Positions 1 to 64,000 of a stretch of 64,000 bases of DNA are shown here, piece by piece. The translations under genes were made by a program, and so were the position numbers. Below the pieces are notes generated by a model. The model was not told the DNA's origin. It saw only the letters and a program-made list of their open reading frames with translations, and made no database searches. Origin of the DNA: Octopus vulgaris (lineage: Eukaryota); assembly GCA_951406725.2 (NCBI GenBank), contig OX597828.1, positions 53,072,001 to 53,136,000 of the forward strand, given 5' to 3'. Each line of letters opens with the position of its first letter. Position 1 is the stretch's first letter.

Positions 1-312
1 TAAAAGCAACAGAAATAGAGAGAGAGAGAGAGAAAGAAGAGAGAGAGTGAAAGAGATGTACACATATATATGCAAACATATATTTACATATATATGGTAT
101 TGTTGGTGAAAACGAAAGAAACACAAACTTTTCTTCATACAGTTGAGCCACGCACACACACACACACACACACACTCTGTCTTTCTCTCTTTGTCTCTCT
201 CTCTCTCTCTCTCTCTTATTCACATTCACATATCGAAAGAGGAAGAGAGATACACGTATGTACACACACACACACAAACACACACATACATATATATATA
301 CAAACAAACACG

Positions 313-412
313 GGCTCGAAACGTCAAAGACTTTTTCATTTTTCATGAGCGTGAAACTAATACACCTGGCCTGTTGCTCCCTCACCTATCTATTCTGTTT
401 TTGTTTTGTTTT
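313..412 (+). mobile_element. 5'-truncated copy of the hammerhead-bearing repeat (family D, Penelope pLTR-like)
   Basis: ggctcgaaacgtcaaagactttttcatttttcatgagcgtgaaactaatacacc aligns with the copies at 28307-28445 (+) and 17690-17850 (-). Confidence 0.6.
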
Positions 413-1558
413 AGGGGGTTTTTTTTTGGTGGGGGTGTACAGTTTTGGATCATATTCAAACACACACACACACGTGAGAGTGTGTGTATGTATATAATAT
501 AGTAATATATTTCAAACGATTAATCATCGTCTTAGGAGTGTTGATTTTGCTGCTGCTCATGATGATGATGATGATAAGGAGGAGGAGGAGGGGGAGGGGA
601 CGATGACGACGAAGATATTAAGAATGAGATTACTGGGAAAAATGATGAGGATAAGGGTGGAAGCAGAGAATTCCAATTTTGTCGTAAGAAGAATATTTCC
701 TTTTTCTTCCGTCATCACCATCAACATGCCCCCACCATCAGCACCACCACCATCAACACCATCACCATCAACACCACCACCAACTCCACCACAACCTCCT
801 ACACCACCAACATGACCAACACTACCACCACTACTACCACCACCACCACCACCAACATCAACAACAACAACAAACAAAATAAATATGGAAGTATTTAAAA
901 GAAAAAGAAATAAAGCTAACAAATTTAACCCCACCCCTACCATACTCCGTTTAAAGTAAACTGAATTAAACAACAACAACAACAACAGACGAATGTAAGA
1001 AACAGTAAAAAAAAAAGAAAAGAAAAGAGATTATTTAAACAAAACAAATACAATCTGTAAAAGTCGTCTGCTTGTTTGACTTCAATATTTTGGCTGGAAG
1101 CCATTTCTTTGGTTCAACGAGCTTTTAATAAAGAAGTTAAACCAATCAAATTGACTCATCTAGGAAAGGCAAATAAATAAATAAATAAATACTTTAATAT
1201 GGTTGCTGTTATTGCTATCGTTTGTGTTGTTGTTGTCGTTGTTGTTGGGTGTGTATTGTTTTTGTTGGTTTTTTTTTTACTTTTCTTTTAAATTTTGTTT
1301 GTCTTATTCATTTTTGTTTGCCTACCTTGTTTGGTTTATAAACGGTGTCTTTTCATTATGACCTCCCACAATAACACCCTCCCTTATTAACAATAATGAG
1401 GTCTTTTTTCTCATTAGGGCGGCCCAATTTACACATATTACTGGTAGCAAAGGGGGAGTAAGCAAGACGACAAAACGAAAATATTGTAAAGAAAGCATTT
1501 AGTCATGCGCGTCATAGTATCATTCATCTATGTATCCTTGCAAAATATCACTGCAACC

Positions 1559-1591
<33 letters not shown>

Positions 1592-1594
<3 letters not shown>

Positions 1595-1808
1595 GGTTTC
1601 TAATTTTGCCACAAGAGCAGCAATTATTAGGGAGGGAATGTGTCGATTGCATCGATTCCAGTGTTCATCTGGTACTTAATTTATCGACCCCGAAAGAATG
1701 AACGGTAAAGTCGACCTCGGCGGAATTTGAACTCAGAACGTAGCGACAGGCAAAATGCCACTAAGCTTTTTGCCAGGCGTGCTGACGATCCCGTCAGCTC
1801 GCCGCCTT
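1592..1808 (-). mobile_element. tRNA-derived SINE family A
   Basis: The minus strand has head aaggcggcgagctgac, B-box-like gagttcaaattcc, central gtcgacttt.cc.ttcat.ctttcggggtcgataaattaagtaccag and an (ATT)n tail. Many copies occur in the window. Confidence 0.85.
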
Positions 1809-1834
1809 CATAATAATATTAATAATAATAATAA

Positions 1835-2040
1835 TCCTTTCTACTAGAAGGACAAGGCTTTGAATTTGGGGGAAGAGATTAAGTCGGTTACATCGAACCG
1901 AGTGCATAACTGATACTTATTTAATCGACCCCGAAAGGTTGAAAGGCGAAGTCGGAATTTGAACTCAGGACGTAAAGTCAGTAGAAATGTTGCTTAACAT
2001 TTTATCTGACGTGCTAACGATTCTGCCAACTCGCCATCTT
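1835..2040 (-). mobile_element. SINE family A copy
   Basis: Same head, B-box and core as 1592-1808, in tandem with it. Confidence 0.8.
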
Positions 2041-2081
2041 AGTAGTAGTAGTAGTAGTAGTAGTAGTAACACGAAGAAGAA

Positions 2082-2277
2082 CTCTTTCTAATTTTGGCAT
2101 AAGAGCAACAATTTTGAAGGAGGGTCTGAATCGATTATATCGATCACCGTACTTATTAATCGCTCCTTATTTCATAGACCCAGAAAGGGTGAAAGCCAAT
2201 CTCGGTGGTATTTGAACTCAGAGGTAAAGACGGGCGAAATGCTGCTGTGCGTTCTGTCTGATGCGCTAATGATTCTG
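2082..2277 (-). mobile_element. SINE family A copy (degraded)
   Basis: atttgaactcagag B-box complement and gacccagaaagggtgaaag core. Confidence 0.7.
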
Positions 2278-4710
2278 TAAAATGTTGTTGTTGTTATTAC
2301 ACTTATTAACCGAGTGGTTTAGAAGTGTTAGAGCGGTATTTGGCCAAGCTCTTTATATCCTGGATTCAGATCGCACCTTTGTCACCTTTCATGTTTCCAG
2401 GGTCGATAAAATATAGACCCACGACTTATTATAGACCCACGAATTATTCCAATCATCACCAGCTCCTCTTTATAGCCGTCCAAAAATTTGGACCTGGAGA
2501 TCTCCATTTCCAGCGACTTCGAGGGCCACCTTCCAGTGGTGTCGGGCGTCAACGAAGAGCCCTCGACTACAACAAGATGACCAACGTTTTTTTTTCCAAG
2601 GTCTGGGATCTCTCGCCCTAGACCACCACCTAATCACCCTAACCCGTCTTGTTGCTTAACAACAACAACAAGACGTTATCTAGAACATTAACGAATTTAC
2701 CATTCTTCATTGAAAATAGTAGGGTCTGATTTAACGGGTTATTTGGCTACTATTTCTCGTAGGAGACCACATTGAGAAACCTTCTCTCATTCCCCGCACA
2801 TTTGAAGAGATTTAATAACTGGATCAATAAAAAGATTTGCAGGAGAACAACAAGCATTCTTCCCTATACGTAGGCTTCATCGTGGGGCTAACATTTCGTA
2901 TTGAGTGTAATGGGGTACGGTTTACTAAAGAGAGATATGTAAAGAAATCAGAGACCATTCTTCAGAAACCTGAGCTTGGCTTTTGAAACAGAAAGCAAGA
3001 ATTACTCTGGAATGGTATTTTCATTAGCATTATTGAAATTGCTAAATTTATAACAAGCAATATGCCATTACTGAGTTGCAACGAGCTGTGTGTGTGCGTG
3101 CGTGTGTGTTTGCGTGCATTTATCTATGTAAATATGTATATGTCTATATTGTATACATATATTTATATGCTTGCACACTTACATATTCTTTCATAGTGCA
3201 CACAAACACACATATGCACCGATGCGTGTGTATATATATGTGTGTGTATATGTGTTTGTAGGTATGTATTCAATAAGCTGTATGCACATTGGGTAAGCTA
3301 TATAATGTGTGTATGAGTGTGTACAGACACGCATCAGTGTGTTTCTGTCTCTCTGTGTGTGTAGCTACATATATAGAGAATGACCACTAATTGTCAGGAA
3401 AATGATCAACAATATTTGGTTAACAACGATGACGGTAGAAACACAAAGAAGGCGGCGGCGGCGGCGGTGGTAGTGGTGGTGATGGTGGTGGCGGTGGAGG
3501 TTTGGGTGTCGGTGGCTGTGATATCGATTGTGGTTAGTTGCGCAAGAATTTCCTTTTAAACCACTTTGTTCTTTCCTCCTGTTCTTTCATACATGCACAC
3601 GGCTCACACACACACACACACGCACATACACACACACACACACACACACAAGAGCATCTGTGCACTCGTTCGACTTTTGTTAGAAATAGGCCCGAAAATG
3701 CCTCAAAATCACATTTTTCATATTTTAAAAGAAAATAAGGCCTGTACTATGATTGATACAAACCGCTCCCCCCACCCCCCAAAGAAACGATGTAATGAGT
3801 AACTGAGTTCAAGTGTGTATCGCCCTGGGCAGCCCATGCCTTCGGGCCCTAGACAGACTTAAACACCAAACCCAAAGTGCCGCACTCATGGCTGGAGTTT
3901 CTTTCATCATACCTTTCTTTTCTCAATCAAGGTTCATATGATTATAAAAGCTGACCCACTCAGTTATTCAGATACAGTGTCTCTCCCCTTCCCTCTCTCT
4001 CTCTTCCTATCTCTTCCTCTCTCTCACTACTCCGAGTACACAAACAATCTTTACCACAACATCGCTTTTTAACGTGTTCCGTCCAATTCACTGCCTCGTA
4101 ATCACAAATTTAGTTTATTTATTTTGTTCCTGTTTTTTGTTACTCTTGTTATTGTTTCTGTTGTTGTACAACTCAATGTTAAACAAGACTGAGTAGAGCT
4201 ATGGCCAAAGGCGTTCCAGCCGTGGCAGTCTCAATTTTTCTTTATTTATTCATTGCCTGTTAGCAATATCCAATACATTTTTTTATTTAATAGAGTATGA
4301 TTTGAGGGAGTTTTCTAAACTATTTCTAGCAGGCTCTAGGTTGCTTTGCGTGTAGAAAGCTATCAATGAGACAAAACCTCGATAGGGTTTCCTCTCTCGG
4401 TTAACACAAGTTCAGTTCATTTCCTCTTGGGGTGGGGGAAACATGAATCCCACAGCAATATAATTCCCTCGATCCGTCCTTCTTTTCTCTAAATTCTGTA
4501 GCATTTATTACGGCCTAAATATAAATTGATGGGGAAAGGTTGACAGAAATCGGTAGAGCGTTGGTTAAAATGATTTGCAGTATTTAGCTACTTCTCTTTA
4601 CGTTTTGAGTGCAAATCCCGTTGATATTCAATTTATATATCATTCCTGGGTCGATAAAATAAATACCGTCAAATACAGCAGATCGATATAATCATCAGTT
4701 CACTCTTGAT

Positions 4711-5022
4711 CAGTGGTTCTTAACCATTTTTTTTTAATCTATGGACCCCCATTGATTCTTATTTTATCCCGGTCGACCCCCATAGCCATTCAATGTTTAA
4801 AAACCAGTTTTATAGATACTTCTTTCGAACTTCCTATTTTGTTTTTCATGAATTCACTTGTGTAGGTTTAGCTATGTAGAACCTTAGAGAAAGAAACCTG
4901 GTTTTTTCTTGCAATATATACATCTAAGTCAAAATGAACCCTAAAATATAACTCGTGGATCCACAGTTTTTGCTTGCGTGGACCCACAAAAATCTTATGG
5001 GGACCACGTTTGAAAAACACTG
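4711..5022. mobile_element. hAT-type MITE inserted in a degraded SINE A
   Basis: Ends cagtggttcttaacc and tttgaaaaacactg form an imperfect CAGTG TIR typical of hAT/Charlie elements, with repeated subterminal ggaccc motifs. SINE A sequence lies at about 4530-4700 and its tail resumes at about 5031. No intact TSD. Confidence 0.6.
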
Positions 5023-5243
5023 CATTAGGCCCTTATTAACGGCCTTGTGCTTATATTTCTAAATTAAAGTCACAAAGATTTCTGATGGAATAATCAAAGA
5101 ACGTGTAGATGTCATATTGTTTCTAAATGAAGGAAAAAGGCCAGTAATCTTTCAGGAAAAGGTATTGAACGATATACCATCAATACCTTATTTTATTAAG
5201 CTTCAAGGGCAAGGAGCAAGGCGGATCTCAGCCTCATTTGAAC

Positions 5244-5635
5244 TGGAAAATCCTAGAGGGGCATGTTCCAAACTTAGGCATTAAAGTGAATTATAATGCA
5301 AGAGCTGGTAGATAGTACTCAGCTTTCATACATACCACCTTCGAAGTCACGGCCAAAACACTCTATTACACCAGTCTAATATGTGGAGGTCCTCAGTTAA
5401 TCACAGACATATAAAAGGGACCTCTGCTGAAACATTACAAACAACATTAGATAAACTACTAGCGAGACACCAGACCAGCCAACCATTTAAGGATACACTC
5501 AAATAAGATCAGCTTCTATGAACTCAATCATAGACCAACTTCCAGACGTGAAGCAACGGCAAAATTTAAACAAGTCAAGGCGTTGCTTCAGCATGACCGC
5601 AATCCTTTGATTGAAACCATTAAAAGAACAAAAGA
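5244..5635 (+). mobile_element. Degraded 3' end of a CR1-group LINE (ORF2 C-terminus and 3' UTR)
   Basis: Reads WKILEGHVPNLGIKVNYNARAGR*...GGPQL...DIKGTSAETLQTTLDKLLA/PDQPTI*GYTQIRSASMNSIIDQLP with stops and frameshifts. This resembles the LDK.L..PD.P...G...R.A.SNS..DQ terminus of invertebrate CR1-like LINEs (recalled, not searched). Confidence 0.7.
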
Positions 5636-5884
5636 AAAAAAAAAGAAGCGGAAGAAATAGAGCGAGGCATTTTCCCGACTGTATTAAAGTTCTACTAATC
5701 CCGCGCCTTTGATTACCAGACATATTAAAGATATGCGAAGTGGGTGCAGAGTTAGGAGCTTCGAGATAAAGACTGTTCGAAAGGAATCAAGTAACTGACC
5801 CGGTTTCAATTCTAGGCTGACGCCAACACATTTCACGCTTGTTGCATTGCTTGCTGTTACTACTCTGCTTCTGTATGTCTGCCT

Positions 5885-6175
<291 letters not shown>

Positions 6176-6390
6176 ATACATATATATATTCATGTTCCTT
6201 CTTCTACTGCGTGTACTTGTATATTTTACCTGTCAGCCTGACTGGCAATATCTCTTTCCCCTCCAGTCTCCTTCTCTCATCTTAATGTTCAATATCGCAC
6301 CCTTCTTTCTCTCTCTCTCTCTTTCTCTCTCCTCTATATTAATATACATACATAACTCATACATACATACACGTGTGTGTATGTGTATAC

Positions 6391-6423
<33 letters not shown>

Positions 6424-6451
6424 GGCATGTATATTTACGCATGTCTATGAA

Positions 6452-6493
<42 letters not shown>

Positions 6494-6597
6494 TGTATGT
6501 GTATATATATGCACATGTATGTGTATATATATGTATATGTACGTGTATATATGTATATGTGTGTATAAATTTATGTATGTCTATATATATATATATA

Positions 6598-6630
<33 letters not shown>

Positions 6631-8302
6631 GCGTTCATGGAAAACATTAGTTGATCAACAGAATCTTCCCACAACATCTCTCTGCCGTCACCTTTGCAAA
6701 ACAACAACAATAGCAACATCACTGCCATGAAAAAAAAAATCAAAAACAAAAATCAACATAAAACATACAATCCCCCACACACTGCTACAATCTGAGCACC
6801 CACCACCACCACCATCACTACCACCGCCTCCACCACCACCACCACCACCACCACCATCGCTAGCTGTAGCACTTTAAACAACAATAGTCTCAGACAGTGG
6901 TTGAGGATAGCGTGATAGGAATCAATTGAGAATTATTCTTATCGATCCATTGTTTATTGATTGACGATGGGTTCAGTCTCCCGCTGCTGTTACTGTTGTT
7001 GTTGTTGTTGTTGTTGTTATTGCTCCTTTTTTTTTCTTTCTTCTTCTTGTTTTATTACTTGTGGCACTTTTTTTTTATTGGTGGAAAGGGCGTGTGGTGG
7101 TGGTGGTGGTCGTGGTGGGGTTGGTAGTAATTTTCATTGTTATTGTTGTATTGTTGTCGTTCGTATGAGATTGTTGTTGTTGTTGTTGTTATTGTTGCAG
7201 ATTCGTTCTTTGTGTTTTGGGGGATTTTTTTTTTCATGTTTTGTTATTGTTGTTGTTGTTGTTGTATTCCATTTAATAGCATAACCGTGTTATTTTATAA
7301 ATGGAAGACTATATCTGCTTTTATAGAGAAACCCTAGAGCTGGAGTAGTTTTTCCTCAACAACATTAATGTTTACTGCTGTTGTTGTTGTTACTGTTGTT
7401 GTTGTTGTTGTTATTGTGAACAGTGGTAGCGGTGGTAGTGGTATTGACAGTGGTGGTTGTCGTTGAGGTGTTGATGATGGTGGTGGTAGTAGTATCAACA
7501 AAGGTGGATGTAGGGATATATATATATATATATAGTGATGATGGTTGTGGTGGTGGTGGTGGCGTTGGCGATGGTGTTGGTGGTGGTGGCGATGGTGTTG
7601 GTGTTGGTGGTGGTTGTGGTGGTGGTGGTGGTGGTGGTGGTGGCGCCGGCGATGGTGGTGCTGGTGGTGGCGTCGGCGATGGTGGTGGTGGTGGTGATGG
7701 TGAAAACGATATTAACAAAAGTGGTTGTAGAGATAGATTTGGCGGAGGTGGCGGTGGTGGTGGTGGTGGTGGCGGCGGCGGTGGTGGTTGCTAGAAGCAA
7801 TGGTACAAATGAAGATAATGGTGGTGGTGTGGTGGTGGTGGTGGTGGTGGTGTTTGGTCTTTTGCTGAAGTTGTGAAAGGTAATAATTCTTTCTTCGAGT
7901 GGTGGAGGTCGTGGTGGAAGTATTGTAGTTGTAGTTACAATGGCGGAATGGGGCCGAATCGGCTCTAGTAATGTGAGTGCTAATATTTGGTGGTAGTGAA
8001 GGTGGTGGCGGTGATTGTGATCGAAAGATTGTTGAGGTATTGTTATTCAAGGTGGTAGCAGTGGTTGTGGATATGGCTGTTGCTGTTGCTGTGTAAACGC
8101 AAACAGATTTAAGATGAAAATCACCCCAGCTGGGACGATCCCATTTTCCTATGCCTGGGAGTACATTATCCAGTGGGCCATTTAATTATGATGACGTGGA
8201 GTTTTAAAGGAAAAGAGAAGCGAGAGTAGTAGTAGTAGTAGTAGTAGTAGTGGCATTCAGTGTTCCATGTACTGTTAGAGAATGAGCTGTTTTCTTCTTG
8301 GA

Positions 8303-8626
8303 ATAATAATAATAATAATAATAATAATGATGATGATGATGATAATGATAATAATAATAATGATGATGATGATAATAATAATGATAATAATAATAATAAT
8401 AATAATGATAATAGTAATAATGATGATGATGATAATAACAATAATAATGATAATAATAATGATAATAATGATGATAATAATAATAATGATAATAATGATG
8501 ATAATAATAATAATGATAATAATAATAATGATGATGATGATAATAGTAATAATGATAATAATGATGATAATAATAATAATGATAATAGTAATAATGATAA
8601 TGATTATAATAATAATAATAATAATA
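8303..8626. repeat. (AAT/GAT)n compound microsatellite, expanded tail of the adjacent SINE A
   Basis: Direct reading; abuts the 3' end of the minus-strand SINE at 8627. Confidence 0.9.
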
Positions 8627-8831
8627 TTGGCTTCAAATTTTGCCGCAAGAGCAGCAATTTGGGGGTAGGGGATTACATCGACCCCCAGTGTTTCAATGGT
8701 ACTTGATTTATCGACCATGAAAGGCAATGTCTGTCGACCTCGGCGGAATTTGAACTCAGAACGTAGAAGCAGACGAAATACTGCTAAGTATTTCGCCCGG
8801 CGTGCTAACGATTCATCCAGTTCGCCGCCTT
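8627..8831 (-). mobile_element. SINE family A copy
   Basis: gtcgacctcggcggaatttgaactcagaacgtag...cgtgctaacgattc...ttcgccgcctt. Confidence 0.85.
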
Positions 8832-9156
8832 AATCATAATTAATAACTACTACTACTACTACTACTACTACCCGTGGAGATGATACTGTGACACAGACAC
8901 TAATATGAATGCAATCATACACTTAATACAATAACATATACTGTTTCTCTTTCTCTCTAATAGACATAAAAAACACACACACAAACACGCATACACACAC
9001 ACAAATACATACACACGCATACACACTCACAGACACTCTATCTAATGCCTCAGGTATATACATATCTATACATATGTGAAAGTGTACGAATGTGTGCAGT
9101 GTACAGGAGTATGTGTATATATGTTTCTCTCCCAACAGGTATATCAGAATGGAAAC

Positions 9157-9188
<32 letters not shown>

Positions 9189-9673
9189 GCTTTTATATAT
9201 CTATGGGGGCTTATAACGTAGGTGTATACATGTATGTGTGTAGTAGTGGTGGTGGTGGTGGTGGTGGTGGGGAAGATGCTAAACTGCTGAAAACTTGTCT
9301 CAGGTAGCAAGAAAAAAATTTGAATATTGGTGAAGTAGTAAATTCTTAAACATTTTAATTTATCTCCAGTGTGTGTACGTCCGTATGTTTGTACATGTGT
9401 TTGTATATGTGTTCATGTTTATACACGTATCTGTCTCTCTGTGTATGTATGTGTAAATATATGCGTGCACATGTATAGTATATGCATATATAAATATATA
9501 ATTGTTTTGTATCTGTATATATATAAATGTATGTATGCATTTATTTATATAAGTGAGTTTATATATATGTGTGTGTGTTTTGTGGACATCTATTGACACG
9601 TTATAAAAATGCTTTATAGTCTATACACTTATAAATATATATATATTTTATATACAAGTATGTGTGTGTATAC

Positions 9674-9714
<41 letters not shown>

Positions 9715-10244
9715 ATGCATATATATATATATATATATGTTATGCATATATATATTTAAGATGTATATATATATTTTATATACAAGTATGTGTATATATA
9801 TATATGTATTTATATATGAGTATTTTTATAAATATGTGTATTTATATATGTATTTATATATATATTTATATAATTGTGTGTGTGTATGTATGTATATATA
9901 TATATATATAATCCTTTTATTGTGATATGAATTTAGCTCTCCCCCCCTCTCTCTCTCTCTCTCTCTCTCCCTCTCTTGTATGTTTACTTTTTATGGTCTT
10001 ATGTTTGATGAGATCGAAATTGTAAATTTTATTTGTTCATAGCATCAGGAAATATGCGACAGTAGAATTATTCCGTTAAATAGTTAATATGTTACAATGA
10101 ACGCGTGGCATACCTGTCCGTCTGTTTATATTGTATGTACCTATGTATGTATGTATGTATGTATGTATGTGCCTATATCTATACCGCGGTCTCTATCTGT
10201 TGATATACACATACATACATACATACATATTGACACACGCATGA

Positions 10245-10500
10245 TTGGGTGGTAAGAACATTGTTTCCCAACCATATGGTACCGTGTTCGGTCCCGCTAC
10301 GTGACACCTTGGAGAGGTATCTTCTACTATTGCTTGTGGACAAACTAAGCCTTTTAGTAGACGGGACTTGAAGAAGCCCGACGTATATGTGTGTGTCTTT
10401 GTGTCTACGCTTCTATTACCGTTTGACAAGCGGTGTTGATGTGTTTCCGACCCCGTATTATAGTGGTTCAGCAAAAGAAGACCGATAGAATACGTACCAG
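10245..10500 (+). mobile_element. SINE family B (CORE-like) copy, degraded
   Basis: tRNA-like head, gtgacaccttggagaggtatcttctactat CORE-like segment, and cagcaaaagaagaccgatagaata body. Confidence 0.7.
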
Positions 10501-10728
10501 TATTGCTGTCGTTGTTTTTACACACACACACACACACACACACATGCATGCATGTATAAGTAGGCACATAAATGATTTAGACAAAATAATGCAGATACAC
10601 ACGTATCTGCATTATATTTCTCAAGGCGGAGCTCCAGCATGGCCACAGTCAGATAACAGAAACAAGTAAAAGAATATATGTATATGCATATATATATATA
10701 TATATATATATACTCACACATATATACA

Positions 10729-10770
<42 letters not shown>

Positions 10771-10856
10771 TATATACACATATATATATACACATATATA
10801 TATATACACATATATATATACACATATATATATATACAATATATATATATATATAT

Positions 10857-10949
<93 letters not shown>

Positions 10950-11042
10950 TATATACACATATATATATACACATATATATATACACATATATATATACAT
11001 GTATATATATATGTGTGTGTGTGTGTGTGTATGTGTACATAT

Positions 11043-11168
11043 GTCGAGCTTCTTTTAGATTCCGTCGGCCTGAGGTTATAGTAGACACTTATCCAAGGTG
11101 CCGCGCAGTGGGACTGAACCCGGAACTATGTGGTTCGTAAGCAAGCTACTTACCACACAGCCACTCCT
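11043..11168 (-). mobile_element. SINE family B 5' portion
   Basis: The reverse complement reads aggagtggctgtgtggtaag (A box)...gggttcagtccc (B box)...gcaccttggataagtgtctactata. Confidence 0.8.
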
Positions 11169-11691
11169 ATCCATCTATCTTCATTCTATCTTAATCTCGT
11201 CCTTCTTATCTTCCTGTCAAGTATCGTCTTTCTCACAAGTAGATATCATCATCATCATCATCGCCATCATCATAATCATTATCACTAGCAGCAGTAGCAG
11301 CAGCAGCAGCAGAGAAGTAGAAAACAGCCGAAAATAACAATAAACTCAAGAACAACAAAAACAACAACCACAACCACAACAACATGTTAGATATTCGAGC
11401 TGCAGGAATTTTTATAAAGTTTATTTTTCTAAACCCCAGCTAGGCCGGACTAGATATGCGTGTTTAGTGTAGGTCCCTATTCTGGGTTGAGAGACACGAC
11501 TAGCAGAGATGTTTTTCTTTGCTTTTTAATCATTTTTTTTTGTTCACATTCTTTCATTTATTTTTATATATTGCTTACATACTTTTCTTTTTTCTTTTTT
11601 TCTTGTTTTTTTTGTCATTGTTAACTTTTTTCCAATCTAGTTTCCATTTTGTTACGTGGATCGGATCTTTTGGATGGTCAAACACATGCTT

Positions 11692-11837
11692 ATACATACA
11701 TACATACATACATACATACATACATACATACATACATACATACATACATACATACATACATACATACATACATACATACATACATACATACATACATACA
11801 TACATACATACGCACATACATATATACATACGCACAC

Positions 11838-11865
<28 letters not shown>
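11692..11865. repeat. (TACA)n microsatellite
   Basis: Direct reading. Confidence 0.95.
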
Positions 11866-11869
<4 letters not shown>

Positions 11870-11910
11870 GCATATATGCATGTGTGTGTCTCATCCTATC
11901 TGTATCTCTC

Positions 11911-11954
<44 letters not shown>

Positions 11955-12087
11955 ATTTATCTATCTATCTATCCGACAACTGATGAAGAGTCATTTCTTT
12001 GTGTCCTGTTCTCCATTTTTTCTCCTTGTTTACGTATTTCATGTTATTTGCACCGTTGGTGACGTCCTGTATCATATCCATATATGA

Positions 12088-12130
<43 letters not shown>

Positions 12131-12251
12131 TATATATATACACATACATATATATATATATACATACATATATATGTATATATATATATATAAATATATA
12201 TATACATATATATATTATATATATATATACATATATATATATAATACATAT

Positions 12252-12305
<54 letters not shown>

Positions 12306-13371
12306 GCCAGTTTGTCTTATCTCTCAATTTGTCATTCTTTAGAAGTATGCATGTGTGTGTAGTTTTATACATATACGCATACATACACAAACTAGACATC
12401 CATGTGTGTGTGTGCGTGCGCGCATGCGCGTGTACTATTGTGCTTACGTGTACTCATTATTTGACGACTTCACCGTCGTTCTCTTTTCATTATTTTCCCC
12501 AAAGCCAATGTTTTTTTACCTCTCCATTCTTCGCCAATAATTACAAAATCTTGTCTTTAATGACGTCACGGCAAACATAATAAACATCCATGCTTAGATT
12601 CCTCTCCTCAATTATATAAAACTTAATTAAAGTACTACAGCTCTCCCTGTGCGGTGTGCATCCCTTTCTCTTTCTCTCCCCCCCCCCCCGTGTGAGTCCG
12701 CTGCATCTTATAGATGAAACAGCCGTAAGCAAATGAAGTTCATAAGATAATTGTTTGTAACTTTGTCGTTTTATGTTTTCATTATCACTCTGTACTTGGC
12801 TAACGCCTAATACTCAATCATACATGTATTGAGTTCTACACCAGGTTATTAGTATCGAAACACCAAAGTGAAATATCAAAACTGAAATTATTTCATAGCA
12901 ATCTGTTCGATAAACAGGGAATGACAAAATAATTACAAGTTTGTAATCAGTTCTGTGTGTCCATTGGTTGACCCCAGTCCAATATCGTAAACTGCTACTG
13001 CAATTCAATTATTGAAACCTGCAATAAAATACAAGATGATAGCCTGGTTGACTTTGGTATATAAATCTTGCCCCTACTCTAAATTAGAACACGATTTCTA
13101 GCTGTTGTTGGGTCTCTTATCAACTGTCATAAAAGGGACTCCTGGTCAAACAACCCAGCCATCATCATTACTCCTATTTATTTATTAAGTATGAAACTGT
13201 TCAGTGCAGCCTGTTTTAGAATAGTAGAGTGGAGTTCGATGTATGACACAGGTGAAATCGATGACATCTTGCACAACGACTCAACGGGGCTTCGTGTTTT
13301 ACTAAGCGTTATGTTAGTACAGAAGCCTTTAGTGAGATGGGCGTGTGTGTGAATGCATGTTTCTTTATAAT

Positions 13372-13552
13372 TTTATTTCTTTACTGCCCACAAGGGGCTA
13401 CACACAGAGGGGACAAACAAGGACAGACAAGCGGATTAAGTCGATTATATCGACTCCAGTGCGTAACTGGTACTTATTTAATCGACCCCGAAAGGATGAA
13501 AGGCAAAGTTGACCCCGGCGGAATTTAAACTCAGAACGTAGCGGCAGACGGA
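13372..13552 (-). mobile_element. SINE subfamily A2 (alternative tail), 5'-truncated, with a 15-bp target-site duplication
   Basis: SINE A core plus tail ...tgtgtgtagccccttgtgggcagtaaagaaa. The direct repeat atgtttctttataat lies at 13357-13371 and 13553-13567. Confidence 0.88.
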
Positions 13553-14972
13553 ATGTTTCTTTATAATCTGTTTAGTAAGGAAGGGAAGCAGGACATCTGG
13601 TCGCAAATGGAAGGAATGTACCTTGAAACTATTGACCAGGTCTTTATGTTTTTGACACAGAGACCTCTTCTAAAATCACCCACAAAGTGCACCAAAATGC
13701 CAGGTGGTGGTGTTAAACTGTGTGACCGTTTTGTATGTGGGTGCGTTATCGAGCAGTTAATTCTAATACATCGTGTTCCATGCTACTGCACGGCCTCTCG
13801 GGCAAGTTTTTTTTTTTTAACCATAGCTTTGGATCGACCCAAACCTTATGACAAAAGCTAGGTTGATGGATATTACTGGTCTGGAAATATGTCGAGTGGA
13901 TTGTAACAGTAGTTAATACTGTAACCAATTTCCTTATAGATTGTGGAATATCAATCCTGCAAGAGGATTACGGGAAAGGTATATGCACCTGTGGAATATT
14001 CAACCACTTACATGTTAACGTGTGAGGAGATTCAGCTTGCCAAATAACTGAATTATCATCATTATCATCATCAGCGCAGGAAGAGCAACCACAGTAGCAG
14101 TACACAGGTGCGTTTTGGGGATAATCTCTGCAGATAGGAGCATGCTGGAGCTGCCAACCACAAGAATTGTCCGAGATACACACGAGATGACACAATGCTC
14201 CGGTATTCATTTATTTAGTGCTTGTGTATTGCTGGTGGGTGGGTTGATGTGAAGATGTGAAACAGCTGGTGTCACATGCGGTACGGTTCCCGCTGTAAAC
14301 AGGGGCAGAGGTGAGTGTTCTGTCGGGAAGAAAGCCTGCATGAATTTTTATTCAGCGGAATGAGCAGCTAGCCGCCCCTGACTGGCAACTAGTGTGAGGA
14401 AAGATGCGTAGCGCCCACGATTAAAAAGATTGTTTTTACTTCACTGGATAATCCCTTACTAACTTCTAGTACCATTTAGAGAAAAAAGGGAGTGTTTGAC
14501 TTCCAGTAAATGCTATAAAATGTAGATAAGAGTGGTTAATTTGGTATTACTAAATAAGAACATTCTACCTCCGTACCTATAGGTTGGTGGTAAGAACTAA
14601 GAAAAGGTATTGGCTTTTGGTGTGTTGGCAATCCCGGACTAAATGCGATATTCTGAATTATCCCGGATGACTGCCTTTGAACCCATCCATATTTAGGGGT
14701 TGCGTTTTTATTTAGTTTCGGTTTTACGTTATGTAAATCTCCCATTGGCTTTTATTTGCTATTTTTCTTTTTTTTTTTTTTTGTATTTCGCCTTTGTATT
14801 GTCCCTAGTGATTTGCACCGTTATGGCCAACAATAAATGAATAATTGCAGTTTTTCGTTATATTCTGAGTTCAAAGCCTCCCGAAATCAGCTTTGCCCAA
14901 AATCCTTTTAAGCACTGATGCCGATGTGATCGACAAACCAACCACCCTCTAGAATTGTTGGCTATATACAAA

Positions 14973-15015
<43 letters not shown>

Positions 15016-15210
15016 GAAGGCGGTGAGCTGACAGAATCGTTAGCACGCCGAGCAAAATGCTTAGCCTAATGTCGTCCATCTTTACGCTTTGAGACAAATT
15101 CCGCCTTTCATCCTTTCCGGGTCGATAAAATAAGTACCTGTTGAGCACTGATGTCTATGTTATTGACGAACCAACCACCCTCAAAAATTGTTGGCCTATA
15201 CTAAATTTAT
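15016..15210 (+). mobile_element. SINE family A copy (a partial second copy lies just upstream at about 14855-14980)
   Basis: gaaggcggtgagctgacagaatcgttagcacgccg...cctttcatcctttccgggtcgataaaataagtacc, flanked by (TTA)n and (CAT)n. Confidence 0.85.
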
Positions 15211-15219
15211 CATCATCAT

Positions 15220-15255
<36 letters not shown>

Positions 15256-16829
15256 TATTATTATTATTATTATTATTATCAAACCATTATGAAAGATCAA
15301 AGTGTTGCAGAAAAAGTTAAAAGCGAGCTCTAGAGAATTCCTTCACATTCAGTCAGGATCAGTACAGAATATTTTCTTTCATATTAAAGTTGAAAATAAG
15401 AATAAGGAATAAAGCGAAAAAAAAAAAGAAGCATATTTTTCTTTCATTATATCAATATCGGAAGTGAAGTGAGAAGCATGATGGACATAAAAAATGGGGC
15501 GGAACTACTTGATCGACAAAACGTTACTTAGACTACGGCTGAATTCTGAAGATACTTTTAGTCACGAATTACAAAGAATTAAATACACCATTTAATCTAA
15601 ATATATATATATATTCTATGTTGGATAGATGAGAATATACGCTAGAGGATTATAAGATAAAACAGAATTAGAAACTTATCCAATTGATAAGATTTCCCTA
15701 ATCATCTATTAAGAGGAGAAGAACGAAAAGAAAATGAATAAAAAGGATGAGAAGGAGGAAGAAGTGCAGCTATAAAAGAAAGCTATTCGCAACAGATCTA
15801 ATACACTTAAGAAAGTGATACGAACAGCAAATGTAATTTATCACTTTCAAAGATGGAGACACGGCTGTTGTAAACTTTCATGACGCAAAGGTCAAACTTG
15901 CACCAAATTTTCCCAGTAGACTGACTATGCATCTACATCAACGAGGAAGTATTTATCTGTCAAAATAGAAAACATTTTGCCTTCAGCTATAGTCGTTGAC
16001 GTGGCCGTCGTCGTCGTCGTGATCATCATCAGCCTCATCATGTCAGTGTTCATCATCGATATCTTCAGTGTCGCTGCTATCACCTTCCCCTTTATCTATG
16101 TCATTAATTGGTACTGGGATAACAGCCACAAATTTGAAACCATTACATTTAGAGAACCACCGCTCAAGTGATTGAAATAAGACTCTGCGAATTCTTGTCA
16201 CATACAAACAATATTTCTATTCTTATCAACAAGATACGCATATAAAACCGAGAAGAGAACTCAAATATCTCACTTAACAGGTTGCCAAGAAACCAACCGA
16301 AATACCTGTTACAGTACGAGGTCAAAATCCCCAGTGGCTACCCCAGTCTCAGGCAAGCTGCAGGGCGCTAGATGATAAGCAATGTTTCATGCGGCCCCAT
16401 TTCTCAAAAACCTTTTCCCATACCAAGTCCAGCTAGTTGCTATTTTTTAACTACAAAAAGTCAGCCATTCTCGAGCCGAAGCATGACCAATGTTGTTGCA
16501 GCTCTGACCATTTCTAATACTTGTAGCAGTGCTAGTATGCGTCATCTTTTCTAAAACATGATTGTCCAGTGACCCTCGGGGTTTTTTGATTTCGTGGTAC
16601 GCTAGATTTAAAACAAAAATTACTGCGGTACTTCATATAGAAATTTTAAAAGCTGTTTTAAAATTTGAAACTATTTTATAACAGATTTAAAATAAACTTT
16701 ACGGAGATGTACTTGCATAGCGAGTGACTTGATCTGAGATCGTGTGCTGGAACGAAAACAATTGCAGTGTTGAAGGTGTTTATAAGCCATTTAAGAAACA
16801 CTTAGATTCACTTCAACATTTAAATTTAA

Positions 16830-16880
16830 TTTGTCAAAATATTTTCGTCGCTTTTAGACCGCGACCTGTTCACTGACAAA
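16830..16880 (-). ncRNA. Identical hammerhead-like motif on the opposite strand
   Basis: Exact reverse complement of 16909-16959. Confidence 0.6.
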
Positions 16881-16908
16881 ACTTGCATCGTAAGATGCAG
16901 CACGCAGT

Positions 16909-16959
16909 TTTGTCAGTGAACAGGTCGCGGTCTAAAAGCGACGAAAATATTTTGACAAA
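16909..16959 (+). ncRNA. Minimal type I hammerhead ribozyme-like motif with a G3-C8 swapped core
   Basis: Stem I UUUGUCA/UGACAAA, core GUGAACA, bulged G, stem II GUCGC/GCGAC, GAA, palindromic stem III AAUAUU, H17=U. Confidence 0.6.
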
Positions 16960-17689
16960 TTAAATCTAAATGTGAATCTAGCGGTTTTTGTGTGTTTCTT
17001 AAATGGCTTATAAACACCTTCCACGCTGCAATTATTAAAATAAACTATTGCATAGTTTGTATTAATCATATTATTGTACAACAAAATTCTGAGTATTGAG
17101 TTTTCTTCAACATGCTGAAGAACTTGTATGGATTTTTTAAAGGCTTAAATTATACTTTTTAAAACCCAGAATGCCCCCTGAAAATCTTTTAAGACGCACT
17201 AATAATGAACCTTCGCGGTAGAGGGTAATTTTAGAGAGATTTGATTGCTATTTCTAGCGAGTCGAGGAACCATGGAGAGGCACTCTCTTTGCTTCCGGTG
17301 ATGTTAGTAGAGGCACAGTAGGGTGACATATTACCAGCTGTAAACAACAACACCACGATTAGCTGATTTAAGGTCTCATGAACATTTCATAAGCGCCGGT
17401 GAACACGCGCGTGCGCACAGATACACGCATACTGATAAATAGGTGGGTAAACAAATGGTGTAAATAGAAAGACGAGGGTGAAAGAAACGGGTGAAAGTAA
17501 CAAGAAGAATGAGGTAGACAGGTGTTTAGAACCATTCATGGTGAGTATCAATGCGAGTGTGAGAGGGAAGAGACAAATGATAGCATGTGTGCAGACACAT
17601 CAAGTGTATAATTATATTCTTTTATTCTTTTACTTGTTTCAGTCATTTGACTGTGACCATGCTGGAGCACCGCCTTCATATATATATAG

Positions 17690-17850
17690 GGAGAATTCAC
17701 GAAAAAAAAAAACAAAACAAAGACGAAGACAGGTGGTGTAGACAGCAAATAGATGTATTAGTTTAAAGCTCGGGAAGTGAAAGTCTTTAACATTTTGAGC
17801 CTATGCTCTTCCACAGAAAGGAACAGAAAGAAACAAGGAGAGAAAATAAA
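17690..17850 (-). mobile_element. Family D repeat with a decayed hammerhead-like motif
   Basis: The minus strand reads cttt-ctgtgga-a-gagc-atag-gctc-aaaatgtt-aaagac; aaaatgtt is the CpG-decayed form of gaaacgtt. Confidence 0.65.
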
Positions 17851-18323
17851 GAATGTGTAGTGGCTAGCAATCTATTTCATATATATATATGCGCGCGCTC
17901 ATACCTATCTCTATTTGTGAGAAAAGTTAGAAGCCTGATGTGTACATATATATATATGGATGTGTGTGTGTGTACAATTATGTGCGGTGTGTGTAGCGGA
18001 TAAATTATTTACGCAATTATGTGTGCGTATATATAAGTATGTACGCGCGTGTATGTATGTGCGTGTGTGTGGGTGTGTGTACAATTACCTGTGCATGTCA
18101 GTGTGAATGAGTTTCTGTGTTTGACAGTTTGTGGCAGAGTTATGAAAGCTTCTGGTTTATGGCTTTATAATAAAGTTTATTTTCATTGAATCTCGAACAT
18201 GAATAAGCGATAGCTATGTAATAAACCTCATTCCAGTTGACCACACCCATCATCTACCTGCCTATACTTATTCTTTGACTGTGTGTATACGTGGGTGTGT
18301 ATGGAACAGTGCAAACATATGTA

Positions 18324-18378
<55 letters not shown>

Positions 18379-18468
18379 TGTTGTTTATACATGTGTATAT
18401 GTTTATATTGTATGTGTATAATTAGACAAATTAGTAGAGATATACGTATGGAAATTATGTATGCATGC

Positions 18469-18500
<32 letters not shown>

Positions 18501-18507
18501 AGTATAG

Positions 18508-18548
<41 letters not shown>

Positions 18549-18598
18549 TGTAAGTATAAATATATATATATTTATATGTAACTATAAATACATATTTA

Positions 18599-18636
<38 letters not shown>

Positions 18637-18662
18637 AATGAATATATATATGTAAATATATG

Positions 18663-18718
<56 letters not shown>

Positions 18719-20046
18719 TGTGTATACATTTATTTGTCCATTTGTACATGTTTGCATATATATACACACTTAGGTTTATGTTTGTATGTACACACACATA
18801 TATATGTGTGTGAGAGAGGGGAAGGGCGGGAGTGACATGTATGGAATGTATGTAGAAATCTAATAAAACGCTTTTCGACAAATATTTACCTATTTATCCA
18901 AGAAAGTAACTCAACTTTAGGCAAACGTTTCGATTTATTTATGAAAAGGACAGAAGCATTTCATTCCGGAGAGCTTTCTGATTTTTCTGATTAATTTTTC
19001 TCTCTTAAAACATTAGCAACTTAATAAACAACACTCTTTATAACTCAGTAATAACAGCAGATTGCCAGTGTAAAGACTGCAGATGGTGGAGCTGGTCGGG
19101 TTGATGGTGGTTGGATATACATTAACGGATTCTCTGCTGTGAAAAGAGACAAAGACATAACACGCTACCGATGCTTATTATACATAATATTATAGATGAA
19201 GCCATCACTGTCATTTAACCATTCATCGCGTCTAAACGTCAGAAATGGAGATGAGCCGGCGGCGGATCCCCTTCTTTGCGCTCGCTTCGCTTCTTCTGAC
19301 AGAAAGAGTATTTGAATCCCCTTCAGGCTACAAAATACAGGAAACGTTTGATAATCTGGTCAGGGGTTCATAGCATATAGAAAAATAAACAAACAAAAAA
19401 AGAATAACAGGATGTTCATGGATGGAATGTCTATAATCATTGCACTTTCTCGTTGGTGTTGACCTAGTGCTAAACGACACTATTATCTGTCTGTTTGTCG
19501 GACTGTCTATTTGTCAACTTGGTATTCCGGTTCTGACCACACAATCTTCTTTACGCTATGTTCTACATTCAGTACTTTATCCTTTGAATTTTTCTGTTTC
19601 ATTTTCTTCTAATTTTTTTCCTTATTTGTTGTTTTTGAAGATGTACTTGCGTCCGAAACGTAAAATATGTATTTTTTAGTCATATCTTGCTTTACATGTT
19701 GTAATGCTTAATTTTTCCTGCATAAATTATCTAATTATGCCCTAATATGTAAATGATTAAGGGGAAATTTTAGCTGGTATTTGTAATGTAATGTCTCCTT
19801 CATAGGTTCATTAAATTCAAGGCAAATGTGGGATTACGATGTACCAATCTGAGACACTCGAAGAGGCGTATTCTTGTATTCCAATCTGTTTTTGTGTCAT
19901 TTAACATTTCTGAATGACCACAGTTATGGCTTCTGTAGATACAAGCGTTGAGTTCAGTTTCTATGTCGCTCTTTAGATTGCAGCATCTATGATAAGTAAC
20001 AAAAATCGTCTTAACCACACGGAACGGAATAACTTACCACACTGCA

Positions 20047-20153
<107 letters not shown>

Positions 20154-20422
20154 TCACGCACCCTCTCTCTCCCTCTCTCCAACAACTCGTTCACTCGCTC
20201 AACTATGGTATCATAAGCCCGGTTAACAAGAGATACAAGGTTCAATATTTGTGAGTGGTTTTGATGCTCGTTTAAGGTCTGGAATTTATAACATCTGCAA
20301 ATTGATTTATGTTACGAAACAATTAGACGCGTATTTTACATTCATGTAAAACTCGGAGTAGTCGCTTTCCATACTGAATAGTGGAAAATTGCCCCCTCTC
20401 TTTTTCTTTCTTTCTCTCCCTG

Positions 20423-20459
<37 letters not shown>

Positions 20460-20460
<1 letters not shown>

Positions 20461-20771
20461 GAGGCGCAATGGCCCAGTGGTTAGGGCAGCGGACTCGTGG
20501 TCGTAGGATCTCGGTTTCGATTCCCGGACCGGGCGTTGTGAGTGTTTAAGGAGTGAAAAACACCTAAGGCTCCTCGAGGCTCCCCGAGGCTCCCGCAGGG
20601 GGTGGTGGCGATCCCTGCTGCACTCTTTCGCCACAACTTTCTCTTATCCTTTCTTCTGTTGGCCTGCTCGCTTAGCCAGCTGGGTGGCGTCATCTGAAGG
20701 CTAAAACAATGCGAAGCGCATTGTGACCAGCGATGTGTAACGATATCTGATAGCCTGGTCGATCACGGTGA
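20460..20771 (+). mobile_element. tRNA-derived SINE family C, apparently full length
   Basis: ggaggcgcaatggcccagtggttagggcagcggactcg (A box) ... ggtttcgattccc (B box), then a unique body. Inserted in (TG)n/(TA)n. A second copy starts at 34777. Confidence 0.8.
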
Positions 20772-21289
20772 TATATATATATACATATATATTTATATAT
20801 ATAATCGGAAAGGTGCGACAGAGGGTGCGATGCGTTACTAAATGGTATGAGCCCAGTAGACGAGTTCCACGCTTCATTCCTACAACCGACGATGTTAGAC
20901 TATTATCATAAAGTTAGATAGGATCGTGTGCTTGGTCAATACGTTGTCTTTTGCTGGTAATGCTGAAGATGAGGAGGGGAGGAGGAGCGGTACCTTTGCT
21001 GCGCAAGTGGGTATCCAGCTCACGCACTTGAGGTTTTGCCGATCACCTGAAACACGTGTACGTTATATATAAAGTATAAAAATACCGATTATGTTTACTG
21101 TGTTTCACACACACACACACACGCGCGCACACACATACACACACACACAGAGCCACACACACACACACACACTTAATGATTTGCTAATTAGAACAAACTC
21201 AATACCATGTTAGTTCGACCATGGTAGAATATATAAAATATACATAACTGAACCTTTTGCGAATCACTCTAAGAATCGTCCAAGCGCGT

Positions 21290-21363
<74 letters not shown>

Positions 21364-21383
21364 TACACACAGACATACATATA

Positions 21384-21600
21384 CAAGGGGTTGCCGTAAA
21401 GTTCCTGGTTTTGCATAAAAGAAAATACAGGAGGATCAGTTAATTATGATTTTAACGAACCTATTCCCCTCTCAGATTCACACACTTATTGCAGCGGTGC
21501 TTCAGTTTTGCCAAGTCCTACAAAGAAACTCGGAAGTTTGGTCCTCCATCTAGGCATTTCGCAATACCCTTAAAGCCAGGAACTTTTCTGTACCCCTTCG
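21384..21600. mobile_element. Tc1/mariner-type MITE
   Basis: TA then caaggggttgccgtaaagttcctggtttt at the left end; aaagccaggaacttttctgtaccccttcg at the right end (imperfect TIR of about 29 bp). An inverted copy lies at 54567-54762. Confidence 0.75.
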
Positions 21601-21945
21601 TCTATGCATGCTTCTTACCTTGGTTTGTCTATAGAAAGAACATTACGTATTCCATGGGAAAGGCATCAGCTCCTCCCCTTCCCCACAGTCTCAACAGAGT
21701 TGATCCCTGACGTTTTCAAGATATCTGATCACGAAAAGGTCATGGAACTATCTCTAATGCGTAGGATAAATAAATATTTGAACACACACACGCATACACA
21801 CGCACACACACACACACACACACGCACACACACAACTATATGTAGTGGTATCAGGTTTCGTTCTTGCTAAGCTAGTCGCCCATATCGTTTTTTTTTCTAC
21901 CTGGACGCCTTCCTACAGCTCCTATTCTTCCCTCTTCTAACGTAT

Positions 21946-22000
<55 letters not shown>

Positions 22001-22443
22001 CCTACAAGGATCTCTCACTCCATCTCACTCCACTCCATCCTGCCTGCGGTATCGCCCCATGGGTGTCAATTTACACTTCAAATCTATACCATCACCCTCT
22101 CCCTTACCCTCCAAATCCACTGCAATATGTACGCATACATACTTCAATACATACATACATACATACATACATACATACATACATACATACATACATACAT
22201 ACATACATACGTATATACTTGTGGGCATTATTAACACACATATATACAAACATATATACACAACACAATACATGCTTGATATATGTAAATACATGTGTGC
22301 ATGTATATGTACATATGTATGCATATGTTTACATGTATATGAATACACATGTGCATACGTTTGTGTGTATTTAGATATATATATTACAAGGTATATATAA
22401 GTCTCTCTGTCTCTTCCTCTACATATGTATGTATGTATGCATG

Positions 22444-22484
<41 letters not shown>

Positions 22485-23519
22485 ATATAAATGGAGAGGA
22501 AGATATACATTCGTATACATATATACAAACATGCATATATATATATATATTCACATGCATGTATATTTACATACATATATATACAAGCATATACATTATA
22601 TATATACATACATACATGCATATATATTTACATATATACAAACACACACATTATATATATATATATACACACACACACATATATATATATGTGTGTGTAT
22701 ATATATGCACACATACATGTGCACACACATAGACGCGACCTCCCAGACCAAGACACACCCAACAAACACAGACTCACCCACATGTACGGTGATAATTGCC
22801 ATTCTCTAAACATGTCTACATCTCTAATACTATTTAATTTATGACATCAATAAACAGAAATATGGCTGACATTATACTAAACGAACATTATTATTGTTGT
22901 TAACACCATCAACATTATGACACCGAGGAACACCACCACCACCACCACTACTATCACCACTACCGCCTTCACTATCATTAGTACTATATCATTCCGTTGC
23001 CGCTCACCACAACCGTCACCTCTAACACCGCTCTTCTGTTGTACAAACACCGTCAAGATCATTCCCGCGCCGTTACATTTACCATTACCGTTACACCACC
23101 ACCGCCTCTACCACTACCGGCACCACCACCACCGCCGCCGCCGATACTAATTCATTGCCAAGAGCACCTATACCAACGCTATCCTTCCAGCGTAACTACC
23201 TCTTTCTCTACTACTATGATCAAAACCTCTTCGCTACTTACCACTATTGCCAACACCAACACTAACACAGCCACCACTGTAAAACACATGGAATTTTCTC
23301 TACGTGGTTACTTGACCGGCAAGAAATAACAGCCAACTCTCTTTGAAATCATATCCTACTGTCTTCATACAGGGAAGAACATTTGCTCAGTATAGGTTAG
23401 TGTGGGCGGAGATCGATGTTGTCTCACCTAAAAAGTAGGATGCTCATGACTAAACGGCTTTCTTGAGGGTTCAAAAAGGCTGATTTAAGCAACAACACAT
23501 ATGTCATACATTGTGGCTT

Positions 23520-24146
<627 letters not shown>

Positions 24147-24536
24147 AATCTGTCTGTTTAAATTACATACAGAAAAATTAAATAATGTTATTTCTTCAAA
24201 GTAAGTTAACGAATAATAACGAAACCTTTACTGATAGGGTGGTTCAACACTTACAGACAGAAGAAATTTATTCTGAAGATCAAGAAAACTGGGCCTTCAA
24301 GTTTCGTCTATCATTTTCTTAACTCGTCTAACTGGTTGAACCAGCCTAGAGGCATCACATAATGTTGCATGCAAAATTATACTTGTACACGCCGCTTTCA
24401 TCAACAGGATGCTGGTTGAGAGTAGCAAAATAAATATATTCGTTTCAAAGATGATGATTGGCAAATAGTCAGGGAGACAGATGAAAATATTTCTTACTAG
24501 AAAGACACATCGTTATCTTGGAACCAACATATCTGT

Positions 24537-24613
<77 letters not shown>

Positions 24614-24764
24614 GTAGGAATTTAAAGCAAGTGTTACATCAATGTTCATTTTCAGTGTATGTATTAACGGCTTAACATTATGCATTTATATTTCTACTTG
24701 AAATTACACCACAACACGCTTCTCAAATCTGCAATCTGTACATGTATGTATGTATGTATGTATG

Positions 24765-24813
<49 letters not shown>

Positions 24814-25103
24814 TTTGTTGGGTAACTATCCGGAGAAGTATTCAGTTCGAATGTAGAGCGCAATGGTCTATTTAAGCCGGTTGAGTTGTCTGTTTATCTA
24901 AAGAGTCTGCCATTTATGTAGTGTGACATATTTTTCCACCCTGTCCCACTTGTGTGAAGTCACTATGGAAACTCCAGTGTAGTAGGTCACTGGACCATTT
25001 AAATAAACCACATACACACACACTCACACACACACATTTGTGTTTCGAATTTTTTATATATTTTGGTATATTTCAATTTTTTTTCTTTTTCTCTCTTTTT
25101 CAG

Positions 25104-25444
25104 GTTATTTGGTACAAAATGTGCCAAATGTGGTCTTGGGTTTAGTCGAAACGATTTTGTAATGCGTGCCAAAAGTAAAATCTACCATATTGACTGTTTT
25201 CGGTGCGTTGCATGCAGCCGTCAGCTGATTCCAGGAGATGAGTTTGCACTGAGGGAAGACGGACTTTTCTGCAAGTCGGATCACGATGTTGTCGAGAGAG
25301 CATCTTCCGTGAACCAAAACGGAAATTCAGGTGGTGTAACAGATGCCAATGGCAACACAACTACAAGCAACAATAACTTGCATTCCAATGGGAGTTCTAA
25401 CAGTAGCGGAGAAGGACGAATGGGTCAGGGACTACAGATGGCTG
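25104..25444 (+). CDS. Isl1: Islet LIM-homeodomain gene, exon encoding the second LIM domain and linker (equivalent to vertebrate ISL1 exon 3)
   Basis: Polypyrimidine tract ttttctttttctctctttttcag with acceptor AG at 25102-25103. Reads (R)[67 protein letters not shown]...LQMA, the Islet LIM2 zinc-finger signature. Donor gtaaga at 25445 (phase 1). Confidence 0.96.
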
Positions 25445-25607
25445 GTAAGAATAAAGTTGAAATCTATGAATCATTGCCATTGATTATTTTATGAAAGATT
25501 AAAAGAAAATAGAAGATTGTTGGTTGAAAAGAAATCAAATTGAACAAAAAGTTATCAAAAAAACAAAAACAACACAATAGATTATTGCACTTCTTCTTCT
25601 TCTTCTG

Positions 25608-25661
<54 letters not shown>

Positions 25662-25664
25662 TGC

Positions 25665-25855
25665 AGTCGGGCGAAATACTTATCGCCATTTCGTCTGTCT
25701 TTAACGTTCTGAGTTCGAATTCCGCCGAGGTCGACTTTGCCTTCCATCCTTTCAGGGTCGATAAATTAAGAGCCAGTCAAGCACTGGGGTCGGTGTAATC
25801 CACTATCCCCGTCCCCCTCAAATTTCAGGCCATGTGCCTATAGTAGAAAGGATTA
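25665..25855 (+). mobile_element. SINE family A copy, 5'-truncated, between (TTA)n tracts
   Basis: gttctgagttcgaattccgccgaggtcgactttgccttccatcctttcagggtcgataaattaag...gtgcctatagtagaaaggattatt. Confidence 0.85.
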
Positions 25856-25861
25856 TTATTA

Positions 25862-25902
<41 letters not shown>

Positions 25903-27515
25903 AGGGCAGTATGGATTAGCAGAATCAATAGAGCATCGGACAAAATAACTTCCGGGTTTTTGTTGCGTTATTTTCAATCCTAATTTCGGCTCCAGCCTAG
26001 CTCTGCTCTGATTCACATGCATCAGTCGCTGTTAAACTGATTCCCAATCCATACAGGAATCGGTAATGCGTTCAATTAGCGGGGTCATTCACCAGTAAAT
26101 GAAGGAGTCTTTAGGCCACTAACATAAGATTCGGTTCATTCAAGGGTCGATAAAATAATCATTATTTCATGTAAGGGTCACAAATACAATTACCAGTTTA
26201 AGTAGAGATCATTAATATAAGCAGGGGCCGCATACGAGTTCAAGTACTAGGAAATTAGAGTCTCACAGATTTCAAGTACAAGGAGTCCATTTAATCGAGT
26301 GATTATTCCCCACCGTCATCACAATTAATGGGTATTGTGTACAGGTTAGAAAATCTATATTATTACTAATATATCTTATTGATCTTGTTTAACTCCAGAT
26401 CAACCCATTAACAAGTAGATAGTTGAAGCTGTCACTCCAGTAGAAGACGCTTGAAGTTACAATTCCGTCCCACTTTAGAGAATGGGTTCAACTCAATTTT
26501 CCTTGAGACTTGAAAATTCTTGGCAGAACCTGGGTCACGACAACTTTGCTTTGAACAAGTATGGTAAAAGCGATTTTCGGTCCATTCGGAATATAGTTCC
26601 AAGATAAAATTAAATAACAAAAACAAAACTGCTTTATTAAATCCATGACCTATGGTGAAAATCTTCCACCGTGACCATCCCGACAGATTGTCAAACATGG
26701 TACATTTGGAACTAAATTATTCGATACACAATTATTTTTAAGGCAATAAGGGTGTCATATGAAAGAAATCCGTATGCTATTTTTAGCAGGATGAGTAACC
26801 ATATAGATGCCGTTTTGGTGGTTCAGGTCGGAAATATTAGTCAAGGGCGTGCCCCAGCATGGCCGCAGTCGGTTAGTGACTGAAGTTAGTAAAACACTAA
26901 GCGAATATAAAATAAGCGTGCATGCGAACCACTTTGTATACGTGTATGTGTGTGTGTGGTGTGTGAATGTAGAGTTTATTAGATTAATACCAACTATTTC
27001 ATACGTCCCAAAATAACACTAAAAATGTCTAACCATATACATTTATTACATAATGACGAAATAACCATAATTGTTTCTAAAACATGAGAACAATGCCAGA
27101 AATGTCAACATTGAATGGGTGAGCTGTTTAAGTCGACCCCAGTACATTACTGGTACGTTATGTTATAGACTCCTGGAGGATAAAAGTAAATAGACAACGG
27201 TGGTGGTTTTAAATCGAGACGTAAAGGATCGAAACCAATTCTGCAATTGATTTGTCTGATGTTTTAACGATTTTCATCCAATCCATTGTCCTAGTTACAG
27301 TTTTCATTGGTATTTAAAAGCAATCACTTTTTATTCTGAAAACACACACACACACACACATACACACAGCCTCACAAGCGTAGGCAAGCATTCGTGTGTG
27401 CGCGCGCGAGTGTATACACAGAGACGTGTGCATGTATTTGTGTATGTGATTATGAACCTGTGAATATATATATATGTGTGTGTGTACAGCAAATATATAT
27501 ATATATATATATACA

Positions 27516-27579
<64 letters not shown>

Positions 27580-27632
27580 CATATATATACACATACATAT
27601 ATACATATACATACATGTATATATATACATAC

Positions 27633-27680
<48 letters not shown>

Positions 27681-27709
27681 TAATAATTAAATACATAATT
27701 ATAACAAGA

Positions 27710-27803
27710 GATTGGCTATAAGACTCTCCACGCGCTAGAAATAGGCGCCAAAAGACGCCAGTACCAACTTAAAACTCCGAAAAATAAAACTGAAGATAGC
27801 AGT

Positions 27804-27850
<47 letters not shown>

Positions 27851-28010
27851 AAGCTTGAAACGGAATCATGTACATATTTAACCAAAAGTTTAAATCATTA
27901 TCTTTCTTTTGCTCGACTACAGCCCGAGTTCTATTTTTCGTAGGTTTTAAGGTGGTATTAGCGTCTTTTGGCGTCTATTTCTAGCGTGTGTAGAGGCTTA
28001 TAGCCAATCC
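27710..28010. repeat. Inverted repeat (arms of about 80 bp) / MITE-like element with an internal (TA)n
   Basis: gattggctataagactctccacgcgctagaaataggcgccaaaagacgcc... matches the reverse complement of ...gcgtcttttggcgtctatttctagcgtgtgtagaggcttatagccaatc. Confidence 0.8.
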
Positions 28011-28118
28011 AAATTCATCTATAAGGTTTTTATTTCCGCGTTGACCCCTTGGTAAAATCATTAGTGATTTTTATCCTTTTATATTTATATACATATATAC
28101 ATATATATACATGTATTT

Positions 28119-28161
<43 letters not shown>

Positions 28162-28254
28162 AATATATTTACATATACATATATATCTCGCGTCTCATGT
28201 TTGATCTTTGACCTCTGGCCGAAATCAGATCGCCATGTTGATTCGTTAGTTACT

Positions 28255-28445
28255 GCACGCATTTTTTTTTCTCTCCTTCTTTCTGTGTTTTTTTTCTCTC
28301 TGTGTATCTTTCTGTTGAAGAGCATAGGCTCGAAACGTTAAAGACTTGTTTTATTTATATTTCCTGAGCGCCATACTAATACAATTGTTTGTTTGTTTCC
28401 CACCTGCCTTCGTCTTTTGTCTATTTTCATAAAGCTTCCCGTTAT
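28255..28445 (+). mobile_element. Family D repeat (Penelope pLTR-like) with a hammerhead-like motif at 28307-28344
   Basis: tcttt-ctgttga-a-gagc-atag-gctc-gaa-acgt-t-aaaga; the downstream sequence aligns with the copies at 313, 17690 and 50525. Confidence 0.7.
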
Positions 28446-28461
28446 ATATGCATATATGTAT

Positions 28462-28523
<62 letters not shown>

Positions 28524-28663
28524 GTGTGTGTGTGTATGTGTATGTGGTGTACTGTTCCATGGTGATAAGTTTAACAAAAAAGTATTCCATCTAGTGAGAT
28601 ATAAATATTACTTGATAAGCACAGTATATGTCTTTATGTGCTACTATTAATTTCATGTGCTGA

Positions 28664-28741
28664 GAGCATGCCAAACAATGTTTTTAACACGTTTGTTGAG
28701 TGTGCTAGGACACCAGACGTGTTAAAAACACTGGCATACTC
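28664..28741. other. 78-nt hairpin
   Basis: tgtttttaacacgtttg (28679-28695) pairs with cagacgtgttaaaaaca (28714-28730); outer stem gagcatgcca/tggcatactc. Confidence 0.7.
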
Positions 28742-28810
28742 GTATCACATAAATATATATATATTATACCTATTAAATAATAATAATAATAATAATAATA
28801 TGTTTATACG

Positions 28811-28882
<72 letters not shown>

Positions 28883-29035
28883 TATATATATATAGGTTCC
28901 ACAGATTTATACACATATATTCCGGTCATTTTCCCTGAGTGTGAAACTTTTGTTGGTCTTTTATCTTTTGTATACTTACATATATGAATATAAATATTTA
29001 CATACATACATATATATATATCTATACATGTACAG

Positions 29036-29322
29036 GACGAGCCGAACAGATGTCAAGCAACAGAACTGGTGGAATGCGACCACATGTTCACAAGACAGAG
29101 CAGAAAACCACGCGCGTTCGAACAGTCCTAAACGAAAAGCAACTCCACACACTGCGCACCTGTTACAATGCCAACCCACGACCGGACGCTCTAATGAAGG
29201 AACAACTAGTCGAAATGACTGGCCTCAGTCCCCGGGTTATACGCGTTTGGTTCCAGAACAAGCGATGTAAAGATAAAAAAAAGAATTTACTAATGAAGCA
29301 AATGCAACAACAACAGGAAAAG
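29036..29322 (+). CDS. Isl1: Islet gene, homeodomain exon
   Basis: Acceptor tacag (AG 29034-29035), phase 1 compatible with the previous exon. Reads [96 protein letters not shown], the diagnostic Islet homeodomain. Donor gtgact at 29323 (phase 0). The exact 5' boundary could instead be 29042. Confidence 0.95.
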
Positions 29323-29446
29323 GTGACTATCAACTCCGTCTTCTTTTCTATATTGTTTTATATGTTGTTCGAATTTGGTGTTGTTTTTTTATTATTACTG
29401 TACGGTTGTACACAAATATATGGGTGTATTTTGCGTGTGTGCTTGT

Positions 29447-29477
<31 letters not shown>

Positions 29478-29571
29478 AACATGTACGTGTGTGTATGTAT
29501 ATATATGCATGTATATATGTATGTGTATAAAGGATTACATATATACATGTATATATCTATGTATATAAAAG

Positions 29572-29632
<61 letters not shown>

Positions 29633-29668
29633 CACACACACATATTTTTGTATGTGTATGTATGTATG

Positions 29669-29702
<34 letters not shown>

Positions 29703-29960
29703 CATATAGAGAAAGAGACAGACAGACAGACAGTACAAAAACTTTCTGATCACTTTTTTAACCTATTTGTTTAGATAACCATCGTTTCATAACATTATAC
29801 ACGACGCATATATACCACGTGTGTGTGTGTGTGTGTGTTTAATGCAAGCGCACATATACACAAGCATATACATTTACAACTATGGAATCACAAACACATG
29901 CAGGTATGTATATATATATAGGCTTATATGCAAATATGTATGTATATATATGTATGTGTA

Positions 29961-30026
<66 letters not shown>

Positions 30027-30722
30027 TATACATGTATATATATATATATAGAGAGAGAGAGAGTGAGAGAAAGAGAGAGAGAGAGAGAGAGGCATACACA
30101 CCACACTTGACCGCACAGACCAGCACACAGACAGATACACAGTCGCACGCGCGTACATATATAATGTAGTCGCACATGCGCATCATTCTCACTATTAATC
30201 TCACAGACACTTCACCCCCCACCCACGTCTCACCTCGAACACACCCTCGAAGTTGAACATATCTTTGCAATCTGAGAGAGCGAAGAACGGCGAGTTCTGC
30301 TCGACCGAACACAATTCGATCTGATGACGGCCCCTTGTGGGGTTAGTGTAGTCAAACTCGTCACACATCACATAATTGTCACCATGTGTGGGCCTTAGGG
30401 ATCTGCATATAAAAGTGGGTTTCCATGGTTCAAAGTCAAAAGTGTATGATGGAGGAGGAGGTGGTGCAAGGTGGGGGTGGCGTGGGGCGGAGGTGTGTGT
30501 TAGCGTGATCTTCAAGGAGCGCTCCCGGTTCAGCATTGTCGTATACAGCTATTCTATATATATATGCAGCGACGCATATGCTTGTGTGTTTGTGTGTGTA
30601 TATATATATATATAAATGGATATGTGTGTGTGTGTATGTGTGTCCATATGATATGTGCATACACAAACAAACATACATAATTGATAATAGACATTTTCTG
30701 TATGTATAGATGAACACTGACA

Positions 30723-30757
<35 letters not shown>

Positions 30758-31114
30758 GCGTATATGTGTGTGTATGTGTGTTTGTGTGTGTGTATACTAT
30801 ACATACATGTGTGAGGAGGAGCACCTGAATGTGTATCTATCTGGTACACAAACATACACGAGTGATAATAAATATTTTCTGTATGTATATATGTATATAC
30901 AAAGAGAGAGAGAGAAAGAAAAAAAGAGATAAGCATATATATACGTATAGTTTTTTACACATGTGCTATACATGTGTGTGTGTGTGTGCATGTGCGTGTG
31001 AATATATATACACGCATATACATACATACAAAAATTGCACGCATTTGTATATAGATATTAATGTTAGTTTATAATACATTAGCAGATGAACTAATAGACA
31101 GAAAACAAAGTCAA

Positions 31115-31149
<35 letters not shown>

Positions 31150-31436
31150 TTTATGTGTATCTGTGTGAGTGTGTTTGTGTGTGAATTGCATGTGTGCGTT
31201 TACGTGTGAGGTCATATATCCATGCATACACGCACATATCTAAATTTGCAGTGTTTATGTCTTACTAACACGCGCGCTTCTATAAATAACTGAATACATA
31301 TATGCACAATTATATATGTATTTGCATCCACGTGGTTCCAGGTTTAGTCCCATTGTGCGGTACCATACACCTTTGTTCGAGTAATCCTTCTTCTGTGAAT
31401 TTGATAATTCCTGAGGCCCGCCCTATACATACACGC

Positions 31437-31486
<50 letters not shown>

Positions 31487-31554
31487 GCGCGCGCGCACGA
31501 GATTATGTATACATCCGCACGTTTGCATTGGTCTGAAAAAAAATGAGAAAATGG

Positions 31555-31890
31555 TCACCACATGGTTCCGGGTTCAGTCCCACTGCGTGGCACCTTGGGC
31601 AAAGCCTTGCGTGTGGATTTGGTAGACGGAAACTAAAAGAATCCCGCCCTATATATGTATATGTATATATATATTTGTGTGTGTTTGTGTGTCTGTGTTT
31701 GGCCCACCAACATCACTTGACAACCGATGCTGGTGTGTTTACATCCTCGTAAATTAGCGGTTCGGCATAATAGATTGATAGAATAAGAACTAGGCTTACT
31801 AAGAATAAGACCTGGGGTCGATTTGCTCGATCGACTAAAGGCGGTGCTCCGGCATGACGGCAGTTAAATTACTGAAACAAGTAAAAGAGA
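31555..31890 (+). mobile_element. SINE family B (CORE-like) copy
   Basis: ggttccgggttcagtcccactgcgtggcaccttgggcaa...ggtagacggaaact...aaggcggtgctccggcatgacggcag...gaaacaagtaaaaga. Confidence 0.85.
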
Positions 31891-32424
31891 TCTAATAGTA
31901 CCAACATTAAAAAAATAATAATAATCACTAGTGCCAATCTGATCAAAACTCTTCAAAGTATTGCTCCAGCATGGCCGCAATTCAATGGCCGAAAGAAGTA
32001 AAAAAGTAAAATAAAAATACCTTTCGTTTTCATGACCTTTTCTTGCATACATACATACACAAACACACACACACACACACACATATATGCACACAGAGGT
32101 TTATTTTTTACTATGTTGCCTCGTTTGCAAGCAACTACCGCCATCGTGAGACGATGATCGCCGCCGACACATCAGCCACCACCACCACCACCACTACAAC
32201 AATAAACAATAACACTAACAGCAACAGCAACAATGGACCCCTCCCCCCAGCCTCCGCCTCTTCCTTTAGAAACCAGTCACCACAATTTAATTAGTTGATG
32301 GTGTTGTTTTTTGAGTTTATCTCTCTTGGTTCAGCGTTGACATCTTGCCAATAACATCAACATGGTGGACATCACGACCATCATCATCATCATCATCACC
32401 ATCATCAACATCATCATCATCATC

Positions 32425-32456
<32 letters not shown>

Positions 32457-32585
32457 CATCAACATCATCATCATCATCTTCTCTTTCTCTCTCTCTCTCT
32501 GCCTCCCTCTCTCATGCGCGCGCACTATTGTGTCGTGGTCGTCATGGCTGTGATTGTCACTATCGTCAGCGACATTGCCGACGTT

Positions 32586-32617
<32 letters not shown>

Positions 32618-33229
32618 TGCTACTATATTTGTTGTCATCAGAATCACTGTTTCTATCTAGCTTGCCTTGCTTCATCGCCCTGCTGCTGCTGCCGCTGCCG
32701 CTGCTGCCGATGATGAATGTGACGATGAAGGAAGATGACAATGATGACGATGACGATGATGATGATGGTTATGATGGTTGATCCACGCCACCATTATCCT
32801 TATTTTTGCTGCTGCTGCTGTCGCTGCTGTTGCTGTCACAACAGCAACATAAGCAGCAGCTTTACACTTCAATGATTTCGAGGTCCTCTCACTGCCACCA
32901 CCACTGTCGTTGCCGCCACCGCCACCACCACCACCACCACTTACCCCACTTCACCCACGACTACACCCATTTTTAACTGCCTCTTCTCACACCCCAGTAT
33001 CACCACCACCACTACCACCGCCACCACCACCATCACGACCATCACCATCATCATCACCAGCAGTAACAGCATCATCAGCAGCAGCAGTGGTACCAACAGC
33101 AACATTAATATATAAATAACTCCAGTCAACTGCAAATGCAGCAGCGGAAGACCAGGAGCAGCAGTAATAACAATAGCAACCACCACCACCACCACCACCA
33201 CCACCACCAAACTCCACAACTACTACCAC

Positions 33230-33352
33230 TACCACCACCACCACTACTACAACTACCACCATCACTACCACCACCACCATTACTATTACTACCAATTCTC
33301 CAACTACTATTATCACTACCACCACTACCTTCACTACTACTACTACTACTAA

Positions 33353-33393
<41 letters not shown>

Positions 33394-33508
33394 TTAATAC
33401 TACTACTACTACTATTACTACTACTACTATTAATACTACTACTACTACTATTACTACTACTACTACTATTAATAATACTACTACTACTATTACTACTACT
33501 ACTATTAA

Positions 33509-33546
<38 letters not shown>

Positions 33547-33550
33547 TTAA

Positions 33551-33597
<47 letters not shown>

Positions 33598-33630
33598 ATA
33601 CTACTACTACTACTACTGCCAGTATTATTA
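33230..33630. repeat. (CTA)n-based trinucleotide microsatellite
   Basis: Direct reading; source of the poly-L and poly-V ORFs. Confidence 0.9.
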
Positions 33631-34776
33631 TAACTATTGCTATATCAAGGACAGCAAAAACCCACATCACAACTGCCAGCGTTCCAATCACCCATACTAC
33701 CACCAACACCAACACCACCACTTCGTCTACCACCACCTTATCATCGCTAGAATAACGACGATAACAGCGATAACCACTACTTTTACCACAACCTCAGCTA
33801 CAATAACAACAACAACAACAACAACAATATCTCACCAAACATGAAATAAAATAATAAAAAAGAAAAAGGAATCAGAAAGGCAACTCCATTAGCTTAATGA
33901 AAAATGCTGCAATCATCATCGGCTCCCACAGTCAGCATCACCATTAACACCGCCATCACCACCGACGCCGCCGCCGCCGTCATCATTAATACCATTACCA
34001 CCACCTCCACCCTCACCATTGCCACCATCACTATCGCCATCACCACCACCACACTCACCGCCACCATAATCGCCATCACCACCACCACCTTCACCACCAC
34101 CACCTCCACCCTCGCCACCTCCATCCTCACCACCTCCACCCTCGCCATCTCCACCACCCTAGCCAATACTACAATCCTCGCTACGACCACTACCCTCGCC
34201 ACCACCACCACTATCGCCATCACCACCATATCCCCCCTCGCCACTTCCACCACCCTCGCCAAAACCACCACCCTCGCCGCCACCACTACTATCGCCATCT
34301 CCACCATCTCCACAGTCGCTACCACCACCATCGCCACCACCACCATCTCCACCACTACCACTACCGCGATCCCCATTCTACCATCTCCGTCATTTCCTCT
34401 ATCCAAACCGTTACAACCGTCCCCCCCACCACCACCACCACTCCGATCCGTCCACCCTCTCCCCATTCCTAAATCACCACCCATCCACCCCGCACATTCA
34501 ACACTGGTTCGGCTCCCACCGGGTATAACATTCCTTCCCCTTATACACTCAATGTCGTCAGCGAAATAACAAGATGGCCGCCGCCACACGTTTATATTTC
34601 GCCTGCAGAAACACCCTGCCTACCCTGCCCACCACCACTCTATAAATCTTCGTGCATATTCGACGAAATTCCGGTGCATCATCATCATCATCATCATCAC
34701 CATCATCAGTACCATTACCACAACCTCCATCATAGTCTTCAACATCAAGATCGTCATCGTCAGCAGCAGCATCCGT

Positions 34777-34851
34777 GGAGGCGCAATGGCCCAGTTGTTA
34801 GAGCAGCGGACTCGCGGTCGTAAGAATGCGGTTTCGATTCCCAGACCGGAC
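34777..34851 (+). mobile_element. SINE family C, tRNA-like head (interrupted)
   Basis: Aligns with 20460-20535; the body resumes at 35441. Confidence 0.85.
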
Positions 34852-35440
34852 AGTGCACCTTTAAATATGGTTTCTGATTATAAATATCTTGGGTCATACA
34901 TATCATCATCTGGAAAAGACTTTCTAACTAGAAAGGGTATGGCCTGGTCAGCCTGTAATGACATGCATAAGATCTGGTCATCAAATCTAAGTAGAGACTT
35001 CAAACTTGAAATATTCAAAGCCACAGTCGAACCAATCCTACTATATGGCTCAGAAACCTGGACGTTATCAAAGAAGCTTGAGAGGCGGTTGGATGGAACC
35101 TACACTCGCCTCCTTATGAGAGCTCAAAATCTCTCGTGGAGGCGCCATCCAACTAAAATGCAAATATATGGGAAATTACCACCTGTGTCATCTCTTGTGA
35201 AAGGTAGGAGAGTCCAGTTTGCTGGACATTGTTGTAGAGCTGAAAAAGATGTAATTTCTACTCTTCTCCTCTGGAAGCCATCTACTCGCAATACCAGAGG
35301 GCGCACACTCTCCTACCCTGATGTAATCTCCAGGCATCCAGCAACAGGACCTCCGTAATGCTATGATGGACCGTGAAGTCTGGCGCAACATGGTAAATTC
35401 CATTGTCTCGACCACGCTCGAACAATGATGATGATGATGA
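34852..35440 (+). mobile_element. 5'-truncated RTE-clade LINE (reverse transcriptase C-terminal region) with a (TGA)n tail
   Basis: Reads DYKYLGSYI...VEPILLYGSETWTLSKKLERRLDGTYTRLL...RRVQFAGHC. One frameshift near 35335, then IQQQDLRNAMMDREVWRNMV...EQ* running directly into (tga)n. Confidence 0.9.
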
Positions 35441-35545
35441 TGTGAGTGTTTATTGAGCAAACACACCTAAGCCCCACGAGGCTCCGGCGGGAGGTGGGAA
35501 AGTGAACCCCTGCTGTACTCTTTCAGCACGATTTTCTCTCACTCT
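35441..35545 (+). mobile_element. SINE family C, body resumed after the RTE insertion
   Basis: tgtgagtgtttattgagcaaacacacctaagccccacgaggctccggc...cctgctgtactctttc aligns with 20537-20645. Confidence 0.8.
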
Positions 35546-35874
35546 TTGTCATACTTCTGCCACAAAGCAGAGGAACCATGCTGTAATCCACTATGGTGTG
35601 GTAAACTTCTAGACCCTAGTCTAGATTGCGAATCCTCTGTACCCCAGGATGGTTAAGCTCTCCACCCGTTATAAGCCACCGTTTACGAACCCTCTGTACC
35701 CCGCGGCAGCGGTGATAGTGGTGGTGAGGATGGAGGTGGTGATAGTGGTGGTAAGGATGGAGGTGGTGGTAGTGGTATTAATGATGACGGTGATGGTGAT
35801 GGTGGCGGCGGCGGGGGTGGTGTTAATGGTGGTTCTGACGGCGGGAGTCTATGATATTTGTAACATCTTTCATT

Positions 35875-36066
35875 TAAGTCGATATAGTGGATAGATCGAT
35901 TACATCGACTCCAGTGCTCAACTGGTACTTATTTTATCTACCCCGGAAGAGCAAAATACAAAGTCGACCTCGGCGGAAATTTGAACTCGGAACGTAAAGA
36001 CGAACGAAATACCGCAGAGTACTTTGTCCGGTGTGTTAACGATTTCATCAACCCGTTCGTCACCTT
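35875..36066 (-). mobile_element. SINE family A copy
   Basis: actggtacttattttatc...aaagtcgacctcggcggaaatttgaactcggaacg. Confidence 0.8.
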
Positions 36067-36613
36067 AGGGTCCAACTAACCTTGGTTTCATATTTGGTCT
36101 CAAATTTTGGTACAAGGCCAGCAATTTCGATTGAATCGGTTCCAGTATTCAATAATAATTTTTGAAAATAACTGAAACAAAAAACAGCTTTCAGGCTCAA
36201 CATTGTACATTAACTTCCATGTTTGGCTTGCTATCCTCCTCCTCCTCCTCCGCCGCCGCCGCCTTCTTAGCATCAGCATTAATAATAGTTGTTACGGCTG
36301 CTGCTGCTGCTTCTGACGTTGATGGTGTGACCGAAGGACCCATCCCCAACTCGTGAATAATATTTCATATTGATTGGGTACCCTTTTTTTTTTGTTACCT
36401 GACAAGCGGTACCACAGCGTACGCACACAAACACATGCACACACACGCGCACACACATGTATAGTAGTAGACACGATCATAACTATAAATATATATAAAT
36501 GCATAAAACATAAACGTACACACATAATCACATACATTTACAAGCAATAGGGTCTCGAACACATACGTACATAACACACCTTCCTTTTATGCATCCAACC
36601 ACGTGTGCATGTG

Positions 36614-36664
<51 letters not shown>

Positions 36665-36710
36665 GTGTGTGTGTGTTTATTCATATACTATACCAATAAA
36701 TGTATATATA

Positions 36711-36866
36711 TCATCATCATCATCATCATCGTTTAGCGTCCGTTTTCCATGCTAGCATGGGTTGGACGGTTCTACTGGGGTCTGTGAAGCCAGAAGGCTT
36801 CATCAGGCCCAGTCAAATCTGGCAGTGTTTCTACGGCTGGATGCCCTTCCTAACGCCAACCACTCC
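36711..36866 (-). mobile_element. 3' fragment of a further retroposon with an (ATG)n tail
   Basis: The minus strand reads ggttggcgttaggaagggcatccagccgtagaaac...ggacgctaaacgatgatgatg, inserted in (TA)n. Family not assigned. Confidence 0.55.
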
Positions 36867-36868
36867 AG

Positions 36869-36938
<70 letters not shown>

Positions 36939-37310
36939 TATATATATGTATATATATATATACACACACATATATTTATATATATATACATAGGTACATT
37001 TATATATATAAATATATAGGTACATTTATATATATAAATATATAGGTACATTTATAGATATATATATAAATATATAGGTATATTTATATATATACATACA
37101 TGCATATATATATATACACACACAAACACACACACTGATATTTATGTGTATATAAACACACAGATACACATACACACACACAGATAAATATAAACACACG
37201 CATATATATAGATAGATATATATATATATATGTATCTATGTATTTCAATGCACACTCAAATGTGTGTGTTTAATTACGCGCGCGCGCGCACGGACACAAA
37301 CACACACACA

Positions 37311-37355
<45 letters not shown>

Positions 37356-37448
37356 GCACACTAAAACAATAATATATGTTCTGTACCGAATCATTTATAT
37401 TCACACGCATTTGAGTTGAAGTGTGCATGCATGAAGCTCTCTCACTCA

Positions 37449-37501
<53 letters not shown>

Positions 37502-37515
37502 TCTCCCCTTATATG

Positions 37516-37572
<57 letters not shown>

Positions 37573-38698
37573 CTATATCCGCCTTTTGTTTGCTGGATAT
37601 TTTCCTTGTACATTTTTTCCATGTAGCTATAAAATATGCATAAGTGATCACGTGAGCATGTGAATTTCTATTAATCTGCATGAGAAAGCATGTTTTATTG
37701 AGAAAAGTGTATTGATTGAAGCGATTCCAAAGCGTGTTCCCACCAGCCACACATAGAGACACACGCTGAGTGGGACTGGAGGGGGCGGGCGTGGTGGTGG
37801 GCCCTCTGTGAGTGTGGGTGAGTGTGTGTGTGTGGTGGCAGCGACGGTGCACTAACTATCCTCTTTCTCTCTGTGTAGACGAAAACCAGCGATACACACA
37901 CAATGTAGGTACGTGCATAATAATATATATATATACAAGCATCCATCCCTCCATATATATATATATATATATACATGTGTGTGTGTGTGTTCATAAACGA
38001 GCCTCAATACGTACACACATACGTACATAATACACACATATGTTTTGCGTGAGTGTGTGCATAAATGTACCTGAATACATGCATGGCACGTGTGTGTGTG
38101 TGTGTGCATGTGTGTGTGTGTGTACGCACGCCTGCAATTGAATATTGTGCGGTCTTTATTCACCTACACCCACCCACAAAAATACACTAGCACACACATA
38201 CATAAGCACCCTCATCATAGTATAATACATTCACGCACGAGAATAGAATGCGTATAAAAATACATACGCACATACACTTCGAGGGCTTGCTTCTTTGTAG
38301 TCTCTTGTCTTGCTAGAAACAACAGCCAAATCATCCTCAAAACCACATATCACTGTTCCAAATGGTGGTCACGGCTGGAGTGCCGTTGTTGGTTTCAGTT
38401 TTGCCTCATAGGGGTGAACAACAAGTTAAGCATATTTACGTATACCTACGCACACATACATCTGCACGTGTGCATATATATATGTATATATATATATATA
38501 TATGTGTGTGTATAAAATGTTTGTCAGTACATTGTAAGTATATGTTTCCTAATGTTCCTTACATATATATATATATATATATATGTAAGACTAAAATATT
38601 GCTCAGAAGGACATTACATGTAATACGTGGACATGATCATCCCTCATCAGTTATCGGTCAAAAATGAGCACAATTTCGCTCCATTATAGACACACACA

Positions 38699-38759
<61 letters not shown>

Positions 38760-39229
38760 ATACATGCACAGACATAACTAAGCTAGTATAAATTCATACA
38801 TGTGTGTGTGTACAAACTCACGAAGGTACATATATCTATACATCCGCCAATCATTAGATTTATAAACCTACAAAAATTTTCTGAGTCTGCCCCTTCAAAC
38901 CGCACAGTTGTGACACAGTCTTCTAATTATTCTTTATTGTTTAGCGACATCCAGACTTTCATTGGCCAAAGGGTTTCTTGTTCTAGTTATACTTAATGCA
39001 GCTATACTCTATGTATTTATTTATCAATTTATGTTTGCGTAAAATATTTGTTAGAAAATATGTGTTGGTTTACAGTTTTTGCTGCTAGTTTTACACTCGT
39101 GCATATATTTTTACGTCTTAAACAATCAGTCTTTTTCTCTCGCACTGTCTATGAATTTCAACGTACATCTATGCATAAATATATATATATACATGCATGT
39201 ATGTAGGCATATGTATATACCTGTATGTG

Positions 39230-39308
<79 letters not shown>

Positions 39309-39334
39309 ATGGATGGATGGATGGATAGATAGAT

Positions 39335-39475
39335 AAGTTTCTTTATTGGCCACACAGGGCTGCACACAGATGGGACAAGTTACAAGGTAGAGCTTTTCTT
39401 TTGGGGGATGAAAAAAAGGGGGTGGCGTAGGTTTTCGATCAAGAGGGATCGTAAAAGGGAAGAAAAGAACAAAAA
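39335..39475 (-). mobile_element. Probable LINE 3' UTR remnant
   Basis: The minus strand is pyrimidine-rich and ends ccttgtaacttgtcccatctgtgtgcagccctgtgtggccaataaagaaa, a terminus shared with SINE A2. Confidence 0.5.
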
Positions 39476-39561
39476 AAAAGAAGAAAGAAAAAAAATAGAA
39501 TAAAAAATAAAAAGAATAAAAGAAAGAAAAAAAAAGAAAGGGAAAGGAACAAAAGAAAAGA

Positions 39562-39638
39562 GGATGGATGGATGGATGGATGGATGGATGGATGGATGGA
39601 TGGATGGATGGATGGATGGATGGATGGATGGATGGATG

Positions 39639-39729
<91 letters not shown>
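39562..39729. repeat. (GGAT)n(AGAT)n compound microsatellite
   Basis: Direct reading. Confidence 0.95.
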
Positions 39730-39730
<1 letters not shown>

Positions 39731-40387
39731 TACGTATATATACATACAGTTAAAAACATATCTCTGGATTGCATTTCATGTATTCGTGTGTGTGCTACAT
39801 ATTTTCAAGTCTATCTATCTACCTCTTTATACACACACACATAAATATGTATGCATGTATGTATATATGCATGCATGCATATATGTATGTATGTATAAAC
39901 TCATGCATATCTTTTTTTATACACGTATATACTAGTGCACGTTTGTACGAGTGAACGTATATATCTGTGTGACTATCTCCTTTCAATTTACCGTCCCATC
40001 CAAGCTTATTAACTTGAACATAGAATATATATACTCGTAGTATTATTTGTAGGCGTAGGTCTGTATCCCTAATATGTGTATATACACACATACACAACGG
40101 ATTTCATAAAAATGTTTTTGTGTTTACAAACATTCACAAGCAAAATATTATTATAGGATACCCAAGCATCAGCGTATATACATCCACCTTGTGTAGAATT
40201 AATTACACAGCTGTGTGTGTGTGTGCATGTGTGTGTGTGCGCGTGTGTGTGTGTGTGTGTGTTCGTAGGTGTCTCTCTTTGAAATAAACGCCTGGCAGGT
40301 ATAAATTATGTATATGTGAGATGTCAAAGCAAATACTTTTTTTATCAGTTTAGATGTGCGTATGAAATATGCGTACATATATACAAC

Positions 40388-40438
<51 letters not shown>

Positions 40439-40519
40439 GTATGTATATATATATATAAATCTAAATTTTGCTGAATATATATATATGCACTCAAAGGATA
40501 TATTCAAATTTATGTATGC

Positions 40520-40562
<43 letters not shown>

Positions 40563-40714
40563 CGTGTGTACACGCATGCATAAACACACACACACACACA
40601 CACATATGGATATTTATATGGATGTTTCTATGTATAGAGAAGATGGATTGATCATCAGTCTGACATTCAGATGAAGAGAGATAGAGAGACAGAGAGAGAC
40701 AGTCAGAGACACAC

Positions 40715-40766
<52 letters not shown>

Positions 40767-41343
40767 GAGACAGAAATAGACAGACAGAGAGATTTAATGT
40801 GTAATAGAAAAGCCAAACGAAAATATAGGAAGACACAACAAAAATCAGTTAGAGAGAGAGAGAAAAGACGAAGTGGAAGTAAAAAAAAAAGAAAAAAAAA
40901 GTGGGTAGAATAGAGATGGCGTGGGGGGGGGGGAAGAAGGAGGAAGGGGTTGATGCGTCAGATGTCATCTGAAGCACAAACTTGTCCGTCACAATAGGTC
41001 CTCACCTTGGGAACTGCGGCAGGCGTCATCGTGAGTTCATTTCCTCCCTGACACATCAGACTCGCCGGTGTCTCGCGGCACTCCTTGCACTCCACCAAGA
41101 AGTGGAAAGACAAATATATAACATGTGCATGACACACACACAAACACACACGCATACATACACACACACACACATATATATACATACATATATATATACA
41201 CACACACATATATATATATATACATTATTCATACATACATACATATACACATACATACATACATTCATACATACATACATACATACACACACATATATAT
41301 ATATGCGCATATATCAAAGCATATGTATATGCTTATATATATA

Positions 41344-41379
<36 letters not shown>

Positions 41380-41413
41380 TATATATGTATATATATATAT
41401 ATGCATATATATG

Positions 41414-41454
<41 letters not shown>

Positions 41455-41476
41455 TATATATGTATATATATGTATG

Positions 41477-41508
<32 letters not shown>

Positions 41509-41896
41509 CGTATACATATACGCATGCATTCATGGCTATAAAAACTAAAACAAGCGAGTGAACAAATAACTTTATACACAAAGTAAACGGAAATATTTAT
41601 GCATTTATTTATTTATATTTATTTTCTTTGAGTTTTTTTTGCGGTAGGTGAAGGAGGGGGGCACTTTTCTATAAACTTTATTCGTGGCAACGTCGAGGTT
41701 GCTGTCATATCGCAATGGGTGTGTGTGTATGTGTGTGAGTGTCCTAAATGATTTGGGTAAAAATATCACTCGGTAGTACTCAATACCGTAAGAGTAGAAT
41801 GAAAAAGTCTTTTATTCAAAGCTAAGTCTGCGTGAGACGTTTTTCTGATATTTTTAACCTTATGCGTTTGTGTTTACGCGCGCACAGGGCTACATT

Positions 41897-41928
<32 letters not shown>

Positions 41929-41950
41929 TGTATGTATGTATGTATGTATG

Positions 41951-41981
<31 letters not shown>

Positions 41982-41984
41982 TTG

Positions 41985-42260
41985 TTTAGTTTTAGTTCAA
42001 GATTTCTTGCCAATAGAGAAATAACCGGTTTCTAACCTAATCCAAGGCTCCTTCATTGGAATTTCAACATCAATAACAGGGTATTTTTGCTTGTATGTAT
42101 GTATGTATGTATGTATGTATGTATGTATGTATGTATGTATGTATATGTGCAGATTTGTATATTTTGCTTTATACATGTATGTATTCTCATGCGTATAGTT
42201 GCACTTCTAGACATGCTCATATATAATGTAATGGTAAACTTCTGGTAAGTTTTACAAATT
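41985..42260 (+). repeat. Unclassified dispersed repeat, copy 1
   Basis: ttcaagatttcttgccaatagagaaataaccggtttctaacct...ttcattggaatttcaaca...ctagacatgc is repeated at 50590-50840. Confidence 0.75.
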
Positions 42261-42774
42261 ACGTATGTATGTATATATATATGTATGTACGTATGTATGC
42301 ACATATAAATATGTATGTATCTGTTTATACGAATATGTATAGATATATGAGCACACACCCGCATACTTGTATGTAAAACACAACCTAAATCAGTAGAAAT
42401 GAAATGAGTATGGATATCATAAAGCCTCGATGTGGTTTAAATAAGAATGTAAACACATTATTTATAAATAAGTGTGTGTGTGTATTGACTGCCAAAAATG
42501 CAATGCGTTACGTATGCAAATCTGTCTATTCTGTTCACTAAAGCAATTAGTGACCCATAGCTTCGTAGATGTGACTCCGGAATCTGTTAGAAACGCTGCT
42601 CGTTCGCTTATGACATCGTAGCACAGGATTGAAGCTACTAAGGCTGATTGCGCTCTGTGCCTTGTGCAAATATGCACGAAGTGTTTACAGCTGTCACTTC
42701 CATAGAATTGTTGGTTACAGCTCTATAAATATTTTCTGTAGCACAAATATATATATATATATATATATATAATG

Positions 42775-42825
<51 letters not shown>

Positions 42826-43006
42826 ATATGAATAATATAAATAATACATATATATATATTATAAATAATATATGTATATATATAGTATATATAATATATA
42901 TAATATAAATAATATATATATATATAATATTATATATATATGCATATATGGATATATACATATATATATACATATATATACATCCATATATATACATATA
43001 TATACA

Positions 43007-43079
<73 letters not shown>

Positions 43080-43115
43080 GTACATATATATACATACATA
43101 TATATATATATGTAC

Positions 43116-43148
<33 letters not shown>

Positions 43149-43174
43149 CATACACACACACACACACATACACA

Positions 43175-43290
43175 CATGTACCAAATCCATTCAGAAGATT
43201 TTGGTCAGCCTGAAGCTATAGTAGAAAACACTGACTCAAGGTGTCACGCAGTGGGACCTGAACTGAGAAGGAAACTGCTCACCACATAAC
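43175..43290 (-). mobile_element. SINE family B 5' portion, degraded
   Basis: taccaaatcc...gctatagtagaaaacactgactcaaggtgtcacgcagtgggacctgaac. Confidence 0.7.
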
Positions 43291-43492
43291 CTCTTGGAAA
43301 CGCGCATATTAAAGACCGTTTTAATAAGAAGGAGAGAAAAAAAAATCAAGAATTTGGTTTTAAAAGAAAGTCATACATTTTCACCATCATGATATCATCT
43401 CTACCTCCCTAATGGTAATCGTCACGATCATGTTTCTCTTCTCCTCCTCCTCCTCCTTCTCCTCATCTTCCTTACTGCCACTACCACGATGA

Positions 43493-43536
<44 letters not shown>

Positions 43537-43691
43537 TGTGCGTGTGCGTGTGTGTGTGTGTCACCCTCTCACCTTACACTCATTGACTTGCTCGTCTGAC
43601 TGTGACAGAAAAGAAAGACATCGTCACTAACACGCGGAACGATCAAAGCACACGTGACCTAGTTTGCCGGGTCGATTGTTAGGAAGAAGAA

Positions 43692-43733
<42 letters not shown>

Positions 43734-44817
43734 AATGATAATGATGATTTAGCAATACTAGCAGTTGCTGTTCTTATTGTGTTTTGTTGTTGATAGCAGC
43801 GAAAAGATACAAAAGAAGTAGAACTATAAAAATAACAAACAAAATGTCAGCAAAAAAATAAAATAGCAATAAATGTTTTTTTTTTTTTTATTTATATTTT
43901 CTTTTATTTCTTTGGCCCTTTCGACACATTACCCAGTAAGCGTGGATTGGCAAGAATCGATCCATGTATCTGCCGACTGAAAAGTAGCAGACGGACTTGT
44001 TAGAATCAAAATAACACCAAAACAAAAAGGCGCTGACACATTAAAGAAACTGTAAGGCTTGATCTGGTCAGATATCCAGTTAGAAATAGCAGCTAAAACC
44101 GCCGTTAACTCGTATCATATTATGTTATACAGTATAACCTCACAAAAAGTCACATTATGAAAAGTAGTACTCGATACTCTATTCCTGAAAATTAAAATTA
44201 ATAATTAGGCCCAAAAGGTTTAGATTATTGGTCTGATTATTCAAGGCTGACCTAGGGCTAAACTGCGAGAACAAAGATTAGTAGAAAAAGCTGTTAACAC
44301 AGGGTCCCTTCAACGGTTGCTTCAGTCCACTAGAAATAAGTCATCTGTCTCTCAACATCCACCCTTCTGAAAGTACACGGGGTTAGTGTATTTCTAAATA
44401 GAATGTTTCTAAATAGAAATGAGAAAACAACAGGATGGACGCGGTTGGAGCGCCTTTATCAACAATGATAATAACTGGGTTTTTTTGTATTTAATTTAAT
44501 TAGAGTGTAGTTTGAGGAAGAGTTGACTGTTGCTTCTAACGAGTCGAGTGATCACGTAGAGACTAGCTCATTGCTTCGATACATCCATTCATGTTTAGTG
44601 TGTGTGACTATAATGACAGCGTGGGTGTTTTCAAAAGCCTACACCAACGTGTGTTAAAAACAAAAACGTTATCTTTAGATCTGTAAACTCTAGATTTTCC
44701 ACACCGCCTTAGTTTCTTATAAACTACACAAAAGGTTTTGTTCACACATTGAGTTTACCATACATTGAATACAATCAATGATTCTACCTTTTTTAACGTT
44801 TGTCAATGCTAGGCTAA

Positions 44818-45383
44818 AGAAGGTGGTGAGCTGACAGAATCGTTAGCCCGCCGGGCGAAATGGTTAGCGATATTTCGTCTGCCGTTACGTTCTGAGTTCA
44901 AATTCCGCCGAGGTCGACTTTGCCTTTCATCCTTTCAGGGTCGATAAACTAAGTACCAGTTACGCACTGGAATCGATATAGTCGACTTAATCCGTTTGTC
45001 TGTCCTTGTTTGTCCCCTTTGTGTTTAGCCCCTTGTGGGTAGTAAAGAAATAGATATTTCGTCTGCCGTTACGTTCTGAGTTCAAATTCCGCTAGCCCCT
45101 TTGTCTGTCCTTGTGTTTAGCCCCTTTGTGTTTAGCCCCTTGTGGGTAGTAAAGAAATATATATTTCGTCTGACGTTACGTTCTGAGTTCAAATTCCGCC
45201 GAGGTCGACTTTGCCTTTCATCCTTTCGGGGTCTATAAATTAAGTACCAGTTACGCACTGGAGTCGATATAATCGACTTAATCCGTTTGTCTGTCCTTGT
45301 TTGTCCCCTTTGTGTTTAGCCCCTTGTGGGTAGTAAAGAAATAGATATTTCGTCTGCCGTTACGTTCTGAGTTCAAATTCCGC
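44818..45383 (+). mobile_element. Head-to-tail multimer of SINE A2
   Basis: Full head at 44818-44868, then units starting gatatttcgtctgccg at 44869, 45053, 45160 and 45344. Units 1 and 3 are 184 nt and near-identical. Confidence 0.9.
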
Positions 45384-45421
45384 TAGAAATAACAGTCAAA
45401 ATGTGACGGTTATACTCCTTG

Positions 45422-45518
45422 TGCGCATGCGCAGCATCTTTAGTTACTATGGAAACAGAGTATTTTGCAATCAGCTATGGAACACGTGGTGTTTCTTTGC
45501 TTTGGTTACTAAGGAAAC
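45422..45518. promoter_or_regulatory. NRF1-like palindrome, two RFX X-box-like sites and an E-box
   Basis: tgcgcatgcgca 45422-45433; gttactatggaaac 45443-45456; cacgtg 45483-45488; gttactaaggaaac 45505-45518. Motif match only. Confidence 0.35.
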
Positions 45519-46447
45519 AGAGTTCTTCGCTACGGTGATGTGTAAAACACTCGCTTCTGATTGACTAAAATACCTAAATTTTGCAAATTTTAATGGCTAA
45601 TATATTTTTAATTATGGACTTATTGGAGAAATGAATTCCCTTTTCATAATTAGTATCAAAACTTAATCCATATGCCAAATTTGAAACCAACAGGAATAAA
45701 ATTGTAGACAGCGACGAGAACCACAAAGATCCTAAGTACCAGTTAAACACTGGGGTCGATCTAATCGATTTACCTCCACCCCGAACTTACTGGACTTATG
45801 CCAATATTTGACATCACTGTAAAGGCTAGAGAAAATAATGGTGTGCTTCTTGTCTCGGCTGAAAAATTGCGTGTTCATATATCGCTAACTGATACAGGAT
45901 TTCTGTACCGTGTTCCCTTGCACTAAGTATTTTAAGGGTTTTTCATGATCGTCATGGATAGCATTAAGGAAAGAACATGGAAATATTGAATCTAAAAGAA
46001 ACCGATGTCATAGATACATAAACATCTGGGGGGCGTAGATACAAACAGAAAGGGAATTTGGGTGAGTGAAATGAAAGGTCCTGATTATAAAAGTAACAGG
46101 ACATGGGATTTACTGAGTTACTTGGGGTTACAACAAGCAAATTCAATAGTACAAAATGTGTGATTTGAGCAGGGCTCACAGGTGGTTTTCGGTTTGATTT
46201 TGATTGTCGAATAAAACAACAGGTGAAAGACAGATAGAAAATGGTGCATATTTAGATAAATAAAGAGAGAGAGAGAGAGAGGAGAAGAAGCAGTAAACCA
46301 GTTCTTGGTGAGCCATATATACATATGTGTGTGTGTGTCTGTGTGCGCGCGCATAATTCACGTTTATATACAATATACGCATGAAGCATTTTATACCTAT
46401 TTAATATTTATATATATAAAACACACACATATATCTATACATATATA

Positions 46448-46504
<57 letters not shown>

Positions 46505-46954
46505 CGTGTGTTTGCTTTTATGTACAAATGATTATACACGCGAGCGCACACACAAACACACACACTCATACACACACACACACACGTACGGAAGCACGCA
46601 CAAGGACAAGAGGGAAATCAACTAATTTACTTTTTTAACGAATTCCTTCCAACAACCAAACTGAGACCCAACTCTTTTGTCCATTCCACTGAGCCGACCA
46701 CCACCACTACCACCACCACCATCACCACCTCTACTACCGCCGCCACCACCACTATCACCTTCTCCTCCAGTAAGTCACTGATTAAAATGTACTGACGGGG
46801 TTGGGATCGGAGGTGTGTCTAGAACGTCTGTGTGTGCATATTAAGAAGTGTGTCTGTGTGTGCGTTTATACTGAACAATATGTGTGTTTAAAAATTACGT
46901 TTTAACCTATATGTGTATGTTAATGTGTGTGTGTGTGTGTGTTAACAAATATGC

Positions 46955-47539
46955 TCTTTTACTTGTTACTTGCTTCAGTCATTGGACTGCGGTCATACTG
47001 GGGCACCGCCTTGATGGGCATCAGCCGTGCAAACAACCCGAGTATTGATTTTTGAATTCCGTACTTACTCTATCTTTGTCTTTTATCCAAACTGATATGT
47101 TATGGGGGTGTAAACAAACCAACACCGGTTCGGTTGCCGAGCGGTGGTCGGCTAGTCACAAACAACACACACGTATATGCGTGTGCATTGCTTCCCAATT
47201 GCATATTTCCGGGTTCAATCCCACTGCATGACGTTTTGAGCTTGTGTGTTCTACTGTAGCCTTGAGCCAACCAAAGACTGATGAGTGAATTTGATAGACG
47301 GAAACTGAAAGATGCCAGTCGTATATATGTGTGTGTATGTGTGTGTGTGTAGCTTGACAAGCGATGTTGGTGTACTTATGTCTCCGTAACATAGCGGTTT
47401 GGCAAAAAAATACTGATAGAATAAGTACTAGGCTTACAAAGAATAAGTCTCGTTGACTATTTCTTTGACTAAAAGCCCTTTAGGACGGTTCTCCAGCATG
47501 GCCGCAGTCGAATGGCTGAAGCAAGTAAAAGAATAAAAG

Positions 47540-47540
<1 letters not shown>
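46955..47540. mobile_element. Two SINE family B copies in divergent orientation
   Basis: Minus-strand 3' part at about 46955-47170 (cttttacttg...gggcaccgcctt); plus-strand copy at about 47190-47540 ending ctccagcatggccgcagtc...gtaaaagaataaaaga. Confidence 0.75.
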
Positions 47541-47577
<37 letters not shown>

Positions 47578-48627
47578 AGATAGATAGGTAGGTAGGTAGG
47601 TAGGTAGGTAGGTAGGTAGGTAGGTAGATAGATAGATTTTGTTTTGGTTGTGAATTAAGACTACCATTGGTTTCATGTTATGAAGAGTGTATCATGAAAC
47701 CAATAGTAGACTTAATTCAAAATTAAAGAAATTATATTCCCCCAATGCGGTGTTGAGCACTCATTTCATCGTTCTACATTTACATATATAGATATATATA
47801 TATAGATATTTATATAATTCATATACGCGCGCGCGACGGATTTATTTAAGTTTTCTTATACCGTATCTGCTCAAGCTTTTGGTCGGGCGGAGTTATAGAA
47901 GCACACATTTGCCCAAAGTATGTATGCTAACATTAGTATGTGTTAAGAACATTGTGTGTGTATGTGTGTGTGTGTGTGTGCGTGTGTGTGTGTGTGTGTG
48001 TGCGCGCGCATGTGTGTGTGTGTGTGAATAACTGAATGAATAAGACAGAAAGCAAAGAAGGGTGATGAGAAAGATGAGTAAGGGTGTGAGGAAGAGGAGA
48101 TTAGTGGATGGTTGGTGGGGGAGGTGTGGAATGGATGTGATAGACTTGACACTGTTTATTAAACCAGTAAACAAGGTAAATAAAAGAAGGAAAGCGACAA
48201 CAACAATAGCAACAACAAAAATAACAACAACACCACAAGCAGTTAACGAACCGAAACTGGTTGGATAACTGTTGAAGAGGGACAGTCAGTGTGTGTGTAA
48301 AATAGGAGTGTGTGTGTGTGGTTTTATGTGTATATATGCTTATATGCGTGTGTGTGTTTGTGCTTGTTTAAGCTTTATTTTTGTGTATATATATACAAAT
48401 GTGTGTGTGTGTGTATGTGTGTATTCGTATATCTACATACATGTATGTATGTGTTTGTTTTCTTCTGTATTCACGTACCTTTCTGTAAATGTGTGATTTT
48501 GTTCTTCGATCTCGATGTGTGTGTATGTATGTATGTGTGTATATCAGTTTATATATACATTCTCTCTTCTTCTTCTTCTTCTTCTTCTATTATTTCTTCT
48601 TCTACTACTACTACGGTACTACTTTTT

Positions 48628-48659
<32 letters not shown>

Positions 48660-48667
48660 GCTGCTGT

Positions 48668-48711
<44 letters not shown>

Positions 48712-49218
48712 GTACTACTATTTCTTCTCTGTACGTGCGTGTGCAACCCTTACCCTTGCGTGCGCGTGTTGTTGTTGTCTACCCGAAGGTCAAGCGGGAT
48801 CGTACAAACTTACGATCAAATCCATTCCAGTTATGACCATCCCGTCCATTTCCCCAGCCACATTACATGCAGACTACACTACTTAGATAGTATCGTCCTC
48901 TTCGCTTTCAAGGCCTATGTATGATTTGAGGGATAATATGACTATTATTTCTTGCTGATCAACTAACTATGGTACAGGCTTTCGTGAAGGTGAAGGTGAA
49001 GGTGACGAGGGAGGGGGTATGACCTAAAGATAAGGGTGGTGAGTTTTTGCGGGTATGTGAAGGGGTGTAACAAAATTCCGGGTGGGCAGTTAAGGATATA
49101 TTAAGTTACGCTGTAAACGTTTTTATTTTTTTTCTTGAACTCTTTACATTTTTGTTTTGTTTATGTCACGTGTTTATATTTTCAACGTGGTTTGTCAACC
49201 ATTATTTCTCTCTCTCTC

Positions 49219-49253
<35 letters not shown>

Positions 49254-50058
49254 TTCTCTCTCTCTCTCTCTCGTACCAGATGTATAAACACGTACATTTA
49301 CATATATTAGTATAATATATGTGTAAATGTACGTATGTACCATCTGAAAACAGAACACACACACATACATACACTTACATTCCTGCTTGCTCATAAACAC
49401 ATGCACACATACACGCACATAGACAGAGACACATGTATACATGCGCAAGGGTAGACACACACACACACACACGCGCGCGCGTCTAGAGGGATCAGCAACT
49501 GATCAGGGTGTATTTCTTGAGCGTCGTATGATGCATAAGAGGAAGATGATGAGAAAAAAATAGGACGAGAGAGGGCACAGGTCTTTGATGTCCCTGTTAC
49601 TAGTTGATGCGATGCCATTGGGAACGAAAAGCAGATGCTTTGGTGACAAAGCTTGGACTCTAAGCACACAGCCGGACTAAATAAATCAAGGTTTCCTGTC
49701 CGGTACTCAGTTCAGCCAATCTACTGCCCTTCACAGGTTATTCTGTTTTATGTAACCCACGAAAAGATGAAAGGCAATAATGATCTCTCGATAGAATTTC
49801 TACCTAGTTTGCAGTGGGACGGAACAAATCCCAGGCTGTGATCTTTCCGACGCTCAAAAGACGACGCTAATTTGTCCGGTTCTTGTGAAGGTGGGGCAGG
49901 TTGCAACATTTTAAAATTCTAATAGATCACCACGAGAAGTGCTTCCTAAGTAAGGTAGTCATTGAAATAGATTTATATAAAAAAACCCTGATTGATCTAC
50001 TGGACATGACATTATGTATGTATGTATGTATGTATGTATGTATGTATGTATGTATGTG

Positions 50059-50094
<36 letters not shown>

Positions 50095-50130
50095 TGTGTA
50101 TATGTATGTATGTATGTATGTGTGTATTAC

Positions 50131-50522
50131 ACTTTTACTCTTTTACTTGTTTCAGTCATTTGACTGCGGCCATGCTGGAGCACCGCCTTTAATCGAGCAA
50201 CTCGACCCCGGGACTTATTCTATTGTAAGCCCAGTACTTTTTCTATCGGGTCTTTTGCCGAACCGCAAAGTAACGGGGACATAAACACACCAGCATCGGT
50301 TGTCAAGCAATGCTAGGGGGACAAACACAGACACACAAACATACACACACACACATATATATATATATATACACATATACGACGGGCTTCTTTTAGTTTC
50401 CGTCTACCAAATTCTCTCACAAGGCTTTGGTCGGCCCGAGGCTATAGTAGAAGACACTTGCCCAAAGTGCCACGCAGTGGGACTGAACCCGGAACCATGT
50501 GGTACAGCCACTCCTGCGCCTA
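50131..50522 (-). mobile_element. SINE family B (CORE-like), near full length
   Basis: The minus strand reads ggcgcaggagtggctgt...gggttcagtcccactgcgtggcactttgggcaagtgtcttctactatagcctcgggccgacc...aaggcggtgctccagcatggccgcagtcaaatgactgaaacaagtaaaagagtaaaag. Confidence 0.9.
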
Positions 50523-50524
50523 TG

Positions 50525-50580
50525 TGGAGAATTCACAAAAAAAAACAACGAAAAGACGAAGACAGGTGGTGTAGACAACG
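50525..50580 (-). mobile_element. Family D fragment (3' end only)
   Basis: ggagaattcacaaaaaaaaacaacgaaaagacgaagacaggtggtgtagac matches 17689-17742. Confidence 0.65.
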
Positions 50581-50589
50581 TATGTCATT

Positions 50590-50840
50590 GTTCAGTTTTA
50601 TTTCAAGACTTATTGCAAGTAGAGAAAGAGCTGGTTTCTAACCTAGATCCAAGAATCTTTCATTGGAATTTCAACACCATCAACAGACTTTATATGTGTG
50701 TATACGTGCATTATATGGAGTCGGTGTATGTGTAGATTTGTATTTTTTGTTTTATGTATGTATTCTCATGCATCTAGTTGCATGTCTAGACATGCGCGTG
50801 TATACTTAAATGATAAATTTCTGGAAAGTTTTACACATTT
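50590..50840 (+). repeat. Unclassified dispersed repeat, copy 2
   Basis: Aligns with 41985-42260. Confidence 0.75.
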
Positions 50841-51460
50841 TTACAGTTCCAGTGATGGCTTGAATCTGTAGTCTTCGAATCAGCTTTCTACTTTCTGGTT
50901 TTGAGAAGCCTAATTTCTCAAGATTTGTACTTAGGCAGTGTGTAAAATATCTCAGTGTCCCAGTAATTACAGGTATAAACCTGAACTTGTAATCTGGGTA
51001 GAATTACTTTAAATTTCTCAGTAGTTCAGCGTAGATATTGTCTTATGTATATATATGTATACACGTTTGTATGTATGTGTGAATGTATATATGTGTATGA
51101 GTGTTTGCGTGTATGTGTAGAAATTCAGGTAAAATGGGGAGGGAAAAGGGAGGTGGATGGTGATTGTCATAGTAATAGTTTGTCTGTTGACCGTAGTAGG
51201 TGAAGGGAGAAGAGAGGAGAGAGAAAGAACAGAACAAAGTTAGGGTAGTGAGAGTAGGGTGGGGGAATAAAGGCAGACTGTGAGATAGGAAAGGATATAA
51301 AGAAGAAAAATATAAGAAACCGAGAGAGAGAGAGAGAGAGAGGGATGTGCGGGGTGTCGGGGTAGAAGGAGGAAAGTTAAGTAAACTTGCTAATGTACCC
51401 GGCGCCGGTAACCCATGATTTGTGTATGTGTTTACAAATATATGTGTGTGTATTTATACA

Positions 51461-51506
<46 letters not shown>

Positions 51507-51983
51507 TGTGTTTGTGTTTATATATGAATATACATACACATATAGATATATACATACATGTTCCTGTGTGTACATATATATACCCTCATAGTTACTTGTC
51601 TATGAGTATGTCTGCATGTATCTGTCTATCTGTTTTCCCATTTCCTACTCCCCTCCTCTTTGTCTCACAATATATATATATGTATATTATACGTGTGTTG
51701 TGTATGTATGTATGTATGTATGTATGTATATATGTATGTATGTATGTATGTACATTATTGTTGCTATCAAGAGGCGAAACTTCGAATTTTATTTCAACTT
51801 ATGTTACACACATATGTGAAATATAATGTGTGTATGTGTAGCTCTAAAGGTGTGAATGCTTGTATGCATGTATCTATGCTTCATGTGAACACATGTTCGT
51901 ACAAACAGCCATATCCCACCTCTTTCGTTAAAATTCTACATCTTATCTTGTTTTGTTTTTCCATTTTGTTGATCTTTCTCCAG

Positions 51984-52163
51984 AACGGTAACCGTCTACA
52001 AGGTCCGCTACAGGGAGTACCCATGGTTGCGTCGAGTCCTGTTCGTCACGAGAGTCCCATGCAAGCTAACCCAGTGGAAGTGCAGAGTTACCAGCCGGCG
52101 TGGAAGGCCCTCACGGAATTCACGCTTCAAAACGACCTTGACCACCCACCTTTCCAACAACTG
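51984..52163 (+). CDS. Isl1: Islet gene, exon encoding the Lhx3/4-binding domain
   Basis: Pyrimidine-rich acceptor gatctttctccag. The 180 nt read [60 protein letters not shown], matching the vertebrate ISL1 motif GTPMVAASPERH...[15 protein letters not shown]...FQQL. Donor gtgagc at 52164. Confidence 0.94.
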
Positions 52164-52595
52164 GTGAGCAACTTTCTAGCAGATGATGATGATGATGGTG
52201 ATACGGTTGTATATATTGAAGAGCAGAGATAAAAGCTAACGGTAATTGTCCTTCGTCTTTCGGCTCGCTGTTACTACAACTGCCCGACATCCAACATGGT
52301 GGAGGTGGAGTTGGAGTTGTGCTGTTGACTGGGACCAACCAAACTGACTAGGACATTTACCCCACAATCTAAACACACTGTACACACACATATTTATTTA
52401 TATATATATATATACACACATATGTACACAAACACACACACACACACGCATACACACACATAGTCGTTATCTTACAATATGACATACATATACACATACA
52501 TGCACGTACACAAGTAGATATATATTCGTGGAACTCGAAGTTGATAAAGTAAAAAATTAGCATGTATACACTGCGTTTTAAAAGCCTTTGGATAG

Positions 52596-54076
<1,481 letters not shown>

Positions 54077-54149
54077 CGAACGAAATATATATATGCAATA
54101 TGCACACGCATAAACACACAGCACGAACACAAGCATTCATACTTAACAT

Positions 54150-54190
<41 letters not shown>

Positions 54191-54566
54191 TACTTTTAGT
54201 TATTTTATTTTATATTTTATCTAGGATGAATGTGTTTCTGTGTGCGCGCGTACACTTACCTTTTTGTTTATCAAACGTTCTCCTTACCTAGCAACTTACC
54301 TATTTAATTGTTTATTAATCTGTCTCACTATACAAATACATCCTACTAGTTTGGGTAAATAACAAGCGAAATAGCACCCAAGCCCGCTATATGTATAAAT
54401 AGTTCTGTACCAGCTCGATTGTAAACCCAACCGTATGTCTTTTATACCCGTGTGTCTTTTATACTATATGCAGTGAGTTATATACACACACGCACACACA
54501 CATATATATGTATGTATTTATTTATATATACACACATATGTATATACTTGTATACACACACACATA

Positions 54567-54762
54567 CGAAGGGGTGCTGACAAATTTCTGGCTTTAAGGG
54601 TATCGTGAAAGCCAACCTTCCGAGTTCTTTTACAGGGCTTAGAAAAAAATCTTAAGGACCTCTGCAATATGTGTGTGAATCTGAGTGGGGAGTATGGTGA
54701 ATAAAACCATGATTAACTGATCCTCCTGTATTTTCTTTTAAAGACAGGAACATTTTAGCACT
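54567..54762. mobile_element. Tc1/mariner-type MITE, second copy (inverted relative to 21384-21600)
   Basis: ta-cgaaggggtgctgacaaatttctggctttaaggg...gattaactgatcctcctgtattttcttt is the reverse complement of the 21.4 kb copy. Confidence 0.75.
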
Positions 54763-55163
54763 TGGTATTTATGCGTTTGTGTGTGTCTTGTATTAAATCC
54801 TTGTGAACTACAGAGTATTTTTCGGCATAGAATTATAAAATATGCTAAGTTAAGAATGTGGAATCATCCCAGGCTTAATCGTTCTATAGAAATAAAACAT
54901 TGGATCCATTGACTAGTTTCATGAAAAAACGAATACAGGTCTTCACTTGAAGAAGTGATTATTAGATAATTGATTGCTCTTTCCTATTTCAAAAACTTTT
55001 GTGATGAAATGACTCAACACAAATAATTTGCTAAATTATTTCATGACTGAAAATGTGGTCATGTAGTTTTGAAAACATTTGCAGAAAAGAGCTAACATCG
55101 TCTGTTTTCTGTTCTTCCAAATGCGGAAACAGGTGCGCGCGCACACAAACACACAAACATACG

Positions 55164-55293
<130 letters not shown>

Positions 55294-56407
55294 ATATATA
55301 GATAGATAGATTGATAGATAATTGAATATATAAATATAAGCCCACACACACACACATATGTGTATATAAACATACACATATATTTGCATACATATATACA
55401 CGTATATATTTGCATATATGTATTTACCTGTTTTCATGTGCATATATATTTGTGTGTGTGTATATATATTTATATATACATGGAAGCAAAAATAGATATA
55501 TATATATTTGCATATATATATATATAAATATGTATACATATGCATTATATATTTGTATGTATGTACGTATGTATGTATATATCTCTCTATCAATTTTTCT
55601 GTCTCTCTTCCTCTTACTCTCCCTCTATCTATCCATCTATATCCCTACCTATTTATCTATCTGTCTGTCTACTTATCAATACCGTTACTCATTGTGCGTT
55701 TTTTCACTTAAACGAGAAAGAAGACGAAAAGTAAAAAAGAATGAACTGGGGAATTGAGAAAGGAAAAGAAAAATAAGAGATGAGAGAGAGAGAGAGTTTT
55801 AAAGAGAGTTTGTGTCAGTAATTTGTTGATTTTGGCCCAAATTCCTTTGGCAAATATTCCATTTCTTTTCCCAATTTGTTAGTCAAAACGCGATTCCGTT
55901 AAATTTATGTATTTAGTGCCTCTCAACGTTCTGTTCTTCAATGTTTGAGCAAACATTATTATTATTATTATGCTTATGATCTATCATATTATTTTGCCTA
56001 TCCCGACATGTGTTCGCCTGTTACGGATCAAGCAACATTATCTATGGAAGAAAATCGGGACATAATGGAAATTTTTTTTTTATAAGTTCCAGGGCTTTAT
56101 ATTAAATAATTTCGAATATGAAACGAAACTGAGAACATAATTGCAATGTCTACCTCTATGTAATAATTTCGAGGGTAATGCTAGAAACAGCTTCAATTAT
56201 GGAACGATACAACAGGAAAAAAAGCTTTAATCTTTAATATTTTAAAACTATGTAAGGAAAGATACATAAATTTATGTACCAAAACAGAAATAGAAATACG
56301 TATAGAAAGAATTTCATTGAGTCCAAGTAGTTTTATTCAGCCCTTGATGATAATAATAATAATAATAATAATAATGATAATAATAATGATAATAATGATG
56401 ATAATAA

Positions 56408-56615
56408 TGCTTTCAAATTTGGCACATGGCCAGCAAGTTCGGGAGGAGGGGATAGGTGGATAACATCGACCCTCAGTGCTCAACTGGTACTTATTTGTTT
56501 TATCGATCACAAGGGTGAAAAGCAAAGTCGACCTGGGTGGAATTTGAACTCAGAACGCAAAGACGGACAAAATGTCGCTTAGCATTTTGCCTTCCCTGCT
56601 AACATTTCTGCCAGC
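56408..56615 (-). mobile_element. SINE family A copy
   Basis: caactggtacttattt...gcaaagtcgacctgggtggaatttgaactcagaacg. Confidence 0.8.
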
Positions 56616-56667
<52 letters not shown>

Positions 56668-56780
56668 GTGCTGTTTGGTTGTCGCTATTTTCTGAGTTTA
56701 AATTCCGCCGAGATCGACTTTGCTTTCATCCTTCGCGGTCGATGTAATCGACAAGCTCCCACCCCAAAATTTCAGAAAAT
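56668..56780 (+). mobile_element. SINE family A partial copy, inverted relative to 56408-56615
   Basis: ttctgagtttaaattccgccgagatcgactttgctttcatccttcgcggtcgat. Confidence 0.75.
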
Positions 56781-56814
56781 GAGCAAAAACCAGTATTATG
56801 ATGATAATAATAAT

Positions 56815-57245
56815 GCCTAGGCTAATCGACCTGACAATCATTAAAGAAGGGCAGAAAATACATGTAGACATAGATGTAGGTGTTCCCACTGATATAAACA
56901 TATCTGTAAAGGTATTTGACAAATGAAGTAAATTGAAATACAAATGATGTGGTATCTTGAAGCAAGAACTGTTCCTGCTATGTTAGGTGCCCCATGTATG
57001 ATATAAAGGGATGTCAGAAACATCTAGACAACATCCCAGAAGAACCATGTCTCAGAGAAATCAAAAAAATTGTGCTCACAAGTACTACCCACATCCTTAG
57101 AAAAACCCTATCAATTTAAATGTCTATTCGCTACTACCACTTTCACTTTCGCTCCCCAATCAGTAACATCTCTTATTCTTCATTTGCCCTAGGACGCTGG
57201 GTGTGTCTCGGCAAGTAATTGTAACAAACATTCAGATTAAAAATA
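56815..57245 (+). mobile_element. 3' fragment of an R4/Dong-clade non-LTR retrotransposon (restriction-like endonuclease domain) in a (TAA)n site
   Basis: Degraded reading ANRPD/II..IDVGVPTDINISVKVFDK*SK/EIQMMWYLEARTVPAMLGAPCMI/KHLDNIPEEPCLREIKKIVLTSTTHILRKTLSI*, i.e. PD..D RLE motif and HILR..L terminus. TAA repeats flank both sides, the known Dong target. Confidence 0.8.
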
Positions 57246-57261
57246 AATAATAATAATAATA

Positions 57262-57297
<36 letters not shown>

Positions 57298-58421
57298 GCT
57301 CAAACAGTGAAGAACTAGATGTTATTAGACATTAAACGCAGAATAACTGGAATTTTGTTTTAAGAACAAATCCGAAAAACGAATGGAATGGCAAATCTGA
57401 AAAAAACGAACGTATTTCAAATGCCTGAACAGAATGTTCAATTTTCATCGAGGCCGACTTTTACCATCCATTCTCCTGGGCATAATTAGCAAAAGTGGTT
57501 TAAAAACAAAAGAAAAAAGACCAGTCAAATACCGGGGTCGATTTAAACAACTCTACTCCCCCTTCTACCCCTCAATATATATGTGAACTTGTGTCTGACG
57601 AAATTTACTTCAATTCACAGAGACATTGCCATTATTATAACTATCATTATTGTTTTCATTTTCATAGTTATTTGTTGTTGTTGCTATTATTATTATTATA
57701 ATTATTATTATTATTATTATTTTGCTCGTGTTATCATCATCATTTTTATTTATTTTGCTGTTGTAATAACGTATTATTTTCTTTATATATTTTACATCCA
57801 AACGTGTGTAGTTGATGTACTCGTATATGTGTACAGGCATCTCTGCTTTTATATGTATGTGTATGTGTTTGTTCGTAACAATCTGTGTACACATTATCAC
57901 CATCAACATCATCATATTATTTTGGGCTTTGTTTACCTTTTTTGTTGTTTTATTTTGTTCATTTTGATTTTGATATTATTTTGATTTCCACTTTATCTGT
58001 CTCTGTCACACTTTTCTCTCACTCTCCCTCTCTCTCTCTTTTCTGTCGTACACACAGGTATAAATATACACATACATACATACACTCCCAAATACACACA
58101 AGTAAAATATAAATAGGATCACTAATACGTACATACATACATATATATGCATGCATGCACACATACATGCATTTTCGTTAAGGTAGGATCAATAAAAGAA
58201 GAACTCTAGAGATAAATACCATTTAATGTACACGGTATTTAAAATAAGAGAAACTAAAAGCTTTTTGCGAAGAGGCACTAAGACTAGGCAGATTTATATA
58301 ACATGATAATATATATATATATAAAATAATAATAATAATAATATGAGGGAATATTATTCCAAACTTACAAGGAAAAATTCAATTTAGAAACGCTAAATCA
58401 AATTTCACAAGATATAATATA

Positions 58422-58573
58422 TATATATAAATTAGAAAAAAACCACCTTTCATCAATTTAATAATGAAAAATTAAATTATACCATCCAGAAAATTACATA
58501 ATTTTCTGCATGGTATAATTTAATTTTTCATTATTGAATTGATGAAAGGTTGTTTTTTTCTAATTTATATATA
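58422..58573. repeat. Near-perfect AT-rich palindrome, 75-bp arms, 2-nt centre
   Basis: aattagaaaaaaaccacctttcatcaatttaataatgaaaaattaaattataccatccagaaaatta-ca-taattttctgcatggtataatttaatttttcattattgaattgatgaaaggttgtttttttctaatt. Confidence 0.9.
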
Positions 58574-58790
58574 ATAGCAATAATTATAACGATAGAGAAT
58601 ATAGAAACTGGTACATCCTCAAAATTTATTTCCCTTTATCTTACAATGTCATATAGATTATTTTTATGCTTACGACGACCTATACGTGTTTCCACTGCAC
58701 AAAGTATGGGCAGTTATACATGCAACCGGGCATAATTTTCTATGCAGCTTCGTTCAAGGTCTTTCAACCAGCATGGCTCGAAGCGACAGT

Positions 58791-58821
58791 GAGTGGTAAC
58801 CGGTGAAGCATGTCAGTACAG

Positions 58822-58877
<56 letters not shown>

Positions 58878-58908
58878 CTGTACCAGTATGCTTGACCTGT
58901 TACTATTC
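58791..58908. repeat. Inverted repeat centred on a (TA)n tract
   Basis: gagtggtaaccggtgaagcatgtcagtacagtca-(ta)n-tgactgtaccagtatgcttgacctgttactattc. Confidence 0.8.
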
Positions 58909-59025
58909 CCTTTAGAGTTCGGTAATTGATTCCATATTAAACTTTCATATTTTCCATACTATGAGAAACACACAATATACACACACGCAGCAGATATATG
59001 CACAGACACACACACACACACACAC

Positions 59026-59067
<42 letters not shown>

Positions 59068-59391
59068 CCTCTGTACACCCCTTGGGATGGATGCTACTCT
59101 AGTAATATAACCGAGTTCTTGTATTAGTCTGACAATATTATAACCAAATGTTTTTAGACACATATGTAGAACTTTGAGAGGTGTGTATATGTAGGAGTGT
59201 CAGCTTCAGGTCATGGGACTGTCTTTTAGTGGTTCACTTAAAAGAAATAGGTTGAAGAAGGTTTTGGTCAGTCGGTGCGTCATTAGCTTTAGTTACTTGG
59301 GGTTTTGTTCGATTCAATGCTTGATGATATAAAGTTCAAAGTACATACATATATACACACATATATATATTTGTGAGTGTGTACATGCATG

Positions 59392-59425
<34 letters not shown>

Positions 59426-59428
59426 GAT

Positions 59429-59487
<59 letters not shown>

Positions 59488-59791
59488 CACACACAAACAC
59501 ATACATATACATGCATAAAAGCATATATCTTACTTCACCCATTGTATATGTGTTTGTAGAAATATATATTCATATTTGCATATCTCTACTCATTTTCACA
59601 TAGATATATAGAGAGACACACATATATAACCCACACACACACACACGAACACAAACACAAAAACACTTACACTCATACAATTACGCAGGCATATTGCTGT
59701 TTTTCCTCTTTCTTTCATTCTCTCTTATTTTTTTCTCTCTGTATAAATATTTATAGCTATATTTTTTTTCTTTCTCTCTATCACACAACAG

Positions 59792-59968
59792 CTGTCCAGC
59801 TCGTATGATAGCGTGGAGTCTGAACACCTTTCACAGCAAGGAGAGAGCATGATCCCGTCATACCTGGGTACACCATTATCTATTGACGACCTATCTCGAC
59901 ATCCTAGCTCGATGTCTTCTGATTTTGGCGGTTCGCCATCGGAACTGTCTAGCCCAATTAGCCAGTGA
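59792..59968 (+). CDS. Isl1: Islet gene, probable terminal coding exon
   Basis: Long polypyrimidine tract then acaacag acceptor (AG 59790-59791), phase 0. Reads [58 protein letters not shown] with TGA at 59966-59968. The SMSS...SPI ending mirrors vertebrate ISL1 [20 protein letters not shown]. It is a non-repetitive island among microsatellites and is missed by the ORF track. Confidence 0.85.
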
Positions 59969-60063
59969 CACCTATTTGTACATAATGCAGACAGCCATAC
60001 ATGCGTATAAATATGGATATATACGTTCGTGTATATATATACATATATACATGTTCTGTGTTC

Positions 60064-60132
<69 letters not shown>

Positions 60133-60780
60133 CATACATATATATATATATGGACACGCGCACACATAATCACATGATACATACATACAAATACAGACTT
60201 ATCAATATGTATATTTGCATACAAGAAAAAAATAACTATAAGCATCAATATATGCATATATATGCATATATATATATACATATATATATATATTTATATA
60301 TATATATATGAGAATTAAAAAACCATTAACATACATTTGTGAGTGTATGCAATGAAATTACTCAATTCTACTGCAGGTACAGTAAAAGAGCAGAGAAAAT
60401 GAATATAAATAACAATAAATATATACATACATATTACGAATGACTTTGAAGAGATGAAAGAGAAACTCGGAAGTATGGACCTTAAAAGTATAGGCAAAAT
60501 ATTTAACAAAAATCTATTTAAAAACACTTAAACAATAAAATGAAATTCCACTAAAAAAAGACAAAATAATAAAAAGCTATGGCCACAATTACAATAATTT
60601 CTTATTCTAAAATTCTTCCATAAACGTGAAGCGTTTGATTTTTTTTTTTCCCTTTCTTTTATTTGTGTTTTATTTTATCTATTTATTTGTTTTTGCACAC
60701 ATGAAACGATAAAAATCCAGGAGAAATGGAAAAGTGATTAGTGAATAAAAGGTAAATATAACTCAGTCCAATAAATGGAA
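59969..60780 (+). other. Probable Islet 3' UTR with candidate AATAAA polyadenylation signals
   Basis: Follows the stop codon. AATAAA hexamers occur near 60414, 60534, 60568, 60744 and 60770. The site actually used cannot be determined in such AT-rich DNA. Confidence 0.4.
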
Positions 60781-61212
60781 TACAATATTTTGCTGTAATG
60801 AGAAAGAGAAGTGTTATGTTTCGGGCAGGGCGAATATTTCGCTGATGAAAAGCTTTGAATGAAGCGACATATCACTTTTCTTTCTTACGTTAAATTTACT
60901 TATATTCCATTGAGCGTTTTTCTCTAGTGTTGTAAGGAGGTCTTGATCTCAACGCAGTGGTCAGCAAAATGGTCGGAGTTTAATTGACGTTCATGCCCAT
61001 CTGATGGCTATCTTAATCTTATAATTAAAAACCTTCTTACTCGTTGTTTCATATGTATATTTTAATTAATTCAAACTAATTTATCCAAATAACTGTAATC
61101 GTCGGAGTGGTTATTGACTTAGCTAAGTATAAACGATTGGTGTGGTGTTATACATCCATTTACAACAAGCTCACACACTCTCACTGCTTAAAACATTCCC
61201 ATATGTTGGATG

Positions 61213-61254
<42 letters not shown>

Positions 61255-62126
61255 GCTACTATTTTACTATCACCACAAGCACCACCAACACCAACAACAA
61301 CAATAACAATAACAACGGCTAAAGGAACCATAATATAATGGATAAGTCAATGACTTTCTACAGTTGTAAGAAATAACAGCCTAATCTCTCAGCAAAAAAC
61401 TATAGGACTTATTGTATAGCAATCTTCAGTAGTCTTATTCCTGAAAATGATCAGTGATGGTCGTGGTTAAAATATCTTTGATAACTGATGTGCTTGTTCA
61501 GGCATGACTGACCTAGGGTTAAACAACAGCAACCGTCACTTCAGCAACACAGCCAATTCTAAAGCTGCACGATCATCATCGATGTCATCATCACCATTAT
61601 CATAGTCATCTTCATAATTGTTGAGATCATCATCATCATCATCTTCATCATCATCACCAAACTCAATTTCATCGTCATCCTCTTCATTGACGTCAACATC
61701 ATTATCATCAACAAGAACGATATTAGTAAAACCGACACAATTTATAATGGAATTAGGAAAACAACATAGGCAAGACCAGACAACAGAAACTTCTAGAATA
61801 ACAACTACAACAGCAGCAACAATCAACATCATCGTCGTCGTCATCATCATCATCGTCATCCCCATTATCATCATTTCACAATCGCATCGCTGCTACCACC
61901 GCTGTCATCCTCCTCCCTCACCGCCACCCTCATCATGAACAGGATGATTTTAGCAAACCTTTGAAAATGTCGGTCACAACTATAATAACAAACACGCTAA
62001 AAAAAAGTCTTTGCAGCCCTTATCTACCTTTCTTTAGCTTTAATTTCATTTCTCTACTCCGCGTACCACTCATATGTATAATAAATGTAATTCTCCCTCT
62101 CTCTATTTCTCTCCCTCTCTCCCCCT

Positions 62127-62160
<34 letters not shown>

Positions 62161-62339
62161 CTATCTATATCTATATATATATATATAGATGAGTGTATAT
62201 ATATATATATCTTGTTGATAAGTTGATACTTGTCGCTACTTCTACTACTACTACTACTACTACTACAGTTAATACTACTACTACTACAACTACAGTTAAT
62301 ACTACTGCTTCTACTACTACAACTACTACATTGACTGCC

Positions 62340-62560
62340 TATAGATCCTCTCTTGAATACAGATCCTGCTTCTTTACTTCTCATACTGAAAAACATTCGA
62401 ATATAGTACTAACCACGGAAGAACGAACTTGGGACCAGTCCAGCTGGACGACCTCTGGTATGGCCGCTAGAGAATATACAGGTGGAGAGTGGACACTGGA
62501 GGAAATCGAACATCTTAGGTGAGATGTATCAAATCATCCTGGATAATCCATTCTCCATCG
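62340..62560 (+). mobile_element. Possible highly degraded LINE ORF2 fragment
   Basis: YRSSLEYRSCFFTSHTEKHSN and a later MYQII weakly resemble the RP.LEY...W.PH....I and MYKII motifs of CR1/L2-type RT C-termini. Confidence 0.3.
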
Positions 62561-63821
62561 GAAATGACCGGTATGTTTGGTCATAAGTCGGAGAGTCACA
62601 GTACACAGGTAACATTGCACCTGTAGCCCATCTGAATTCCTTGTTACAATGGAGATATCCTTGTTAGGACTGGCCTGTGGCTGTACAACAATAACAATTA
62701 TAATTGAAATAACTAAAAATGTCAAAAGACGATAAGTAGTTTGCCAAAGAATCGCGCTGATGATCCGGTCCTCAGTTGGAGTTGAAATTAATTTACTTGC
62801 ATCATTCGAAACCACGGAGAAAGGCATGAACGTCACAAACGCCCATCAACCCTCTTTTATATAAATAATAATAATAATAATAATAATAAATATTAATAAT
62901 GACGATGAGACGACCATTGCAACTAAAGAACTGTTTGATGATTGTATGAATCAGAGTGACAGACATAGTACGCTGGCTGAAAGCTAAAAGCCGATTGTGG
63001 TGAGAGAATTCTTTGAAATAAAACTTTCTTTTGTAATGCTTTCGCAATCTTGTGAAATTGCAAACCTCCCAAAGCTGGTTTCGCATGTTGTCTTTCTGGG
63101 ATTGCTTGGAAAAAAAAGGGAATCGAGATCAGTAAGAAATGGTAACGACTATCATAGAATGAATATTCAAGACAAAAAGCAGAAGAATTAACGAAAAGTT
63201 AGTACCTGCGGGAACGGAAGCATATGTATGTATCTATATACTTTAGATCATTCAATGAATACTTTATTCAAAAGAAATTCCTTGTGTGAACTCACCGAAC
63301 GAAGAACGAATCTTCATACTGTGACACAAACTCATACATTTATACACAGAGATATACAGACGCATATATGCACATATATGTATGTAAATATAGGGGAAAA
63401 AACCGACCCGACACGTTTCTGTATACACATATATGTATATGCATGCCAATATACATTTCCTGACGTATATACGCGTACATCTTTGGAGATTAAAGCCCTA
63501 ATTCCGGTCAGCTGGAAAGTCTTCGCATTGTTTATCTCTGTATGAAACAAAAGTGTTTCTTTCATTTTAACTAATCTTTGTTTTTTACAAGTTTTTAAAA
63601 TCTTAATTTACTCCCAATCCCACTCCGAAATTCCATCAATTTACATAGGCTCACCTTCTACCATCACTATCCTTCTCTCTTATATCCCTCTTTCCCCCTC
63701 TCTCTCTCTCACCATCAAACACAACTGTTGCTACCACTAATATTACTGCTGCTGCTGCTACTACTGCTACTACAACTATTACACACATGAGAAATTACGA
63801 TAAACACTAATTTATATTATT

Positions 63822-63913
63822 AGTTCCTACGTACGTTTCGCTTTTATTGTTGATTATATCCCTGCATTAGAAGTTCCAAGTGCATTTGTATGCCAATGAA
63901 TCATCAGGAAACT
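63822..63913 (-). ncRNA. Hammerhead ribozyme-like motif, canonical core, damaged stem II base
   Basis: Minus strand: aguuuc-CUGAUGA-uucauug...caauaaaagc-GAA-ACGUACGU-A-ggaacu. Stem I is 6 bp, stem III is palindromic, and the triplet is GUA. Confidence 0.5.
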
Positions 63914-64000
63914 TTTTATTACATCAGCTCTTTGTAACTTGACTCATAGTACTTTCTGATGATCTGTTCTGGTTAATCATCTAAATACATTTGTTATATC

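What the first reader, a model, noticed from the sequence alone, without database searches (positions are those of the whole stretch)
16824..16965. Twin hammerhead-like ribozymes with a natural G3-C8 core swap, locked in a perfect 60-bp hairpin
Seen: 16909-16959 folds as a minimal type I hammerhead. It has stem I UUUGUCA/UGACAAA (7 bp), core GUGAACA instead of CUGANGA, one bulged purine, stem II GUCGC/GCGAC, GAA, a self-complementary stem III AAUAUU and a UUU triplet. The two deviations from the core consensus fall exactly at positions 3 and 8, changing C-G to G-C. An identical copy lies on the minus strand (16830-16880), and the 22-nt spacer has its own UGCAUC-GUAA-GAUGCA GNRA hairpin. Established: positions 3 and 8 form a Watson-Crick tertiary pair, and the engineered swap rescues activity. 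Penelope-like elements carry minimal hammerheads with palindromic stem III that act as dimers, and they often insert as inverted pLTRs. Inference: this is a Penelope/retrozyme-type family using a covariant core that CUGANGA-based searches would miss. In the presumed Islet intron the sense copy would be sequestered by its antisense arm, which also creates long dsRNA.
Basis: partly seen in the sequence, partly recalled or inferred. Interest (0 to 1): 0.85.

Follow-up and report, generated by a model that had tools for sequence, protein, structure and literature searches.

The report
Retrotransposon hammerhead with flipped core pair
This hairpin is a short, head-to-head insertion of the end repeat of a Penelope-like jumping gene, and that repeat carries, in about 7,000 exact copies, a likely self-cutting hammerhead RNA whose central C3-G8 base pair is flipped to G3-C8, a form that searches for the usual core would miss.

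Summary
Observation confirmed, but the unit is larger: a 336-bp insertion (16699-17034) between 12-bp target duplications. It holds two head-to-head copies of the pseudo-LTR of a Penelope-like element; one copy keeps a 58-nt tail. The parent encodes RT plus C-terminal GIY-YIG with a Zn-finger linker (Neptune/Nematis type), and one copy is a full pLTR-ORF-pLTR. G3-C8 is the family state: 6,944 exact core matches; 0 of 18 double changes are C3-G8. Two sister families in the same genome carry a hammerhead at the same place with C3-G8 and U3-A8, with compensatory stems, while the flanks are no more alike than shuffles. So the swap is a real covariation. Cleavage is untested. The 'twin' and the 'GNRA hairpin' are by-products of insertion, and in the hairpin the ribozyme would be locked. 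Copies end about 22 nt upstream of the core, not at the cut site. Natural U3-A8 and engineered G3-C8 are published; I found no natural G3-C8, but the largest survey (Lunse 2017) was not held. This scan earlier noted a G3:C8 motif behind a PLE in another genome (unchecked). Verdict: new variant of a known kind.

The parts
16687..16698 (+). Left target-site duplication (12 bp)
   Evidence: Identical to 17035-17046
16699..16756 (-). 58-nt tail, on one arm only; 3' end of the sense (minus) arm; equals codons ~12-30 of the parent ORF
   Evidence: Fixed end in family copies; continues into the ORF in L167 and L101
16757..16889 (-). Left arm: pLTR copy, sense on the minus strand, with small deletions; parent ATG at 16790 (minus)
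16830..16880 (-). Minimal type I hammerhead, G3-C8 core (copy 1)
16884..16899 (.).
16893..17033 (+). Right arm: pLTR copy without tail; begins at the family's 5'-end hot spot (-22 in the L106 reference numbering); parent ATG at 17003
16909..16959 (+). Minimal type I hammerhead, G3-C8 core (copy 2); G3=16916, C8=16921; predicted cut after 16952
17035..17046 (+). Right target-site duplication (12 bp)

Best explanation
The window holds a 336-bp, target-duplicated, head-to-head insertion of the pseudo-LTR of an RT/GIY-YIG Penelope-like retrotransposon, and that pLTR carries a minimal type I hammerhead fold with a family-fixed G3-C8 core pair that is likely a working, weak, dimer- or protein-assisted ribozyme. 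Shown: the parent element, the pLTR-ORF-pLTR layout, the family-wide G3-C8, and C3-G8 and U3-A8 at the same place in two sister families with compensatory stems. Inferred mechanism of insertion: an RNA whose 5' end lies about 22 nt upstream of the core is reverse-transcribed from two internal start sites about 60 nt apart, primed on the two nicked target strands. Both cDNAs run to that 5' end and are joined head to head, which gives a palindrome with a tail on one arm, a variable centre and an 11-16-bp duplication. Inferred for the ribozyme: G3-C8 rebuilds the 3-8 Watson-Crick tertiary pair. Cleavage after U17 would need two hammerheads pairing through the palindromic stem III (for example the two pLTRs 4.3 kb apart in a read-through RNA) or the element's protein. 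In this palindromic copy the antisense arm would be transcribed first on the + strand and would lock the ribozyme.
For: Parent: 1002-aa ORF with RT motifs and GIY-YIG above the Pfam cut-off; 29 of the 30 loci returned by the endonuclease search hold the pLTR within 1.5 kb; L101 is pLTR-ORF-pLTR and L167 runs from pLTR into the ATG. Retro-insertion: 10 of 25 copies with both ends show an 11-16-bp duplication in non-repetitive flank, most others lie in (TA)n; 3' ends of 70 arms fall in two classes (30 at +115-130, 39 at +175-187, 1 other); inversion spacing varies from 1 bp to 2.4 kb. This matches the two RT start sites, both-strand extension and tail reported for PAc (PMC11167929). Core: 6,944 exact G3-C8 matches, control 0; 39 of 45 arms from copies picked by a downstream motif are G3-C8. 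Covariation: three Watson-Crick states at 3-8, and changed but paired positions in stems I and II, across families A, B, C and five outside relatives. Flanks are no more alike than shuffles, while the A/B and A/C hammerheads are (1 and 3 of 200 shuffles reach them). In 76 metagenome relatives, 12 of 14 unfiltered descriptor hits have a Watson-Crick 3-8 pair, all on the ORF strand. The engineered C3G/G8C double mutant partly restores cleavage in a PLE hammerhead.
Against: No cleavage data. Copies do not end at the predicted cut: only 21 loci have an inversion centre within 16 nt of it, 2 exactly. The young, intact sister family B carries A9C in 37 of 38 copies held, and relative L183 also has C9, so cores in this clade can drift in active elements. 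PAc hammerhead mutants still insert in vitro. If both bases changed by drift alone, a Watson-Crick outcome has a 1-in-3 chance (my arithmetic). B/C hammerhead identity is not above shuffles (49 of 200). The predicted AAUAUU duplex alone is only -0.2 kcal/mol. The tree is a quick, unfinished search. The -22 end could also be an RT stop rather than an RNA start.
Confidence: 0.72

Rival explanations
1. The motif is a true hammerhead descendant in a PLE pLTR but no longer cleaves. The fold is kept as a structural, promoter or protein-binding element, and G3-C8 is drift or serves a DNA-level signal near the transcription start.
For: Copies end at about -22, not at the cut site. A9C is nearly fixed in active family B. 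Hammerhead mutants do not block PAc insertion, and no RNA-seq read ends were found at the PAc cut site (PMC11167929). The core lies about 23-35 nt downstream of the putative RNA start, where core-promoter elements sit (recalled, not tested).
Against: U4 G5 A6, G12 A13 A14, A15.1-U16.1, G10.1-C11.1 and a Watson-Crick 3-8 pair are all kept across families about 50% apart in protein whose flanks are unalignable. A DNA-level signal would not need three different Watson-Crick states at 3-8.
Confidence: 0.22
2. The element is a non-autonomous DNA element (MITE, foldback or Helentron-type HINE), and the hammerhead look is chance.
For: Long inverted arms, an asymmetric end with a small stem-loop, and a (TA)n target bias.
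Against: The same sequence is the pLTR and ORF start of an RT/GIY-YIG element. Duplication lengths vary, centres vary, and truncations are graded from 100 bp to 4 kb. The shuffle control gave 0 hits at this score.
Confidence: 0.02
3. The twin arrangement is itself functional: a host-used dsRNA or ribozyme switch in the Islet intron.
For: A 60-bp perfect hairpin, likely intronic on the + strand of an Islet-type gene.
Against: Tight palindromes of this kind are common in the family (7 pairs with about 20-nt spacing among the first 100 matches). The centre is unconserved, and this copy has private deletions. Arm identity is expected from insertion or later conversion.
Confidence: 0.04

Closest known systems
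Minimal type I hammerheads of metazoan PLE pLTRs (Cervera & de la Pena 2014, PMC4209133)
   Same: Sits in the pLTR; one nucleotide inserted between 9 and 10.1; G10.1-C11.1; palindromic 15.2-16.2 region; mostly solitary truncated copies; opposite-strand pairs reported; U3-A8 variant family in Schistosoma Cercyon.
   Different: Core pair is G3-C8 (their consensus CUGANGAH; only U3-A8 is described in the parts read). The inserted base is G rather than H. Stem I is 7 bp.
PAc / Poseidon from Anolis (Frangieh et al. 2024, PMC11167929)
   Same: Hammerhead near the ORF start; tail inside the first ORF codons between two RT start sites; AT-rich targets; engineered C3G/G8C partly active.
   Different: There G3-C8 is an engineered rescue; here it is the natural family state. 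The tail here is about 60 nt. The ORF starts about 50 nt after the cut site, not inside stem II. This element has a CxxxCxxC linker, which Penelope/Poseidon lack.
Neptune/Nematis-type EN+ PLEs (Craig et al. 2021, PMC8557442)
   Same: C-terminal GIY-YIG, CX2-5CxxC linker, (TA)n bias, 5' truncation, inverted 5' copy, one-sided tail.
   Different: Clade not placed against reference sequences. The DKG motif reads DKS, and an RW motif is present near the N-terminal KF motif (described for Hydra as RWK).
Natural U3-A8 core covariants (Perreault et al. 2011, PMC3088659)
   Same: Compensatory change at the 3-8 tertiary pair.
   Different: Here the pair is reversed (purine at 3, pyrimidine at 8), which needs two transversions from C-G.
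Non-LTR retrozymes (bioRxiv 10.64898/2026.07.22.740005)
   Same: Short, non-coding, hammerhead-bearing, PLE-derived repeats.
   Different: Retrozymes are head-to-tail tandem arrays. These are dispersed single or head-to-head copies identical to the pLTR of a coding parent.

Membership tests
EN+ Penelope-like element | Single ORF with RT and GIY-YIG endonuclease | tested here: met
   P0002: GIY-YIG 25.5 bits over cut-off 22.6. RT motifs read by eye. RVT_1 does not hit P0002 itself but hits 5 of 36 aligned relatives.
EN+ Penelope-like element | Pseudo-LTRs from partial tandems, including the ORF start | tested here: met
   L101 pLTR-ORF-pLTR; L167 and L169 pLTR running into the ORF
EN+ Penelope-like element | Inverted 5'-truncated copy and one-sided tail | tested here: met
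   Window copy; L062, L099 and others
Neptune/Nematis clade | CX2-5CxxC linker before a C-terminal EN | tested here: met
   CxxxCxxC in P0002; definition
Neptune/Nematis clade | Phylogenetic placement with reference clade members | not tested
   No reference PLE proteins were in hand; the tree has only unnamed relatives
Type I minimal hammerhead | Three-way junction with stems I and II and a palindromic or short stem III | tested here: met
   Stem pair probabilities 0.7-1.0 in the pLTR context; compensatory changes
Type I minimal hammerhead | Literal core C3UGANG8A | tested here: not met
   G3 and C8; Rfam gives no hammerhead hit
Type I minimal hammerhead | Watson-Crick 3-8 pair plus U4 G5 A6 A9 G12 A13 A14, A15.1-U16.1, H17 | tested here: met
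   All present in family A
Type I minimal hammerhead | Self-cleavage after position 17 | not testable with these tools
   Needs an in vitro assay
Non-LTR retrozyme | Head-to-tail tandem array of short hammerhead units | tested here: not met
   No short tandem array among the first 100 listed matches; copies are single, inverted, or ORF-linked. Not a genome-wide exclusion.
MITE / DNA transposon | Fixed-length TSD, fixed symmetric ends, no RT parent | tested here: not met
   TSD 11-16 bp, asymmetric ends, RT parent

The most novel reading that the evidence does not exclude
G3-C8 is an active natural hammerhead core, not described in the literature I could read, and PLE hammerheads sample all Watson-Crick states at 3-8. 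Thousands of ribozymes, and perhaps some PLE families scored as lacking a hammerhead, would then be invisible to CUGANGA descriptors. In addition, the copy ends record a twin-primed mechanism in which a short RNA starting about 22 nt upstream of an uncut hammerhead is copied from two sites at once, so the pLTR spreads like a SINE.
Probability: 0.45. Interest if true: 0.68.

Novelty: new variant of a known kind. Interest (0 to 1): 0.5.

Why it matters
If it cleaves, this is a natural, high-copy case of the reversed 3-8 tertiary pair, known so far (in the papers I could read) only from engineering. Three sister retrotransposon families in one genome, with G-C, C-G and U-A, give a ready-made natural series for measuring what the pair costs. 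It also exposes a blind spot of Rfam and CUGANGA descriptors. The family's thousands of copy ends bear on the open question of what PLE hammerheads are for: they stop upstream of the ribozyme, not at its cut, and they show two discrete 3' ends, in line with the in vitro PAc result. The window copy itself is an ordinary dead insertion.

Tried and rejected
MITE, Helentron-type, DIRS-type or Crypton-type readings (recalled as leads): rejected once the RT/GIY-YIG parent was found. Rfam scan: no hammerhead. Same-strand pair on C2 (L061): not a pLTR-ORF-pLTR, no PLE ORF between the copies. C3-G8 revertants inside family A: 0 of 18 double changes; the 7 A3-U8 copies are compatible with two independent transitions and were not tested further. 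Cleavage footprint in copy ends: not found. Splicing at the CTAAC...YAG signal at -22: 0 genomic copies with the one spliced junction I guessed, against 815 unspliced; other donors were not tested. RNA evidence: no RNA holder listed; the four runs laid are contigs of guessed RNA, show no splice joint and no pile-up of ends, and cannot show starts, so they count neither way. Viral contigs: no relative. PDB: no match. Islet LIM1 exon: not found in the window. DNA around the 118 protein homologues could not be seen, so their hammerheads are unknown. The unbiased copy sample is 45 loci from the first 50 of 100 listed hits on C1, of 4,572 matches in all. Literature: 8 searches and supplement searches (one Cervera file not searchable, figures not held) found no natural G3-C8. 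Lunse et al. 2017 (PMC5785218) and Przybilski & Hammann 2007 (PMC1986816) were not held, and the first could contain it.

Full report
Observation. The 60-bp arms are perfect, the 142-mer folds at -106.9 kcal/mol, and the 51-mer alone forms stems I and II. My relaxed type I descriptor (free 3, 8, 9) finds only these two sites in the window; 30 locally shuffled windows gave no hit of equal score. Rfam does not see it.

The real unit. The inverted repeat extends to about 130 bp per arm, and a 58-nt extension lies on the left only. The whole, 16699-17034, sits between 12-bp direct repeats. The genome (2.8 Gb) gave 2,265 candidates, of which 40 were scored. In 29 aligned copies the tail end is fixed, the other end and the centre vary, and variants are shared by both arms of a copy. 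Of 25 copies with both ends found, 10 show a clear 11-16-bp duplication; most others lie in (TA)n.

The parent. Inverted pairs occur at spacings from 1 bp to 2.4 kb. The widest, L062, has a GIY-YIG ORF end about 1 kb upstream of the hammerhead on the same strand. An endonuclease search gave 7,874 candidates, 150 scored; 29 of the 30 loci returned hold the repeat within 1.5 kb. L099 encodes 1,002 aa with RT motifs, a CxxxCxxC linker and GIY-YIG. L101 is a full pLTR-ORF-pLTR with hammerheads 4.26 kb apart, and in L167 the repeat and tail run into the ORF, so the tail is codons ~12-30. These are the defining traits of EN+ Penelope-like elements, Neptune/Nematis type by the linker (PMC8557442, passages). 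The sister family B ORF is nearly identical to a protein that its source names as from Octopus vulgaris.

G3-C8 is the family state. There are 6,944 exact matches to stem I + core + start of stem II, control 0. Among copies chosen by a downstream motif, 39 of 45 arms that cover the core are G3-C8. Of 18 copies with both positions changed, none is C3-G8, 7 are A3-U8 and 1 is U3-A8.

Covariation. A scan of 180 loci (788 kb) found the same hammerhead in two sister families about 50-54% identical in protein. Family B has C3-G8 (38 of 38 copies held; 37 with A9C, 1 older copy fully canonical). Family C has U3-A8 (6 of 6). In each, the motif lies 50-120 nt before a homologous ORF start. Stem I pairs 2 and 3 read C-G/U-A, C-G/C-G and U-A/C-G in A, B and C; stem II pairs 3 and 4 read C-G/G-C, C-G/A-U and U-A/G-C. 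The 60-nt flanks are no more alike than shuffles. Hammerhead identity exceeds shuffles for A/B and A/C (1 and 3 of 200) but not for B/C (49 of 200). In 76 metagenome relatives (314 kb), the unfiltered descriptor gave 14 hits, all on the ORF strand: 10 C3-G8, 2 U3-A8, 2 weak non-paired, 0 G3-C8; two pairs of these loci are near duplicates, and seven of the hits are in distant relatives. A quick, unfinished tree puts A apart from B+C; C3-G8 is the likely ancestral state, by prevalence only.

How the palindrome arose (inferred). In 45 copies picked without regard to their 5' part, the 3' ends of 70 arms form two classes about 60 nt apart. The 5' ends pile up: 20 of the 23 copies that reach -19 stop between -19 and -28, and 3 go on. 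L119 shows a piece beginning exactly at that point joined to ORF-internal sequence. Inversions at the predicted cut are rare (21 loci nearby, 2 exact). Frangieh et al. (PMC11167929, main text up to Methods read) report two internal RT start sites bounding the tail, extension on both target strands, a predicted protein dimer, protein-assisted hammerhead cleavage, partial rescue by C3G/G8C, and uncut RNA as the main template. The simplest reading is twin priming of an uncut RNA that starts at about -22, with the two cDNAs joined head to head. The -22 point resembles both an initiator and a 3' splice site (recalled consensus); one guessed spliced junction had 0 copies against 815 unspliced, and the RNA data were uninformative.

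Does it cleave? Not shown. For: all other core positions are kept, the 3-8 pair is Watson-Crick in three states, and engineered G3-C8 is partly active. U17 avoids a G3-C17 mispair; Kalweit & Hammann note that G3-C8 is less active with C17 than with G17 (PMC3884650, passage, 'data not shown'). Against: A9C in active family B, no cut footprint, a weak stem III duplex, and low activity of PLE minimal hammerheads generally (PMC4209133, parts 1-2 of 4). In the window copy, a + strand Islet-type transcript (exons at about 25120 and 29119-29300; intronic position likely) would make the antisense arm first and lock the ribozyme.

Novelty. Natural U3-A8 is published (PMC3088659 section 8; PMC4209133). 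Eight searches and three supplement searches found G3-C8 only as an engineered variant. Passages of PMC6765202, PMC6155905, PMC13725137 and bioRxiv 2026.07.22.740005 (also part 1 of 5) gave no mention, and PMC11014351 had no hit for the terms. Lunse 2017, the largest survey of PLE hammerhead variants, was not held, and figures were not visible, so novelty is provisional. An earlier unchecked note of this scan (e1-7353390) reports a G3:C8 motif with an extra base behind a PLE RT in another genome.

Verdict. A real, family-wide covariant hammerhead core in the pLTR of a Penelope-like element; the twin hairpin is an ordinary insertion product. New variant of a known kind; interest 0.5.

Noticed in passing
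L162:2636-2690 (+) and other family B loci: A young sister PLE family with many intact ~1,312-aa ORFs carries a hammerhead with A9C in 37 of 38 copies held; an older copy (L176) has canonical A9. Relative L183 has U3-A8 with C9.
   Followed up: partly
L177:~6890 (+), L179, L180, L013: Third sister PLE family with a U3-A8 hammerhead and a 4-nt palindromic stem III; a GTGAGT donor-like motif lies between the hammerhead and the ATG.
   Followed up: partly
window 16893; L106:7290-7312: Sharp 5'-end hot spot of family A copies about 22 nt upstream of the core, at a site resembling both an initiator and a branch-point/3' splice site.
   Followed up: partly
L007, minus strand, position 2091: A fully canonical minimal type I hammerhead (C3-G8, palindromic ACGT) of an unrelated repeat family.
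   Followed up: no
window ~25120-25290 and ~29119-29300 (+): Islet-type LIM2 and homeodomain exons; the LIM1 exon was not found in the window.
   Followed up: partly
L001-L030 alignment: Private variants are often mirrored in both arms of one copy, which points to copying at insertion or to later conversion between arms.
   Followed up: no
L061:5173-5644: A 472-bp near-perfect palindrome carrying the family tail next to it: an inverted insertion of a longer ORF-start piece.
   Followed up: no
L106:6354-7310: The ~1-kb 3' UTR of the element is largely (TACA)n-type microsatellite, so the element spreads microsatellites.
   Followed up: no
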